A DNA stretch of 64,000 nt from Thecamonas trahens ATCC 50062 (lineage: Eukaryota; Protista; Apusomonadida), in assembly GCF_000142905.1 (NCBI RefSeq), contig NW_013657679.1:436657-500656 (forward strand), given 5' to 3'. Made by a program: the position numbers and the translations under genes. Of this stretch, positions 1 through 64,000 are shown in pieces (the first letter of the stretch is position 1; each line of letters starts with the position of its first letter). Below the pieces are notes generated by a model, which made no database searches, was not told where the DNA came from, and saw only the letters and a program-made list of their open reading frames with translations.

Positions 1-1345
1 AGCTCGAATGTGCAAGCTCGGACGAGAGCGACGAGAGGAGGTAAAAGTCGGAAGATGGCTCGATGATGGGCGAGGTCTGCCGAAGTACCGGCGTCAGCGG
101 CACTGACGGCACGCTTCGCTCCAGCACATACGGCGGCGGGCCGAGCGGGAGCGTTCGCGAAAACTCGGCTGCGAGCGCGGTGACTGGCGTGGCATCGAGC
201 CCGACGTGGGAGAGATGCGGCATCATCTCGGTGTCGACGCCGGTCATCCCGAGCGGGAGCGTAGTCATTGCGAGCGCAACCACAATTCGGATGGGCCCGC
301 CAATGACCAGCCAGTGCATGGCGCCAGCAAACGGCGGCGAGCTCTCCTCGGGCTCCTCGGCCGGAGCCAGGGGGACGGCCGTGACCGACGCAGGCTCTGC
401 GCCGACCATAATTTCGACGTCGAGCTCGCGCGGCAGTGGAAGCGGAAGTAGGAGCGGCGCACTCGGCGGCGTGGCGCAGGGCAGGAGCGACGAAAAGACG
501 TAGTACCGGATCGGAGGTGCAGGTGTGGCCGTCGCCGCGCTGGTCACCGGCGGGAGCACCGATGCCCGCATTCCGATCTCGAGACCGTCCGGCGCTTCAA
601 CGACCCGCGCCTGTAGCAGAACGGCACCCTCGTAGGCCTCGGCGCTCGCTGCCGACGAGGTGGACGACGACGACGACGACAGCGTCTTGCGCTGTGTACT
701 CGACGAGATCGACGATGCCGAGTCGGACGATGCGCTGGAAGTCGTCGAGAGCGGCGACGGTGATGCCGGCTCATCATCGACGTGGTCCGAGGCAGACCGT
801 GGCGAGAGTGCTGACGAGGTGATCGATCCGGTGTCGGACGAGTCGTCATGGCTTGCCGAGCTCCTTGGCTCAGCGTTGGTCTGGGTTTGGGTGGGGGGGG
901 GCTGGCTCGCAGCGGCAGGTGGAGGGAGGTTGGCACTGGAGGGCGGCGAGAGCGGCGAGAGCGGCGAGAGCGGCGAGAGCGGCGAGCATGGGCAGGAGGA
1001 CGTCAGCTCTGCCGACATGTCTTGCTGTGTAACAAGGTGGGTCGAGGTCTCTGGCGAGCACTGCGAGTCTACCTGGAGGACCAGGCCCGAGTACGCCCCA
1101 GTGGCTGGTCCAGGAAGCAGTGCCATGGCCTGTACTGTGTGTGTGTGTGTTTGTGTGTGATGGGCGGTATGGATGTGGATGGGTGGGTGGGTTGCGGTGG
1201 CAGCGGCGGAAGGTGGAGGGGAGGGGGGGGGGGGGAGGGGTGGTGGTGAGAGTGTTGGAGAGGGTGAGAGTGACCTCTCTGCCGGGTGCCGAGTGTCGGG
1301 TGGCTGGTCACCTGGCCACAAACCAATCGACACCAGCCATGCCAT
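1..1345 (-). CDS. Hypothetical Ser/Pro-rich protein, 3'-partial (runs off window). Proposed join 1312..1345 + <1..1134
   Basis: Minus frame is open from 1134 to the window edge (absent from the ORF track because there is no stop). A GTGACC...CACAG intron (1311-1135) gives the N-terminus MAWLVSIGLWPVQAMALLP; alternative ATG at 1126. Contains SPL x4 repeats. The + ORFs at 63 and 660 are its antisense shadows. Confidence 0.55.
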   Translation of the reverse strand, partial: MAWLVSIGLWPGDQPPDTRHPAERSLSPSPTLSPPPLPPPPSPPPSAAATATHPPIHIHTAHHTQTHTHTVQAMALLPGPATGAYSGLVLQVDSQCSPETSTHLVTQQDMSAELTSSCPCSPLSPLSPLSPLSPPSSANLPPPAAASQPPPTQTQTNAEPRSSASHDDSSDTGSITSSALSPRSASDHVDDEPASPSPLSTTSSASSDSASSISSSTQRKTLSSSSSSTSSAASAEAYEGAVLLQARVVEAPDGLEIGMRASVLPPVTSAATATPAPPIRYYVFSSLLPCATPPSAPLLLPLPLPRELDVEIMVGAEPASVTAVPLAPAEEPEESSPPFAGAMHWLVIGGPIRIVVALAMTTLPLGMTGVDTEMMPHLSHVGLDATPVTALAAEFSRTLPLGPPPYVLERSVPSVPLTPVLRQTSPIIEPSSDFYLLSSLSSELAHSS

Positions 1346-1853
1346 TTGCCATTTGGCTCTGCCACCCAAACTGCCGCAAATGACGGTACGTTCACCACTC
1401 TTCGCTCGTCCGCGCCAACCGACCCGCCACTCGCCCCCTCGCTACTATAATNNNNNNNNNNNNNNNNNNNNNNNNNNNNNNNNNNNNNNNNNNNNNNNNN
1501 NNNNNNNNNNNNNNNNNNNNNNNNNNNNNNNNNNNNNNNNNNNNNNNNNNNNNNNNNNNNNNNNNNNNNNNNNNNNNNNNNNNNNNNNNNNNNNNNNNNN
1601 NNNNNNNNNNNNNNNNNNNNNNNNNNNNNNNNNNNNNNNNNNNNNNNNNNNNNNNNNNNNNNNNNNNNNNNNNNNNNNNNNNNNNNNNNNNNNNNNNNNN
1701 NNNNNNNNNNNNNNNNNNNNNNNNNNNNNNNNNNNNNNNNNNNNNNNNNNNNNNNNNNNNNNNNNNNNNNNNNNNNNNNNNNNNNNNNNNNNNNNNNNNN
1801 NNNNNNNNNNNNATCATACCCCCCCTCCCCCCCCCCCCCCCCCCCCTCCCGAC

Positions 1854-4800
1854 ATGACCTCCCACCACGTCCGTGACATCGGGGTCATTCTACAAGAGGT
1901 GGAGCATGAGCTGGCCAGCCTCCGGGAGCAGCTGTCCACCAACGCCGATGACCCTGCGTTGCACTCGCTCGACGCGGTGCTGTCGCGAGCACAGGCAGAC
2001 TTGGCGTCCAAGGCCGAGCTGGTGCTGCAGGCGGCGACCCAACAGCCGACGGTCCTCCCGCTTGTTCCGCATAGAGCTGGGCCGCCGCTCTCGCACCGCC
2101 GCCCACAATCTGCCAGCGCCCGCCGGCCAGCTACCGCCACCCGCCGCCCGCGAACCCTCCCGCCGCTCACCGCGCCGCTTCCACTCGACGACCGCAAGCT
2201 GCAGGCGCGCCCGCCGAGGTCTGGCCCATCGTCGTCGCGTCGGCCGCCGCGAAAGCGCCCGAGCTCGGCGCGACCGAGGCCGACAACTGGCCGGGCCCGC
2301 CTCCGCGATGGCCCGCCGCGGGCCGACAACTCACAGGTGCTTGGGGCACTCAAGCCGGTGGCCCAGTCCAAGCTCCACCTCCATGACCCGGCCGAGAAGC
2401 ACGTCCGGCGACCGGTCCTTCTTGATGCGCTCGGCTTCAACCGGTTTGCTCTGCGCCTGGATCTGGAGACCCAAGCCGGGCCCAAGTACGTCCCGCCGCC
2501 GTCGGCCAAGCCATCGTCGATGCGGACGCCGGCGGACAACATCGTCCTCGCCGAGAGTGCGGCCGCCGAAGCAGCATCGTCTGCCAGTCGAGGCTCGGCT
2601 CGGCAGGCTCCGCTTCAGGTTGCGTCGGTGCTGCAGGGCCTTGACGAGGCGGGCAATGGCGATCCCGAGTGGGCGCGCGACCCGTCCAACGCTGCGGCAA
2701 ACGAGATCCGCAAGTTTGCCGAGCTCATGGATGAGTACTCATTGCACCAAGTGCTTATTCGCAACGGGCGCATTCTGACGACCACACCCGAGTTTGCCTC
2801 GTTTGAGCGGAGCTTCGCCCACGAATGGGGCGGCATCCGGGCGCTTCTCCTCCGGCTCGAGGCTCTCTGCGCCAGGTTCTGTGTCAAGCTTGCCATCATC
2901 GACGGCAAGGGCGTCGCCGAGCTTGCCATGGTCTCCAAGGCCGGCATCGACATCGACAACGAGCGCCTGCTCGAGACGATTGTCAACGCCGAAGACGTGC
3001 TTGACTTGTTTAAGCTGCCCGGCCGGCGGTTTGCTGGAGCAAACGGCGTTGCTGCCGCCGCCACCGCCATCCAGGCTGCCTTTCGCATGTGGCGGACGCG
3101 CCGACAGTACGTCCTATTCAAGGCCTTTCTCACGTCTGTGGTACGGATCCAGCGGGTGTGGCGGTCGCGACTCGAGCACATGCACACGCGCGAGCGCATC
3201 GCCAAGGCGCGTGCTGATCGCGAGGCTGCGTACGAGGTGATCCAGACCCAGTTCTCGGTTGATTGGCCGCATATTCGCTCCTCGCCGCGGACGGTGGTGC
3301 ACTTGCCATCGCTTGCGCTTGCCCGCGACGCCCGCGACGCCCTGCCGATCGACTTGGAGACCGCCCAAAACTCGCAGATGGCTCGGGTGCTCGATCTCAT
3401 GGAGGACGGCGTTAACGTCATCTATGTAGCGCCATTTTCCATTCCGGACGACCTTCGCGACTACTACGTGCAAATGCTCGAGCTCCGCGGTGTCCGCGGC
3501 ATTGCCAAGCGGCTCAAGTTTGTGGTTCCGGAAGCTGTCGACAAGCTCCCATCGTGGGTTCCACTCTCGCTTGCGCTGCGATCCTCGCCCAAAGCGCTGC
3601 GGCGGATCCGCAACTTTATTGCCGGTCGCGCGGCGTACATTGTGCCAAGCGCAGCGTGCGACGACGACATGCACCTTGCGGTCACGCTCGGCATTCCGCT
3701 CCTGGGCGCTACGCCGGCGCTCCGCGCCAAGTACGGGACCAAGTCAGGTGCGCAGCGGTTGTTTCACTCGACTGGACTCACGGCCGCGCCGTGCCGCGGC
3801 GATCTGTACACGCCCGCACAGGTCGAGGACGCACTCACCGAGCTCATCGCCGCCTTTGTTCACGTTCGACAGTGGCTGTTCAAGACCAACCACGGAATGG
3901 GCGGCCGCGGGCACGCGCTCTTCTGCACAGACACGCTACCATGCTACCCGCTCCTCCTCGCTGAGCGCGCCAAGTATGGCGACGGCTGGTTTGCCGAGTT
4001 CCACCAGGTCACCGTCCGCAAGCGGGTCCGGGCCGAGCTCCGCGAAGCGCTCGAGGCGACCATCCAGGTCATGGCACCGGCTGTGTACATGCGTGGGAGC
4101 AGCACGACTTCGCCGTGGCATGCATACCTTGCGGCGTTTTGCTCGGCCGACGCCGGCGGGCTCATCGAGGCCGTGCCCGAGCGCATGCTCGCCTCGCCGT
4201 CGATCTCGATTCTCATCGAGCCGGACGGCAAGACAAGGCTTCTTGCGGCCCACGACCAGATCCTCACCGGCTCGTACGCGGTGGCTGGCGGCGTGTACCC
4301 ACAGACCTCGGTCGTGGCCGATCAGCTTGTCCAAGTTGCCGAGGTTATCGGCTCGGCGGCGTTTCAGCTCTCGGTCATGGGCCACGTCAAGGTTGATTTT
4401 GTGGTTTTTGACGCTGCGGCTCAAGAGGCGGCAGCCGCGGGCGCTCGTCCGGCGGAAACGCCGGGCAAGCGCGACGGCAGCTCGCGCGCTTCATCTGCAG
4501 CCTCGGCCATTTCGGCCGTCGGCGGGAGTAGCATCGGCGGCGCGCCTCAGCAAGTTGGCATTTGGGCTATTGACCTCTCGCTAGGCTACTCGGACGCACT
4601 GTGCGTGGTGAGTATGGCGCGGGCCATGACTGCCGGCTACCTCTCGACCACGACCGGCAAGTTTATGGTCCGCACAAAGCGGCCCGACAAGAAGCGGGTT
4701 ATCAAGTCTGCGCGGACCGTGGTCTGGCTCGACCACTTGGTGCATCCCGAGCTCGCGACGATGAACTACGCCGTGCTCTTTGGCGTTTGCCGCGAGCTCG

Positions 4801-5042
4801 GCGTTGCCTGGTCGCCGTCGGAAATGGCCGGCCTCGTCTTGGTACTCAAGGACTCGTGGACCAAGGGTTTGATGGGCTTGATCTCGGTCGGCAACTCGGT
4901 CGGCGACGCGCTGGGCATCCTGCACATGGCTGTTCGCCAGCTCTTTGCCCATCTCATGACCGAGGCCTCTGGCGGGCGCGGACGGACGGGCGAGGGCAAC
5001 TTTGGTGTCATCCTGGGCTTGCTCAAAAGCTTGGCAGTGTAG
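1854..5042 (+). CDS. IQCH: IQ motif-containing protein H (IQCH)-like, with IQ motifs and an ATP-grasp-like C-terminal region
   Basis: Family-typical block MDEYSLHQVLIRNGRILTTTPEFASF; IQ motifs AATAIQAAFRMW and VVRIQRVWR. The true start could lie in the preceding N-gap. Confidence 0.75.
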   Translation: MTSHHVRDIGVILQEVEHELASLREQLSTNADDPALHSLDAVLSRAQADLASKAELVLQAATQQPTVLPLVPHRAGPPLSHRRPQSASARRPATATRRPRTLPPLTAPLPLDDRKLQARPPRSGPSSSRRPPRKRPSSARPRPTTGRARLRDGPPRADNSQVLGALKPVAQSKLHLHDPAEKHVRRPVLLDALGFNRFALRLDLETQAGPKYVPPPSAKPSSMRTPADNIVLAESAAAEAASSASRGSARQAPLQVASVLQGLDEAGNGDPEWARDPSNAAANEIRKFAELMDEYSLHQVLIRNGRILTTTPEFASFERSFAHEWGGIRALLLRLEALCARFCVKLAIIDGKGVAELAMVSKAGIDIDNERLLETIVNAEDVLDLFKLPGRRFAGANGVAAAATAIQAAFRMWRTRRQYVLFKAFLTSVVRIQRVWRSRLEHMHTRERIAKARADREAAYEVIQTQFSVDWPHIRSSPRTVVHLPSLALARDARDALPIDLETAQNSQMARVLDLMEDGVNVIYVAPFSIPDDLRDYYVQMLELRGVRGIAKRLKFVVPEAVDKLPSWVPLSLALRSSPKALRRIRNFIAGRAAYIVPSAACDDDMHLAVTLGIPLLGATPALRAKYGTKSGAQRLFHSTGLTAAPCRGDLYTPAQVEDALTELIAAFVHVRQWLFKTNHGMGGRGHALFCTDTLPCYPLLLAERAKYGDGWFAEFHQVTVRKRVRAELREALEATIQVMAPAVYMRGSSTTSPWHAYLAAFCSADAGGLIEAVPERMLASPSISILIEPDGKTRLLAAHDQILTGSYAVAGGVYPQTSVVADQLVQVAEVIGSAAFQLSVMGHVKVDFVVFDAAAQEAAAAGARPAETPGKRDGSSRASSAASAISAVGGSSIGGAPQQVGIWAIDLSLGYSDALCVVSMARAMTAGYLSTTTGKFMVRTKRPDKKRVIKSARTVVWLDHLVHPELATMNYAVLFGVCRELGVAWSPSEMAGLVLVLKDSWTKGLMGLISVGNSVGDALGILHMAVRQLFAHLMTEASGGRGRTGEGNFGVILGLLKSLAV

Positions 5043-5279
5043 CGGAAAGGAGACTGTGTCCTTTGAACGCACGTGGCACATTCTCGTAAACACATTCTGG
5101 CTGGCTTTGCTCCCTCCCCACACGCTCGGCGTTGATCGACAAGCGTGCAGACTCGCCGCGCATCGCGCCGCGGACGGAGGGCTAGTTCTGCATCGCGTCG
5201 AGCCGACTGCGGCACCCGCCAAGGAGCCCAGCGTTCCGTGCGAGATGGATGTTACAGTGCTGTGGCAGAATGGCGTGCA

Positions 5280-8200
5280 CTACATGTACGCCGCGTCTGC
5301 CGATCGCGGCTCGTCGTACTCGTAGTCGTCAAAGATGATGTCATCGTCATCGTAGCCCTCGCCCGGCTCGGCCCAGTTTCCGGCGGCAGCCGAGTACGAG
5401 TAGTCGTCAACAAGGCGGGTCGAGTCGAGATCGGCACCGCCGGCTGAGGCGCGGACGTGGCGGACTTCGAGGACCTCGGTCTTGTGCGGGGTCTGGTGCG
5501 GGTCAACGGCGACCTGGTGGCGGTCGACGGCAACGGGCATGGGCTGCCGCGACGAGCGCATGTAGATGATGCAAAGGATGAGGAAGAGGAGTACTAGGAG
5601 GAGGAGGAGGAGCGAGACGCCGAGGAAGAGCGGGCCAGCCCACTCCCACGACGACTGGTCTTTGGCCACGGTTGCCGACCGCAGCGCGGCCGGCACCTCG
5701 TTCTCGACGTCGTTGGGGCCGCGGATGTAGACCGCGATGCGCGACGAGGTGTCGACGGTCGGACCGCCGGTCGGGTTGGCGAGCTGGATGTAGAAGACCT
5801 CGGGCACTTCGTACAGCGTATCGTCAATGATGTTGATGTGGAACGAGGCAGCCGAGTCGTCGAGATCTGTCCAGTTGAGCGCGTAGCGGGCGGTGCCGCC
5901 GCCGTTGGCGGCAATGTCGGAACCGATGAGAGCCGTGCCGTTGAGGACGATGGCCTCGACCGAGACAAAGCCGTCGGCTCCGTTGCGGCGCTCGACCTTG
6001 ACCTCGAGCGAGCCGGCGTCCTCGTCGACGGCGAGGACAGCGCACGGGACGACAAGCTCGCCCGGGGTGCGGTCGACGTCGTCAAAGACAAAGACGGTGG
6101 CGGTAGAGAGGGAGGGCGAGAGGGAGGCGCCCCCAGTGGGCGGCGCGAGTGAGACTGCAAACGACTCGATGCGCTCGTAGACGGCATCGTCGTAGATGGG
6201 GATGCGGAGGGTCACCTGGGTGACGGTGTCCGGGAGGACGAGCGTCCCGTTGGCGGCACGGTAGTCGACATCGGGCGTGGCAGTGCCCGGCGTGATCGAG
6301 TAGCTGACGGTGACGAGGCCGTCCGAGCCGCCAGTGCGCTGGACGGTGAGCAGCGCCTCGCCCGACTCTTCGATGACCGAGTACGAGGTTGCCGAGAATT
6401 GGAGCATTCCGGCGACAAAGTCGTTGGGCCCGGTGATGAGGACTGCGGCGGTGGCCGGCGAGCCGAGGGTAGCGCCGCCGGTCGGGTTGGAGAGGACTGC
6501 GGTGAACGACTCGTCAAAGACCTCATAGATCGAGTCGTCGACGATGGAGCCGGTCACCAGCTTGGATCCGCTCTCGCCTGACGCCCACACAAGCGAGCCC
6601 GAGGCGAGCGAGTAGTCGACGCCGGCGGTGGCCGAGCCTGCGAGAGACGAAAAGTCGACGGTCACAAGGCCATCTGTTCCATTGATCCGGGTCACCTCGA
6701 GCGCAAAGGTGCCGACCGACTCGTCGAACCGGTAGAGCGCGGAAGCAAACTGGATGGTTCCGGCGATGCGGTCTGACTCCTCGATGAAGACGTTGACCGA
6801 GGCAAGACCGAGGCTGCCACCGCCGACGTAGTTGGAGAGGACGACCCGGAACAGTTCTTGAGTCTCGAAAACAGTGTCGTCGATGAGCTGGACAACAATG
6901 GTCCGGACGGTAGCATCTTGGTCGGCCCACGAGAGCACGCCCGAAGACATGATAAAGTCCGAGCCATTGACGGCCGATTCGGCGACCATAGCGTAGGCGA
7001 CCTGCGCCGGGCCGTCGTCGCCGCCCTCGCGGCGGACGTTGACAGAGACAGAGCCATCCTCCTCAAAGACGGCGAGCGAGGCGGCCTCAAAGCCCACGGT
7101 GCCACCAACCTGGTCGTTGGGCCCAATGATGGTGACGGTTGCGTTGTCGTGCTCGCCGAGCGTGACTCCCGACGGCGAGTGGAGGAGGACAAGGAACGAC
7201 TCGGGACCCTCAAAGATGGTGTCGTCGAGAATGGTGATAGAAATGTTCTTGGGCTTCGCATCGCCGTTGGGCCAAGTGAGGGTGCCGGACGAGTCGAGAA
7301 AGTCTTGCGAGGTCGAGGCGGTGCCGGCGAGGACCGAGAACGAGACCGAGACCGGCGAGTTGAAGCCGTCGAGGCGATGAACCTGGAGGACGACGGTGCC
7401 AATGGACTCGACGACCGAGGTCTGACAGACACTGCACGCCGCTCCGTTGGCCTCAAACGCTACGTACCCAGGGCGCAGGTCATTCCCAGCTATGGAGATG
7501 GTGGCGGTCGAGGCGCCGAGGCTGGCGCCGCCCTGGACGTCGAAAAGCTGGAAAGTGAACGACTCGAGGTTCTCAAATTCGGCATCGTCGTTGATGATGA
7601 GGAAGATGGAGCGAGTCGTGTTGTCCTTGTCGGCCCAAGTGAGGGTTCCCGAGGTGTGCAAAAAGTCACCGCCGGTGGTGCCGCCGACAGCGCTCCCATC
7701 AATGGTAGAGTACTGGACCGAGACGGCGCCGTCGGCGACGGGCGAGGTGCGGGAAACCTGGATCTGGATGGCGCCGACGTCCTCCTGGACCGAGAACAGA
7801 GTCTTGGGCAGGCTGATGACCCCGCCCTCCTGGTCGGAGCGGGCGATGGTGACAGTGGCGGTATCGTTGTTGACGTCCAGCTCGACGCCGCCGGTCGGGT
7901 CCGAGGCGTGGATGGTGAAAATCTCGTTTGGCTCAAAGACGGCGTCGTCGAGGAGCGAAACAACAAAGCCCTTGGGCCCAAACTCGCCGTTGGCCCACGA
8001 GATGACGCCAGTCTTGGCGACGTAGTCGGAGCCCGCGAGCGCCTCAAAGTCTGCGGTCTGGACCGAGACCGAGACCGGGCCATCCTTGCCGTTGACTCGA
8101 GTGAGGATGGCAGTGATGGAGCCGGCTGACTCGGCGATGGTGTAGGTGGTGGGCGAGAAGGCGATGGCGCCGGCCTCCTGGTCGGACGGGCCCTGGATGA

Positions 8201-9272
8201 CGACCGAGAACGACGACTTGGTGGCGTCGATGGAAACGCCACCGGCGGCGTTCTGCAGGCGGATGGTGAACTCTTCGTCGTTCATCTCAAAGTCGGAGTC
8301 GTCGATGATGTTGATGCTGATGGGCTTGGCCGACGAGTCGCCCGAGGCCCAGCTGAGGGTGCCCGGCGTGACGGTGTAGTCGAGGCCGGCAGTGGTGGTA
8401 ACGTCAACAGGCACAAAGTCGACGGTGACGAGACCGTCAGAGCCGCCAGTCCGCTCGACGTAGACAGTGATGAGGCCGACGTTCTCGGCCACCACGGTCG
8501 ACGCGGTCTGGAAGCCGACCGAGCCGGCGACCTGGTCCGACTTGGCGATGGTCACGAGGGCCTGTTTGGTGCCGACCAGCGCGCCGCCCTGAAAGTTGGA
8601 GAGCGAGATGCGGAACGACTCAGCCGGCTCGAAAACGGCGTCGTCGACAATGGGCACGGCGATGGCCTTGCCGCCAGACTCGCCGTGCGCCCACGAGAGC
8701 ACGCCCGAAGCTGCAGTAAAGTCCGACGGCGCAGTAGCGGTTCCGGCGAGGGTCTCGTAGGTGACCGAGACCGGGCCATCCGAGCCGCCGGTCCGCAGGA
8801 CGAGCGCCGAGAGCGTATTGCCCTCGACGACAGCGTATGACGAAAACTCGAGGCCGAGGGTGCCGGCGACCTGGTCCGAGGTGTCGATGGTCACGGTGGC
8901 GACGTTGGGCGCGTCAAGCACCACACCGCCGGTCGGGTTGGAGAGCGCAAGCGTAAAGGTCTCCTGGCCCTCAAAGACGGCGTCCTGGATGATGCCTACG
9001 TTGATGGTCTTGAACCCGCCCTCGCCGTTGGCCCACGACAGTGTGCCCGAGGTAGCGTAGTAGTCAGCGCCAGCCGTCGCACTTCCGTCGGTGGTGGTAT
9101 AGTCGATCGAGACGACACCCGTCGAGCCGCCGAGCCGGATGACCTTAATGGCTGCGTTGGCCACGTCTTCGCTCACCGTCTGCGTCTCCGGGTCGAGCAG
9201 GACCCGTCCGGCCTGACCTGCCGCGGCAACGGCAAGCGCCGCCAGCACCACCATCAGCAAGTGGGTGCGCAT
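5280..9272 (-). CDS. Type I membrane protein with ~10 tandem Calx-beta domains
   Basis: Signal peptide MRTHLLMVVLAALAVAAAG; ten ~120-aa repeats (V.R.GG.DG.VSV.Y....TA.AG.DY....GTL.W......K.I.V.I.DD..FE..E.F.V.L); TM helix LFLGVSLLLLLLVLLFLILCIIY; acidic, Tyr-rich tail. Confidence 0.9.
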   Translation of the reverse strand: MRTHLLMVVLAALAVAAAGQAGRVLLDPETQTVSEDVANAAIKVIRLGGSTGVVSIDYTTTDGSATAGADYYATSGTLSWANGEGGFKTINVGIIQDAVFEGQETFTLALSNPTGGVVLDAPNVATVTIDTSDQVAGTLGLEFSSYAVVEGNTLSALVLRTGGSDGPVSVTYETLAGTATAPSDFTAASGVLSWAHGESGGKAIAVPIVDDAVFEPAESFRISLSNFQGGALVGTKQALVTIAKSDQVAGSVGFQTASTVVAENVGLITVYVERTGGSDGLVTVDFVPVDVTTTAGLDYTVTPGTLSWASGDSSAKPISINIIDDSDFEMNDEEFTIRLQNAAGGVSIDATKSSFSVVIQGPSDQEAGAIAFSPTTYTIAESAGSITAILTRVNGKDGPVSVSVQTADFEALAGSDYVAKTGVISWANGEFGPKGFVVSLLDDAVFEPNEIFTIHASDPTGGVELDVNNDTATVTIARSDQEGGVISLPKTLFSVQEDVGAIQIQVSRTSPVADGAVSVQYSTIDGSAVGGTTGGDFLHTSGTLTWADKDNTTRSIFLIINDDAEFENLESFTFQLFDVQGGASLGASTATISIAGNDLRPGYVAFEANGAACSVCQTSVVESIGTVVLQVHRLDGFNSPVSVSFSVLAGTASTSQDFLDSSGTLTWPNGDAKPKNISITILDDTIFEGPESFLVLLHSPSGVTLGEHDNATVTIIGPNDQVGGTVGFEAASLAVFEEDGSVSVNVRREGGDDGPAQVAYAMVAESAVNGSDFIMSSGVLSWADQDATVRTIVVQLIDDTVFETQELFRVVLSNYVGGGSLGLASVNVFIEESDRIAGTIQFASALYRFDESVGTFALEVTRINGTDGLVTVDFSSLAGSATAGVDYSLASGSLVWASGESGSKLVTGSIVDDSIYEVFDESFTAVLSNPTGGATLGSPATAAVLITGPNDFVAGMLQFSATSYSVIEESGEALLTVQRTGGSDGLVTVSYSITPGTATPDVDYRAANGTLVLPDTVTQVTLRIPIYDDAVYERIESFAVSLAPPTGGASLSPSLSTATVFVFDDVDRTPGELVVPCAVLAVDEDAGSLEVKVERRNGADGFVSVEAIVLNGTALIGSDIAANGGGTARYALNWTDLDDSAASFHINIIDDTLYEVPEVFYIQLANPTGGPTVDTSSRIAVYIRGPNDVENEVPAALRSATVAKDQSSWEWAGPLFLGVSLLLLLLVLLFLILCIIYMRSSRQPMPVAVDRHQVAVDPHQTPHKTEVLEVRHVRASAGGADLDSTRLVDDYSYSAAAGNWAEPGEGYDDDDIIFDDYEYDEPRSADAAYM

Positions 9273-10028
9273 GGTGTAGCGAGCGTATGAGCGAGAGAGA
9301 AAGTCTTCCAAGGTACACCCCTTGAGCTGTGTGAACGGTACGGAGAGGGGAGCGAAGAAGACGAGCGGTGAGGAGAGATGGAGAGAGAGAGACGGTGGTG
9401 GCCTCCACAAAGTGAAGAACGTCCGATGGTGATGGCGGGCTCGCCGATGACCTGGCGCCCCCAGGGAGGAGCGGCGGCAGCAACAAAATTTTGTACAATG
9501 ACAGCCGAGGCCATTGGGGTTTTGGTTTTGGCGGGCTCTTCTTGTTGGTGACGGTCGGCGGACAGGCGGGAGAACTGGGCGGGCCCGCACGGTGACCGGC
9601 CCTTGCCCCGAAAGGGAACGGAGANNNNNNNNNNNNNNNNNNNNNNNNNNNNNNNNNNNNNNNNNNNNNNNNNNNNNNNNNNNNNNNNNNNNNNNNNNNN
9701 NNNNNNNNNNNNNNNNNNNNNNNNNNNNNNNNNNNNNNNNNNNNNNNNNNNNNNNNNNNNNNNNNNNNNNNNNNNNNNNNNNNNNNNNNNNNNNNNNNNN
9801 NNNNNNNNNNNNNNNNNNNNNNNNNNNNNNNNNNNNNNNNNNNNNNNNNNNNNNNNNNNNNNNNNNNNNNNNNNNNNNNNNNNNNNNNNNNNNNNNNNNN
9901 NNNNNNNNNNNNNNNNNNTGAACCGTACCTTCCTCCCTCTTCCCCCCCCTCCCCCCCCCCCCCCCCTCTCCTTCTCCCTGTATCCGTACCGTTCTCGGTT
10001 ACAGCTCTCGTCTTTGTCTCTCCTAGCC

Positions 10029-11741
10029 ATGGCGTACCGACCTGGCTCGCGCATGGCGCCACCTGGGACGGCTGGCCTCCCGCCGGGCACGGGTGTGCTC
10101 CGACCGCCGTCGGGGATTGTTGCGCCGTCTGCGGTGCTGACGAACCGGCCGATGACGAACCAGGGGGTTAAGGGAGTGCGGCCGGTGACGCAGGGCTCCG
10201 GGCGCGCGTTCCAGGACAAGAACTGGTACATTGCCGAGGTGCGCGCCAAGACGCAGGCCATCACCGCCGAGCTGGCCAACCTCTCGAACGAGCTAGAGGC
10301 GTTCAACTCGTCGGCCGAGAACTATGGGGCGTACGAGCGCAAGGCCGACGGGCTTGCGTCGGAGCTCCGCGAGCTGCAGGGCGTGCTCGCTGACTACAAC
10401 ATGCTTGTGGACAAGATGCACACCGATACCGGCATCAACCAGATTCTGGAGCAGACGGCGGCGGACAAGGCCAAGAACGATGAGGAGCGGTGGCGCATTG
10501 ATGCCATGTTTACAGAGCGGCAGGCACGCGAGGAGCAGATCCGCACCGTGACGACCGAGATTGCATCGATCGAAGGCACCATCGAGGACGAGCTCAACCA
10601 GCTCGCGCCTGAGATGCTCGCCGAGTATCGCGAGGCGCAGGAGACCAACGACACACTGCTGGACACGATTGGCCGGTACCAGGCGGACCTCGAGTCTGGC
10701 GCATACCGGCTGCGGTCGATGGAGGACGCGCTGCGGGCAAACCCGCTTAAGCAACAAGCGTTTGCGCTCTTTAACGAGCTCAACGACGCGCGAGCGCGGC
10801 GCGACGAGCTCGAGGCCGATGCCCGTGACTCGCAGCTCTCGGGACCTGAGGAGCAGGAGCGACTGCTCAACAAGGTCAAGGCCGACACCTCGGAGATTGG
10901 CGCCATGAACCGGCGCATCGCCGCGCTCGAGGAGGAGATCTCACGCGGCCGCGAGCAGCTCGACTCGCTTGCGCGCGAGGAGGAGGCGCGGCAGTCGGAC
11001 AAGTACGAAAAGTACCTGCAGATCCTGGCCAAGGAAGAGGCCATTCGCAAGTTCATCGAGGAGTTCCCTGAGGTCCAGGCGGCACTCGCGGAAGACATGG
11101 CCGCCCGCGAGACGGCCATTGCCGAACTGCTCGAAACGATCGGCTCGGGCCTCGCGCGCCAGACCAACCTCCCGCAAGTCGAGCAAGTGCGCGAAAAGGA
11201 GGACCTTCTCGAGTTTCAGCGCGACCAGATGGGCCTTGCCGAGTCGACCCACGACAAGCTCATCCGTGACAAGGCCGAGCGCGAGCGCGACCTCAAGAAG
11301 CTCGACCAGCTTGACAAGAAAATCGAGCGCGACATTGCAGCGCTCCACAAGCGCATTCCGACCATGCGCGCCGAGCTTGTCAAGTACAACGACATCAAGA
11401 AGCTGCAGTCGGATGCCCGCAAGCTCGAGGCCTCGCTGAAGACCCAGCGACAGGAGCTCTCGCTTAAGCGCGAGCACCTCTCGGCCGAAGTCGGGCGGCT
11501 CGAGGGCAAACTCAACGAGCTCAAGGACGCGCTCGAGGCCGACGAGACCTACCGGGGCATCACCAACCTCCAGGCCAAGCTCGCCATCTACGAGCAGACC
11601 AATGCCGAGCTCCGGGACTACATCGAGACTAAGGGACGCGAGTCCGACTACCGGGCCCGGCTCCGTGACGTCGGCGCAATCGTCGCCGACATCAACGCCA
11701 TTCTTGTCGAGGGCACCAAGTACCGAGCACCTGTGCTGTAG
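10029..11741 (+). CDS. IFT74: Intraflagellar transport protein 74
   Basis: Basic N-terminus with PPGT/RPPSG repeats, RPMTNQG, R.FQDKNWY, then long coiled coils with LADYNMLVDK and F.ER signatures. Confidence 0.9.
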   Translation: MAYRPGSRMAPPGTAGLPPGTGVLRPPSGIVAPSAVLTNRPMTNQGVKGVRPVTQGSGRAFQDKNWYIAEVRAKTQAITAELANLSNELEAFNSSAENYGAYERKADGLASELRELQGVLADYNMLVDKMHTDTGINQILEQTAADKAKNDEERWRIDAMFTERQAREEQIRTVTTEIASIEGTIEDELNQLAPEMLAEYREAQETNDTLLDTIGRYQADLESGAYRLRSMEDALRANPLKQQAFALFNELNDARARRDELEADARDSQLSGPEEQERLLNKVKADTSEIGAMNRRIAALEEEISRGREQLDSLAREEEARQSDKYEKYLQILAKEEAIRKFIEEFPEVQAALAEDMAARETAIAELLETIGSGLARQTNLPQVEQVREKEDLLEFQRDQMGLAESTHDKLIRDKAERERDLKKLDQLDKKIERDIAALHKRIPTMRAELVKYNDIKKLQSDARKLEASLKTQRQELSLKREHLSAEVGRLEGKLNELKDALEADETYRGITNLQAKLAIYEQTNAELRDYIETKGRESDYRARLRDVGAIVADINAILVEGTKYRAPVL

Positions 11742-11752
11742 CTAGCTACTGC

Positions 11753-11819
11753 ACGCCACCTCGGGCACGCTGTTGTGGGGCCACAGCGAGGGCGGGTTCA
11801 ACACCGTCAACGTCGGCAT
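11753..11819 (+). repeat. 67-bp inverted, diverged copy of Calx-beta gene segment 8992..9058
   Basis: Manual alignment to the reverse complement of 8992..9058: 58/67 identical, no gaps. Translates HATSGTLLWGHSEGGFNTVNVG versus YATSGTLSWANGEGGFKTINVG. Confidence 0.9.
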
Positions 11820-11921
11820 GAGCCCCCCCCCCCCCCCCCCCCCGACCAGCCTGAGCAGATTGTAAAACGGTTTGCCGTCAACCCAGACTCGACTCCAGGC
11901 TCGACTTTGAGGAACCAGCCA

Positions 11922-12398
11922 ATGGCCGCCAACAGCCCCGACTCTGCCGCGTCCGGCCCGGGCGGAGGAACCACGTCGCCAGAGGAGCAGGTGTTTATGT
12001 TTGCCAAGCGCGGGCTCGTCGACGATGTCGAGGGCATTGTGGCAGCGACGGGCGTTGACGCCGTCGCTGCCACCGACGCCCTCGGCAACACCTGCCTGCA
12101 CTACGCGGCGCAGGGTGGACACACAGCAACGGTCGAGTGGCTGCTGGCTGCCGGAGCCGACCCTAATGCACCTAACGTGTCGGGTGACTCGCCGCTGCAC
12201 AAGGCGGCATGGGGTGGTCATGCTGCTGCCGCTGCTGTCCTGCTCGCCGCAGGTGCCGACCGCTACCTGGCTAACGCCGACGGCGAGTCGCCGGTCAAGC
12301 TCGCTGCCGGCAAGCCGTCGGCCGATGTGCTGGAGGAGCAGCTAGTGGTGGAAGACGGGGACGACGACGATGACGAAGCGTACTCGGACTCGGACTGA
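11922..12398 (+). CDS. Small ankyrin-repeat protein (~158 aa)
   Basis: GNTCLHYAAQGGH, GDSPLHKAAWGGH, GESPVKLA ankyrin motifs; acidic tail. Confidence 0.85.
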   Translation: MAANSPDSAASGPGGGTTSPEEQVFMFAKRGLVDDVEGIVAATGVDAVAATDALGNTCLHYAAQGGHTATVEWLLAAGADPNAPNVSGDSPLHKAAWGGHAAAAAVLLAAGADRYLANADGESPVKLAAGKPSADVLEEQLVVEDGDDDDDEAYSDSD

Positions 12399-12465
12399 GC
12401 GGTTTATCCGCCTGGATGATCATCCATCATAAACACAGCCGTGCTGGCAGAGTTGGTAGGCGCGG

Positions 12466-13788
12466 CTAGGCTGACTCGGGCGGGCCGTCGTGGTCGTCGG
12501 TGGTGTGTGACTTGCGGTGGCGGCGCTTCTTCTTGCGCTTGGCGGCGTGGGCCTGGCCGAGCGAGTACTGGGCCATGGCAGTGGAAATGAGCTGGCCGTC
12601 GACGAGCTGGTGCTCGAGCGAGGGCCGGCGTGCGGCCGTGGCGCGGGTGGTCAGGAGCTGGTGCTCGAGGTCGCGGATGCGGATGGTGGCATCGAGGTAG
12701 AGCTCCTTGAGCATGGCGGCGACTGACGACGTCTCTTCGGCAGCAATCGAGTCGACTTGCCCACGAGCGGCCTTTTGGAGGAGGCTGATGCTGCCCTGGC
12801 GCAACTCGGCGATGCGGAGCTCGAGGTCACCGACGTCGAGCTCGGCGGTTGTAGCCCGGACCCGCGCGGCGTCGACAGCAGCGGTAGCAGTTCCCAGCCT
12901 TTGCTTCAGGTCCGAGACCTCGCGGCGAGCGTCGAGATAGGCGTCACGGAGGGCACCGATCTGGACGTGAAGCTTGTCGAGCTCGGCAGTGTGGGCGGCG
13001 GATGTCACCTGGGTCCTGTTGGCTGCGTCCAGCAGGGCCTCTTTCATCTGGGCCATCTGGGGACGGCACTGGTACCTCGCGAGAGTCTCTTGCAAGACTT
13101 GAATGCGCTCCTTGCTCGCAGCGAGCTCGCGGCGGAGGCCAGGTACAAGATCGCCGTCAGCGGCGGTCGAGCGCACAGGCGAGCGGTGAGCAGGACGTGC
13201 GGGAGACGAGCGGGCGCGTGACGAGAGCCGAGTAGCCAGCCGCGACAAGCGAGCCACGTGCTCTTTGAGCGAGATGCCCAGCTCAGCCGCTGTGTCAACG
13301 GCGTCACTACCGGGCTCGGTTGCGCGTGCGGCGCCGAGCGCGGCCGACAGCGCATCAGTGTCGGCCACCAGCGCCGCCTGGATGCTCTCCAGCTCTGAAG
13401 CGAGGACGGCAAGTGGCGTCGATGGTGGCACTGGCGAGTGCGATGCGCCGCGGAGGCCCGGATCGGCCAGCTGGGCTGTCGAAGCAGAGAGCGCGCGGGT
13501 GTACTCGCCGATGGCCTCGGCGAGCTGCAGCGAGGCCGAGAGGTTGGTGGCCGACTCGCCGGACGCGGCCGAGACGCGCGAGAGATTGAGCTCGGGCGAC
13601 GAGTAGGTCGAGGCTGCGGCGGTCGCTGAGAGGTGGTGCGCCGCAGCCGAGAAGCTGCGGCGCGGCGGCGAGGGAGTGGCAGGGGCGTGGGTGTGGGCGT
13701 GGGTGCGGGCGTGGGGAACAGTACCGGTCGCCGACGGCTGGCGCCACAGGAGGGCCATTTCGGCGCCGTATGACAGATGCGGCTCCAT
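12466..13788 (-). CDS. Hypothetical coiled-coil protein (~440 aa)
   Basis: Heptad-rich C-terminal half and a basic KRKKKRRHRK patch. First ATG after the purine/pyrimidine tract is at 13788; the upstream part of the listed ORF is an off-frame read of the S10 gene. Confidence 0.65.
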   Translation of the reverse strand: MEPHLSYGAEMALLWRQPSATGTVPHARTHAHTHAPATPSPPRRSFSAAAHHLSATAAASTYSSPELNLSRVSAASGESATNLSASLQLAEAIGEYTRALSASTAQLADPGLRGASHSPVPPSTPLAVLASELESIQAALVADTDALSAALGAARATEPGSDAVDTAAELGISLKEHVARLSRLATRLSSRARSSPARPAHRSPVRSTAADGDLVPGLRRELAASKERIQVLQETLARYQCRPQMAQMKEALLDAANRTQVTSAAHTAELDKLHVQIGALRDAYLDARREVSDLKQRLGTATAAVDAARVRATTAELDVGDLELRIAELRQGSISLLQKAARGQVDSIAAEETSSVAAMLKELYLDATIRIRDLEHQLLTTRATAARRPSLEHQLVDGQLISTAMAQYSLGQAHAAKRKKKRRHRKSHTTDDHDGPPESA

Positions 13789-13967
13789 AGGGTGGGGTGG
13801 GGTGGGGTGGGGGGTGGGGGGGGGTGGGGTGGGGTGGGGTGGGGTGGGGGGTGGGGGGTGGGGTGGAGTAGAGGTGGGTGGCAGTGGTCGTAGGTGACAT
13901 GGGCGAAGACGAAAACTGGAGTGAGTTTGATGATGATGGCAGGGGGGGGGGGGGGAGGGTGAAGCGC

Positions 13968-15647
13968 TTAGAGGGCTGACTTGACAAAGTCGGTGATCAT
14001 CTTGAGGGCGGCGTACGGCTTGTAGCTCGGAACCGGGTGGCCGGCGCCGTTGATGGACTTGAAGGTAAAGCCGTTGGCGGCATAGTTGATCTCGTAGCCA
14101 CCGACCTGGGTGCCTGAGCCAGGCTCCTCGTAGGTCCACGGGTGCCACGGAGTCTCGACCGGGTAGCCGAGCGAGGCAGTCCACTCCTGGGTGCCAGTGT
14201 TGGGCACGCAGGCGTCCACGTTGCCTGAGTAGATGAGAACCTTGATGGCGGAGATCATGGCCGGGTAGCGCGGGAGGAGCGACTTGGTGTTGGCAGTGTA
14301 GGGGATGTTGGAGCAAATGGCCCAGGTGATGTCCGAGTTGACGTTGATGGCCTTCTTGACCGCCGGGTCGTTGAGATACCGCGAGGCCTGGGCCGAGTCG
14401 ATGCACTCGTCGGGCCCGCCGAGCTGGGTCAGCGGGTGGCCAGACCCGGAGGTCATCTTGGCGTTGCTCAGCACCGAGCCGACGCACGGAGTGTAGATGC
14501 CGTAGATGTTGATGTCACCGATCTCGTTGGAGATGGCCTGGAGAATGCCCGGGCACGCCGGGTTGGTCGACGCCGGGTTGGTGCACCCGTTTGCCGTCAG
14601 GTTGGCGTACGAAGTCGGCGAGAACAGATCGTGCGCGTAGAGGAAGTCCAGGTGGATGCCGAGCCCGTTGGCTGAGCAAGCGCCGACCTCCGAGCCGATG
14701 CATCCGTTGCCGACGGCCATGCCCTTGAGGTTGAGGTTCGTCGTCCCGGCCTTGTTCGAGGCAAGGATCTGCTCGACGAGCGTCGGGACGTAGATGCCGG
14801 CCTGTTGCGTTGAGGAGATGGTGAGTGGCAGAGGAGGGACAAGTGAGGGGAGGTGGGCATGGAGCAACGTACGTAGGACTCGCCAGAGATAAACAGCGGG
14901 TTATGCTGGTACTCGGGGAAGTACTGGAGGAACATGAGGAGCGCAGCGTGGTTGTCCTCGGCAGTCTGGGTGTCGTTGAGCGGCAGGTTCTTGATGTCGG
15001 TGTAGGAGAAGCCGACGCCGACGGGTGCCTCAATGAACAGCATGTGGGCAAACGAGTTCCAGCGGCCGACGTTGTCGACGAGCGCGCCCTTGACCGGCGC
15101 GCCGGACGAGCCCGGTGCAAAGCGGAACGGCCCCTGCTCGTAGAAGAAGCCATCCATTGACGAGCAGCCGGGGCCTGTGTGGTCCCACCATGTCCGATCA
15201 CGTCCCGGTCCGCACCACAAACAATGCCGCGAGACCAGCCACACCAAAGCATCGAGACCAGCACCCCTCAGGTAAGTCGACCTTGACACCAGTGATATAT
15301 GACGTGAGGGCGGCACGCACATGCGAGGGACAGAGCACGTGATCTAGGCCGCGTCCGCCGCGCCGCCGCCCACAGTCCCTCCCGCCCTACTCCCTCCCCT
15401 CCCTTCATCCCCCCTTCGACGTACCACCGTTGAACCAGAGGACAAGCGGGGCGTTGGGACCGGCCTCAGACTCGACAAACCAGTAGTGCATGTGCTTCTG
15501 CGGGGTGATGTCGAGGTAGCCCGAGTACTGAGCCGTCGGCGGCTTGCCGTAGCCCGGCACCTCGGCAAGGAGGTCCTGGTTCCGCGCAGCAAGCGCAGAC
15601 ACCGCAAGCATGGCCATGACGGCCAAGCCAAGCGAGTACTTGATCAT
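13968..15647 (-). CDS. Serine carboxypeptidase, family S10 (cathepsin A/CPY-like). Join 15425..15647, 14873..15174, 13968..14801
   Basis: Signal peptide; two GTACGT...CAG introns restore WFNGGPGCSS and GESYAGIYVP (catalytic Ser); YSGNVD (Asp) and GAGH (His). Joined length 1359 nt is in frame. Confidence 0.92.
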
Positions 15648-15765
15648 GGTGGTGATAAAGATTCAATGAGAGATGAGTGTGTCAAGGCTACGTGCCCGGC
15701 GCTCCGGGGGTTGAGGGCAGGCCGAGGGCGGCGAGCGGCTGGCGACAGGCGGCAGGCCGGGCGAC

Positions 15766-18033
15766 TCAAGCGGCGCCCAACCCCGGGTCCATGCCCATGT
15801 CGTCGAGATCGACGTACGGCTGGCGACCAAAGCGCGGGAGGTAGAGTCGCTTGTAGACGAAGAAGCCGGTGGCAACAAAGATGCCGACGCCGAGCAACGA
15901 GCCAAGGACTATGGCGGCGGTCTTGTTCTCGGACGAGACGCCGCGGCCGTGGTCCGACGGCGGCGTGAGCGACGGGTCCATGAACGTGGCGGTGGCGGTG
16001 ACCTTGCGAGCGGCAAGCTCGATCTGGGCCTGCGCCACATCCACTTGGCCGCGGTAGATCGAGTCGTGGACGCCGGCAAAGACGTCGGCGCCGTAGCCGA
16101 GGACCAGGCCGGGCGCTTGGATGGCGTGACGGTAGTAGGGGCGGCCCGGGATGCCCTCGGGAATGACAAACTCTCTCTCCAAGAGGCGAAGCTTGTTGTT
16201 GAGGGCGGCAAGGCGGGGCGGCGGAGCAGCATCGCCAAGGGTGGCGAGTGCATCGAGCTCGGCCATGAGGGTGGCTGATCCGGTGGCAAAGGTGTCGAGC
16301 GCGGTGCGGAGCGAGGTAAAGTCGAGGCGTTCGTCGACGCCGCGGACCCGGGCATAGTCGACTACCGAGTCGACGTACGACGGGAGGCGGTCCGCGTAGG
16401 TGGTGAGGTTGAACGGGATGATTTGTTGACTCGCCATGCGCATGGCGAGAAGGCCAAAGATCTCCGCCATGGTCTTGTGGAGCTCAAAGTCCGGATCGCC
16501 AAACATCTCCATCCACTCGAAGCAGTCGTAGGCGGAGTGGTAGACGCCGTACTTGCCGGAGAACCCAAGGTCACTCGCCGGCACGCCAAAGTGCTGCAGG
16601 AACGCAGTGTAGTCACTTCCGGAGCCGAGGACACCGTACTGGTTTGACCAGGTGTCGGCGACAGGCTTGGCCTCGCCGGGGTGGTCGACCACACGCAGAA
16701 CCGAGGAGACGACCGACTCGAGTGACGGCGTCGCCGACGCACCAAACTGCGGGCCAGAGACTGCGGTGTCGAGATTGAGGACAGCAACCATGTTAGCGCG
16801 TTCCGCGGGAGTGAGCGACTCGGCGTAGGCAACCGAGCCGAGGAGGCCGTACTCTTCGCCGCCCCACGAGCCGAAGCGGATGGTACGGAGCGGGCGCCAG
16901 CCGTCGGCGGCGAGCTTGCCGAACGCACGAGCAACCTCGAGCATGACGGCCGAGCCCGAGTTGGGGTCAACGCCACCAAAGACCCATGCATCACGGTGGT
17001 TCGAGAGCAGGATGACCGAGTCGGCCTCGGGCCCAGAGCCGCGGAGCTCGCCGATGACCGACGGCATGGGCCGGACGTCCCAGGCGACGTCGACAGCGAG
17101 CGCGACGGTGACCGGCGCGCTGGGCGAGCCGACATGGTACGTAAAGTTGAGCCCACCTTGCCAGCCACCGCCAAAGACGTCGACCGAGAGCCCAGCGAGC
17201 TGGCTCAGAAAGTGCCGCGCGTCACCGTACGAGATCGGGAGGACCGGGATGTCGGGAGTAAGCTTGCCTTGGAATGGACCGTCGCCGGCGCCCGGGCCGA
17301 GGCACGTCTCCAGCCTGCGCGGATCGCCTGGGCAGATGTTGAGATACTGTACACTCCCGCGCTGGAGCGAGTACTCGGGCCGCCACGGGCCGTCGGGGAA
17401 GACTGGGCCACGAACATAGCCGTCCTGCTGCGGATCCGAGTAGAGGACAAGCGCCTTGCACCCGTTGTCGGACGCGAGCTGTGCCTTGGTCCCGCGGAAG
17501 AGCTCGCCGTAGCGGGCGATGCAGATCTTGCCGTCGGTAGAGACGCCCTGCTCGGCCAGAGCCACAAAGTCCTCGGCGAGAGCAAAGTTGACATACACCA
17601 GCTCGCCCTCGACGTTGCCCGCCGGCGAGTACCCGTTGAACGCCGGGAGGATGCCGGTCTCGTTGGTCGAGGCAATGCCCGGAATGGCCGGCTCCACCAG
17701 CTTGGCCTCGTACGGCTGCGGTGAGACGACGCGGAGGCTCTGTGAGACCGGAACGGTGATGACGGCGTCCGAGGTGAAGATCTCGGCCTCTAGCCCTGCA
17801 GCCCGCATCTCATCGCGGGTAAACTCGGCCAGCTCCTGCTCGCGCGTGGTGCCAGCCGAGTGCGGGCGCGCGGTGTATGTCCGCAGCGCCTCGCGACAGC
17901 CGTCAGGAGTCGGCTCTGCCCGGAACGCCACCTCCCAGGCAGTTGCCCAGGGCGGCGGAGGCGGGTCGGCAGCGGTTGCTGCCGCGGCGACCACGACCAG
18001 AACCAGCAGTGTGGTGGGGATGAGGGTGTGCAT
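15766..18033 (-). CDS. Glutamate carboxypeptidase II/NAALADase-like M28B metallopeptidase with C-terminal TM helix
   Basis: PA domain (RYGELFRG.K, YSDP), NHRDAWVFGGVDPNSG, SWGGEEYGLLGS, GSGSDY, YHSAYD, TfR-dimer-like region; signal peptide; TM segment near the C-terminus. Confidence 0.92.
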   Translation of the reverse strand: MHTLIPTTLLVLVVVAAAATAADPPPPPWATAWEVAFRAEPTPDGCREALRTYTARPHSAGTTREQELAEFTRDEMRAAGLEAEIFTSDAVITVPVSQSLRVVSPQPYEAKLVEPAIPGIASTNETGILPAFNGYSPAGNVEGELVYVNFALAEDFVALAEQGVSTDGKICIARYGELFRGTKAQLASDNGCKALVLYSDPQQDGYVRGPVFPDGPWRPEYSLQRGSVQYLNICPGDPRRLETCLGPGAGDGPFQGKLTPDIPVLPISYGDARHFLSQLAGLSVDVFGGGWQGGLNFTYHVGSPSAPVTVALAVDVAWDVRPMPSVIGELRGSGPEADSVILLSNHRDAWVFGGVDPNSGSAVMLEVARAFGKLAADGWRPLRTIRFGSWGGEEYGLLGSVAYAESLTPAERANMVAVLNLDTAVSGPQFGASATPSLESVVSSVLRVVDHPGEAKPVADTWSNQYGVLGSGSDYTAFLQHFGVPASDLGFSGKYGVYHSAYDCFEWMEMFGDPDFELHKTMAEIFGLLAMRMASQQIIPFNLTTYADRLPSYVDSVVDYARVRGVDERLDFTSLRTALDTFATGSATLMAELDALATLGDAAPPPRLAALNNKLRLLEREFVIPEGIPGRPYYRHAIQAPGLVLGYGADVFAGVHDSIYRGQVDVAQAQIELAARKVTATATFMDPSLTPPSDHGRGVSSENKTAAIVLGSLLGVGIFVATGFFVYKRLYLPRFGRQPYVDLDDMGMDPGLGAA

Positions 18034-18078
18034 GACGAGTGGGGTGGGTGGCTCAGGAGATGACTCTGGGGGGGGGCG

Positions 18079-18086
18079 CACGTGAC
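18079..18086 (-). promoter_or_regulatory. E-box/CLEAR-like GTCACGTG, 45 bp upstream of the M28B ATG
   Basis: Motif seen directly; M-box-like GTCATGTGA also at 18198..18206. Function is inferred. Confidence 0.4.
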
Positions 18087-18455
18087 GCCTGCCTGACACC
18101 GGGCCAACCGGCGATAGAGAGGAGGAGATGGAGGGATGGAGGGATGGAGGGGAGGGGGGGGGGGAGGCGTATGACGAGCAGAGAGAGTATGTGCCGTGTC
18201 ATGTGATCATCGTATCGACACCCGTGTCTGCCGGCAGGTAGCTCGCCCAGCTGGGATCAGGTCGTCGTCCACCAGCACCCCACCGGGCTGGGCCAGCCTT
18301 GCCTCAGCCCACCCGTCCCGCGCCTCGGTCTCCCACCTGCACACACACACACACACTCTCTCTCCCACACCTCTCTTTCTCTCCCCCCCCCCCTCCACAC
18401 ACACACATACTCCTACCCCTTCTCTTTCCCTTCCTCAATCCATACACCGGAGAGT

Positions 18456-18875
18456 ATGCTGCTGCGGAGGACAGGCACATGGCTGGCGGGCAGCGGGCGG
18501 CGGGCACTGAGCGCGTCACGTCCCGAGGTGACCGCCGAGGCAAGGGACTCGCTTGAGGGAAGGACAGGCATTCCGGCGGATGCATGGGTCGACGGCGCAG
18601 GGCCGGCAGAAGGCGGCGGTGGGCCCGAGGTTCACATCGGCTCCAAGATCGTCGGCTACCCCATCTTGGCCTTTATCCTCGGCTCGTTTGCCTACACCGG
18701 CTACCGCATCGCCACGGGAACCAACGAGCCGTGGACCGACGATGACTTCCGCCTGCCCACCCACGTCGAGATCGAGGCCAAATCTGCTGCCATGCGTGCC
18801 GAGATCCAGGCCTCCATCGACGCCGCCGCCGCCGCCAAGACATCGCCGCCGGCGTCGGACGCGTCGCAATCATGA
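18456..18875 (+). CDS. Small single-TM protein with a probable mitochondrial presequence (COA3-like?)
   Basis: Arg-rich, acid-free N-terminus MLLRRTGTWLAGSGRRALSAS; TM IVGYPILAFILGSFAYTGY followed by a DDDF motif. Confidence 0.6.
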   Translation: MLLRRTGTWLAGSGRRALSASRPEVTAEARDSLEGRTGIPADAWVDGAGPAEGGGGPEVHIGSKIVGYPILAFILGSFAYTGYRIATGTNEPWTDDDFRLPTHVEIEAKSAAMRAEIQASIDAAAAAKTSPPASDASQS

Positions 18876-19113
18876 CCGTCCCACCCTCACCCACCTTTGC
18901 CTTAAACCCACTTTGGATGCCTCGCCCAAGCCATTACCCGGGCCATGGCCCAAGCCATGGCCCCATGTGATGAACTGCCCAGGGCTTCCATCAGTGCGAC
19001 ACGCCACCAGTCGCCAGCCGCCAGTCGCTCCTTTCCCCGCTGCCCGACGGCGACCTCCTCTTCCTCTTCACGCAACTCCCCCCCCCCTCCCCCTCCCCCT
19101 CCTCCTCCCCGCT

Positions 19114-20652
19114 ATGCCCACACTCTGCGTGGCATACATTGATGCCGCGGGTCGCAGCTCCAAGCTGAGGCTGCAGGCCACGCCGTCGGCCACGCCGTCG
19201 GCTCTCGCCGCTAATGCTGCCGCTGCTGCCAACCTTCCAACAGACGGTGCGGTCCTGCTCCACGCTGGCCGTCCGCTCGAGCCAGAGACGCCGCTGCGGC
19301 TGCTAAACTTGCCGACGGGTGCAATCCTGAATCTGCGGGTGGCATCGCGCGAGGCTGCATCGCCGTCGTCGTCGTCACCGCCGCCCATGTCTGCTGCTGG
19401 CGGCCCGCGGGCGTTCGAGGACGCGCTCGCTGCGCTGGCTGCCGAGCGTGATGCGCTCGCCACAGCCAGCGCCTCGCTCGAGCCGCTGACCAAGGCACTG
19501 CAGCTGGTACTCAAGATTGTAGGCAACGTGCTGACCCATCCCGGCGAGGCACGCTACCGCGAGCTCCCGCTCACGTCCAAGGCTTACTCGCTCAAGATCG
19601 CGCCGGTGACAGGAGCGGTGCTTGCGCTGCATGCCGCAGGCTTTGTGCGCAACGACGACGCCGGGTGCCTGCAGCTTCCGGCGACAGCCTCGGATGCGCC
19701 GCTGCGGACAGCACGCGCACTGCTGACCTCGTTCCTTCGCGGCCTCGCATCGCCGCCCGCAGACGCCCCGGCCACGGGCGCTCTGCCTGCGCCACCGGTC
19801 CACACTCGTGACAAGGGCAAGGACGAGGCAGGGGAGAGTGGCGCCGCAGCCGAAAGCACCAGGTCCGGTGTGGCGCCGATGGAAGTTGCAGGCGAAGACG
19901 GCTCGGGTCCGCAGATTGTGCGGATGGCAGCCAATGCGGCGGCCGCAGCCGCGGCCGAGGAAGATCTCGCCGCTGTCCGTTCGATGTCAAGCGAGGACGA
20001 AGCTGCGTGGCAGGCCAAGGTGGCGCGTGCATCGGCCCCTGTCGCGCGCGCGCTGGGCGTGTGGGATCCGGCCAACGGCGCGCCACCCGCGCCGCCGCCG
20101 GCAGATGCCGCGCTGCTGGCAGACGAGTCGGCGCTGTTTGCCGCTGCTGCCCGCGATCTGCGCGACAAGGCCCAGGCACTTGTCAATGCGCCGCTCAAGA
20201 CCCGTGCTCTCCGCGCACGCGAAGAGGAGGCCAAGGCCATGCGCTTTGAGCGCTGCACCATCCGCGTCCGTCTTCCCGATGGCTGGATCGTCCAGGCTTG
20301 CTTTGCTCCGCTCGAGCGCGTTCAGGCCCTCTACGACGCCATTACTGCACTCCTCCAGCCTGAGTCTCCCGCTGCGCAGCAGCTTGTGCTCTACATCACC
20401 CCGCCGCGCACCGTCCTCGATCCGGCGACCACCTTTTACGCCGCCGGCCTCGTGCCCGGCGCACGGGTCTTTGCCGCATCCGGCACCCTCACGCCGACAG
20501 CCAAGGCACTCTCCCCGCCACCGTCGATCTACCCTTCGGCCTCGCCTGTGGCGGCCTCGTCCTCATCAACAGCATCCACCGCACGTGCCGCACCCAAGCC
20601 CAAGCCCAAGGCGAGCGGAAAGAAGAAGAAGCCATCGTGGCTCAAGCTGTAG
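19114..20652 (+). CDS. p97/Cdc48 cofactor with ubiquitin-like, PUB and UBX domains (ASPL/TUG- and UBXN6-like)
   Basis: UBL (LRLLNLPTGAILNL), PUB (KIVGNVLTHPGEARYREL...LHAAGF), UBX (IRVRLPDG..VQACF.P.E, YITPPR, GLVP), C-terminal KPSWLKL. Confidence 0.8.
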   Translation: MPTLCVAYIDAAGRSSKLRLQATPSATPSALAANAAAAANLPTDGAVLLHAGRPLEPETPLRLLNLPTGAILNLRVASREAASPSSSSPPPMSAAGGPRAFEDALAALAAERDALATASASLEPLTKALQLVLKIVGNVLTHPGEARYRELPLTSKAYSLKIAPVTGAVLALHAAGFVRNDDAGCLQLPATASDAPLRTARALLTSFLRGLASPPADAPATGALPAPPVHTRDKGKDEAGESGAAAESTRSGVAPMEVAGEDGSGPQIVRMAANAAAAAAAEEDLAAVRSMSSEDEAAWQAKVARASAPVARALGVWDPANGAPPAPPPADAALLADESALFAAAARDLRDKAQALVNAPLKTRALRAREEEAKAMRFERCTIRVRLPDGWIVQACFAPLERVQALYDAITALLQPESPAAQQLVLYITPPRTVLDPATTFYAAGLVPGARVFAASGTLTPTAKALSPPPSIYPSASPVAASSSSTASTARAAPKPKPKASGKKKKPSWLKL

Positions 20653-20740
20653 CCCCCCTCCCGGACGAGTCGATGACAGGTTGAACACGTCATACCCCCC
20701 CCCCCCCCCCTTTCCCCCTACCGCCACACACTTGACTGGC

Positions 20741-21523
20741 ATGGCTTCCATCAACAACAGAGAGACGCTGGTACAGGTGGCTGGCGACCGGGCGGCGGTG
20801 GTCGAGGGCGTGCGTGGCTGGCTTGCGCAGGCGGCTCAGAAGGCAACAGCGGCCGGACGGCCGTTCCATGTGGCCGTCTCGGGCGGCGGGCAGCCTGCGC
20901 TGCTGGCCGAGGTGGTGGCGAGCGGTGGCGATACGCTGGCGCTCGACGACTGGCAGGTCTGGCTGGTTGATGAGCGAGTGGTGACAACCGAGTCGGAGCA
21001 CTCGACGGCGGCGGGTCTTGCCGATCTGCTCGCCGCCCTCCCACCCGGCGCCGGGCACATGCTCGACCCGACGGTGGTCAGGGCCGCCATAAGCGCAGAC
21101 TACGCACCCGAGACCCTCGCCGCGGTGGCAGCCAGCTACGCGGCGGCCATCGAGGCGGCACTCCCGGCGACCGACGGCGTGCCGGTCTTTGACGCTATCC
21201 TCCTCGGTCTCGGCCCCGACGGCCACACCGCGAGCCTCTTCCCTGACTCGACGCTACTCGCCGATCCGGCGCCACCGATCGTGCAGTACACCGATTGCTC
21301 GCCCAAGCCGCCGCCGCAGCGCGTGACTCTCTCGCTCCCAGTCATCAACGCTGCCGCGGCTGTGTGCTTCATCGCCACCGGCGCGTCCAAGGCCGACGTC
21401 CTGCCGACGCTTGTCGGCACCTCCAAGCTCCCGCCGTCGCCAGCGCTGCCAGCATCGCTCGTCGCCCCGCCAGCCGGGCTCACCTGGTTCGTCGACGAGC
21501 CGGCTGCAGCAAGGCTTGTGTAA
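20741..21523 (+). CDS. PGLS: 6-phosphogluconolactonase
   Basis: AVSGG, VDERVV, FDAILLGLGPDGHTASLFP, SPKPPPQRVTLSLPVIN, ATGASKA, WFVD. Confidence 0.92.
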   Translation: MASINNRETLVQVAGDRAAVVEGVRGWLAQAAQKATAAGRPFHVAVSGGGQPALLAEVVASGGDTLALDDWQVWLVDERVVTTESEHSTAAGLADLLAALPPGAGHMLDPTVVRAAISADYAPETLAAVAASYAAAIEAALPATDGVPVFDAILLGLGPDGHTASLFPDSTLLADPAPPIVQYTDCSPKPPPQRVTLSLPVINAAAAVCFIATGASKADVLPTLVGTSKLPPSPALPASLVAPPAGLTWFVDEPAAARLV

Positions 21524-21733
21524 GGTGAGCGTATGTGTCACGGCGCACATAGGGAAAATATTTTTATCGCTTCCACCCACACGCGCATCAGCCCAATCCA
21601 ATCCTATCCTTCGCACCTTCACGAAGCTTCCTGAAGCCGAGCATGTTAAAAGGTGACGAATTTGGGTGCAGGTCGTCACGACAAGAGGCAGGTCACAACC
21701 AGTGTGCAGTACTCAATACCGTTGGCAACACAG

Positions 21734-22774
21734 ATGGGTAAGGACTACTATGCTATTCTCGGCGTCGGGCGCGACGCCGATGACAACGCGCTCAAAAAGG
21801 CGTACCGCAAGCTCGCCCGCAAGTGGCACCCAGACCGACCTAATGGGGATAAGGTCAAGTTCCAGGAGGCGTCAACGGCCTTTGAGGTGCTCTCAGATCC
21901 CAAGACGCGTCAGATCTACGATGCGTACGGCGAGGACGGTCTCAAGCACGGCGTGCCCGGGCCGTCGGCCGGTGGCGGCGGCGGCGGCATGCCTGGCGGC
22001 TTTGGCGGCATGCCCGGCGGCTTTTCGTTCTCGATGGGCGGCAACGGCGGCGGTGGCTTCCAGCCCACTGACGCCGAGGAGCTCTTCCGCCGGATGTTTG
22101 GCGGCGGCGGGCTCGAGGAGATGTTCGGTGGCATGGGTGGGATGGGCGGGATGGGCGGCGGATCGCGGTCAAGCTCGCGCCGCGGCTCGGCCCGCTCTCA
22201 GGGCCCGCCGCAAAAGGCGCCGACCATTGTCCGCGACCTGCCATGCTCGCTCGAGGAGCTGTACAGCGGCAAGACCAAGAAGCTCAAGATCACACGCAAG
22301 ATCATCGACGGCTCTGGCGGCCGGCGCGACGAGTCCAAGGTCCTCAACATCGACGTCAAGCCGGGATGGAAGGCCGGAACCAAGGTGACGTTCCCGGAGA
22401 GTGGCGACGTCCGTCCGGGCGTTGTTCCCGCTGACGTCCAGTTTGTGGTTCGTGAGAAGCCGCACTCGACGTTTAAGCGGGTTGGCGACTGCCTCGAGAC
22501 CACTGTCCGCGTTCCGCTCGCCGCCGCGCTCACCAAGTCGGCCCGCTTCTCGCTCGAGACCCTCGACGGCCGCACCATCACCATCGAGCCCGAGTCGGTC
22601 ATCACACCCAACACCCGCCACCGGGTCGCCGGCGAAGGCATGCCGCGCCGCGCAAAGGACGGCCCGCGCAAGGGCGACCTCATCGTCAAGTTTGACGTCG
22701 ACTTTCCCACCGCAAGGCTCGAGTCGCTGAGCGAGGCGCAGCGGAACCAGCTGATGGCTCTGCTACGCCCGTAG
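21734..22774 (+). CDS. DnaJ/Hsp40 class B (Sis1/DNAJB-like)
   Basis: J domain MGKDYY...KWHPD, G/F-rich linker, C-terminal domain with CSLEELY.G..KK.KI.R and KPGWKAGTK.TF. Confidence 0.95.
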   Translation: MGKDYYAILGVGRDADDNALKKAYRKLARKWHPDRPNGDKVKFQEASTAFEVLSDPKTRQIYDAYGEDGLKHGVPGPSAGGGGGGMPGGFGGMPGGFSFSMGGNGGGGFQPTDAEELFRRMFGGGGLEEMFGGMGGMGGMGGGSRSSSRRGSARSQGPPQKAPTIVRDLPCSLEELYSGKTKKLKITRKIIDGSGGRRDESKVLNIDVKPGWKAGTKVTFPESGDVRPGVVPADVQFVVREKPHSTFKRVGDCLETTVRVPLAAALTKSARFSLETLDGRTITIEPESVITPNTRHRVAGEGMPRRAKDGPRKGDLIVKFDVDFPTARLESLSEAQRNQLMALLRP

Positions 22775-22784
22775 CCGCATCCTG

Positions 22785-24420
22785 TCATGTCGTCCGCGTC
22801 GTCGGTTCCACCACGACCTTGTCCAGTTGCCGTGCCTTCTTGGACTCGCGCGCATCGTCGCTCGGCTCTAGAGCGTCGGGCTTGGGTAGCGCCCGCTTGC
22901 GTGAGAGCGGCGGCGCCGAGGCGCCGGCGTCAGGCACATGCCGCTTAATCCACGGATGCGTGTAGATGGATCGGAGCGGGAGCCGCTTCCGCGGGTCGAG
23001 AGTGAGTAGCGCCTTGACAAGGTCGATAGCGTCGGGCGAGATGGTGGCCCAGACGGCGGCCTCGAACGAGATCATGCCTTGGGTGATCTGGGTGTAGATG
23101 GGAATCTTGCGCTCTTCGTAAAACGGCGGAATGCCCGAGAGAACAATGTAGAGGATGACACCCATGGACCAGACGTCGATGGAGGCGTCGTAGCCCGACG
23201 CCGAGGCCTGCGAGACAATGACCTCGGGCGCCAGATACTGCGGCGTGCCACAGAGCGTGGTCATGACCTCGGTCGCACCGAGGATGCGGGCAAGCCCAAA
23301 GTCGGTGAGCTTGATGGAAGCATCGTCGTCGGTGCTCTCAAATAGAATGTTCTCCGGCTTGAGGTCGCGGTGGACAATGCCGACCGAGTGCAGATACGCC
23401 ACCGCGTCGGTGAGCTGGACCATGAGCGACGCCGACGATGCCTCGGTCAGCCGCCCGCGCTCGATGATGCGGTCAAAGAGCTCGCCGCCGGTGACAAGCT
23501 CTAGGACCAGGTACAGGTACCGCTCGGTCTTGAACGAGTCGATGATTCGCACAATGCCCTTGTGCGAGATGGCCTGCAGCACTTTGACCTCGTCCATGAG
23601 CGACTCCTGTCGCAGATGCTTGTTGAGTCGGAACTTGTGAATGTCGATGATCTTGACCGCCACTTGCTCGCCCGATGCCAGGTCGTAGCCGAGCTTGACT
23701 TGCGCAAACGCGCCCGAGCCGAGCGTGTGCCGCAGCGCGTAGCGCGAACCGATAGTCTCTGACACTTCGGGATCGAGCGAGCCGGTCCCGAGTGTTGCGT
23801 CGGCCGAGAGGTCCTGGTAAAGATACGCCACGCACGCGTTTGAGTCGGCCATGTTGCTTCCCTTGGTGGTGATGACCAGCGAGACCTCATCGTTGTTGGC
23901 GAGCACAACCCGTCGGCCGCGTCCGATCTTGCGCCCATTGACGTACGTCCCGTTGGACGAGAGGTCCGTGAGAAAGACAACACGCGTCGTCGAGTTGGGC
24001 GCTTCGCTCCGCTCCAGCTTGCAGTGCTTGCCCGAGACCCGGATGTCGGTGAACCGGAGGCCCGGCGACGAATGGCGCCCGCGGCCCATGAGGTACTCGT
24101 CCTCGACCAGGTCCACGTTGGCGTGGCTGGACGAGAGCGACACCAGCCTTCCCCATGGCACTGCTCGGTCGGCGCCTCTTCCGTCTCGACGTCCTGTTCC
24201 ACCGCATCTGGGTCAGTAACTGCGACACCGCCCGGTCTACGACCTTTTCCGGCCAGGATCACGTCCCGCCGACCACGAGCCCCACCCCCGCCGACCCACC
24301 CCGCCCCGCTCCCCTCTCTCCTTGACGACCTACCTCTGCAAGCGAAAACTCATCCACCTGTGTGTTCTGTGTTGGGTCAAATCCCGCGTCATCCTGTGAC
24401 GGCTCTACCACCCGCGCCAT
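22785..24420 (-). CDS. CHEK2: Checkpoint kinase Chk2/Cds1-like (SQ/TQ cluster, FHA, kinase). Exon 1 24334..24420; probable intron 24194..24333; frame problem near 24164
   Basis: Exon 1 encodes EPSQ...PTQNTQ; FHA motifs GR, VSGKHC, DLSSNGTYVN; kinase motifs LGSGAF, VAVK, HRDLKPEN, DFG, CGTPQYLAPE. Intron GTAGGT...TACTGAC...AACAG. Confidence 0.85.
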
Positions 24421-24494
24421 CTCGTCAGTCGCGGTGGGTTGGGTGGGGTGAAGTGTGGCGAGGCTTGCGCAGGACGTGGCTTTTATCCTCGCCA

Positions 24495-26008
24495 TCAGAG
24501 CCACTGCTGGAGCTGAGCGGCGATGGCCAGCCGGGCTGCGACGATAGGCTGCTGATCCGTAGGGAGCGGCGGGTGGGTCCAGAAGTGGTGCGAGGCGCCC
24601 GGGACATAGATGGCGGGCATGCCGTTGACCGGCTTGTTGATGGAGAGGGCGTGCCACGGATCGATGGCGCCGTTGACCCAGAGGATGTTGGATGAGTGCG
24701 GGTTCCAGCCTCCGGTGCGGGCGTTGGAGGCGTTGGCAGCGGCGTAGGTCTCGGCCGGCGAGACACCAAAGGCCTGCTTGCACTGGACGAGGTACGACTC
24801 GATGTCGTTGAGATGGGGCGACGAGACCGAGATGCAGTCCGAGTCCGGGTTGCACACCTGGTAGTAGCCGTACTCGGTGCAGGTCTGCCAGGTCCACGAG
24901 CGCATGATGGCGTTGACCGAGTTCGGGTCCGGGTGAGTATCCATGAGCGCAGCCATTTCGCCGGTGTACGAGACGTTGAGGCACTGACCGGCGTTCGCGA
25001 TGGCGTTGATGCTCGCGATGGCATCGTAAGGCTTGCCGCCAGACTTGACGACCTGCAGCGCGGTGCTGCAGACAGAAGCAATGTCGCAGACCGGGGTAGT
25101 GCACGCCGGGTCGTTCTCCTGGACTGGGAGCAGGCCGCCGAGCGACTCGGTGAAGACGACCCAGTTGGCCTTGTCGTCGAGCGACGACGCAGCTCCCGAG
25201 CAGACGCCAAACTCCGAGGCGAGCTGGGCGCGCTGGGCTGCCGAGCCGGCAAGCATCTCGCCGACGGCAGCATAGCCCGCCTTGAGCACATCGACGCACT
25301 CGGCCGAGCCGCCGACGATGGGCGCAGCCATCGAGGCGGCGACGACGTCGAGGTAGCCGGTAAACTCGACCTGGGCCTGGACCGGCGCCGACGACGCGAC
25401 CGAGGCGTGGATAAGCTCCGGGTAGAAGAGACGCGACCAGGCAGCCATCATGCCCGGATACGAGCCGCCAAAGGTGACCCACTTGTTGGCGCTAGTGAGG
25501 CCAAACTTGGTCGAGGCATACTTGACAAAGCTCGCCATGTCCGCAAGCGCCTGCGGCGTGGTGAGGAGCTTGAGCGAGTCGACCGAGAGATCCGGCCGCG
25601 GCATCGACGCGCCATAGAACCGGTGCTCGAGGGCGAGGATGAGCGCCGAGTGGTTGCGGGCGAGGACCTCGACCATGAACCCGCAGTGGTACGAGCCGGT
25701 GATGGCGACCGCGTCGTAGAGCGGCGTCTCGCCGCCCATGCAGAGGAAGACCGGGCCTGTCCCGTCAAAGAACGTGTCGTTGACGTAGTACCGCTGTGCG
25801 TACGTTCCGGCGTCTGGGTTGTTGTGGTCCACAAGCTGGTCCGTGAAGAACTTGGCGTTGCCCGACGGCGGCGGGGGCCGTCGCCGAGCCCGGCCGCCGC
25901 AGCCTTGGCCTTGACCGCCCGCGCCACGCTCACCAGCGACCCGTGGGCCACCGTGGCGAGGACCGCCATAGCAAGGAGTGCAACAAGAGTAGCGCTGCCC
26001 GTCTTCAT
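24495..26008 (-). CDS. Serine peptidase family S28 (lysosomal Pro-X carboxypeptidase/PRSS16-like), one-base frameshift at ~25875
   Basis: Signal peptide MKTGSATLVALLAMAVLATVAHG in one frame; FFTDQLVDH, LEHRFYG, GGSYPG, WTWQTCTEYG, NGAIDPW, GASH in the other. Confidence 0.9.
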
Positions 26009-26070
26009 CTGTGGTTCCGAGATGGACGAGTGTGGCAGCTGTGTGGACAGCAGCGAGGTCCGAGCGCGAC

Positions 26071-26078
26071 CACGTGAC
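26071..26078 (-). promoter_or_regulatory. E-box/CLEAR-like GTCACGTG, 62 bp upstream of the S28 ATG
   Basis: Motif seen within a 111-bp intergenic gap. Function is inferred. Confidence 0.4.
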
Positions 26079-26119
26079 TCGGCCAAGAGTGGCTGTTTGA
26101 ACTCGTACAAATTGGGGCT

Positions 26120-27280
26120 TTACAACATCGACGGGGCAGACGAGGCGTGGGCGTCGTGAGTAGAGTCGTCGTCGACGGAGAGATCGAGCGGCTTGCAGAG
26201 GTGGTCGACGACGATGGTGGTGAGGAGCTCGTTGCCGCCGTACTCGGCAATAGTGTCGAGGATCGAGTCTCGGATCTTGTTGAGTACCTTTTCGGCGTAG
26301 ACAAACGAGCCGACAGAGTGCATGTAGCGGACGGCGTAGCGCTTGACCTCGGGGTCGGTCGTCCGCTGGCGGATAATGTTGATCAGCCGTGAGTCGTTGG
26401 GCCGAGCACGGATGGCGTGGATGACCGGGAACGAGAACTTGCCCTCGGTCAGGTCGTCGCAGAAGCCCTTGAGACCCTGCATGCGCTTGTCGGTCAGGTT
26501 GAGCACGTCATCGCGAATCTGGTAGTGGAGCGCGATGAGGTTGGCGAGCGGGACAAGATCGACCACCTCGTCCTTTTGCGCAAAGAGGGTGAGGAGCTTG
26601 GACGAGAGGCGGGTCAGCCCGCCGGTCTTGTCCAGCACCGCCCGCTGGTACTCTTCCTCGGTCGGGCACTCGACGTTGTCACGCCAAACCAGCTCGAGGC
26701 CCTGTCCACGGTGCAGCTGCAGCATCTCTTCGAGACAGACCGAGAGCGCGTCGGGGTGGCCGAGCGCCGCCACCTTCTCCATCGCGAGCATGTACACGTA
26801 GTTGGCCGAGTTGATCACCTGCGCCACGCCGTAGACCTTGTGGGCACACGGGACTCCACGGCGGAGCTCGGACCCATCCTGCACGTCGTCGATGAGCAGC
26901 GACGCGTTGTGCAGCATCTCCACAACCTCGGATATCTTGCGGACCTGCTCGTCTGGCACTTCCAGCCAGTGGTTGAACGCCTTGATCAGCATCGACCGCA
27001 CGCCCTTGCCCGGCACGTCGGCGATGTAGCAGAACGGCTCGAGCAGCAGCGACTCCATGTTGGCCGGCGGCTTGGGATTCCGCAAGATGCGAAAGTACGA
27101 CGCCGGCGACTCGAGCGGCGTCGTCGATGGGCGAAACAGCGGTGCGTCGCTCCTCTGCGCTTCGCTTGCCACGCCTCCACCTTCCGAGCTCGGCTTCTTC
27201 TCCTCGCTCGCCGAGGCCTCCAGCCCACCGGTGCGGATGTTCATGCCGGTCTTTTTGTATTTAGCCTCGTCAGCGCTCAT
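26120..27280 (-). CDS. GGPS1: Geranylgeranyl diphosphate synthase (type III)
   Basis: PGKGVR, LHNASLLIDDVQDGSELRRG, LHRGQG, KTGGL, YQIRDD, DDLTEGKFSFP. Alternative start at 27058 (MESLLLEP). Confidence 0.93.
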   Translation of the reverse strand: MSADEAKYKKTGMNIRTGGLEASASEEKKPSSEGGGVASEAQRSDAPLFRPSTTPLESPASYFRILRNPKPPANMESLLLEPFCYIADVPGKGVRSMLIKAFNHWLEVPDEQVRKISEVVEMLHNASLLIDDVQDGSELRRGVPCAHKVYGVAQVINSANYVYMLAMEKVAALGHPDALSVCLEEMLQLHRGQGLELVWRDNVECPTEEEYQRAVLDKTGGLTRLSSKLLTLFAQKDEVVDLVPLANLIALHYQIRDDVLNLTDKRMQGLKGFCDDLTEGKFSFPVIHAIRARPNDSRLINIIRQRTTDPEVKRYAVRYMHSVGSFVYAEKVLNKIRDSILDTIAEYGGNELLTTIVVDHLCKPLDLSVDDDSTHDAHASSAPSML

Positions 27281-27660
27281 ATTCTCCACAACAACTTTCC
27301 TCTATAGGTGATAGTGGTGGTGGGGAGAGGGGAAGGAGGGGAGAGGGTCGAGTGCGAGTCTGTGTCTGTGAGCGAGTGCTCAAAGCGGCGGCAGTGTGTT
27401 CCGACGAGTCACGGCTGGCTGGCTGGCCGATCGGTGGCTGGCCGACTGTTCGCCATTGCCATTGTTCACTGGTCATTTCTGCCGTGGCCGCCTTGGCCTC
27501 TCTCTCACCGGTCTCATTCTCCGCCACCGCACCCTGCACCCCACCCACCCCCTGCACCCCACCCCACCCATCCCCTCCACCCATCCCACTCTCACTCCTA
27601 CTCCACTCCTCCACTCCACGCGACGCTCTTCTTCCCCGGGCACGCGTGCTGTTACCCACC

Positions 27661-29861
27661 ATGAGCGAGGTCGAGCAGGCCGGACAGGCTGGGCACGAAT
27701 CAGTCGGCGACGGTCGTCTGAGTGACGTGAGCGTCACGGGCAAAACAGACGCGCTTGGCGGCCGTAGCGGGGCTGCAAACGACGGTACGGCTGACAACAT
27801 GCATGCCACCAAGGATGCCAGCCAAGAATGGGGCTCGCTCGACGAGCTGCGCGACGACGAGCTGCGGGCGGCAGTGGCCGAGGCGAGGGCCCGGGCCGAC
27901 GAGCGCGGCCACCTCGTCAGGGTTCAGCGGGCAGTGCTGGCGGACAAGGATGCGGCCATCACGGCACTGGAGGGTGAGGTTGAGGCTCTGCTCGCCTCGC
28001 ATCAGCGGACTCAGGCCGAAAAGTACGAGACCATTGCTCGGATCCGCAAGGAGGCCGCCGCCGAGGCCGATCGCGCCGCCGAGACGATCCGCCTGCTCGA
28101 GTCGCGGTCGGCGGCCGGCGCGAGTGCGGGCGGCTCGACAAGTCACGGCTCGGTCGCTGCACCGTCGCCGCGCGGTGATGAGAGCGAGGATATTGAGGCT
28201 GCTAACGCTCGACTGTCCAAAGCTGTCAAGTCGCTCGAGCATGACAAGACAATGCTTCGCCGCCGGCTCGCCGCCTACGCCCGCGACATCAAAGCGTACA
28301 AGAGCCAGCTCCGCGACGCCTCGCGCGTCATTGTCGAACTGGGCGGCGACGCGCTCGATTTGCGCTCGGGTGAGTCGGGGCTGAGCGCGGTTGCGCTGGG
28401 CAGCGACGGCGAGAGCGAGAGTGTGTCGACGCTGCCTGCGGCGGCTGCTTCGGGCGGCACGGCAGCGAGCAGGCCCGACAAGAGGCGCCACAAGCGCCGC
28501 AAGGTTCCGGCCCGCAAGCGCGGCAGCCGCAAGCACGCAAACCGCAAATCCAAGTGCTCAGGCGAGGCGCCGCAAGGTCGGCGGCGGAAGAAGAAGCGCA
28601 AGCTGCGGAGGGTCAAGGTCAAGGTCGACGAGGAGACGGGCAAGGCGGGCAAGACAGACAGGGCAGACAAGGCTAGCCCAAGGAAAGATTCGAGCGAAAC
28701 TGCAGCCAAAACCGAAGCTGTGGGCTCGGAATCGGGTTCGGGTTCGACGCCTGCGTCGTCGCCAGCGGCCGACTACGTTCCCAAGTCGCCGCCAGTCGCT
28801 AGCACGGCAGGTTCAGACGCGACCGGCGGCGGATCGGCGAGCTCGAGTGGCGAGTACGAGTACGAGAGCGACGACGACGGTGACGAGTCTGATGAGTCCA
28901 GCTACGAGGAGCTCTCGTCGTCGTCGTACTTGCGGGCCAAGTTTCCGCAGGAGGAGAACGTGTTTGTACTCACGGCCAAGTACATTTTCCGATCGCGGCT
29001 GTACACCGGCGACGATACGGTGCTGTACCTCGCGTCGCCGCGCGACGAGCCGAACCTGCGTGTGGTCATCAAGATCTTTGACGACGACCGGTGGAGCGAG
29101 CGCAAGCTTCCCAAGTCTGTGGGTATTCTCAAACACCTTGGCCGACACCCCAACATTGTCGAGGTGCTGGCGTGGTACACGCTACCCAAGACTAGCTGCT
29201 ACGTCATTGTGGTGCCGTTTATCCAGGACACGGTTGTCGACGGCAAGTCGTCGTCGTCTGTCATTCGGGCGTACATGTTCCATCTCTTGGTGGCGCTTGC
29301 CCACTGCCACGAGCGCGGTGTCGTGTACCGCGACGTCAAGCCAGACAACATTCTGTTCGACGCGGCGTCCAAGCGGGCGATTCTCATTGACTACGATTGC
29401 GCCACAGTTTACTCTGCGCACCGGCCGCCGACCTCGTACACCGGGACCGAAGGCTACATGGCGCCCGAGATCCGCTCGCGCAAGGCGCGTAAGGCCGGCT
29501 ACTCGTTTGCCGTCGATGTTTACTCGGCTGGCGTCGTCTTTTCGAGCTCCTTTTCAAGGTCCCGTCGTCGCTGCGGTCCGAGCTCTCGCACTCGCGCATC
29601 ATGCGGCAGATCGAGAGCCTGCCCAAGTCGATGCGGAGCAAGCCGCGCATGCAGCTGCTCGAATCCATGCTGAAAGTCAAGCCCGCCAACCGCATCACGG
29701 CTGCCGACGCCATCCGACACAAGTACTTTGGCTCGATGGCCAAGAAGGCTCTCGCCGCTGCCCGCAAGGCTGCCCGCGCCCGGCCGTCGTCGGCCTCGGC
29801 CTCGGCCTCATCGGACGGTGACGGCGAAGATCGCAAGTCCAAGCGGTGCAAGGTCCAGTAG
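27661..29861 (+). CDS. Coiled-coil plus divergent Ser/Thr kinase, one-base frameshift at ~29540
   Basis: VVIK, YRDVKPDN, DYD, GTEGYMAPE, DVYSAG; subdomain XI (LLESMLKVKPANRITAADAIRHKYF) lies in the shifted frame. Confidence 0.8.
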
Positions 29862-30072
29862 TAACTATTGAATGCCATGTGAAGAAAGCAGGTCTCTGGT
29901 GACTTGGCTGCCATGGTTGTACCTGCAGCCTCTGCCGCCTGCTGCGAGTAAGGTCAAAGTGAGCCCGGGTCTAGCCCCCCCCCCCCCCCCCTCCTCCCCG
30001 CTCACACACACACACACGTCCCGCCCGCCCCACACTCCACTCGACTCCCACTGTGCCGGTGACACAGACAGG

Positions 30073-30280
30073 ATGGGTGCGCGCGAGTCACGGACGCCAA
30101 CGCCTCCGGAGAATGTGCAGATGTCACTGCGCATTACCAACAACCTTGTCGAGGCCCTGCTGAACGCAGAGGGCGTGGCCGTGCCGGGTGGCGGCGTCGG
30201 CCGGGCGCGTCAGCAGCAGCAGGCCACGGCAGCCAAGGCCTCTGGAGCCAGTGGAGGCGGACCGAGGGCTTCCAGCAACA

Positions 30281-30312
<32 letters not shown>

Positions 30313-31002
30313 CAGGGCAGTGCCAAGGGAGATGGGCAGGCGTCGAGCAAGAGCGCGAGCCAGGCTGCCGGGGCTGGTGGGAAGTCAGGCGGCTTTGCTG
30401 CCGGCTTTGCGGCCGGGGCCGGGTCGGGTGCTGCAGCAGCCGACGGCGCACGGTACGGAGGGAACGGTGGCAGTGCCCGGGCCGAGCCGGGGCCGGACTT
30501 TGGCGGACACGCGTCAGTGCCGCGGGCACGGTACATGCAGGCTTCGCTGCCGTACGAGAGCACCGAGGTCCTGCTCCGCCAGCTAAGCGACGTCAAGGAG
30601 GAGCACGAGCAGCTGCGGAAGCAGCTGGCGGACGCCGCCGAGGCAGCCGCTGCCGGCAAGGTACAGTCGGCGGACGCAGCTCGCAAGCGTGCCGAGGCCG
30701 AAGCTAAACGCTTGCGGACCCGCCACGAGTCGGAACGGGCCCGCCAGGACGCCGAGCTGCGCAAGGTCTCGGCATCGTCGGCCGCCGCCGCGTCGGCCGA
30801 GGTCGACGCCATGGCCGCGCTCGAGGCCCAGCTGCAGCGCTGGCAGGGTGTCGACTCACTTGATGCCCGCGACTTTAAGAACTCGCGTTGTCCCGACGCC
30901 CGCAAGGCGCTTGTGGACTGCTACCGTGCCGCAGGCCACGACGTCCTCGCCTGTGCCGCCGAAGTCGAGGCCTTCCGCAAGTGCGCCGCCACTCACGCAT
31001 AA
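30073..31002 (+). CDS. MICOS subunit MIC19/CHCHD3-like protein
   Basis: N-myristoylation motif MGARES, central coiled coil, C-terminal twin CX9C (CPDARKALVDC...CAAEVEAFRKC). Confidence 0.7.
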
Positions 31003-31119
31003 AACAGATCGCTCTCTCGCGCACAGTCGCCGGGCCGGCGTCGTCCGCTCCTAGTCGCCGGTCGCCGATCGGTCCGGCAGCGTCCGCTCACCGTCCCCAC
31101 CTCACTCGCCCGCTCCCCG

Positions 31120-32538
31120 ATGACGGCTAAGAGAAGCGCTCCTGGGACATGGCAGCGAGCCGTGCTGGTGGCAGTGGCACTGCTGGTGGTAGTGCTCATG
31201 GCGACGGCCGAGGCCGGTGCGGCACGGCGGTCGCTGGCGCCGTTTGTGGCGCCGTTCTTTGTGGCTCGGTCGCCGCTGGCGCCGTCGCCGCCTGCTCCGC
31301 TGGGCGAGTGGGCAGAGACGGCGGTAGCGGAGCAGGTGCCTTCGGTGCTGCGGGCGCCGCCCGAGGTGGCCGCTTGGGGCGCGACAGCAAAGTGGACGCC
31401 CGAGTATCTGGACGAGGCCCTGGGCCAGAGCCCGCTGCCGGCCAAGCTTCAAAGCTATGGGTCAGCGAGTGCGGCGTTCTTCCCGCGCGGCTGCTGCCCG
31501 CTCGGCCCGATGACGGCCAAGGCGGTGATGGACGGGACCAGTGGCTACGGCTATGCCTCGGTGCCGGGCGAGTGGTTCCTGGCCAAGGACGCGCGTTTGG
31601 CGGCAGACATCGGGTCGCTGGCGCCGTTTGTGGCGCCGCTCGGCGCGCATGTCGATGACATCGTCCACCAGCTCTGGCTCTCGTCGCGCGGCGTGGTCAC
31701 CCCGCTCCACGATGACTACCCGGCCAACTTTTTCGTCCAGCTCTACGGCTCCAAGGAGCTTGTACTCTTCCCGCCCGAGGCCTACCGTGATCTGGGTCTC
31801 TTTCCGCGCTCCTCCTTTTACCACCGCCAGCTGGCGGTCGACCTGCGGCTCGATCCGGGCCGCGGCTCGCCATGCTGGCCCGGTCCGCTCCCGTGCACCC
31901 TCCCGCACTCGCTCTTTGCAACCAACAAGACGGCATGGAAAGAGCGCATGGCCGCGCTTCAGGGCGCAGGGCTTCGGGTTGTTCTCAACGAGGGCGACGT
32001 GCTCTACCTCCCGCCACTCTGGTTCCACACTGTGCGAACGCACGACGCATCGATCTCGACCAACTTTTGGGTCCACCATCCGGCGCTGCTGGAGTTGGAC
32101 AGGTTGTGGGAAGTGAAGGCCCCAAGCTCGCCGAGCGCACTGCGCGCCGTTGTTGCCGGCCTTGCTCACCGCTTTGGTCCAGACTTTGTCCTCTCTGTTC
32201 GCGATCGCTGGCTCGCCGGCGAGGCCATGACCGCGCTCCACGACTCGATCCACCCCGAAGACCCCGACTGGAAGGGCTATCTCGAGGAGGATCGGTCGAC
32301 ACCGCTGGCCGCGCGGGTGATGGCTGATCCGCTCACCTGCCCTGCGGGCGATAGTGAGTACGCGGCGGCTGGCGGCGACGGCGCTCCTGCTGCGCTTGTC
32401 GCTGTTCTCGACATTGTGGCTGCCGCCGAGAACGCCGGCGGCAGTGCCGGACAGATCGAGATTGTTGTCGGCCACTGGCTCGAGGCAGCTGTCGAGCATG
32501 TCGTGCAGGGTGCATGGGCGTGTGTCCTGGAGCCGTAG
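31120..32538 (+). CDS. JmjC (cupin-like) 2-oxoglutarate/Fe(II) oxygenase with N-terminal signal/anchor
   Basis: KWTPEYL, TPLHDD, NFFVQLYGSK, LFPP, GDVLYLPPLWFHTV; hydrophobic N-terminus. Confidence 0.85.
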   Translation: MTAKRSAPGTWQRAVLVAVALLVVVLMATAEAGAARRSLAPFVAPFFVARSPLAPSPPAPLGEWAETAVAEQVPSVLRAPPEVAAWGATAKWTPEYLDEALGQSPLPAKLQSYGSASAAFFPRGCCPLGPMTAKAVMDGTSGYGYASVPGEWFLAKDARLAADIGSLAPFVAPLGAHVDDIVHQLWLSSRGVVTPLHDDYPANFFVQLYGSKELVLFPPEAYRDLGLFPRSSFYHRQLAVDLRLDPGRGSPCWPGPLPCTLPHSLFATNKTAWKERMAALQGAGLRVVLNEGDVLYLPPLWFHTVRTHDASISTNFWVHHPALLELDRLWEVKAPSSPSALRAVVAGLAHRFGPDFVLSVRDRWLAGEAMTALHDSIHPEDPDWKGYLEEDRSTPLAARVMADPLTCPAGDSEYAAAGGDGAPAALVAVLDIVAAAENAGGSAGQIEIVVGHWLEAAVEHVVQGAWACVLEP

Positions 32539-32560
32539 CTACTTGCGAGTGTTACTTGGC

Positions 32561-34693
32561 TCAGCTCTGTTGCCAGCCCGTCGACGACTCGGGGCGCCGC
32601 ACAATCTCGCGGTTGTCCAGCGAGAAGCGGGCAAGCATGGAGCTGTCTGTGGTGGCGAGTACGTCCGCAAGTGTCGATGGCGCGTTGATGGCCTCTTCGC
32701 CAGGCTTGCAGAGCACAATGCAGTCGATAGCGTGGATCTTGTGAAAGTTGACGGCGAGGCGCGGGTTGTCGGGCTCGAGACGGGCGGCCATTTCAAAGTC
32801 TGCGGCGGCAGCATCCATGAGATCCATAGCCTTGAGGGCAAAAGCGCGGCGAAAGTATGCGTGGGCATTGCCAGGCTGGGCCTCGATGACGGCGGTAAAG
32901 TCTGCGACGGCGTCCTCCTCGCAGCCCATGAGCTGGAGTGCCTTTGCGCGCTCGTGGAGATACTCGATGCGGTCCGAGCGCAGCGAGAGAGCCAGCGAAA
33001 AGTGGCGGACGCCCTCGGCGTGCATGCCGCCGTGACAGAAGCAGAGCCCGATGTGGTAGTGACAGTCGGGAGCGACAGCGTCGTCGATGCCGTGGTTGAG
33101 GGCGTCGACAAAGTCGTTGACGGCTTTCTTGTACTTGGACTGCCCGTAGTACGCGAGACCGCGCACGTAGGTCAGCTTGGGATCGTTGCTGTCAAACGAG
33201 ATGGCGAGCTTGAGGTCAGCCACTGCGCGCTTGTACAGGCCCATCTGGACGTAGCACTGCCCACGGTTGAAGAGAAAAGTTGGTCTGTGCGGATCGAGCT
33301 GGATGGCACGGGTAAAGTAGGCAACGGCCTCGTGCCACTCGCCCACGGCCTTCTTGGTGAGCGCGAGGCAGTTGAAGACAAGTGGGTCGGCGTCGCCGAG
33401 CCGCAGCGCCTCGGAAAAGTCGTGGAGCGCAGCCGGGTAGCGGCCGAGGTGGAGGAGCGAGTTGCCGCGATTGTAGTACGCCGACATGTACTCGGGCTCG
33501 AGCTCGAGGGCGGTGTCAAAGTTCTCAAGAGCCTGCTCGTGCGAGCCCTCGTCTTGCAGCACCATGCCGCGGCGCTCGTAGGCACGCGGATCCTCAGGCA
33601 CCAGCCGGATGACCTTGGTGAAGCAGTCGTAGGCCGCGGCGTGTTGGAGGGTGGCGTGGTACATGAGGCCGATGTGGTAGAGCGACGGGACGTAGGCCGG
33701 CTCCTGCCCCAGCGCGAGCTCAAACTGGATGATGGCGGCCTCGTAGTCCTCCTGGATCTGAAACGCCCAGCCCTTGGAGTGGTAGAAGAGTGCCACCGAG
33801 GGGTTGATGGAGATGGCCTCGTCAAACATTTCGTGGGCCGACTCAAAGCGCTTGGTAGCGAGGAGGCACTTGCCGAGGTTGAGGTAAAAGTACGGGTCTG
33901 AGCCCTCGAGCGCAATGGCCTCGCGGAACTCGGAGATGGCTGCCGAGTGCTGGCCCAGCCGGTAGAGCGCAAGTCCCTTGTTGTTGTGGTAGAACGCCTT
34001 TTGCGCATCGCGAGAGAGCTCGCCCGGCACAGCCAGTCCCGAAAACTTGATGGCGGCGGTAAAGCAGTTGATCGCCTTGGCAAAGTCGCCGCGCTCAAAG
34101 TACGCAAGGCCGAGGTTGTTGTGGATCGCCGGATTGCGCGCGTTGAACGAGACCGCAGTCTCAAAGCACTCGACAGCCTTGGCGAGGTCTTCAGGCGTGG
34201 CGAGCTTGCGGTAGACGAGGCCGCGGCAAAAGTGGACGTTGGCGCCCGAGACTCCAAGCTTGACTGCCATGTTGTAGTCGTTGCGGGCTTTGATAAACTG
34301 CTCCGACGCCGCAAAGCTCTGCCCGCGATGAAAGTAGTACTCGCCAAGCGCAGGGTCCTTGCGATCCTTGGCGATGGCCTTCTTGTGGTGGCGGAAGGCC
34401 TCGGAGAACCGTCCGAGCTTGGCCTCGGTCTGCGCCCGAGCATCGTAGTAGGCGGCGGTCGAGATGAACTTGCCACACTCTTCCAAATGCTGCAGCGCCT
34501 CCTTGTACTGCCCGTTGGCATGCAGCGCCTGCGCGAGGTGCAGCCGGAACTCGGGATCGTTCTGCGAGTCGAGCAGGGCCGTGGTGAAGGCTGAGATTGC
34601 CAGCTCGTAGTTGCCGTCCCGCATGCACTCTTGCCCGCGCTTGAAGTGCTGCTGCACCCGCGGGTGATGCATGGCCCGCCGCCGGCTTGCCAT
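32561..34693 (-). CDS. Multi-TPR protein (~710 aa)
   Basis: Many tandem 34-aa TPR units (e.g. AYYNRGNSLLHLGRYPAALHDFSEAL). Confidence 0.9.
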   Translation of the reverse strand: MASRRRAMHHPRVQQHFKRGQECMRDGNYELAISAFTTALLDSQNDPEFRLHLAQALHANGQYKEALQHLEECGKFISTAAYYDARAQTEAKLGRFSEAFRHHKKAIAKDRKDPALGEYYFHRGQSFAASEQFIKARNDYNMAVKLGVSGANVHFCRGLVYRKLATPEDLAKAVECFETAVSFNARNPAIHNNLGLAYFERGDFAKAINCFTAAIKFSGLAVPGELSRDAQKAFYHNNKGLALYRLGQHSAAISEFREAIALEGSDPYFYLNLGKCLLATKRFESAHEMFDEAISINPSVALFYHSKGWAFQIQEDYEAAIIQFELALGQEPAYVPSLYHIGLMYHATLQHAAAYDCFTKVIRLVPEDPRAYERRGMVLQDEGSHEQALENFDTALELEPEYMSAYYNRGNSLLHLGRYPAALHDFSEALRLGDADPLVFNCLALTKKAVGEWHEAVAYFTRAIQLDPHRPTFLFNRGQCYVQMGLYKRAVADLKLAISFDSNDPKLTYVRGLAYYGQSKYKKAVNDFVDALNHGIDDAVAPDCHYHIGLCFCHGGMHAEGVRHFSLALSLRSDRIEYLHERAKALQLMGCEEDAVADFTAVIEAQPGNAHAYFRRAFALKAMDLMDAAAADFEMAARLEPDNPRLAVNFHKIHAIDCIVLCKPGEEAINAPSTLADVLATTDSSMLARFSLDNREIVRRPESSTGWQQS

Positions 34694-34874
34694 AATGCTC
34701 TGGACTGTGGTGCGGTGTGCGGTGCGGTGCCGGTGCCGGTGAGGTGAGGTGGTTGCCCTTGGCTTGGGGGCGTGCGGTCGGCAGCCGTCGACCGTTGCGG
34801 CTGTCGCCGCCACCCACGCGACGAGCTGCTGCCCTTCTTCCCCTCCACACCCACGCTGCCACACCCGACTCGGG

Positions 34875-36395
34875 ATGGCGTCGCCCCACAGGGTTCTTCC
34901 GCCCATTGCCAGTCCCACACCTGCTTCGCGCGCTTCGCCCTCACCTGGCGGCCGCAAGGCCAAGGCTCAGGGCGCGGGCGAGGTCGAGGCTGAGGTCGGC
35001 CCGAGGCCGAGCGGCGGCGCCGGGTGCGTGGACCTTCCGCGGTTCCCGCCCCCGCCGGCAAGCGAGGAAGCTGCAGAGGTGGCGAGTGCATGGCGGCGGG
35101 CGTACCAGTGGGCGTGTGGTGCGGCGCGCAAGGTGGCCGAGCAAGACGCGGCGCTGCGAGTTGTGCGGACCGAGGCCCGGAAGGCGCTGACCGACGGCGA
35201 GCAGCTGCGGGCCGAGATCATCCGGCTGCGGGCGGACGTCAAGGCGGCGCGGAACAATGTGGCAGGCAGCAGCGGCGGTGGATGCTCAGGCGGGGTGCCG
35301 AGCCGAAACTCGCCCATGTCGGCCCGGGCCAACGCCGAGATGGCCAAGCTGCGGAGCGAGAACAAGGTGCTGCGAAACGAGCTCGCCGAGGCGCACGAAA
35401 AGGCGCGCGCCATGGAGGCGCGGATGATCGCCTTTGAGCAGTCGGCACAGCGGACCCGAAAAGAGGCGACGGCGGTGGTGGACGCCAATGTCACTTCGAT
35501 GGAGACCGCCGTCTTCCGCGCAGACTCGGAGACCGCCCGCTGGAAGCGCCGCCACGCCGCCTTGCACAAGAAGTATGAGGCGATGAGAGTCCAGAACGAG
35601 CGCGACAAGCGGAAGCGCGCGGCGCAGGCTGAGCTCTTTGCTAGCGAACTCAAAGTCCAGCGCAACAAGTATGTAATCCTCCAGACCAAGTACGACGCCG
35701 AAGTGACCAAGAACCAACCGCCGATCTCAAAGGCCATGCTCCTGCTCCACGAAAAGGCGGCCCACTGGCTCGACAAGTACCGCGTGCTCAAACTTACGCA
35801 CGAGGCGCTCGTTGCCGACCACGAGGCGCTTGTCACCGAGCACAAGGCTAACACTGTCGAGCTGCGGCGGGCCCGCGACAAGCTGCAGCTGATAGCGCAG
35901 ACCGCCCCGTCGGATGAGGCTGTCGACGCTGTGATGCCTAGTGCTGTCGGCCGCGACTCACTCGTGCCCGCACACTTGGCCGACACACTCCACGCTATGC
36001 TCACCGATGCCGACGTCGCCGAGCGCATTGTGCGCAACCCGGCTGCCTTTCTGCACGCCTCCATCTTGAGCCTCGAAGAGCACTCGCTCATCGATCCCGG
36101 TGAGGCGCTCGGCCTCTCAGCCGGTGTCCGCGCCCTCGAAGCGCTTCTCAACGCGGCCCGGGCGCCCAAGGTAGACGTTGAGGCCGAGGCTAAGAAGTCC
36201 GCAGAGGAGATCGAGACCGCCTCTATGGTCCGCGAGCTCCAGTCCATGCAGGCAACCATGGCCCGGTTGGAAGCTTCTGCCGAACAGCTCCACACCGAGG
36301 TCCGCCACTGGAAGGCCGAGAACCGCAAGGCCGCTGCCCGCATCGCCAAGCTCGAGGCCCTGCTCCGCGAAGCCCAAGACACGGGCCATGCCTGA
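34875..36395 (+). CDS. Hypothetical coiled-coil protein
   Basis: Long ORF with heptad-rich segments and genome-typical codon usage. Confidence 0.7.
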   Translation: MASPHRVLPPIASPTPASRASPSPGGRKAKAQGAGEVEAEVGPRPSGGAGCVDLPRFPPPPASEEAAEVASAWRRAYQWACGAARKVAEQDAALRVVRTEARKALTDGEQLRAEIIRLRADVKAARNNVAGSSGGGCSGGVPSRNSPMSARANAEMAKLRSENKVLRNELAEAHEKARAMEARMIAFEQSAQRTRKEATAVVDANVTSMETAVFRADSETARWKRRHAALHKKYEAMRVQNERDKRKRAAQAELFASELKVQRNKYVILQTKYDAEVTKNQPPISKAMLLLHEKAAHWLDKYRVLKLTHEALVADHEALVTEHKANTVELRRARDKLQLIAQTAPSDEAVDAVMPSAVGRDSLVPAHLADTLHAMLTDADVAERIVRNPAAFLHASILSLEEHSLIDPGEALGLSAGVRALEALLNAARAPKVDVEAEAKKSAEEIETASMVRELQSMQATMARLEASAEQLHTEVRHWKAENRKAAARIAKLEALLREAQDTGHA

Positions 36396-36563
36396 TCCCT
36401 CTTTAAGCGCAACAGTGAACTGCTGGCAGCCTGCGGTTTTCGCCATGGCCGCGCCGCCAAACCTGGCCGCTGGCACTACAGACTGCTTCCAGACCGGTCC
36501 GCCCGCGCCCGGCGCCCCCGAGACGCAGACAGCGACAGAGCCAGATACCTGGCTCAGTGGCCC

Positions 36564-38057
36564 ATGGCCGCCCCTCATCCGCAGCAATGGCGGGTGGTGC
36601 TTGGTCCAGGTGGCAGCGTCCGGCGAGTTCACGCCTTGCTCTTTGGCCTCGCGCCAGGCACCGCTGCCAGCGCGGTGGCTGCAGCACCTGCCCGCCCTGC
36701 CCCCGCCTCCCGCCCACTCCCGCGCATCCTCTCGCTGACCGATTCGGTGCCTGCCGCGGCGACGCTGTCGCTGTTCCAGCTGCCGGACGGGCCACGCGCT
36801 CCGGTGGCCTACGTCGTCCTGCCCAACGACCGCAGGCTCGCCATCCCGCTGACGCCAACCTCCACTGCCGGCGTTGTCCTTGCGGCAGCCGTCGCCGCCG
36901 TCGCTCCCCGCGTTCTGCCGGACCTCTCCCGATGGGCGCTTTTTGACGATGCTGGTAACAGGCTTGAGGTCTTTGACGAGCTCCTCCCGCGGGTCTGCTC
37001 TCCGGTTGCCTCCCAGTCGGCGCCGCAGCTGACTATCTCCATTCCGCCAGCTGCCGCCCACCCCGACGCGGATGCCGACGACTCGCCTCCTCCGCCAACC
37101 TCGCCCCTCTCACCGGACTCGGCCAAGCGCAGATCGCGACTGGCGCGGCTGTCGCGGTCGACGTCGATGCTGCTGCGCTGGTCGCGGTTGTCGTCGACAA
37201 GCTCGCGCAGGCCGCCACCGCCCACGCCAGCTCCGCCGGCAACGGCTGCTTCCGGCACAACGCACAGCAGCAGTGTCGAGACAGCGCTGCTCAGCGGCGT
37301 CGGTCTCAACAGCAGTATCGAGCTGCACTTGGTCAAGCTCGCAGCCGACGTTGCCGACGCGCAAACTGCCCGGCTGGTCCTCGATTGGCCGGCATCTTAC
37401 AACCCGCCGGTCACCGTCGCGCTCTCCCGTCCGATTGGATCGTACGCAGAGCGGGTGGCGCTAGCGGTCACAGCGTGGAGCCTCCACGGTGTCGATCCGC
37501 TTTCGGCCCACCTAGTGCTCGAGTTTGATGGCTCCAGAGCCGTGGCCACGCTCCGGACGCTGCCGTCGCTTGCGGGAGGCACGCCGTCGCCGGCTTGTGC
37601 CGTTGTCGGCGGCGACGAGCTCATGGGCGCCACGCTACGGCTGGACGTCCCGACGTCCATCGCCGGCCTCACATATGAGCGGGATGCCCGGCGGCTTCGT
37701 CGAGCCATCCGCCGCCGCGCTAGGCTCAAGGCCCTGCTCAAGGTCAAGGCCTCGCTCAAGGCAGCCGTCAAGGAGCTCCGAACCGAGCAGCCGCTGCAGC
37801 CGCCGGCTTCCCTCACCCATCGCCGCCTCGCTGAGCTTGCCCGCGGCGAGGCGGCCAAAGCATGGGGCCGTGAAAGCAAGAACCGCTTGCTCGAGCCAAA
37901 CGCCGTTCTTGCGACCGATCTGGCCAGCGTCTATGAGGCCTACGTGTTGACCTCGGAGCATGTGGCCACCCTCAAGACCGCCGTCCGCTCACTGCCAACG
38001 CCATCACCAGCCCATTCTGTCCTGCCCGACTTGCTTCGCCAGACCAAGCCGGAGTAG
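36564..38057 (+). CDS. Hypothetical protein (497 aa)
   Basis: Fills the gap between two genes; no family recognised. Confidence 0.6.
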   Translation: MAAPHPQQWRVVLGPGGSVRRVHALLFGLAPGTAASAVAAAPARPAPASRPLPRILSLTDSVPAAATLSLFQLPDGPRAPVAYVVLPNDRRLAIPLTPTSTAGVVLAAAVAAVAPRVLPDLSRWALFDDAGNRLEVFDELLPRVCSPVASQSAPQLTISIPPAAAHPDADADDSPPPPTSPLSPDSAKRRSRLARLSRSTSMLLRWSRLSSTSSRRPPPPTPAPPATAASGTTHSSSVETALLSGVGLNSSIELHLVKLAADVADAQTARLVLDWPASYNPPVTVALSRPIGSYAERVALAVTAWSLHGVDPLSAHLVLEFDGSRAVATLRTLPSLAGGTPSPACAVVGGDELMGATLRLDVPTSIAGLTYERDARRLRRAIRRRARLKALLKVKASLKAAVKELRTEQPLQPPASLTHRRLAELARGEAAKAWGRESKNRLLEPNAVLATDLASVYEAYVLTSEHVATLKTAVRSLPTPSPAHSVLPDLLRQTKPE

Positions 38058-38249
38058 ATGCGCTGAGGACAACTCAGCAATCGGTGCGCGCCGCAGTTCA
38101 AGATCTCCAGCTCACCGCTCCTGCGCCGTCCGGCGGCAACCACCCGCCACGCCGGCACCAAAAGGGATCCAACGCCCCTTTGGCCTTAAAGCCAGTCCCC
38201 CAGCCCAGCCCCCACCCCACTCTGCCCTACCCCTACCGCAGCCGGAGCT

Positions 38250-39455
38250 ATGGCCGCACACGTGGAGGCGTCCGCGCCGGGAAAGGTCATTCTCTTTGGC
38301 GAGCACTCGGTGGTGTACGGCAAGCCGGCGGTGGCCGCTGCCGTGGCGCTGCGGACCTCTTCGCAGCTGACCAGCCCTGCGCCCGACGGCACGCCCACCC
38401 TCACTGTCGAGCTGCCGGACATTGGCGTGACGCGGACCTGGCCGCTGGAGCGGCTGCAAGTCTTCCTCGCCTCGGACGATGCGGGCGTGCTGGCTGACGC
38501 CCCGCTCCCGCTGGCCTCCCCGCCGCGCCCGGAGCCGGCGCTCGTCGACGCCCTCACCGCCTCCCTGCTGGAGGACGGCGATCATGCCGCGATTGCCGCC
38601 TTCCTCTACCTGTACATCGGCATTCTCCGCCGCGCCGACGGCACTGTTCCGTCAGGCAAGGTCCGCGCTGCGTCGCAGCTTCCGATCGGCGCCGGCCTCG
38701 GCTCGTCGGCAGCGTTCTCGGCGTGCTTGGCAGCGGCGGCCATGCGGGCGTCACCGCAGGCGGCCGCCGAGCTGCAGTGGGGCGACGAGACGAGCGGCGA
38801 GGCCGCGCCGGCGCCAGCCACCCTCGACGCCATCAATGCATGGGCTTTTTGCGCAGAGGTTGTCATCCACGGCACCCCGTCGGGCATCGACAACACCGTC
38901 TCCACCTTTGGCGCCGCCGTCCGCTACGAGGCCGCCGTCTCGAGCCCGGTTGCGCTGCCGTCGCTCTCGCTGCTTCTTGTGGACACTCGCGTTCCGCGGT
39001 CGACCAAGACGCTTGTCGCCGGTGTGCGCGCCAAGCGCGACACGTTTCCGGACGTCATGGACCCGGTGCTTGACGCCATGGGCGCGCTCGCCGACAGCGC
39101 TGTCGGCGTTCTGAGCGCCCTGGCCCACAGCCCGGCGAGCGACGACGCCGTTAGCGAGCTCGGCGAGCTGGTAGAGACAAACCAGGCGCTGCTTGCAGCC
39201 ATTGGAGTCTCGCACCCGGCGTTGGCTACAGTCATGACAACTGCAGCGCGCCACGGCTTTCCAGCCAAGCTCACTGGCGCCGGCGGCGGCGGCTGCGCCA
39301 TCATCCTCCTCCCTCCCGGCTGCGACGCCGCCGTCGAGGACGCGCTCGTTGCCGAGCTCGAGAGCATGGTCTTTTACAACAACGAGCACGTTAAGGTCAT
39401 CCGGACCTCGATTGGCACGCCCGGCGTGACGTTGCGGCTGTGCCCGACTCTATGA
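38250..39455 (+). CDS. MVK: Mevalonate kinase
   Basis: SAPGKVILFGEHSVVYG, LPIGAGLGSSAA, IHGTPSGIDN, KLTGAGGGGC. Confidence 0.95.
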   Translation: MAAHVEASAPGKVILFGEHSVVYGKPAVAAAVALRTSSQLTSPAPDGTPTLTVELPDIGVTRTWPLERLQVFLASDDAGVLADAPLPLASPPRPEPALVDALTASLLEDGDHAAIAAFLYLYIGILRRADGTVPSGKVRAASQLPIGAGLGSSAAFSACLAAAAMRASPQAAAELQWGDETSGEAAPAPATLDAINAWAFCAEVVIHGTPSGIDNTVSTFGAAVRYEAAVSSPVALPSLSLLLVDTRVPRSTKTLVAGVRAKRDTFPDVMDPVLDAMGALADSAVGVLSALAHSPASDDAVSELGELVETNQALLAAIGVSHPALATVMTTAARHGFPAKLTGAGGGGCAIILLPPGCDAAVEDALVAELESMVFYNNEHVKVIRTSIGTPGVTLRLCPTL

Positions 39456-39459
39456 GGTG

Positions 39460-42072
39460 TCAGTGCCGCAACAAATGATCCAACTTGCCTCTCTTTCTCC
39501 GCCCCCGGCCGCGCCCGCGCCCACGCTTGAACATCTGATGCTTGGTCTTGCCGCGAACGACCCGAGTGCCGGGTGCAAGGAGTTCGTCGCAAAAGATGCA
39601 CCCATTGAGCCGGGCGAGGCCCGGGAGCGGGAGCTTGTCCTTGTGAAACTCGATAGCAAAGAGGTTCGCGCCGCACCCGCCGCACGGGTCGTCGCCGGTG
39701 AGGACCTTGACGTCGTGGGCACAGTCAGGCAGAGTGACGATGACGTTGCATCCGGTGCAGTGGAGCTTCCATACCGGTGCAGACATGGGCTCAAGCATGA
39801 GCGTGCCCGGGCAGCCGGGCGAGTCGTCATCGGCCACGGCGCGGACGCCTGCAGCCGAGCACGGGCCGACCGAAAAGTGGATGCCGGCGTAGCCACAGCC
39901 AGCCGCCTGACACGAGTCGCACGACATGCCGTCGGCAAAGGTAGGCGGCTCGAACGGACGGTTCGTGTAGCAGGCAGGGCAGACGAGGTAGCGGGCGCCC
40001 TTTTTGCCGAGCGAGTAGAGAACAAGCTCAAAGCCGTCGAGCGGACAGGTCTTCTCCTGGAAGAGCTTGATGATCCCATTGTTTGGCAGAGAATACGTCT
40101 CGTTGCATCGCGGGCAGTGGAGCCGCGACGGACGGTACATCAGCCGCATCACGTACTTGCACTTGCCGCACCGCGAGAGCGACTTGCCGGCGTCGGCGAC
40201 CGGCGCGTAGTTGGCCTCAAACAGCGAGTCCATGAGCGAGACCGAGTCAACGAAAAAGTCAAACTTGGCCGCAAACGCGGCGATGCAGTGTGCCACGACG
40301 GCGTCCTTGTCGGCCACGCCCGAGGCAACGAGGTCGAGCTGGCTCTCCACGCTCGACCGGACGGTGGGCAGCACGAGCTCAGGATCGATCTTGTAGTACG
40401 AGTGGATGAGAACAATACCGAGCGTGGTCGGCTCGAGCCGGCGCCCGGCCACCACCTTGGCGTACCCGCGCTCCACAATGTTGTTGATGTGGGTGGGGCA
40501 CGAGGCGTCGGTCCCGATGCTGTGCCGCTCCATGAGCGAGATGAGCTCCGACTCGGAGAGGAGGCCCGGCGGGCTTGTCTCGCCGGACCTGACCACAATG
40601 TCGGTGAGCGTGTACTCGGTCTCCGGCGAAAGCGGCGGCAGCGCCTTGCCGGCCGGCATGAGATGTGGGAGGAGAGCGCAGAAGCCCTCGTCAATGACAA
40701 TGAGACCCTTGACGTGGAAGAGCTCGGTCTCGCCTGACGGCGCAGCAATGCTAAATGCAGCGGTCTGGTGCTCGACTACGCAGTCGGGTGAGACGGTGGC
40801 GATAAAGTGGCGGGCGACGTAGTCGTAGACCCGCCAGGCGTCGCCAACAAGCTCGTCCTCGGACGCCGCGCGCATCGGCACAATGGGTGGATGGTCGCCG
40901 GCGTCAACGCCGGCGCGCGACGGCGCGAGGCCGGACCTCAGCAGCGAGGTGACGTACCCGCCCCAGACCCGCGACCGACGCTGCTCCTCGAGTAGCGCAT
41001 GGAGCTCAAAGCCCGGTGGGTACGCCGTTGTCTCCGTTCGCGGGTACGAGATGTAGCCGTCGATGTAGAGCCGCTCGGCAACAGCCATGGCCGCCTTGGG
41101 TCCGATGCCGAGTCCAGCCGAGCAGACCTTGAGCAGCCCGACCGTGTTGAGCGCTATTGGGCGTGGCTTCTTCTTGCGCTTGCGGCTCACGCTTGTGCAG
41201 AGCGCGGCTGTGGCGCCGTCGAGGGCGGCGGCGTAGGCCTGGACGACTGCAGCGTCAAAGACACGGCCGCGGGTCCAGTCGAGCGAGATGAGCGCGCCGC
41301 CGCCGGGCGGCGAAAACCTCGGCATGAGCTGCCAGTACGTCTCGGGCTGAAAGGCGTTGATGGCGTCGCGGCGGGCGACGACAAAGTTGAGGGTCGGCGT
41401 CTGGCACGGGCCGTACGAGATGAGCTCGGATGGCAGGTTGCCGTACTTTGCGGTGAGGTGCCGGGTCTGGAAGCGAGTAAAGGCGACGCCGATGCGAAGG
41501 TCGAGCTCCTGGCGGGCGTCGACCGCCGCGGCCTCGTCCGGGTTGGGCTCGACGAGACTGCTCATGGCGCGGGCGACCTCGGAGCGAGTGACGGCTGAGA
41601 AGCGGGCACGAAAGACGGTGCGCGAGGCAAAGGCCTTGTGAGGAACGAGACGATCGCGGACGTTGTCAAGGACCTCAAAGCAGATGTTCTCGCCCTCGCG
41701 GTCGCAGTCGAGCCAGAGGACCACCGCAGCTGCGCCCTTGGCCTCGGCCTGCAGATGCTTGCACACCCGGCTCTTGGGATTGGCTCGCTTCTTGGTCACC
41801 GTGGCAACGCTGAAGAGATCGCGCGGTGGCGTGGCGTCCCACGACTGGAACTGCGGGTCAAAGTCGAGCGAGTACACATGCCCGATGACCGCCGTCACCC
41901 GAAAGAGCACCCGGGTGCCGGCAAAGCTGCCCTCAAACTCGTGGACAGGCAGCGAGCGCGAGACGGTCGAGTCGCGGGTGACGACCTCCATGCCCTCGGG
42001 CGCCGCGTACATGGCCACCGCCCGCGCAATGGACGGCTTCTCGCCCACCATGAGCACCACCGGGAGGGTCAT
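39460..42072 (-). CDS. TOP3B: DNA topoisomerase III beta
   Basis: MVGEKPS, WLDCDREGENICFEV, ISYGPCQTPTL, ISYPRTET (catalytic Tyr), IGTDAS; Cys-rich zinc-ribbon C-terminus and RG repeats. Confidence 0.93.
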   Translation of the reverse strand: MTLPVVLMVGEKPSIARAVAMYAAPEGMEVVTRDSTVSRSLPVHEFEGSFAGTRVLFRVTAVIGHVYSLDFDPQFQSWDATPPRDLFSVATVTKKRANPKSRVCKHLQAEAKGAAAVVLWLDCDREGENICFEVLDNVRDRLVPHKAFASRTVFRARFSAVTRSEVARAMSSLVEPNPDEAAAVDARQELDLRIGVAFTRFQTRHLTAKYGNLPSELISYGPCQTPTLNFVVARRDAINAFQPETYWQLMPRFSPPGGGALISLDWTRGRVFDAAVVQAYAAALDGATAALCTSVSRKRKKKPRPIALNTVGLLKVCSAGLGIGPKAAMAVAERLYIDGYISYPRTETTAYPPGFELHALLEEQRRSRVWGGYVTSLLRSGLAPSRAGVDAGDHPPIVPMRAASEDELVGDAWRVYDYVARHFIATVSPDCVVEHQTAAFSIAAPSGETELFHVKGLIVIDEGFCALLPHLMPAGKALPPLSPETEYTLTDIVVRSGETSPPGLLSESELISLMERHSIGTDASCPTHINNIVERGYAKVVAGRRLEPTTLGIVLIHSYYKIDPELVLPTVRSSVESQLDLVASGVADKDAVVAHCIAAFAAKFDFFVDSVSLMDSLFEANYAPVADAGKSLSRCGKCKYVMRLMYRPSRLHCPRCNETYSLPNNGIIKLFQEKTCPLDGFELVLYSLGKKGARYLVCPACYTNRPFEPPTFADGMSCDSCQAAGCGYAGIHFSVGPCSAAGVRAVADDDSPGCPGTLMLEPMSAPVWKLHCTGCNVIVTLPDCAHDVKVLTGDDPCGGCGANLFAIEFHKDKLPLPGLARLNGCIFCDELLAPGTRVVRGKTKHQMFKRGRGRGRGRRKRGKLDHLLRH

Positions 42073-42524
42073 GGCGTTGGTGCGTGGAAGAGTGGTGGCA
42101 GTGACAGCGTGTTAGGGACGGGTGGCCGCCACACACGCCTAGGCCCGCATCAGCTATGCTGGGCAGTGCCATGCCGTCAACCAGCAGTCGGCCGGCGAGT
42201 CGCTCGGCCGTCCTGCGCGGCGCGGGCATCTCCACAGCCATTGCCATCTCCACGCCCACGGCTGTGAGCAAAAGTCAGTGACAACACCAGATGGCCTCAC
42301 AAGCGGTTCCAAGCGCCTCTCCTGGTGAGACCTTGGGCAATGGGCTGGATTGGCCATGGCACTGCTTGCGTGACCAGTGGCGCAGCCCAAATTGACCCAA
42401 TCCCTGCCGCCGCTGCGCTGCCACGCATGGCTTCGTCAACTTTGCAACCGTGACCTCACCACCACCGCCACACAGGCACCAGCACGCTGGCATACTTGAC
42501 TCCACCCCTGCTCACTCACTAGCT

Positions 42525-43973
42525 ATGGCAAAGAGCACGGGCAAGAGCAAGGGCAAGAGCAAGGGCGGGAAGCGCAGGGCAAAGATGGCGGTGCCTGGCA
42601 AGAAGGGCGACGCGTCGGGCTCGGGCTCGACCACCATCGTCCTGGCGCTCGTTGTTGCCGCCGTTGCTGTTGCGGCTGCGGTGTATACGTCGGTCAGAGT
42701 GGGGTTGGGATCGGGCGGAGATGGCGCTGGTGCTGGCGCTGGTGGGTCTGGTGAGGCTTGGATTGACAACGCTGGTGAGCTGCCGCGGCCGTCGCGGAAC
42801 GTGACCATGTCGCGGATTGTGCGGACGCCGACGTCTGCCGAGGACGACTGGGGTGTGTGGAAGACGCGCGACTGCGATGTGCTAGTCGATGAGTGGCTGT
42901 ACAAGGTCAGCGTGCCTTTCCGCGGCTACCATGTGGTGTGCTTCAACCCGGCTGAGCCGGGATCGGTCTCGGACAAGATGCCGACCGAGCTGGTGATGAA
43001 GGCGTACCGGGACGGGCAAAAGTCGCGCCAAGTGACGGCGACGGTGTCGGGCAAGTCGACCAAGACGCTCCGGGCCGACATCACAGCTGCGCTCAAGATT
43101 GCGCCGATTGAGCCGGGCCGTGAGCACCGGCAGCCGTGGGCGTTCTTTACCAACCAGGCGCGGCGGGCGTCGACCAAGGCGCAGGTCGAACAGGTCATGC
43201 TCCTGTTTGAGGGCGGGCAGTGGCTCTGGCCGGGCATCGAAATCGGCCACATGTGGGAGATCGAGAACCTTGTTGACGGTGCGCCGAACCTTGTGCTCGA
43301 GACACTCGAGCTCCAGCCGCTCGTTCTCTCTGTCCACCACTTCCTCGCCCTCTCCGAGTGCGACTACATTGTGGGCAAGGCCAAGCCGCACTTTTTCACC
43401 TCGGAGGTCGCGCACCAGGACAAAGACATCGGCAAAGACTCTTCAACATGGCGCACCTCGGAGCAGCACTGGCTCAAGTCGACGACGCCGGCGCTCAAGT
43501 TCATCGACCGCCGCATCGAGGAGCTCGTCCGCGTGCCCGAGGCCAACTTTGAGGCCACCCAGGTGCTCCAGTACATCGGGACCGGCTCGCGCTACGTCAT
43601 GCACCACGACTACTTTGACGTCAATGCGTATCGGCAGAACGCGCAGCTGCAGCGCGCTTACAAGTACGGTGCCGTCAACCGGCTGGCCACCGTCTTTGAG
43701 TACTGCTCAACCGTTCGCAGCGGCGGGCACACCGTCTTTGGCCGCGCCGGCGGCCTCCCGCAGCCAGCCGACTTTGCCGACTGCAACCACGGCCTGCGCG
43801 TCGCGCCCGAAAAGGGCCGCGTCATCATCTTCTACTCGCTCCATCCCAACGGCGCCACCGACGAGTTCTCTCTCCACGGCGGTTGTCCGCCACTCCCCAA
43901 CGACGATGGCTCAGGCCCAGACATCAAGCACTCGGCCAACAAGTGGGTTTGGAACGCGCCGACCGGGTTCTGA
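42525..43973 (+). CDS. Type II membrane prolyl 4-hydroxylase-like 2OG/Fe(II) dioxygenase
   Basis: Basic N-terminus plus TM; RTS, QVLQY, HHDYF, NRLAT, GGHTVF, LHGGCP, ANKW. Confidence 0.85.
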   Translation: MAKSTGKSKGKSKGGKRRAKMAVPGKKGDASGSGSTTIVLALVVAAVAVAAAVYTSVRVGLGSGGDGAGAGAGGSGEAWIDNAGELPRPSRNVTMSRIVRTPTSAEDDWGVWKTRDCDVLVDEWLYKVSVPFRGYHVVCFNPAEPGSVSDKMPTELVMKAYRDGQKSRQVTATVSGKSTKTLRADITAALKIAPIEPGREHRQPWAFFTNQARRASTKAQVEQVMLLFEGGQWLWPGIEIGHMWEIENLVDGAPNLVLETLELQPLVLSVHHFLALSECDYIVGKAKPHFFTSEVAHQDKDIGKDSSTWRTSEQHWLKSTTPALKFIDRRIEELVRVPEANFEATQVLQYIGTGSRYVMHHDYFDVNAYRQNAQLQRAYKYGAVNRLATVFEYCSTVRSGGHTVFGRAGGLPQPADFADCNHGLRVAPEKGRVIIFYSLHPNGATDEFSLHGGCPPLPNDDGSGPDIKHSANKWVWNAPTGF

Positions 43974-44112
43974 TCACTGTCAAGCCTCTCCGGCCAGACA
44001 AGCTGCCGCAGGTCTTTACAGTCGTAAACTCGATCAACATCCGTTGAGCCGCGAGCAGCGCCTCTCCCATCGACCAGGTTCCTTGACCAGGTTTGTCTGC
44101 AGTGCCACGTCC

Positions 44113-44120
44113 CACGTGAC
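44113..44120. promoter_or_regulatory. E-box/CLEAR-like CACGTGAC, ~100 bp upstream of the BTB-WD40 ATG
   Basis: Motif seen in the intergenic region. Function is inferred. Confidence 0.35.
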
Positions 44121-44219
44121 CGCACCGCCACCCGTCTCGACTCCTGCTCCCCGCCGCACACACCCGAACACATACACACGCACACATACACACACACCGC
44201 ATATACATACACATACAGG

Positions 44220-46547
44220 ATGGCCAAAAAGTACGACGACCTTCTGTTCGGTGACCTCGACGCGGCCGCGGCAACGTCGGCCACCTCACCGGGCTCGCTC
44301 ACCGACATAGCCAACACGCTGGAGAGCGTGACCGCCAACGCGACCGGAGCGCCAAAGGCGGCGCCTGCTGCTGCGTCGGAAACGGATGCACGTGCTACAG
44401 AGCTGGCTGCAGACGTGCCGGTTGTCTCGGAGGCCCGGCGCAAGAAGCGGAGACGGGCGCGGACTCTGACCAAGGCCGAAACCGAGCTGAAAGAGGCGCA
44501 GGCGCGTGGCACGCTGCTCGCGCCAATCGATGCCTCACTGCTGTACGATATCGGCCCAGCGTCCGCGAGCGAGGCCGCAAATGCACAGGGTCTCTCGGCT
44601 TCGCTGTTTTCCATGGCCCAGGCCGGCGTTCTCTGCGATGCCACGCTGGTCGTGTCGGGCGTGGATGAGCTCGAGGCAGCGACGCCCGAGACGCCGGTTG
44701 TCGAGCTCACCGTCCACCGCGCGGTGCTGGCCGCGGTCTCAACTGCCTTCCGCAGCGCGTTTGACAGCGATGCCGGCGGCGCCGATTGCCGGCTTCCGGT
44801 TGCCGGCTTTGACGTTGAGCTCTTTGCGGCCATGATCGAGTTTGTGTATCTCGGCTGCGTGCGGGTCTTTGTCGAGGCACGCAGCGACGGCAAGCGGCCC
44901 GAGAGCGTGCTCATCGACTTGCTGCGCATTGGCATGCGGTTCCGGATTGTGCAGCTGGTTGCCGCCGTCGCTACCGAGACCATCAAGCGTGTCTGTGTTT
45001 CCAACTGCGTTGAGCTCCTGCTGGCCGCGCGGTCGATGCTGCTGGGTGACGACGAGGTGCCGGGCGCGCGCTACCTTTGCGCCCTCGCCAACGTCTGCCT
45101 CCACACCATCCGCATCAATCTCGACGCCTTTGCCGGCAAGCAGCTCCTCCCGCTCTGCCTCGAGGACCTTGTCGCCATCCTTGGCTCGTCGGACGTCTCG
45201 GTCTCGTCCGAAGCTGTTGTTGTTGACGTCGCCTTTGCGTGGATGAAGGCGACCAAGAAGCGGTTCAAGCACAAGGACGTGGTCCTCAACCTCATCCGCT
45301 ACTACGCGCTGACCGAGGACGAGCTGTTGGCGACCCGCGGCATGCTCAACAAGGCCATGAACGCGTCGATCATCGATGTTCAACTCGCTGCGGTGGCCGG
45401 CGGCGACATGGCTGCGCCGCCGCGTCGCCACTACGTCCACGCCAAGACGTGCATGCCGACCCACGAGCTGCGCGGCTCAGGCGCGCCGCTCTTCTGCGTC
45501 TCGCTCGCCGACAGTCGCATCTTTGTCTCGGGCGCCGCCGACGGCACAGTCTCGGTCTGGTCGGTCAAAGGCTGGAAGCGGCTCAAGGTGATGGAGGGAC
45601 ACAAGGGCCCGGTCCGCGGCGCCGTCGTCTGCGGTACGACCCTGTACTCAGTCTCACACGACCGCTCAATCCGCGGCTGGGATGTGGTGGCGTGGGAGCC
45701 GACAACCTCGCTGTTTTCAGCCCACCAGGCCCCCATCTGGTCCGTCGCCGAGTACGATCTTATGCTTGTGACCGGCGACGCGTCTGGCGTTATCAAGGTT
45801 TGGCAAGAGGACGACGGCGTCGACATCTTCAACGGTGGCGTGACCGGTACCGGCCTCTCGCAGATCGCCACCCTCAAGGACCATACCGGCGGCATCGTGG
45901 CCATGGCCACCTCGGACGCCTCGCTGTACTCGGCCTCGGACGACGCCACGGTTCGCATCTGGAACATCATGAACCAGACGTGCCTCAAGGTCCTCTCCAT
46001 CGGCTCGACGCCGCTTACCACCATTGCGGCCTCGCCACTCATGGTTGCCGCCGCCTACGTTGATGGCTCGGTCCACGTCTGGCGCAAGAACAAGGCTGGG
46101 CCTGGCACGGCCAAGGACGACCCGGCCGGCACCGGCGGCGCCGCCTCGATGCGCTCCTTTGACATTGCTGCCTCGGACTCGGGACGCACCGTCCGCGCCC
46201 TCCTCTTTATCGACGACCTCGAGACGGACACGCCCTCGCGTTACGTCCTCACCGGCGCCACAGACGGCGTCATCAAGGTCTGGGACGTGTGTCCCGACTC
46301 GGGCCACCAGGCCGCACCGTCTTTCTCGGACGCCGAGCAGCACGTCGATGCTGACGTCGACGCCAGTCGGTCCTCGGCCTCGACCACCGCTGATCCCAAC
46401 GATGCAGACTCAAGCAATGGTCCTGTGGATGCAGTCCTTGTCCGCATCCTCGACGTCCATGCCCAGTCGGTCAACGGGCTCGTCGGCTCCGGCTCAGGCT
46501 TCTTCGTCTCAGCCTCGTCCGACGGCACCGCCCGTGTCTGGGAATGA
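44220..46547 (+). CDS. BTB-BACK-WD40 protein (putative Cullin3 substrate adaptor)
   Basis: BTB (CDATLVV...VHRAVLAAVSTAFRSAF, MIEFVY), BACK (VSSEAVV...AW, LNLIRY), ~7 WD40 repeats (SGAADGTVSVW, SASDDATVRIW). Confidence 0.85.
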   Translation: MAKKYDDLLFGDLDAAAATSATSPGSLTDIANTLESVTANATGAPKAAPAAASETDARATELAADVPVVSEARRKKRRRARTLTKAETELKEAQARGTLLAPIDASLLYDIGPASASEAANAQGLSASLFSMAQAGVLCDATLVVSGVDELEAATPETPVVELTVHRAVLAAVSTAFRSAFDSDAGGADCRLPVAGFDVELFAAMIEFVYLGCVRVFVEARSDGKRPESVLIDLLRIGMRFRIVQLVAAVATETIKRVCVSNCVELLLAARSMLLGDDEVPGARYLCALANVCLHTIRINLDAFAGKQLLPLCLEDLVAILGSSDVSVSSEAVVVDVAFAWMKATKKRFKHKDVVLNLIRYYALTEDELLATRGMLNKAMNASIIDVQLAAVAGGDMAAPPRRHYVHAKTCMPTHELRGSGAPLFCVSLADSRIFVSGAADGTVSVWSVKGWKRLKVMEGHKGPVRGAVVCGTTLYSVSHDRSIRGWDVVAWEPTTSLFSAHQAPIWSVAEYDLMLVTGDASGVIKVWQEDDGVDIFNGGVTGTGLSQIATLKDHTGGIVAMATSDASLYSASDDATVRIWNIMNQTCLKVLSIGSTPLTTIAASPLMVAAAYVDGSVHVWRKNKAGPGTAKDDPAGTGGAASMRSFDIAASDSGRTVRALLFIDDLETDTPSRYVLTGATDGVIKVWDVCPDSGHQAAPSFSDAEQHVDADVDASRSSASTTADPNDADSSNGPVDAVLVRILDVHAQSVNGLVGSGSGFFVSASSDGTARVWE

Positions 46548-46640
46548 ATGAGTCACGACAGCAGCGGAAGCAGCCAGAGAGTCCCGAGTGACAGCCACCT
46601 CACCACCCACACAGCCACACCCACACACCCACACACATAC

Positions 46641-47594
46641 ATGCGCTCCGGCGGCATGCAGGCGCCCATGGGTCGACGCTGTGGGGTTGTAATGGTGGTG
46701 GCGGCCCTCTTATTGGTGGCGGTCCGCGGCTGCCAGGTCGGCGGAGGAGTGCTCGGCGTGGCCGACAACGCAGCGACGCTCATCGCCCGCCCGCCGTCGC
46801 TGAGCTCGGTCTACGGCCGGGCGCATGTCAACGTGGTGCCCAAAGAAGAAAGCGCGGGTGACATGGTATGGCGCCCGGTGGCTGGCGAGCCGTGCGTGTG
46901 GCGCGGGTCGGTGGCTAGTCCGGCGTCGGCCACCTCCGCGCCAACAGTCTCGGTAGCCGCGCTGGGCGGCGGCGAGCTGAACGTGACGCTCGAGCTGCCA
47001 GCGCTTGGTGGCTCGCTGCGGCCGAGCGACAGGCTCGTGGTAGAAGTGCGGGTCGGTTGGTTGGAGGCTGATCTCGGCTCGGCGTGGAGAGCCCAGGTCT
47101 CGCTCCCGCCACTCTCCTGGGACTACGACAAAGTTCTGCGGCTCGGGCCGGCAAGCCTAAGCCTGGACGCAGTCTTCTCCCTCGACGCGCGAGTGCCCGC
47201 GTCTGCGCTTGCGGATGCAGGTGCCAACCCGTTGTTGCAGCGGAGCGGCTCGTCGGCTTCCGCCGTCTTTAATCTCTCGCTGCCGCTCCCAAACGGGAAC
47301 TCGCCGCAAGCGCAGGCGGTCTCGTTTGTCATGACGGCGGTTGTCGAGCGCGGGGCGTGGACTTCGCTCAACATGTCACCCGCCGCTGCCCTGGTTCTCT
47401 TTCTCCTCCTTGTCGTGGTGGTTTGCCTTCTCCCGATCGGTGGCTTGTGTCTGCGCCGTCGGCGCCGCCGCGCCACTGCCGCCGCTGCCGTTACGCCGAA
47501 CAAGGCCAGCGGCAAGGAGAGCTCGACCGAGTTGATCACCGACGACTGGATGTCGAGCACCTCTTCGTCGCTTCATACCTCGGACTTTTTGTAG
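46641..47594 (+). CDS. Hypothetical type I membrane protein
   Basis: Signal-like VVMVVAALLLVAVRG; TM LVLFLLLVVVVCLLPIGGLCL followed by RRRRRR. Start codon uncertain. Confidence 0.65.
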   Translation: MRSGGMQAPMGRRCGVVMVVAALLLVAVRGCQVGGGVLGVADNAATLIARPPSLSSVYGRAHVNVVPKEESAGDMVWRPVAGEPCVWRGSVASPASATSAPTVSVAALGGGELNVTLELPALGGSLRPSDRLVVEVRVGWLEADLGSAWRAQVSLPPLSWDYDKVLRLGPASLSLDAVFSLDARVPASALADAGANPLLQRSGSSASAVFNLSLPLPNGNSPQAQAVSFVMTAVVERGAWTSLNMSPAAALVLFLLLVVVVCLLPIGGLCLRRRRRRATAAAAVTPNKASGKESSTELITDDWMSSTSSSLHTSDFL

Positions 47595-47628
47595 TTGTTG
47601 GTCTTCAATGCGGTCGGTTGAGCAGGCG

Positions 47629-49863
47629 TCAAGCGCCGCGGGAGCGGGCGTGGCGGCGCTTCTTCTCTTTGCTCTTCCGGCGGTCGCGCTTGGCGGAACT
47701 TGCGCCCGACTTGGTCTCCTTGGTGGCTTCGTCCGGGTTCTCGTCCTCGGTCTGTGTGCCTGCGTCGAGGCCGCGTGAGAGGAACTGCTGGGCAAAGTCT
47801 GCTGTGTCCTTGGGCTTGAGGACGCGCGCGACGACTTGGTTGATCTTGGCGTGCTTGTGCGAGACGTAGCGTTGCCAGCGGTGGAGCTCAAGCTCCATGG
47901 TTGGTCGGAGCTTCTCTTGGATCTCGAGCTTGCAGATGGCGAGAACCGACTTGATCTGGAGGACGGTGCGGATGTCGGCATCGACATGGAGCACGATGCG
48001 CGAGAGCGTGTGCAGGACAGGGAGGAAGGTCGGGAGTGGGCCCTCGTCGTACTCTGCGGCAACAAGGCCGGTGACGTGATTAGAGCCTCCCGAGACCGCC
48101 GACGCCGAGGGCATCATCTGGTCCGAGTCGAGCGAAGCCACCGACGACGAGAGCTCCGGTAGCTGCGGGCGCCGAACAGGGCGCCGCTTGAAGCGGAGGC
48201 ACGCGCGCGCCACAAAGGCGTAGCGGCGGGCCAGGAAGACGCGAACTTTGACGCCGCGGTACCACGACTGGATGCGGACGGCGGCGTTGTACATGGTAAG
48301 GTAGGTGAGGAGAATGTCGCGGTGGAAAAAGTGCACAAAGGTCTCAATCTGGGACTCGGGTAGCTTGGAGGCGAGCACGCCCTGGATGGTAGAGAGATTG
48401 GCAAGGTAGAGCGAATGACAAAGTTGTGAGGTCTTCTCCATTCGCTTGTGCAGCTCCTTGTTCTGGTTGAGGAGGGCAAGGACGCGCTTGCCAATGATGA
48501 CGTTCTCCTCCATGAGCGTCTGCTTCTCGGACGACATGGTCGCCAGAATGCCCGACTGCATGGCGAGCGTGGCCTCGGCCTGCGCAAACTGAGAGTTGAC
48601 CGACTTGAGCTCGGCGAGAAGCTTCTCGTTGATGTCCTGGAACTGCTTCTTGGCCAGGCCTTTGAGCGGGTGGGCAAACTCGGCGTCACAGTACTCGCGC
48701 ATTAGGCCGACGTTGGCGGAGAGTCGGCGCTCGTCCTCAAGTCGGGCCACCTGCGCGGTGAGCAAGTCGTTGGTCTCCTTCACCCGGTTGAGTTCCTGCA
48801 GGAGCGCCAGTGCGTTGGCTGGCGAGACCTGCGACGGCGGGCTGCCGCCGATGTTGGCCTCGCGCCAGGCCTTGAGCTCGTCGCCAAAGTCGTTACGGAG
48901 GAGCGGATCCTGCAACCAGGTGTCGAGATCGGCGAGCGTGGTCGGATCTGGCAGCTCGGTCGGTGGGCGGACAAGGAGTGCCAGGCTGGGATTCGCCGCC
49001 AGGTTGTGCTTGGCAACAAGGGCGCGGTGGGCGGCGAGCTCGTTCTGCAGTGCCATGGTGAGGACTCGAAGGAAGGTCTCGTCCGACTCGCCAAAGTATC
49101 TGTTGAGCAGCGGGTCGCAGGCAAAACGCTGCTCGCGCGACCGCAGCTTGGTGTTCTCCTGCTTGAGCCTGTTGTTGTCGCGGATGATGTGCGGGAGGTC
49201 GCCGTACTCCTCCACCACACGAGCCAGGTGCTCGTTGGCCTCGAAGCGGAGGAGCTTCTTCTTGAGCACGACAATGAGCTGCTCAAGCCGCTCAAACTTG
49301 AGCTCCATCAGCATCCACTTGCGCCCGTTGTCGTCGGCCGGCAGCGACGGCGCCATCAGGTTCTGCGGCTCGTCGGTGACGAGCTCGTTGACCCGGATAT
49401 CGTTCTCGATGGCCTCCACGTCGCCTTGCAGCTTGTCGGCCGAGAGCGAGACGGGCACAAACGAAAACTGCTCGTACATCGACGTCACCTTGTGCTGCGC
49501 CTTGAGCTCGGCACGGAGCGTCTTCTCGCGCGCTTCCATCATGGTCAGCCGCGCCTGGAGATCGGCCACCGAGTCGAGGAGCTCGCCGTTGACGTCGCGG
49601 TAGCCGCGGCAGAGGCCCTGCAAGTCCTTGACAAACTTCTGCCGCTCACGCGGCGTCATAAACGCGTTCTGCTCTACCTGCTGTAGCCGCGCCCACTTGC
49701 TCTCCAGCGCAACCATCTTGGCTCCGGGCTCGCCGTCGCCGTCCCCGCTTGCCCCGCCTCGGCCGGCCGCCTCCCGCGAGCTCGGTGCCGGCTGTGTCTT
49801 CAGCGCCTCGGGCTGCGCCAGCCGCAGCTGGTCGGTACCCACCGTCCGAATGTGCCGCGACAT
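47629..49863 (-). CDS. Coiled-coil protein with one IQ motif
   Basis: Extensive heptads; AAVRIQSWYRGVKVR. Confidence 0.75.
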   Translation of the reverse strand: MSRHIRTVGTDQLRLAQPEALKTQPAPSSREAAGRGGASGDGDGEPGAKMVALESKWARLQQVEQNAFMTPRERQKFVKDLQGLCRGYRDVNGELLDSVADLQARLTMMEAREKTLRAELKAQHKVTSMYEQFSFVPVSLSADKLQGDVEAIENDIRVNELVTDEPQNLMAPSLPADDNGRKWMLMELKFERLEQLIVVLKKKLLRFEANEHLARVVEEYGDLPHIIRDNNRLKQENTKLRSREQRFACDPLLNRYFGESDETFLRVLTMALQNELAAHRALVAKHNLAANPSLALLVRPPTELPDPTTLADLDTWLQDPLLRNDFGDELKAWREANIGGSPPSQVSPANALALLQELNRVKETNDLLTAQVARLEDERRLSANVGLMREYCDAEFAHPLKGLAKKQFQDINEKLLAELKSVNSQFAQAEATLAMQSGILATMSSEKQTLMEENVIIGKRVLALLNQNKELHKRMEKTSQLCHSLYLANLSTIQGVLASKLPESQIETFVHFFHRDILLTYLTMYNAAVRIQSWYRGVKVRVFLARRYAFVARACLRFKRRPVRRPQLPELSSSVASLDSDQMMPSASAVSGGSNHVTGLVAAEYDEGPLPTFLPVLHTLSRIVLHVDADIRTVLQIKSVLAICKLEIQEKLRPTMELELHRWQRYVSHKHAKINQVVARVLKPKDTADFAQQFLSRGLDAGTQTEDENPDEATKETKSGASSAKRDRRKSKEKKRRHARSRGA

Positions 49864-50033
49864 GACGTGTCTCTCTGGCCGCAATGAAGGGTGGGAGGTG
49901 TGGAAGGAAGGTGGCGTGGGTGGTGAGAGGTGCCAGCAGTGAGACTGCGCCCGCCCGCAACGGCCGAGAGCCGGTGGCACCCGACGGTACGTCAGTCTCT
50001 GTGGAGCCCATCGAATTTGGGCCCATTTCGTCG

Positions 50034-50042
50034 GTCACGTGA
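50034..50042. promoter_or_regulatory. E-box/CLEAR-like GTCACGTGA in the divergent IQ-protein/myosin promoter
   Basis: Matches 9 of 10 positions of the palindrome GTCACGTGAC. Function is inferred. Confidence 0.4.
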
Positions 50043-50166
50043 GAGTTTGGCAGACGAGTGGCGGCTACGATCCGGCGAGGGGTTGGACATGTGCATGGGT
50101 ACGAGGGGGTGAGGTGGTCAGGAGTAGGCCACACCTCGCTCCGTCGTCCGACGCAAGGCTGTGGAG

Positions 50167-53100
50167 ATGTCAGGTATGTGATGGTGTCAGAAAGGGAGGG
50201 TGAGGGTAGCAGGGGAGGTGGGGAGGGGAGGCAGAGGGGGCTGGCCTCTGGCTGGAGACGACCCAAAATGTGGCTTCTGGGCAAGGCATGCTCACAAAGT
50301 ACGANNNNNNNNNNNNNNNNNNNNNNNNNNNNNNNNNNNNNNNNNNNNNNNNNNNNNNNNNNNNNNNNNNNNNNNNNNNNNNNNNNNNNNNNNNNNNNNN
50401 NNNNCCGACCGGCCCGCTCGGGGGGGGGGGGGCGATGACGGACGGCGGGTGTAGACGGACTGTTTGACGACATCTCGGACGATGGCCTGTTTGGAACGGC
50501 CAACCCGCAGAACCCGTTTCGCACTGCTGGCGGTGACAACCTCTTTGGCGATCCGTTGTTTGACGCTGGCGCACCAGGTGGGGACGCCAATGAGCCTGCG
50601 GGCCTCCGTGGGCTGAGCAACGAAGAGCTGTTCTCGTCGATCACGCCGGGTCGGACCAAGGCCCCGTCGATGGGCGGCCACGATCTTCTGGCCACAGTCT
50701 CGGCCACGGTCGGCGGCAAGTCGCAGCGGTCAAAGCGGCGCCGCAAGCGCAAGACGGACGCTCTGTTTGCGACGGCACCGGTGGCTGCCGCGGAGCCGGC
50801 CGCTGCTCCTGCTCCTGCTCCTGCTCCTGCTTCGACTCCTGCTCCTGAGCCCGAGCCCGAGCCCAAGCCTGAGCCCGAGCCCGAGCCCGAGCCCGAGCCG
50901 GCCGCCAAGACCGACGCCAAGGGCCTCACGCCGGCGCAGGCCCAGGTGAAGGAGCTTGTGAGGCGGCTAGTGACCCGCGGGACGCCAAGTGTTGCGTACG
51001 GCACGCTCAAGTCTGCGGCTGCTGACGAGGGCTTTGACAACGTGTTTGTCATTCTCAAGGCGCTCAAGAAGGCGCGTGTGGTCGACTACGCCGGCGGAAT
51101 GATCACCACCGACACGGCGCGCGTGTACTTTGTGCCGTACGGCGGACGGGTGCCCAAGACAAATGGCTCGGGGTCCGGCGCTTCCGGCGTGCCGAGCCCG
51201 GGTGCTCAGCACACCGGGTCGTATCTGCGGAGCCAGGCCACGAGTCAGCCCAAGGCGACGAGTGGCAGCAATGCAGCGACGCTGTCGGCGTCGACCAAGC
51301 GCGAGCTTGCGGCGCGCGAGGCGCAACAAGAGTCTGAGCGCGACGCGCGGCTGCGGGCAGCCGAGGCCGAGCGGGAGGCGCAGGCGGCCGAGCTGCAGCG
51401 GCGGGCGCAGGCACGGCGCGAGGTTAAGCGTCCGACGATGTTTTCGCGTGCGGCAGCGTGATGAGCGGGCGCGCTGCGAATGCGAGGCCGAGGCGGTCGA
51501 ACTTTTGGCGCGGGTTCTATTGGTTTTTCGTCTTTTATTTTCCAAGTTAGCTTAGTCCGAGGCGACCAAGGCGCGTGAGGCCGAAGCCGCGGCGGCGGCT
51601 GCCAAAGCGGCCAAGGCCAAGGCTGCGGCTGCCGCCGCCGCTGAAGAGGCTCGCGCTGCGGCGGTGGCCAAGGCCAAGGCCGATGCCAAGGCCCGCGAGG
51701 AGGCCGAGCGCAAGGTCGAGGCCGAGGCGCTCCGGGCCAAGCTCGCTTCGCCGGAGACGTCCGAGTACTCGGAGCGGTCGCGGACGCGGACGCGGACTCT
51801 ATCAACGACATCGCGGGGCGCCGCTGGACTCCCGACGTCTGCGCCTCAAGTCTCGTCGCCGCTGGTGTCGCCGGCACCGGCAAAGGCGTCGGAAGCGGCA
51901 GCGGCGGCCGAGGAGAAGCGGCTGCTGCAGGAGATGGCGCGGCAGCAGCAGGCCGAAGAGCAGGAGCTGCGGGTGGCACGCGAGGCGCGCCGGCTGCGCG
52001 AGGCTCAGGAGCGTGTGGAGATCGAAAAGGCGGCCGAGGCACGGCGCGCTGCCGAGGTGGCGGCGGCGCTGGCAGCAGCCAAGTCGAGCGGTGTGTCTGC
52101 TTCAAGCAGCTCGGGCGCAAGCACCGAGGCTGTGGCGGCGGCGTCGGCGTCCGAGGCCTCGGGTTGGGTCGAGCTCCAGACCGAGGACGGCTTTGTGTAC
52201 TACTACAACGAGGCGCTCGATCTGACGCAGCACACCAAGCCGGACGCACTCAAGACTGCAGCCGACTTTGCCCACACCGGCGAGTGGGTGTGGGTGGCTG
52301 TGGAGAAGGACGGATACGTTCCCGGCAAGGTGGTGACGCGGTCCTCGGCCGGCGTGGTGACGCATGTCGAGACCGAGGATGGGCACACGGTCAAGATTTC
52401 ACCCAAGGATCGGCAGCCGCTGTACCCGCTCAACAAGGCAGACCTCAACAAGGACTCGGACGACCTTGTGCAGATGAACGCCATCGACGAGGGTATCATT
52501 CTCCATGCGCTCTCGCGGCGGTTTGCGCGCGACGTCATCTACACCAACATCGGGAGCATTCTCATTGCGGTCAACCCATACAAGTGGGTCAAGCCGTCGC
52601 CGTACGGAGACGACGTCATGGCCAAGTACGCGGCCAAGGGCACCGGCCTTGCCCCGCCGCACATCTTTGACATTGCGGACGCGGCGTACCGCGAGATGTC
52701 GGACGCGCTGTCGACCGGCGTGCCGCCAAACCAGTCGATTCTCATTTCGGGCGAGTCGGGTGCCGGCAAGACCGAGGCGACCAAGCAGGCGCTCAAGTAC
52801 CTCGCGTTTGTGGCCGGCTCCGAGTCTGGGGTGGAGGCCAAGTTGCTGGTGGCCAACCCTGTGCTAGAGGCGTTTGGCAATGCTGCGACGCTACGGAACC
52901 ATAACTCGTCGCGGTTTGGCAAGTGGATGGAGGTGTTCTTCTCACCGTCGCGCGCCATTTCGGGCGCGCGGTTCAACAACTACCTGCTCGAAAAGTCGCG
53001 GGTGGTTCACCAGGACGCCGGCGAGCGCAACTACCACATCTTCTACCAGCTTGCCCGCGATCCGGTCTGGGGACCGCGGTTTGGCCTGGAGAGCCCGAGT

Positions 53101-56100
53101 CAGTACGTGTACACGCAGACGCACACCGACATCGAGTTTGGCTCGTGGTCGGACGCGAGCCAGTTTGCCGAGCTCCTCGAGGCGATGGAGACGCTCGGCT
53201 TTGCCACGGCGACGGTGGAGGGCATTCTGCAGACGGTGGCGGCGTGCCTCCACCTCGGCAACCTCACGTTTGCCGAGGGCGAGAGCGAGGACTCGTCACG
53301 GGTCACCTCCAAGCCGGTCCTCAAGCAGTGCGCGTCGTTGCTCGGGCTGTCGGGCGGGGCGCTCGAGGCAGCGCTGGTGAACAAGACCATGATCCTTCCC
53401 AACCAGTCGCAGGTGGTCATTCCGCTCTCGCCGTCTGCAGCGGCCGACAACCGCGACGCGCTGGTCAAGTCGCTCTACGCCTCGCTCTTTGACTTTCTGG
53501 TGGTGCAGATCAACGCGGCGATCGAGGTGCCCGGGGCCGCGGCGGCGTCGTGCGCCACCATCGGAGTTCTCGACATCTTTGGCTTTGAGATTTTCGAGAC
53601 CAACTCGTTTGAGCAGCTCTGCATCAACTTTGCAAACGAGAAGCTCCAGCAGCACTTTAACGCGCACACGTTCAAGCTCGAGCAAGAGCTGTACGAGTCC
53701 GAAGGCATCGCCTTTGACGAGGTCAAGTACATCGACAACCAGCCGGTGCTCGACCTGCTCGAGGCGCGGCGCGGCGGGGTGTTTGCCATTTTGGACGAGG
53801 AGCTGCTGCTCACGTCTGCGACGGACAAGCGGCTTGTGGAGAAGCTCCACGCGGCACACTCGGACTCGCCGCACTACGTCGTCTCGTACCTTGCGCCGTA
53901 CGCGTTTGGCATCAAGCACTACGCCGGCGAGGTCACGTACGACGTCACCGGCTTCCTTGAGAAGAACAAGGACACGCTCGAGCAGGACCTTCTGACGCTC
54001 GTCTCGGGCTCGGACAACACCTTCCTCCGCGGCCTCTTTGACGTCGAGGCCTCCAAGCACCGCAAAAAGTCTGTCGGCTACCAGTTCCGGTCGCAGCTTG
54101 GTGAGCTGATGGAGGAGCTCAACGCGACGACGCCGCACTATGTGCGGTGCATCAAGCCCAACTCGGTCAAGCGCCCGGGCAAGTGGGAGGGCCACGACGT
54201 GCTGCTTCAGCTCCGCTACGCCGGTGTGTTTGAGGCTGTTGCCATCCGGCAGTCGGGCTACCCGTTCCGCTGGACGCACGCGCAGTTTATTCAGCGCTAC
54301 GGGGTGTTCAACATGTGGCAAAAGGGCGCGTCGGCCAAGGCGACGTGCAAGGCGATCATGGCAGCGGTGGGCGTCGACCCCAAGCACATCCAGCTCGGGC
54401 GGACACGCGTGCTGTACCGCGCGCAGGCGCACCGGGTCCTGGAGATCGCGCGCTCGGTCATCCTGCAAAAGATGGCAATGCGGATCCAGCGGTGCTACCG
54501 CGGGCATCGGGCGCGCAAGATTGCGCGCGAGATGAGCAAGCTCCGCGACGTACTTGCCCGCGCCATTGCAGAGCGGTCGTTTGAGGCGCTCTCACAGGCG
54601 CTGGCCCAGGCCGACGCCTCGCCGTTCCAGCTGTACATTGCGACCGAGGCCCGTGGGGTGTTGGCCGAGTTGGCGGCCGAGGAGGAGGTCAAGGCGAGCA
54701 TGGCGAGCTTTGTGGGCAAAGACCCGGACGTGCACTACGAGGCCATTGTGGGTGTGCTCAACAAGGCTACCGAGCTCGGCCTGGCTGTTCCGGTCATGGC
54801 CACGCTCCGCGAGTCGATTGCGTCGATTGCCGAGCGCAAGGAGGCGGCGATCAACCTCCGCGACGGCACGACCGAGTACGACCGGGTCAAGCTCGAGGCC
54901 GGCATCGAGGCGGCACTCCGGCTCCAACTACCGCTCAAGGCCGAGATTGCGCAGGCGCGTGCGGTGCTCCGCGACGTCGGAACGGAAGAGGTGCTGGTGA
55001 GCCAGCTGGGGCCGGCGCTGCTTTCGGCGACGGAGGACCTGCTTCCTCTGGAGGACGCGCTCTCGCGCGCGGTCGACTTTGGGCTCAAGACGCCGCAAGG
55101 CATGCAGCTCCGGGCGCAGCTCGAGGCGGCGCTCCTCATCCGGCGCGCGATCCGCGACCAGGCATGGGAGTCGCTCAACGAGGCGCTCAACCGGGCCGAG
55201 AGCTCAGGCCTGACCAACGCCGACGTGTCGGGAGCACGTGCGGGACTCGCCAAGCGGGCGCGGATGGGCGCGGTGGCGGCACGGCTCAAGCACGCATGCC
55301 GCGCCAAGTGCGTTGAACGGATGGAGGCTGCGCTCGACGAGGCCAACGCGCTCGACATGCGCAACTCGGTGTGGTCGTCGTGGTCGCGTGAAGTTGAGGC
55401 CGCATCTGCGCGCCTCGAGGCGCACAAGCGCATGCTCAAGGCTCTGCGAATCACGCTCACGCCCGGACACGAGGACGACATTGCCGAACTTGGCCGAGTT
55501 GTGCGCGAGGCGGAGGAGTACGAGTTTGTGGAGGCCAAGGAAAAGGCACTACTCGCCGAGGCGCGGGTGGTGCTTTCCATCCGGTCTGCCCTGGCAACGG
55601 ACGACTTTGAGTCACTCGCAGAGGCTGTGGCGGACGGGCTTGACGCGCACAACACGTCGCATGAGGTGCAGCTTGCGGCGGAGGGTCTCGCGCTTCGCGA
55701 GAGGATGGCGGATGTTGCGCGCAGCCTGGAGGCTGCGGCCGACAAGGCGTGTGCCGACTCGATGGCGAGCGCGGTTGAAGAGGCGGTCCGGCTGGATATG
55801 AAGAGCTCGCGATGGTCGACGTGGGGCGGGCTGTTGGCGAGTGTGGAAGACAAGCTCGCGGAGCACGAGTCGCTGGTGCGTGCGCTGACGGCGGCGATGG
55901 CGCCAGGCACGTCGGCGTCGATTGCACCGCTGTCCGAGGCCATTGGCTCGTCACTGGCGTACGGGTTCAAGGTGGAGAAGGATGTGCGGCTGCTCCGGTC
56001 TGCGCAGGTCATCCTCACCATCCGGCAGGCGCTTGCGGGGACCGACTTCGCGACGCTGGCGAGCGCGGTGGAGAAGGCGCGGGCGCTGTTCTTCTCGCAT

Positions 56101-59100
56101 TCGGAGGTGGAGGCTGTGGCGGAGGGCCTTGCGCTGCGGGAGCGGATGAGCGGCGTTGCGGCGCGGCTGGAAGAGGGCATGCGGAGCCACTCTGCCGAGC
56201 TGATGGCGTCGTCCGAGGCTGCTGCAGTGGCGCTGGACATGGATACTTCGTATTGGTCGACGTGGGGCGAGGTGCTCAAGGCCGGGCGTGCGCAGCTTGC
56301 GAAGCACAACTCGCTGGTGGAGGCGCTCAAGGGCGCGCTCGCGCCAGGGACGGAGAAGCTGACGGGCCCGCTTGCCGAGGCGCTCGACGCAGCCGACGAG
56401 TACGGCTTTGTGACCGAGGCCGATGTGGCGCTGGCGACCAAGGCGCGGCTGACGCTGGCCATGCGCCGGGCGGTTGCAGCGCGGCTGTGGGAGCCACTGC
56501 GGGAGGCTGTGAGCAAGGCGGCGTCGTCGGGCTTCCAGTCGGGCGAGATTGCGACGTACGGGTCCGGCCTTGCGGAGCGGACCAAAATGTCAGCGGTAGC
56601 CGACGAGCTAGAGGCTGCGTCGGCGGCGCACGACGCGTCGCGGCTGGCACGCGCGCTCAAGAAGGCGCGGTCGCTGGAGATGGACACCTCGTTCTGGTCG
56701 TCGTGGGCTGACGAGGTCGAGGCTGCGGCCAGCCTCCTCGACAAGCACCGCAAGCTTGTGACCAAGCTCAAGTCCGTGATTGCGGTGGGGACTCGCGAGC
56801 TCATTGACCCGCTCGCAAACGCTATTGCTGAAGCCGAGGCCTTTGGCTTCAAGGTCGAGGGCGACCTCGCGCTGGTGCGCAAGGCGCAGGTTACGCTCGA
56901 CCTCCGGCGGGCGCTCTCGGTCAAGTCGTGGGAGGGCATCAAGGCGGCGGTGGAGGCCGCGGCACACCTTGGGTACCTCTCGTCCGAGGTGGATGCTGCG
57001 TCGCAGGGTCTCGCGCTGCGGAAAAAGATGGCGGAGACTGCAAAGGAGCTGAAGGAGGCGATGGCTGCGCACGACGCGGCGCTGCTCGACGAGGTCCTTT
57101 CCAAGGCGATGGAGCTCGACATGGGCGGCGAGTCGTTCTGGTCGTCGTGGGCCGAGGTTGTAATCGCTGGTGAGGCGCAGCTTCGGGAGCATACCAAGCT
57201 CAAGAACACGCTCAAGGCGTGCATGGGCCCGCGGACCCAGCTCCTCATCGAGCCGCTGGCCGAGGCGCTCAACGCGGTCATCGAGTTTGGGTTCTCAGTG
57301 GATGCCGACCTCGGGCTGCAGCGGCGGGCGCAGCTGACGCTCGATGCGCGCCGGGCCATGGCGGACCGCAACTTTGTGGCGCTGACCGGCGTGGTTGACC
57401 GCGCGTCTGCGTTTGGCGTTGTCTCACCCGAGCTTCAGGACTACGCGGCGGGCCTGCAGACGCGGAGCGCGATGGAGGGCGTGGCCAAGGCGGTGGCGCG
57501 GGCGGCCGATGCGCACGATGCGCGGGCGCTAGAGGCTGCGCTTGCGCATGCAGACGAGCTCGAGATGGAGACCTCGGTGTGGTCGACGTGGGAGGGTGAG
57601 CTGGGTGAGGCGCGCAAGCAGCTCGCCCACCACACCGGAATCATCTCGCGGATCTCGTCGTCGCTGCTCCCGGGCGCCGAAGACGACATCGAGGGCCTTT
57701 CGGGTGCGCTGGAGGCTGCGGCCGAGTTTGAAATGATGGTCGAGTCTGACGTGGAGCTTGTGGATCGGGCGACTGTTGTGCTTGCGCTCCGCAAGGCACT
57801 CGCGCACTACGATGTGTCTGCGGTGGAGCAGGCGATGGCGCGTGCGCGGTTCGTGGGCATCGACGAGGCCGAGTCCAACGAGCTGGCGAGTGCGATCAAG
57901 GCCGTGGCGCTTGTGGCGCAGCTGGAGGGCATGGCTGCGCAGATGCGCAAGTCGCTGGCGGTGCACGACGGGCCGGCGCTGGCGAGCCAGCTCGCAGAGG
58001 CGCGGCAGGCCGGGATGGACTCGTCGGGCTGGTCGCAGTGGGGCGAGCTTGTGGTCTCTGCCCAGGAAGTGGTGCGGCAGCACCGGCAGGTGACGATGGC
58101 GCTCCACGCGACGCTGGCGGCGGGTACGTCGCTTCAGATCGAGCCGCTTGCGCAGGCGCTGGAGAACGCACAAGCCTTTGGCCTGCACACAGCCGAGGAC
58201 GTGGCGCTGATGCAGGGCGCCGAGGTGACGCTTGCGCTCCGGCGCGGGCTGGCAAGCAACGACTGGACAGCGATCCGCGGAGCGCTCGACCAGGCGACGG
58301 TTGTCGGCTTTGAGTCGGAGGAGACGACCGAAGCTGCAAGTGGGATGGAGGAGCGAAGCCAGCTTAGTAAGGTGGCGGACGCGCTCAACGACGCGATCAA
58401 CCGCCGCGACGGAGCCAAGCTTCGGCGGCTGGTGGGTGAGGCCGAGGCGCTGGACATGGCGCGGTCGCGGTGGTCGACCTGGTCGGAGCTGTACACGTCT
58501 GCGCTCACGACGCTCACGACGTACGAGAGTCTGCGGTCGACGCTCGAGGCCGCGCTGGTGCCTTCGCAGGTCCCGCTGGGCAAGCTCGACGCGACGCTCG
58601 AGGCAGCGGCGGCTTTCCACTTTTACTCAGTCGACGACCTCGCGCTGGTCAAGGCTGCGCAGGTGCTGGCGGACTTGCGTCGGGCGATGCTCGAGGAGAA
58701 CTTTGAGGCGCTGGCGCGGGTGCTGGGCGCAGCATCAGAGGCCTCGCTTGACACGGATGAGATCGATGAGGCTGGTCTCACGCTCGACCTGTACCGCAAG
58801 CAGAGCGCAAGCGCCGACGACCTGGCTGCAGCGGTGGAGGACGTGTTCCTCCTCGAGCCGACGGCGGTCGATGAGCTGCAGCAGGCAGTTGACGCCGGTG
58901 CAGCGCTCAACATGGCGACCTCGCGTGTGGCGTCGTTTGCAGCCAAGTTTGGCGAGGCGCGGGCGCTGCTCGACAAGCTGCGCAACATCGAGACGCTCGT
59001 CGAGCAGGGCGTGGCCATGTGCGACGAGTCGCTCCTGCGGCGCGGAGTGGCCGAGGCCGACGCGCTCGGATGGGTCGCCGAGTCGGTCGAGGTCGCGCGG

Positions 59101-59250
59101 CTGCTCGTTGACGACGTGGTTGCGGTGGCCGAAGAGACCGAAGACGCGCTGCGCGACGGCTCGCGCGGCGCGCTCCTCCGGGCCAAGGACAAGGCCGACG
59201 TCATCGGGTTCGCGAGGTGCGCCGATGCGCTCGAGGCAGCGCTGTCGTGA
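50167..59250 (+). CDS. Giant unconventional myosin (~2889 aa): LF-acidic region, Costars-like, coiled coil, WW, SH3-like, motor, IQ, tandem-repeat tail. Proposed join 50167..50173, 50455..51422, 51556..59250
   Basis: Motor with GESGAGKT, NSSRFGK, LDIFGFE, YVRCIKPN (high confidence). Introns GTATGT...GTAG (phase 1) and GTTAAG...TTAG (phase 0) join the ORFs in frame (moderate confidence). Confidence 0.85.
55000..58950 (+). repeat. Eight full and one degenerate ~441-nt (147-aa) coding repeats in the myosin tail
   Basis: M..S.WS.W motif recurs near 55372, 55812, 56254, 56695, 57139, 57580, 58030 and 58471; degenerate copy near 58920. Confidence 0.9.
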
Positions 59251-59429
59251 GCAAAAGCAACAGAGTTTAGACAGAAAACAGTGTGGCGAGTGCGAGCGAG
59301 CGAGGGAGTGGGCGAGCAAGCGAGCGGGGGAGAGCGAGCGAGCACGCGAGCGCACGCCGCAGGCTGCGGGGCCGGGAGCCGAAGCGTCAAGCGTCGAGCA
59401 TCCGGGCGTCCGCTGCGAGCGCAGCCAGC

Positions 59430-59993
59430 TTACTTGCCGGTCTTCTTCTTCTTGGTACCCTGCTGCTGCTTGGCACGGACGTTCTTGTGGTTGGCCTTCT
59501 GCTTGTACGGCCCGTTGGCCACAAGGTTGAGGCTCTGCTTGACGACCTTCTTCTTGCCGCCGTTGGCAGCCTGGTTGTTGCCGTTGGCGGCCTCCTCTGC
59601 GGCCTTGGCGGCGGCCTTGCGGGCCCGCTTCTCGGCAAGGGCGGCAGCGTCGCGCTCCTTCTTGTTGAGGATGGCGTTGGGCGTGGAGACCGACGAGTCG
59701 CCCTTCTTCTTGTTGCCCTTGGCATGCTTTTCGCGGCGCTTGAGCGCGCGCTGGCGGTCCACTTCACGTTGGTTGCCACCTAAGGGGGGTTGAGAGGGGG
59801 GGGGGTGGAGAGGAGGTCGCGTGGGGCGAAGGGGGGGCGAGGGGGGGGGGGAAGGGGGGGGGGGGGGGGGGGGTAGGGGGAGGGAGGAAGGNNNNNNNNN
59901 NNNNNNNNNNNNNNNNNNNNNNNNNNNNNNNNNNNNNNNNNNNNNNNNNNNNNNNNNNNNNNNNNNNNNNNNNNNNNNNNNNNNNNNNNNNAT
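59430..59993 (-). CDS. SERF/4F5 (small EDRK-rich factor)-like protein. Exon 2 59430..59779; micro-exon 1 at the gap edge
   Basis: After a pyrimidine-rich TTAG acceptor the frame reads (R)GNQREVDRQRALKR, matching the SERF N-terminus M.RGNQRE..R. 'CCCAT' abuts the N-gap at 59993-59992. Confidence 0.7.
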   Translation of the reverse strand, partial: XXXXXXXXXXXXXXXXXXXXXXXXXXXXXXXXXXPSSLPLPPPPPPPSPPPSPPLRPTRPPLHPPPSQPPLGGNQREVDRQRALKRREKHAKGNKKKGDSSVSTPNAILNKKERDAAALAEKRARKAAAKAAEEAANGNNQAANGGKKKVVKQSLNLVANGPYKQKANHKNVRAKQQQGTKKKKTGK

Positions 59994-60053
59994 GGGAATG
60001 GATAGGGGTAAGGGGGTGTGAAGGGGGTGAAGGGGGTGAAGGGGGGGGGGGGG

Positions 60054-62204
60054 TTAGGAGGTCTTGGATGTAGAAGTGGAGGCGGGAGCGGGCACAGGCG
60101 CAGGCACAGACGCGGATGTGGTGGAACGCGGTGACTTGGCGGTGCGTGCCATCGAAGTGGCGACGGCAGACATAAGGCCAAAGGCAAAGGCGTTGGGCGC
60201 GAGGCTGGGATTGGCGTCGGCGATTTCGGACTCGATCATGCTCGCCAGGTCGTCCTCGTTGCAGGCGCCAGAGGCAAAGAGGTCGTCGTCGTCGATGGCA
60301 GCAGATGAGGAGGCGGTGCGGGGATCGAGGCCGGAGGCCGGGTCAGACTCGAGGGCAGGATCCACGGCCGGGAGGGCAAAGGCGACGGTGGATACCGGCC
60401 GGGCGTGGATGCGGGGCGTCGAACGGCGGAGCTGGCGGTTGATCTTGCGCTGGCGGTCGATGAGGCGCTTTTGCTCGGCGCGGGCGAGCGCCTCGGAGCG
60501 GAGGGCGGCGATCTCCTCCGAGGTCGGCACGTCGTCGGTGATGATGGCGCGCATAAAGTCCATGAACCTGGTCCGGTACGCGTGGGGCTCGATGGCAGAC
60601 ATGGCGGTCTCGTCGGTGGTCTCCGGGGTAAAGACGAGGTCCGACGAGAGCACGGCTTTCTCCAGGGTGAGTCGGCCGGCCTTGGTGCTCCGCTTGGCGG
60701 ACTTGACCTTGTACGCGTGCTCGAGCTTCTTGATGAGGTTGTATTCTTGCATGATGTCGATGACACCAACAAAGTAAACCTCACGCTCGTCGAGCGGGCG
60801 CGGGTCACTGGGGTCCTCGGAGCGGATGCCGCCAAGGTAGGTCTGGAAGGCAGAACGGAACGGCGGCGGCGGCGGAAGAGGCGGCGGCGGCGGGACGGCC
60901 GAGACCGGCGGGAGCGTTGCCGACGCCGAGCCTGACGATGAGCCCAGCGTCGACGACGACGAAAGCTCCGAAGCGTCCGAGGTTGTCGACGAGTCGAGAA
61001 CCAGGCGCGCTGAGCCGCGGTTCGACGACGACGATGACGAGCACGACGATGACGACGATGACGAGCATGATGACGACGACGACGCCGATGAGAGCCTGGC
61101 ACTCGGGCTCACGGTTGCGGCCGGAGCCGGAGTGTAGATGCCGAGCAGGAGCGAATAATCCATGATGCCGTGGTCGGCAAGCAATGCCGAGTCGCGATCG
61201 AGCTGGTCAAGGAGCAGTTCCTTGACGCCGGGCCCGACGTGGAGACGGCGCTTGAGATTGAGGTCTTTGAGCACCTTCTCGCCCTCGATGATCTGCTTTT
61301 GGGTGACAAGGCGGTCCTTGGTGGAGCCTTTGAGGTCGTAGACCTCGCGGACGCGGAGCGGCGTGTGGAACACGTTGTTCATGACAACAACGCGGACAGT
61401 CTCCGACTTGACCTTGATTTTGTAGAGGCCGAAGAAGCGGGTGAGGAGCGAGTTGTCGCACATGACCATGTGGCGGTAGTAGTCATGGAGATGCTTGCGG
61501 AAGAACGAGAGCTCCGACGAGGCGACGGTCTTGATAATGTACTTGTTGTCCCAGGTGCGGAAGAAGAGCATGCCCGACTTGCCGGCGCCGGTCGAGCCGC
61601 CGAGAAGCGGCGACGAGATCAGCGAATCGACGTAGGCTGGGACCGGAACTCGCCACCGGGTGCGGAGGCGGGCAAAGACGAGCGGTGCGACGTCGACAAT
61701 GACCGTCTTGCCCTTAATCTTCTTGCTGCGGGCCTTGCCCTTGGCCTTGGTCTTGGCTTTGCCCTTGCCCCCGCTCGACGGTTCTTCCTCGCCCACCGAC
61801 GAGCCGTCGTCGGGATGCGCCGAGCCAGCGGCGTTTGCGGCGGTCGACCGCGCGCGATCGGAGGCAGGCCCGTTATCTGTACGGTCGATGGTGGACATGG
61901 CACGGGCCGCGGCGCGCGAGCGAGGGACGGGGACCGACTCAGCGTCGGCAACCTCCCATGGCGCGCGAAGATGCGGAGCGGAGGAAGAGCGGGTGAGGCC
62001 CGGGGCGCCCAGATGGATGACGTGCTTGGTCATGGCCGCGTAGTGTGCGTCGGTGAGCGGAAGGCGGCCGTGGGCCGGAACGCCCGCGGCGTCGGCGTCG
62101 GCAGCCTGCCGCTGCTGGGCGGCGAGGGCGGCGTGGGCCATGGCGTAGGCGAGGTGGACCCCCATGGGGGCGTCTGGGTGTGGAGGTGGTGGGAGGTGGT
62201 CCAT
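60054..62204 (-). CDS. Phosphatidylinositol phosphate kinase (PIP5K family)
   Basis: GKSGMLFF..D.KYIIKT, LLTRFFG, VMNN, YDLKGS, LKDLN, MDYSLLLG, GVIDIMQEY. Confidence 0.92.
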   Translation of the reverse strand: MDHLPPPPHPDAPMGVHLAYAMAHAALAAQQRQAADADAAGVPAHGRLPLTDAHYAAMTKHVIHLGAPGLTRSSSAPHLRAPWEVADAESVPVPRSRAAARAMSTIDRTDNGPASDRARSTAANAAGSAHPDDGSSVGEEEPSSGGKGKAKTKAKGKARSKKIKGKTVIVDVAPLVFARLRTRWRVPVPAYVDSLISSPLLGGSTGAGKSGMLFFRTWDNKYIIKTVASSELSFFRKHLHDYYRHMVMCDNSLLTRFFGLYKIKVKSETVRVVVMNNVFHTPLRVREVYDLKGSTKDRLVTQKQIIEGEKVLKDLNLKRRLHVGPGVKELLLDQLDRDSALLADHGIMDYSLLLGIYTPAPAATVSPSARLSSASSSSSCSSSSSSSCSSSSSSNRGSARLVLDSSTTSDASELSSSSTLGSSSGSASATLPPVSAVPPPPPLPPPPPFRSAFQTYLGGIRSEDPSDPRPLDEREVYFVGVIDIMQEYNLIKKLEHAYKVKSAKRSTKAGRLTLEKAVLSSDLVFTPETTDETAMSAIEPHAYRTRFMDFMRAIITDDVPTSEEIAALRSEALARAEQKRLIDRQRKINRQLRRSTPRIHARPVSTVAFALPAVDPALESDPASGLDPRTASSSAAIDDDDLFASGACNEDDLASMIESEIADANPSLAPNAFAFGLMSAVATSMARTAKSPRSTTSASVPAPVPAPASTSTSKTS

Positions 62205-62365
62205 GAGGGGAGGGGGGGGGGAGGGGGAGGGGGAGGGGGGAGGTGGGGGCGTGGAGTGGCTGCTGCTGCCAAGGCAACGGGCTTTTGTGGTGTTCGCTGC
62301 CCATTTCACGTGGCGGACGTCGTGTTGCGAAAGCCAGCCAAGCCAGCCAGTCAAGTCAGGCAAGG

Positions 62366-62959
62366 TCATGCCGTTCGACCGATGTCGGGCTTGGCGTGCG
62401 AGTGAGCGGTTGTCGACGATCGGGTACAGGCGCGATAGGATACAAAGATGGCGAGGCAAGCAAGGGCTGCAACGGCAAACGAAGAGGTGGGCGAGGAGGC
62501 AAAGGCGGCAGTGAGAGGCGGCGATGGACAGCAGCCGGAGCAGTCGGCGCCCGGGAGGTCCGAGGTGATGCGGCATGAGGCGAGGCACTTGGGCGCGGCA
62601 TGCGGGTGGTTTGGATCGCGCGGGCAAGCGCAGCACATCTCCTGAGAGCAGCCGCAGCAGACATGATCGGCTGGGATGCACGCGCCTGACTCGGTCGACG
62701 GAGCCGTGAGCGAGGAGCAGCAGCGCTCGGCCCGCCGGGCAGCGCTGGGATCTGCCAGCTCCTCGCCGAGCACCAGGGTGCACTCACTCGTCCCGCACAG
62801 CGACTGCGGTGCCAGCTCGTTGAACGTCTCAAACTCGCCGATCTCCATCGTGTCGGGTAGGCGGCGGGTGGTGGCCGGCAGTCTCAGGGCGTCCGCGCCC
62901 ATACATGCCGTCAGCGCCACCAGTACCACGACAGCGAGGGAAGTTGGGATTGTGGCCAT
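62366..62959 (-). CDS. Small cysteine-rich surface protein (signal peptide, C-terminal hydrophobic segment)
   Basis: MATIPTSLAVVVLVALTACMGADA; many Cys including CC pairs; FAVAALACLAIFVSY. Confidence 0.7.
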   Translation of the reverse strand: MATIPTSLAVVVLVALTACMGADALRLPATTRRLPDTMEIGEFETFNELAPQSLCGTSECTLVLGEELADPSAARRAERCCSSLTAPSTESGACIPADHVCCGCSQEMCCACPRDPNHPHAAPKCLASCRITSDLPGADCSGCCPSPPLTAAFASSPTSSFAVAALACLAIFVSYRACTRSSTTAHSHAKPDIGRTA

Positions 62960-63048
62960 GAATGAGATGAGGTTAGCCCAAGGGGAGGAGGGGGAGTGAG
63001 GGGGGTGAGGTGGAAGTGAGCCAGTTAGCCCCCTCTCGACCCTGACCA

Positions 63049-63634
63049 CCCTCACCTCGGCCAACACTGCCCAAACCACCGCTGCCTCTTCCCCCTCCAC
63101 CCCCCCCACCCCACACACACACACATACACACCCCCCCTATCCACGCACACTCGCACTCACACTCGTCTTGCAAGGCGCCCTCCATGACAGCCTTGCACA
63201 GACAAGCACCGGTGCTCCTGCCGGGCCTGTGCTTGCTCGCCATGCGTATGCCCTTCCCTTCCCCCCAATGGTACTTTGAATTANNNNNNNNNNNNNNNNN
63301 NNNNNNNNNNNNNNNNNNNNNNNNNNNNNNNNNNNNNNNNNNNNNNNNNNNNNNNNNNNNNNNNNNNNNNNNNNNNNNNNNNNNNNNNNNNNNNNNNNNN
63401 NNNNNNNNNNNNNNNNNNNNNNNNNNNNNNNNNNNNNNNNNNNNNNNNNNNNNNNNNNNNNNNNNNNNNNNNNNNNNNNNNNNNNNNNNNNNNNNNNNNN
63501 NNNNNNNNNNNNNNNNNNNNNNNNNNNNTTCCCTTCCCCCTCCCACCCCTCCTCCCCCCCCCCCCCCCCCCTCCCCCCCCTCCCCCCTCCCTCACCTCGG
63601 CCAACACTGCCCAAACCACCGCTGCCTCTTCCCC
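63049..63634 (+). repeat. Identical 46-bp direct repeat (63049..63094 and 63589..63634)
   Basis: ccctcacctcggccaacactgcccaaaccaccgctgcctcttcccc occurs twice, on either side of the N-gap. Confidence 0.9.
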
Positions 63635-64000
63635 TGTCACCCCCCCCCTCCCCTTCCCCACTCACCACCCCCACTCCCTCCATGCACATACACACCCGCT
63701 CTGTCGTACCGTCATCCCCTGCTCATTCTCTCCTGCCCCTCGCTCCTGCCACAGTCCTGGCCCAGGCCGCAGCATGCTCCCCCCCATGCAACAACGTCTC
63801 CACCGTGTGCGACACCGCTGCGGGGGCTTGTGTGTGCAAGTCGCCGTACGCCGGTAGCCCGTGCGCACTGCCACTGCCGACCTCTCCGGCTCACTCGGAT
63901 GACGGATACTACACCCGAGGCCTGTTTGTTATCTACGCGCTCCCGGTCCTCCTCCTCCTCCTCACTGTCCTCTTTGGCACACTCTACCTCCGCTGCACCG
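63185..64000 (+). CDS. EGF-like single-pass membrane protein, 3'-partial. Join 63185..63245, 63755..>64000
   Basis: A GTATGC...CACAG intron gives MTALHRQAPVLLPGLCLLAMLLAQAAA-CSPPCNNVSTVCDTAAGACVCKSPYAGSPC then TM LFVIYALPVLLLLLTVLFGTLYL. Not in the ORF track. Confidence 0.75.
   Translation, partial: MTALHRQAPVLLPGLCLLAMRMPFPSPQWYFELXXXXXXXXXXXXXXXXXXXXXXXXXXXXXXXXXXXXXXXXXXXXXXXXXXXXXXXXXXXXXXXXXXXXXXXXXXXXXXXXXXSLPPPTPPPPPPPPSPPSPLPHLGQHCPNHRCLFPCHPPPPLPHSPPPLPPCTYTPALSYRHPLLILSCPSLLPQSWPRPQHAPPHATTSPPCATPLRGLVCASRRTPVARAHCHCRPLRLTRMTDTTPEACLLSTRSRSSSSSSLSSLAHSTSAAP

What the first reader, a model, noticed from the sequence alone, without database searches (positions are those of the whole stretch)
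50167..59250. Giant myosin with an apparently undescribed Costars-WW-motor-repeat architecture
Seen: ORF 50556..51461 and the myosin ORF join in frame through intron 51423..51555 (the myosin frame has no ATG near its start). Segment ~50925-51135 (VAYGTL...FDNVFVILKALKKARVVDYAGGM) resembles the Costars/ABRACL actin-associated winged helix. A WW domain follows (GWVELQTEDGFVYYYNEALDLTQHTKP, second Trp replaced by His), then SH3-like, an intact motor and one clear IQ. I know of no myosin class with this combination. Inference: a motor with a second actin-binding site and endosomal adaptor motifs.
Basis: partly seen in the sequence, partly recalled or inferred. Interest (0 to 1): 0.85.

Follow-up and report, generated by a model that had tools for sequence, protein, structure and literature searches.

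The report
Divergent class IV myosin, extended N-terminus
This is one long, already publicly annotated gene of the gliding protist Thecamonas trahens: a class IV myosin motor whose usual helical tail module is multiplied about tenfold and whose front end carries a small winged-helix domain that may or may not be Costars-related. It is an interesting variant, not a new class of motor.

Summary
The ORF with the winged-helix segment and the myosin ORF join in frame through a GT..AG intron at 51423-51555. The same junction is used in the public model Ttra_AMSG_00218, about 2,890 aa. The assembly gap lies in intron 1 in both 5' models and touches at most the first 2-10 codons. No cDNA spans either junction.

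The architecture is not outside the known classes. The motor sits with full support inside class IV. The N-terminal WW plus SH3-like pair is a class IV hallmark. The 147-aa tail repeat is a module that ordinary class IV tails carry twice, here amplified to about ten copies. MyTH4 and SH3 are absent. Three T. trahens paralogues share this tail.

Only the ~570-aa N-terminal extension is unique to this gene. It holds an LF/NPF acidic motif cluster, a basic patch, a PA/PE linker, a ~70-aa winged-helix domain and E/R/K-rich helices. The Costars match is the only Pfam hit but is below threshold (21.2 vs 24 bits). No relatives were found among 1.84 billion proteins. Fold searches return only generic winged helices. 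A second actin-binding site is not supported.

The scan had already read the tail module the same way on the paralogues.

The parts
50167..50173 (+).
   Evidence: Joins in frame to 50455. An RNA-library contig matches the genome down to the AG at 50453-54 and then has 3 unaligned letters. That fits an upstream exon ending in ..AG. Not proven.
50268..50298 (+). Alternative first exon, as in the public model AMSG_00218: ATG + 28 nt, with a GTACGA donor at 50299
   Evidence: The N-terminus of the public protein in DataS1 of PMC3942036 maps here. Codon log-odds are -0.16, which is uninformative for so short a stretch.
50305..50404 (.). Assembly gap, inside intron 1 in both 5' models
   Evidence: An in-frame TGA at 50436-38 separates the gap from exon 2. 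No run covered the gap.
50455..51422 (+). Exon 2: the N-terminal extension
   Evidence: Open frame with a coding codon bias in this frame only. RNA-library contigs match at 50453-50672 and 50697-50790.
50457..50633 (+). Acidic LF / NPF short-motif cluster: five LF, one NPF, 11 D+E against 2 K+R
   Evidence: 5 LF observed against 0.17 expected; 1 of 20,000 shuffles reaches this.
50718..50753 (+). Basic patch (K/R-rich, NLS-like)
   Evidence: Read directly from the translation.
50778..50900 (+). Low-complexity PA/PE linker
   Evidence: The spurious Pfam PARP/TonB hits fall here.
50931..51137 (+). Winged-helix domain; sub-threshold Costars match at 50964-51107
51297..51422 (+). First half of an E/R/K/A-rich helix-like segment
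   Evidence: Composition; codon log-odds +1.19.
51423..51555 (+). Intron 2: GT..AG, 133 nt
   Evidence: The public model has the same junction. There is no Rfam match and no stable fold. No RNA contig lies inside it, and one begins at 51556/7.
51556..59250 (+). Exon 3: the rest of the extension, WW, motor, IQ, tail and stop codon
   Evidence: A 2,564-codon open frame.
51556..52083 (+). Second half of the charged helix (to 51744), an S/T/P linker, and a second charged helix (51892-52083). An in-frame ATG lies at 51934.
   Evidence: RNA-library contigs match at 51557-51797 and 51745-51899.
52162..52242 (+). Degenerate class IV WW domain; the second Trp is His, at 52231-33
52282..52407 (+). Myosin N-terminal SH3-like domain
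   Evidence: Pfam PF02736 at 18.6 bits. It aligns with the class IV relatives.
52459..54420 (+). Myosin motor domain, catalytic motifs intact
   Evidence: PF00063 at 702.7 bits. P-loop, switch I and switch II are present and the TEDS residue is Ser.
54484..54516 (+). Single IQ motif
   Evidence: Exact match to the IQxxxRGxxxR pattern. Pfam IQ gives 13.1 bits.
54721..59142 (+). Tail: about ten tandem 147-aa all-helical modules. Eight carry the W-S/T-x-W signature, with a degenerate copy at each end.
   Evidence: Spacing between copies is 147-150 aa. The two-module AF2 model has pLDDT 95.9 and six helices per module. There is no DNA-level tandem repeat. The module profile hits ordinary class IV tails.

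Best explanation
The locus is a single gene of Thecamonas trahens, the public model AMSG_00218. It has three exons and encodes about 2,890 aa. The product is a lineage-specific derivative of a class IV myosin.

Shown:
- The motor is complete and belongs phylogenetically to class IV.
- It is preceded by the class IV WW + SH3-like pair, with the second (ligand-binding) Trp of the WW lost.
- It is followed by one IQ.
- The tail consists of about ten copies of a 147-aa, six-helix module. Ordinary class IV myosins carry this module twice, between the IQ and MyTH4. This gene has no MyTH4 or SH3.
- A ~570-aa N-terminal extension is coded in the same frame on both sides of intron 2.

Inferred:
- The protein is an actin-based motor.
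- The amplified helical tail acts as a long rod or scaffold in place of the usual MyTH4-SH3 cargo end.
- The mostly disordered N-terminal arm presents short acidic LF/NPF motifs and one small winged-helix domain as docking sites for partners.
- The two E/R/K-rich helices act as spacers.

Whether the winged helix is a true, very divergent Costars domain is open, at about even odds. What it binds is unknown.
For: Genome identity: P0002 and P0001 of T. trahens map at 100% to other contigs of this genome.

Public model: the AMSG_00218 sequence in DataS1 of PMC3942036 has the same exon 2 | exon 3 junction and the same C-terminus.

Gene structure:
- Splice signals, in-frame junction and the GC drop in the intron.
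- Codon log-odds are positive only in the proposed frame for 50457-51422 and 51556-52161, and negative in the intron.
- There is no in-frame ATG between 51556 and 51934.
- RNA-library contigs match both exons and none lies in the intron.

Class IV membership:
- the best hits are WW-head-MyTH4(-SH3) proteins.
- ML trees: a 27-row clade with Acanthamoeba, Balamuthia and Stygamoeba class IV has support 100/100. This gene + P0002 has 99/96; adding P0001 gives 100/100; that group is sister to the canonical T. trahens class IV P0007 at 98/96. The 17 other full-length T. trahens myosin heads in the tree fall outside.
- The WW profile scores 40 bits, E 1e-14 (alignment).

Tail:
- The module profile hits 78 of 123 fetched proteins, including Acanthamoeba P0036 at 853-1007 and 1010-1132. 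Myosin V controls give no hit.
- AF2 of two modules gives pLDDT 95.9.
- 43% identity to P0002 over 1,809 aa.

No MyTH4.

Winged helix.
Against: - No read or cDNA spans either intron. The one reads call returned only short contigs.
- Run X9 is of unknown kind. It covers 51914-53496 at 99% identity or more and nothing upstream. If it is RNA, this hints at an internal start 20 nt before ATG 51934.
- The three paralogues begin 30 aa or less before their WW.
- The first exon is ambiguous and intron 1 holds an unread gap.
- No orthologue above about 56% identity was found, so the extension has no comparative support.
- By published architecture (WW + head + MyTH4) the MyTH4 criterion fails. Which class Sebe-Pedros et al. 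assigned to this gene could not be read, because the figures are not held. They also list an unnamed 'Thecamonas orphan' group.
- My tree has non-Thecamonas outgroups only for class V.
Confidence: 0.75

Rival explanations
1. Two transcription units, or a dominant short isoform. An upstream gene for an LF-motif / winged-helix / charged-helix protein would end at the TGA at 51462. The myosin would be translated from ATG 51934, 76 codons before the WW.
For: - ATG 51934 exists.
- The paralogues start close to their WW.
- X9 contigs begin at 51914, with nothing upstream.
- No junction-spanning RNA was seen.
Against: - 51556-51933 has clear coding codon bias in the myosin frame (+1.32 and +0.54) but no ATG to enter it.
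- The intron has canonical ends, a T-rich tract and no coding signal.
- RNA-library contigs cover 51557-51899 at depths like those downstream.
- The public model joins the exons.
- X9 holds only about 30% of the genome in contigs and its kind is unknown.
Confidence: 0.12
2. One reading: the winged helix is a functional Costars domain that gives the motor a second actin-binding site, and the LF/NPF motifs tie it to endosomal adaptors.
For: - Costars is the only Pfam family that matches, at E 3.3e-4. It covers profile positions 15-64 of 76.
- It is the only PF14705 match in the whole genome, at genome-wide E 0.013.
- The predicted order H-S-H-H-S-S equals the order described for Ms1 ABD2 and COSTARS.
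- The LF adjacency is non-random and one NPF is present.
Against: - The match is below Pfam's cut-off of 24 bits.
- phmmer over 1.84 billion proteins found no Costars protein, only three spurious repeat proteins.
- There was no match to solved Costars chains by sequence, nor in the top 50 rows of three fold searches.
- In the Ms1/COSTARS family as described in PMC4682817 the folded domain is the whole 81-residue protein or the C-terminus. Here it is internal.
- PMC4682817 states that COSTARS bound neither actin nor DNA in vitro.
- No partner was tested.
Confidence: 0.2
3. The winged helix is an orphan, generic winged-helix domain unrelated to Costars. It would be a protein-protein or nucleic-acid-binding module, and the Pfam hit would reflect fold-level convergence.
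For: - The nearest named ESM clusters are DsrD and MCM winged helices, at 0.81-0.84.
- No sequence relatives were found anywhere.
- A basic patch lies upstream.
Against: Among the many winged-helix families in Pfam, only Costars passes HMMER's filters, with a calibrated E of 3.3e-4.
Confidence: 0.4

Closest known systems
Class IV myosin (Acanthamoeba HMWMI type; defined in Sebe-Pedros et al. 2014, PMC3942036)
   Same: - The motor is nested in the clade, at 100/100 support.
- It has the N-terminal WW followed by an SH3-like domain.
- It has one IQ.
- It has the 147-aa helical module directly after the IQ.
   Different: - It has no MyTH4 and no C-terminal SH3 or WW.
- The helical module is present about ten times instead of twice.
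- The WW has lost its second Trp.
- It has a ~570-aa N-terminal extension. Some other class IV members carry a GYF domain there instead.
T. trahens paralogues AMSG_02747 (P0002) and 'myosin XI-2' (P0001, plus its tandem twin)
   Same: - The sub-clade is the same, at 100/100 support.
- The WW is degenerate in the same way, with the second Trp replaced.
- The tails are built from the same amplified 147-aa module.
- Identity to P0002 is 43% over 1,809 aa.
   Different: - The paralogues start 30 aa or less before the WW and lack the extension and the winged helix.
- P0001 keeps a MyTH4, and P0002 ends in a canonical WW.
Costars / ABRACL / C-terminal ABD2 of STARS-Ms1 (PF14705; PDB 2L2O, 2KRH)
   Same: - The domain size is about 75 aa.
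- The winged-helix order H1-S1-H2-H3-S2-S3 is the same.
- It is the only Pfam family matched, at 21.2 bits.
- A basic stretch lies upstream, as in Ms1.
   Different: - The match is below the family cut-off.
- It has no pairwise relatives.
- It is not among the best structural matches.
- It sits inside a giant motor protein rather than standing alone or at the C-terminus.
LF-acidic (FAM21-type) and NPF (EH-domain-binding) short linear motifs
   Same: LF pairs separated by acidic residues, plus one NPF, in a strongly acidic stretch that is probably disordered. The comparison with the FAM21 and EH-domain motifs rests on my own knowledge, not on a test here.
   Different: - The host protein is a myosin.
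- The spacers are not purely D/E.
- No partner is known.
- Translation of this stretch depends on an unverified first exon.

Membership tests
Class IV myosin | Motor domain groups with class IV motors in a phylogeny | tested here: met
   IQ-TREE LG+G4, 46 motors, 678 columns. The clade holding Acanthamoeba, Balamuthia and Stygamoeba class IV has 100/100 support, and the 17 other full-length T. trahens myosin heads in the tree fall outside it. Caveat: the only non-Thecamonas outgroup is myosin V.
Class IV myosin | WW domain N- or C-terminal to the head | tested here: met
   A profile of 80 class IV N-terminal WW regions gives 40.0 bits, E 1e-14 (alignment). The Pfam WW model alone gives 18.7 bits against a cut-off of 26.9, and the second Trp is His.
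Class IV myosin | MyTH4 domain in the tail | tested here: not met
   There is no PF00784 match in the protein or near the gene in six frames. The C-terminus aligns to the last degenerate module that precedes MyTH4 in P0001.
Class IV myosin | C-terminal SH3 (present in some members, including canonical T. trahens P0007) | tested here: not met
   No SH3 family matches the tail. P0007 has one.
Class IV myosin | Helical 147-aa module after the IQ (not a published criterion; found here and by an earlier scan report) | tested here: met
   The module HMM hits 78 of 123 fetched proteins, typically as two copies at about residues 860-1135. Myosin V controls give no hit.
Costars (PF14705) | Score at or above Pfam's gathering threshold | tested here: not met
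   21.2 bits for the domain alone, 17.9 within the ORF and 20.5 in the six-frame genome search, against a cut-off of 24.
Costars (PF14705) | Winged-helix fold with the order H1-S1-H2-H3-S2-S3 | tested here: inconclusive
   The single-sequence AF2 model gives that order but at pLDDT 67.5. The order is the one described in PMC4682817. The fold is shared by hundreds of unrelated families.
Costars (PF14705) | Closest structural neighbours are the solved Costars domains (2L2O, 2KRH) | tested here: not met
   Neither appears in the top rows of Foldseek pdb, VIA wide or the VIA second look. The model is of only moderate confidence, so this is weak evidence.
Costars (PF14705) | Detectable sequence relatives among Costars proteins | tested here: not met
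   phmmer against 1.84 billion representatives gave three spurious repeat proteins only. PDB sequences gave nothing. The short-protein search gave nothing.
Costars (PF14705) | Profile-profile similarity to the family alignment | not testable with these tools
Costars (PF14705) | Actin binding or regulation | not testable with these tools
   This needs a co-sedimentation or pull-down experiment. The literature itself is divided.
WW domain (PF00397) | Two signature tryptophans and a score above the cut-off | tested here: not met
   The first Trp is present and the second is His at 52231-33. The score is 18.7 bits against 26.9. Homology to true class IV WW domains is nevertheless clear.

The most novel reading that the evidence does not exclude
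The winged helix is a genuine, highly diverged Costars domain captured by a class IV myosin. Together with the LF-acidic/NPF cluster it would make the N-terminal arm a built-in actin-regulator and endosomal-adaptor docking platform. That would be the first motor-Costars fusion, with cargo or regulator binding at the head end and a rigid helical-repeat rod at the tail end.
Probability: 0.15. Interest if true: 0.6.

Novelty: new variant of a known kind. Interest (0 to 1): 0.35.

Why it matters
Apusomonads are the sister group of animals and fungi, and they glide and feed with actin-based pseudopodia. Their myosin set therefore informs how the motor toolkit evolved.

This gene and its three paralogues show a class IV myosin being rebuilt by amplifying one uncatalogued helical tail module. 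In two of the four genes (this one and P0002) the MyTH4 cargo domain has been dropped. In this gene alone, a long motif-bearing arm has been added in front of the motor.

The practical gains are these:
- A corrected reading of a public 'uncharacterised' protein.
- Coordinates for a well-folding module (pLDDT 96) that deserves a family entry.
- A concrete, cheap test for whether a Costars-type domain can sit on a motor.

It does not open a new class of motors.

Tried and rejected
Searches that gave nothing usable:
- phmmer of the winged helix against 1.84 billion proteins gave only repeat-protein artefacts.
- The word-indexed search of the winged helix gave nothing.
- The metagenome locus scan for the winged helix gave nothing.
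- The scan with the WW-to-motor start found 80 loci, all at 55% identity or less, so no orthologue.
- The word-indexed search with the tail returned nothing, not even the known paralogues, so it is uninformative.
- The ESM Atlas gave only weak generic winged-helix and PLU-1 leads.
- Pfam on 16 two-module tail segments found no family.
- The PDB sequence profile of the tail found one designed protein at E 0.019, which I ignore.
- An internal threefold repeat of the module was not significant (hhalign probability 14-51%).

Other checks:
- I looked for a snoRNA or other RNA in intron 2. There is none.
- I tried to derive T. trahens splice consensus from split myosin-head matches. Those gaps are loop insertions, not introns.
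- The genome search with P0002 failed twice and was replaced by local tblastn.
- The look-up of encoding contigs for P0002 had nothing on record.
- The 'divergent Costars-like microprotein' noted elsewhere in this genome (s1-754793, s1-748061) could not be located. PF14705 finds only the present locus.

Procedure:
- The spliced protein was never sent to a search or fold tool. The exons were searched apart by reference, and the joined step was left out. The exons were set side by side only inside one local script, for composition and coordinates.
- No complex-prediction job was sent, because I do not claim a binding pair.
Full report
WHAT GENOME AND GENE THIS IS. Two Thecamonas trahens proteins found with the motor map at 100% identity to other contigs of the window's own genome. 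They are P0002, 'AMSG_02747', and P0001, 'myosin XI-2'. The window is therefore T. trahens ATCC 50062 or the same assembly. The gene is already public. The sequence set of Sebe-Pedros et al. 2014 (PMC3942036, DataS1) holds Ttra_AMSG_00218. Its text runs from a short N-terminal exon through the LF-rich region, the winged-helix segment and the charged helix into the myosin, and ends at the same C-terminus.

THE ASSEMBLY GAP. The gap at 50305-50404 was checked first, as asked. The frame of exon 2 is closed by a TGA at 50436-38, 32 nt after the gap, so coding cannot run straight out of the gap. Exon 2 must be entered by splicing at the AG at 50453-54. Two upstream exons join in frame:
- the public one, ATG 50268-50298 with donor GTACGA;

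In both models the gap is intronic. It affects only intron length and at most the first 2-10 codons. One RNA-library contig (X4, 223 nt) matches 50453-50672 without a difference and then has three letters that do not match. I could not see the three letters, so this is a hint only. A hidden exon inside the gap cannot be excluded.

IS IT ONE GENE? No read spans intron 2, so the case rests on sequence logic.
- The intron has GT..AG ends and a T-rich tract. Its GC is 0.55 against 0.70-0.74 beside it.
- Exon 2 ends on a full codon, and exon 3 starts right after an in-frame TAG.
- A codon-usage log-odds score trained on the motor and tail is positive only in the proposed frame. Values are LF cluster +0.59, winged helix +1.05, 51297-51422 +1.19, 51556-51744 +1.32, 51745-51933 +0.54 and 51934-52161 +0.96. 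It is negative in all frames in the intron, in 50174-50267 and after the stop.
- The 126 codons from 51556 to 51933 look translated, yet hold no ATG. The first is at 51934. They can only be reached from an upstream exon.
- Seawater metatranscriptome contigs that are identical or nearly so lie at 50453-50672, 50697-50790, 51557-51797 (beginning within one base of the predicted exon start), 51745-51899 and 52010-52186. None lies in the intron.

Two things count against. Run X9, of unknown kind, covers only 51914-53496. The paralogues start within 30 residues of their WW. I put the two-gene or short-isoform rival at about 0.12.

THE MOTOR AND ITS CLASS. Pfam gives Myosin_head at 702.7 bits. The P-loop, switch I and switch II are intact, the TEDS residue is Ser, and there is one exact IQ. 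The best database relatives are almost all WW-head-MyTH4(-SH3) proteins. That is the class IV architecture as defined in PMC3942036. Within T. trahens the motor is 59% identical to P0002, 57% to P0001 and its tandem twin, 51% to the canonical class IV P0007, and 42.5% or less to every other myosin head.

I built ML trees of 46 motors: 22 full-length T. trahens heads, 22 relatives from the search and two vertebrate myosin V. They give:
- a clade with Acanthamoeba, Balamuthia and Stygamoeba class IV at 100/100;
- this gene + P0002 at 99/96;
- with P0001 added, 100/100;
- that group sister to P0007 plus a metagenome relative at 98/96.

The N-terminal WW followed by the SH3-like 'GEWVW' strand is conserved across about 80 of these proteins. 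The three repeat-tail paralogues share the loss of the second Trp, replaced by His, Thr and Glu. A profile built without them scores this gene's WW region at 40 bits, E 1e-14. So WW-SH3-motor-IQ is the class IV signature, not a new combination.

THE TAIL. Eight copies with a W-S/T-x-W signature lie 147-150 residues apart, with a degenerate copy at each end. There is no DNA-level tandem repeat, so the array is old. A profile of the unit hits 78 of 123 fetched proteins. In ordinary class IV myosins, including Acanthamoeba P0036, it hits as two copies right after the IQ and before MyTH4. Myosin V controls with long coiled coils do not hit.

MyTH4 is absent from this gene and from P0002, but present after the repeats in P0001 and its twin. 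The last 230 residues here align to the degenerate module that precedes MyTH4 in P0001. An earlier follow-up in this scan on the paralogues (s1-744733) reached the same reading of the module. My tests were independent of it.

THE N-TERMINAL EXTENSION. This is the only part unique to this gene. Neither the own-genome search nor Pfam finds a second copy of the winged helix, and P0002 has nothing similar. In order, it holds:
- an acidic cluster with five LF and one NPF in 60 residues (0.17 LF expected; 1 of 20,000 shuffles reaches five);
- a K/R patch;
- a PA/PE linker;
- the winged helix;
- an S/G-rich linker;
- an E/R/K/A-rich helix-like segment split by intron 2;
- an S/T/P linker;
- a second charged segment.

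COSTARS OR NOT. In favour:
- PF14705 is the only Pfam family that the 90-residue segment matches. The score is 21.2 bits, E 3.3e-4, over profile positions 15-64 of 76.
- It is the only PF14705 match in the six-frame genome, at genome-wide E 0.013.
- A single-sequence AF2 model (pLDDT 67.5) gives H-S-H-H-S-S(-S). This is the order described for Ms1 ABD2 and COSTARS.

Against:
- All scores are below the cut-off of 24 bits.
- phmmer over 1.84 billion proteins returns only three repeat artefacts.
- There is no sequence match to solved chains.
- The nearest named ESM clusters are other winged helices.

I rate true Costars homology at about even odds. A functional second actin-binding site is much less likely. 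PMC4682817 reports that the 81-residue COSTARS protein (PDB 2L2O) bound neither actin nor DNA.

HOW IT PROBABLY WORKS. Shown: a complete class IV motor with one light-chain site, a degenerate WW, a long array of well-folding helical modules, and no MyTH4 or SH3. Inferred: the motor walks on actin, and the tail forms an extended rod or scaffold rather than a compact cargo end. The flexible N-terminal arm offers linear motifs and one small folded domain for partners, with the charged helices as spacers. Partners, oligomeric state and cellular role are untested.

VERDICT. The architecture is a lineage-specific variant of class IV, already present in public gene sets though not described. The Costars call is a lead, not a finding.

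Noticed in passing
L019 / L020 (G000:C49:270455-275425 and 278046-283016): Two tandem repeat-tail myosin genes have identical motor rows in the tree, but different N-termini and tails (67% positional identity over the two 5-kb loci). An earlier scan report (s1-744717) reads this as gene conversion of the motor halves.
   Followed up: partly
L016 (G000:C37, minus strand), N-terminus of P0007: The genomic frame of the canonical class IV gene starts with a Met directly followed by a complete WW with both Trp. The public protein P0007 has a different, WW-less start. The public 5' model may be wrong.
   Followed up: no
window 51914-53496: Run X9 (labelled with an organism, kind unknown, contigs totalling about 30% of the genome) covers the gene only from 51914 onward. 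That is 20 nt before the in-frame ATG 51934. This could be a read-depth accident or an internal transcript start.
   Followed up: partly
P0002 residues 2048-2078 (G000:C10): The paralogue AMSG_02747 ends in a canonical WW (57 bits), while its N-terminal WW is degenerate. The ligand-binding WW seems to have moved to the tail end in that gene.
   Followed up: no
P0007 residues 787-959; window 56044-56484: There are weak hints that the tail module resembles the PLU-1 helical domain. Pfam gives 27.4 bits against a cut-off of 28.5 on P0007. An ESM Atlas cluster scores 0.88. Only 1 of 16 segments matches, at E 0.17.
   Followed up: partly
window 47632-49980 (-): The divergently transcribed neighbour encodes a ~780-aa protein that looks coiled-coil-rich, with an IQ-like motif and no Pfam family. 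It shares a promoter region of about 200-300 bp with the myosin.
   Followed up: partly
window 54735-57371 (-): An 878-codon open frame lies antisense to the myosin tail. It is Ser/Ala-rich and is typical of chance ORFs opposite GC3-rich genes. I do not take it for a gene.
   Followed up: no
window 53407-53409 (residue 582 of the frame from 51664): The TEDS-rule position of the motor is a serine, so heavy-chain phosphorylation could regulate this myosin.
   Followed up: no
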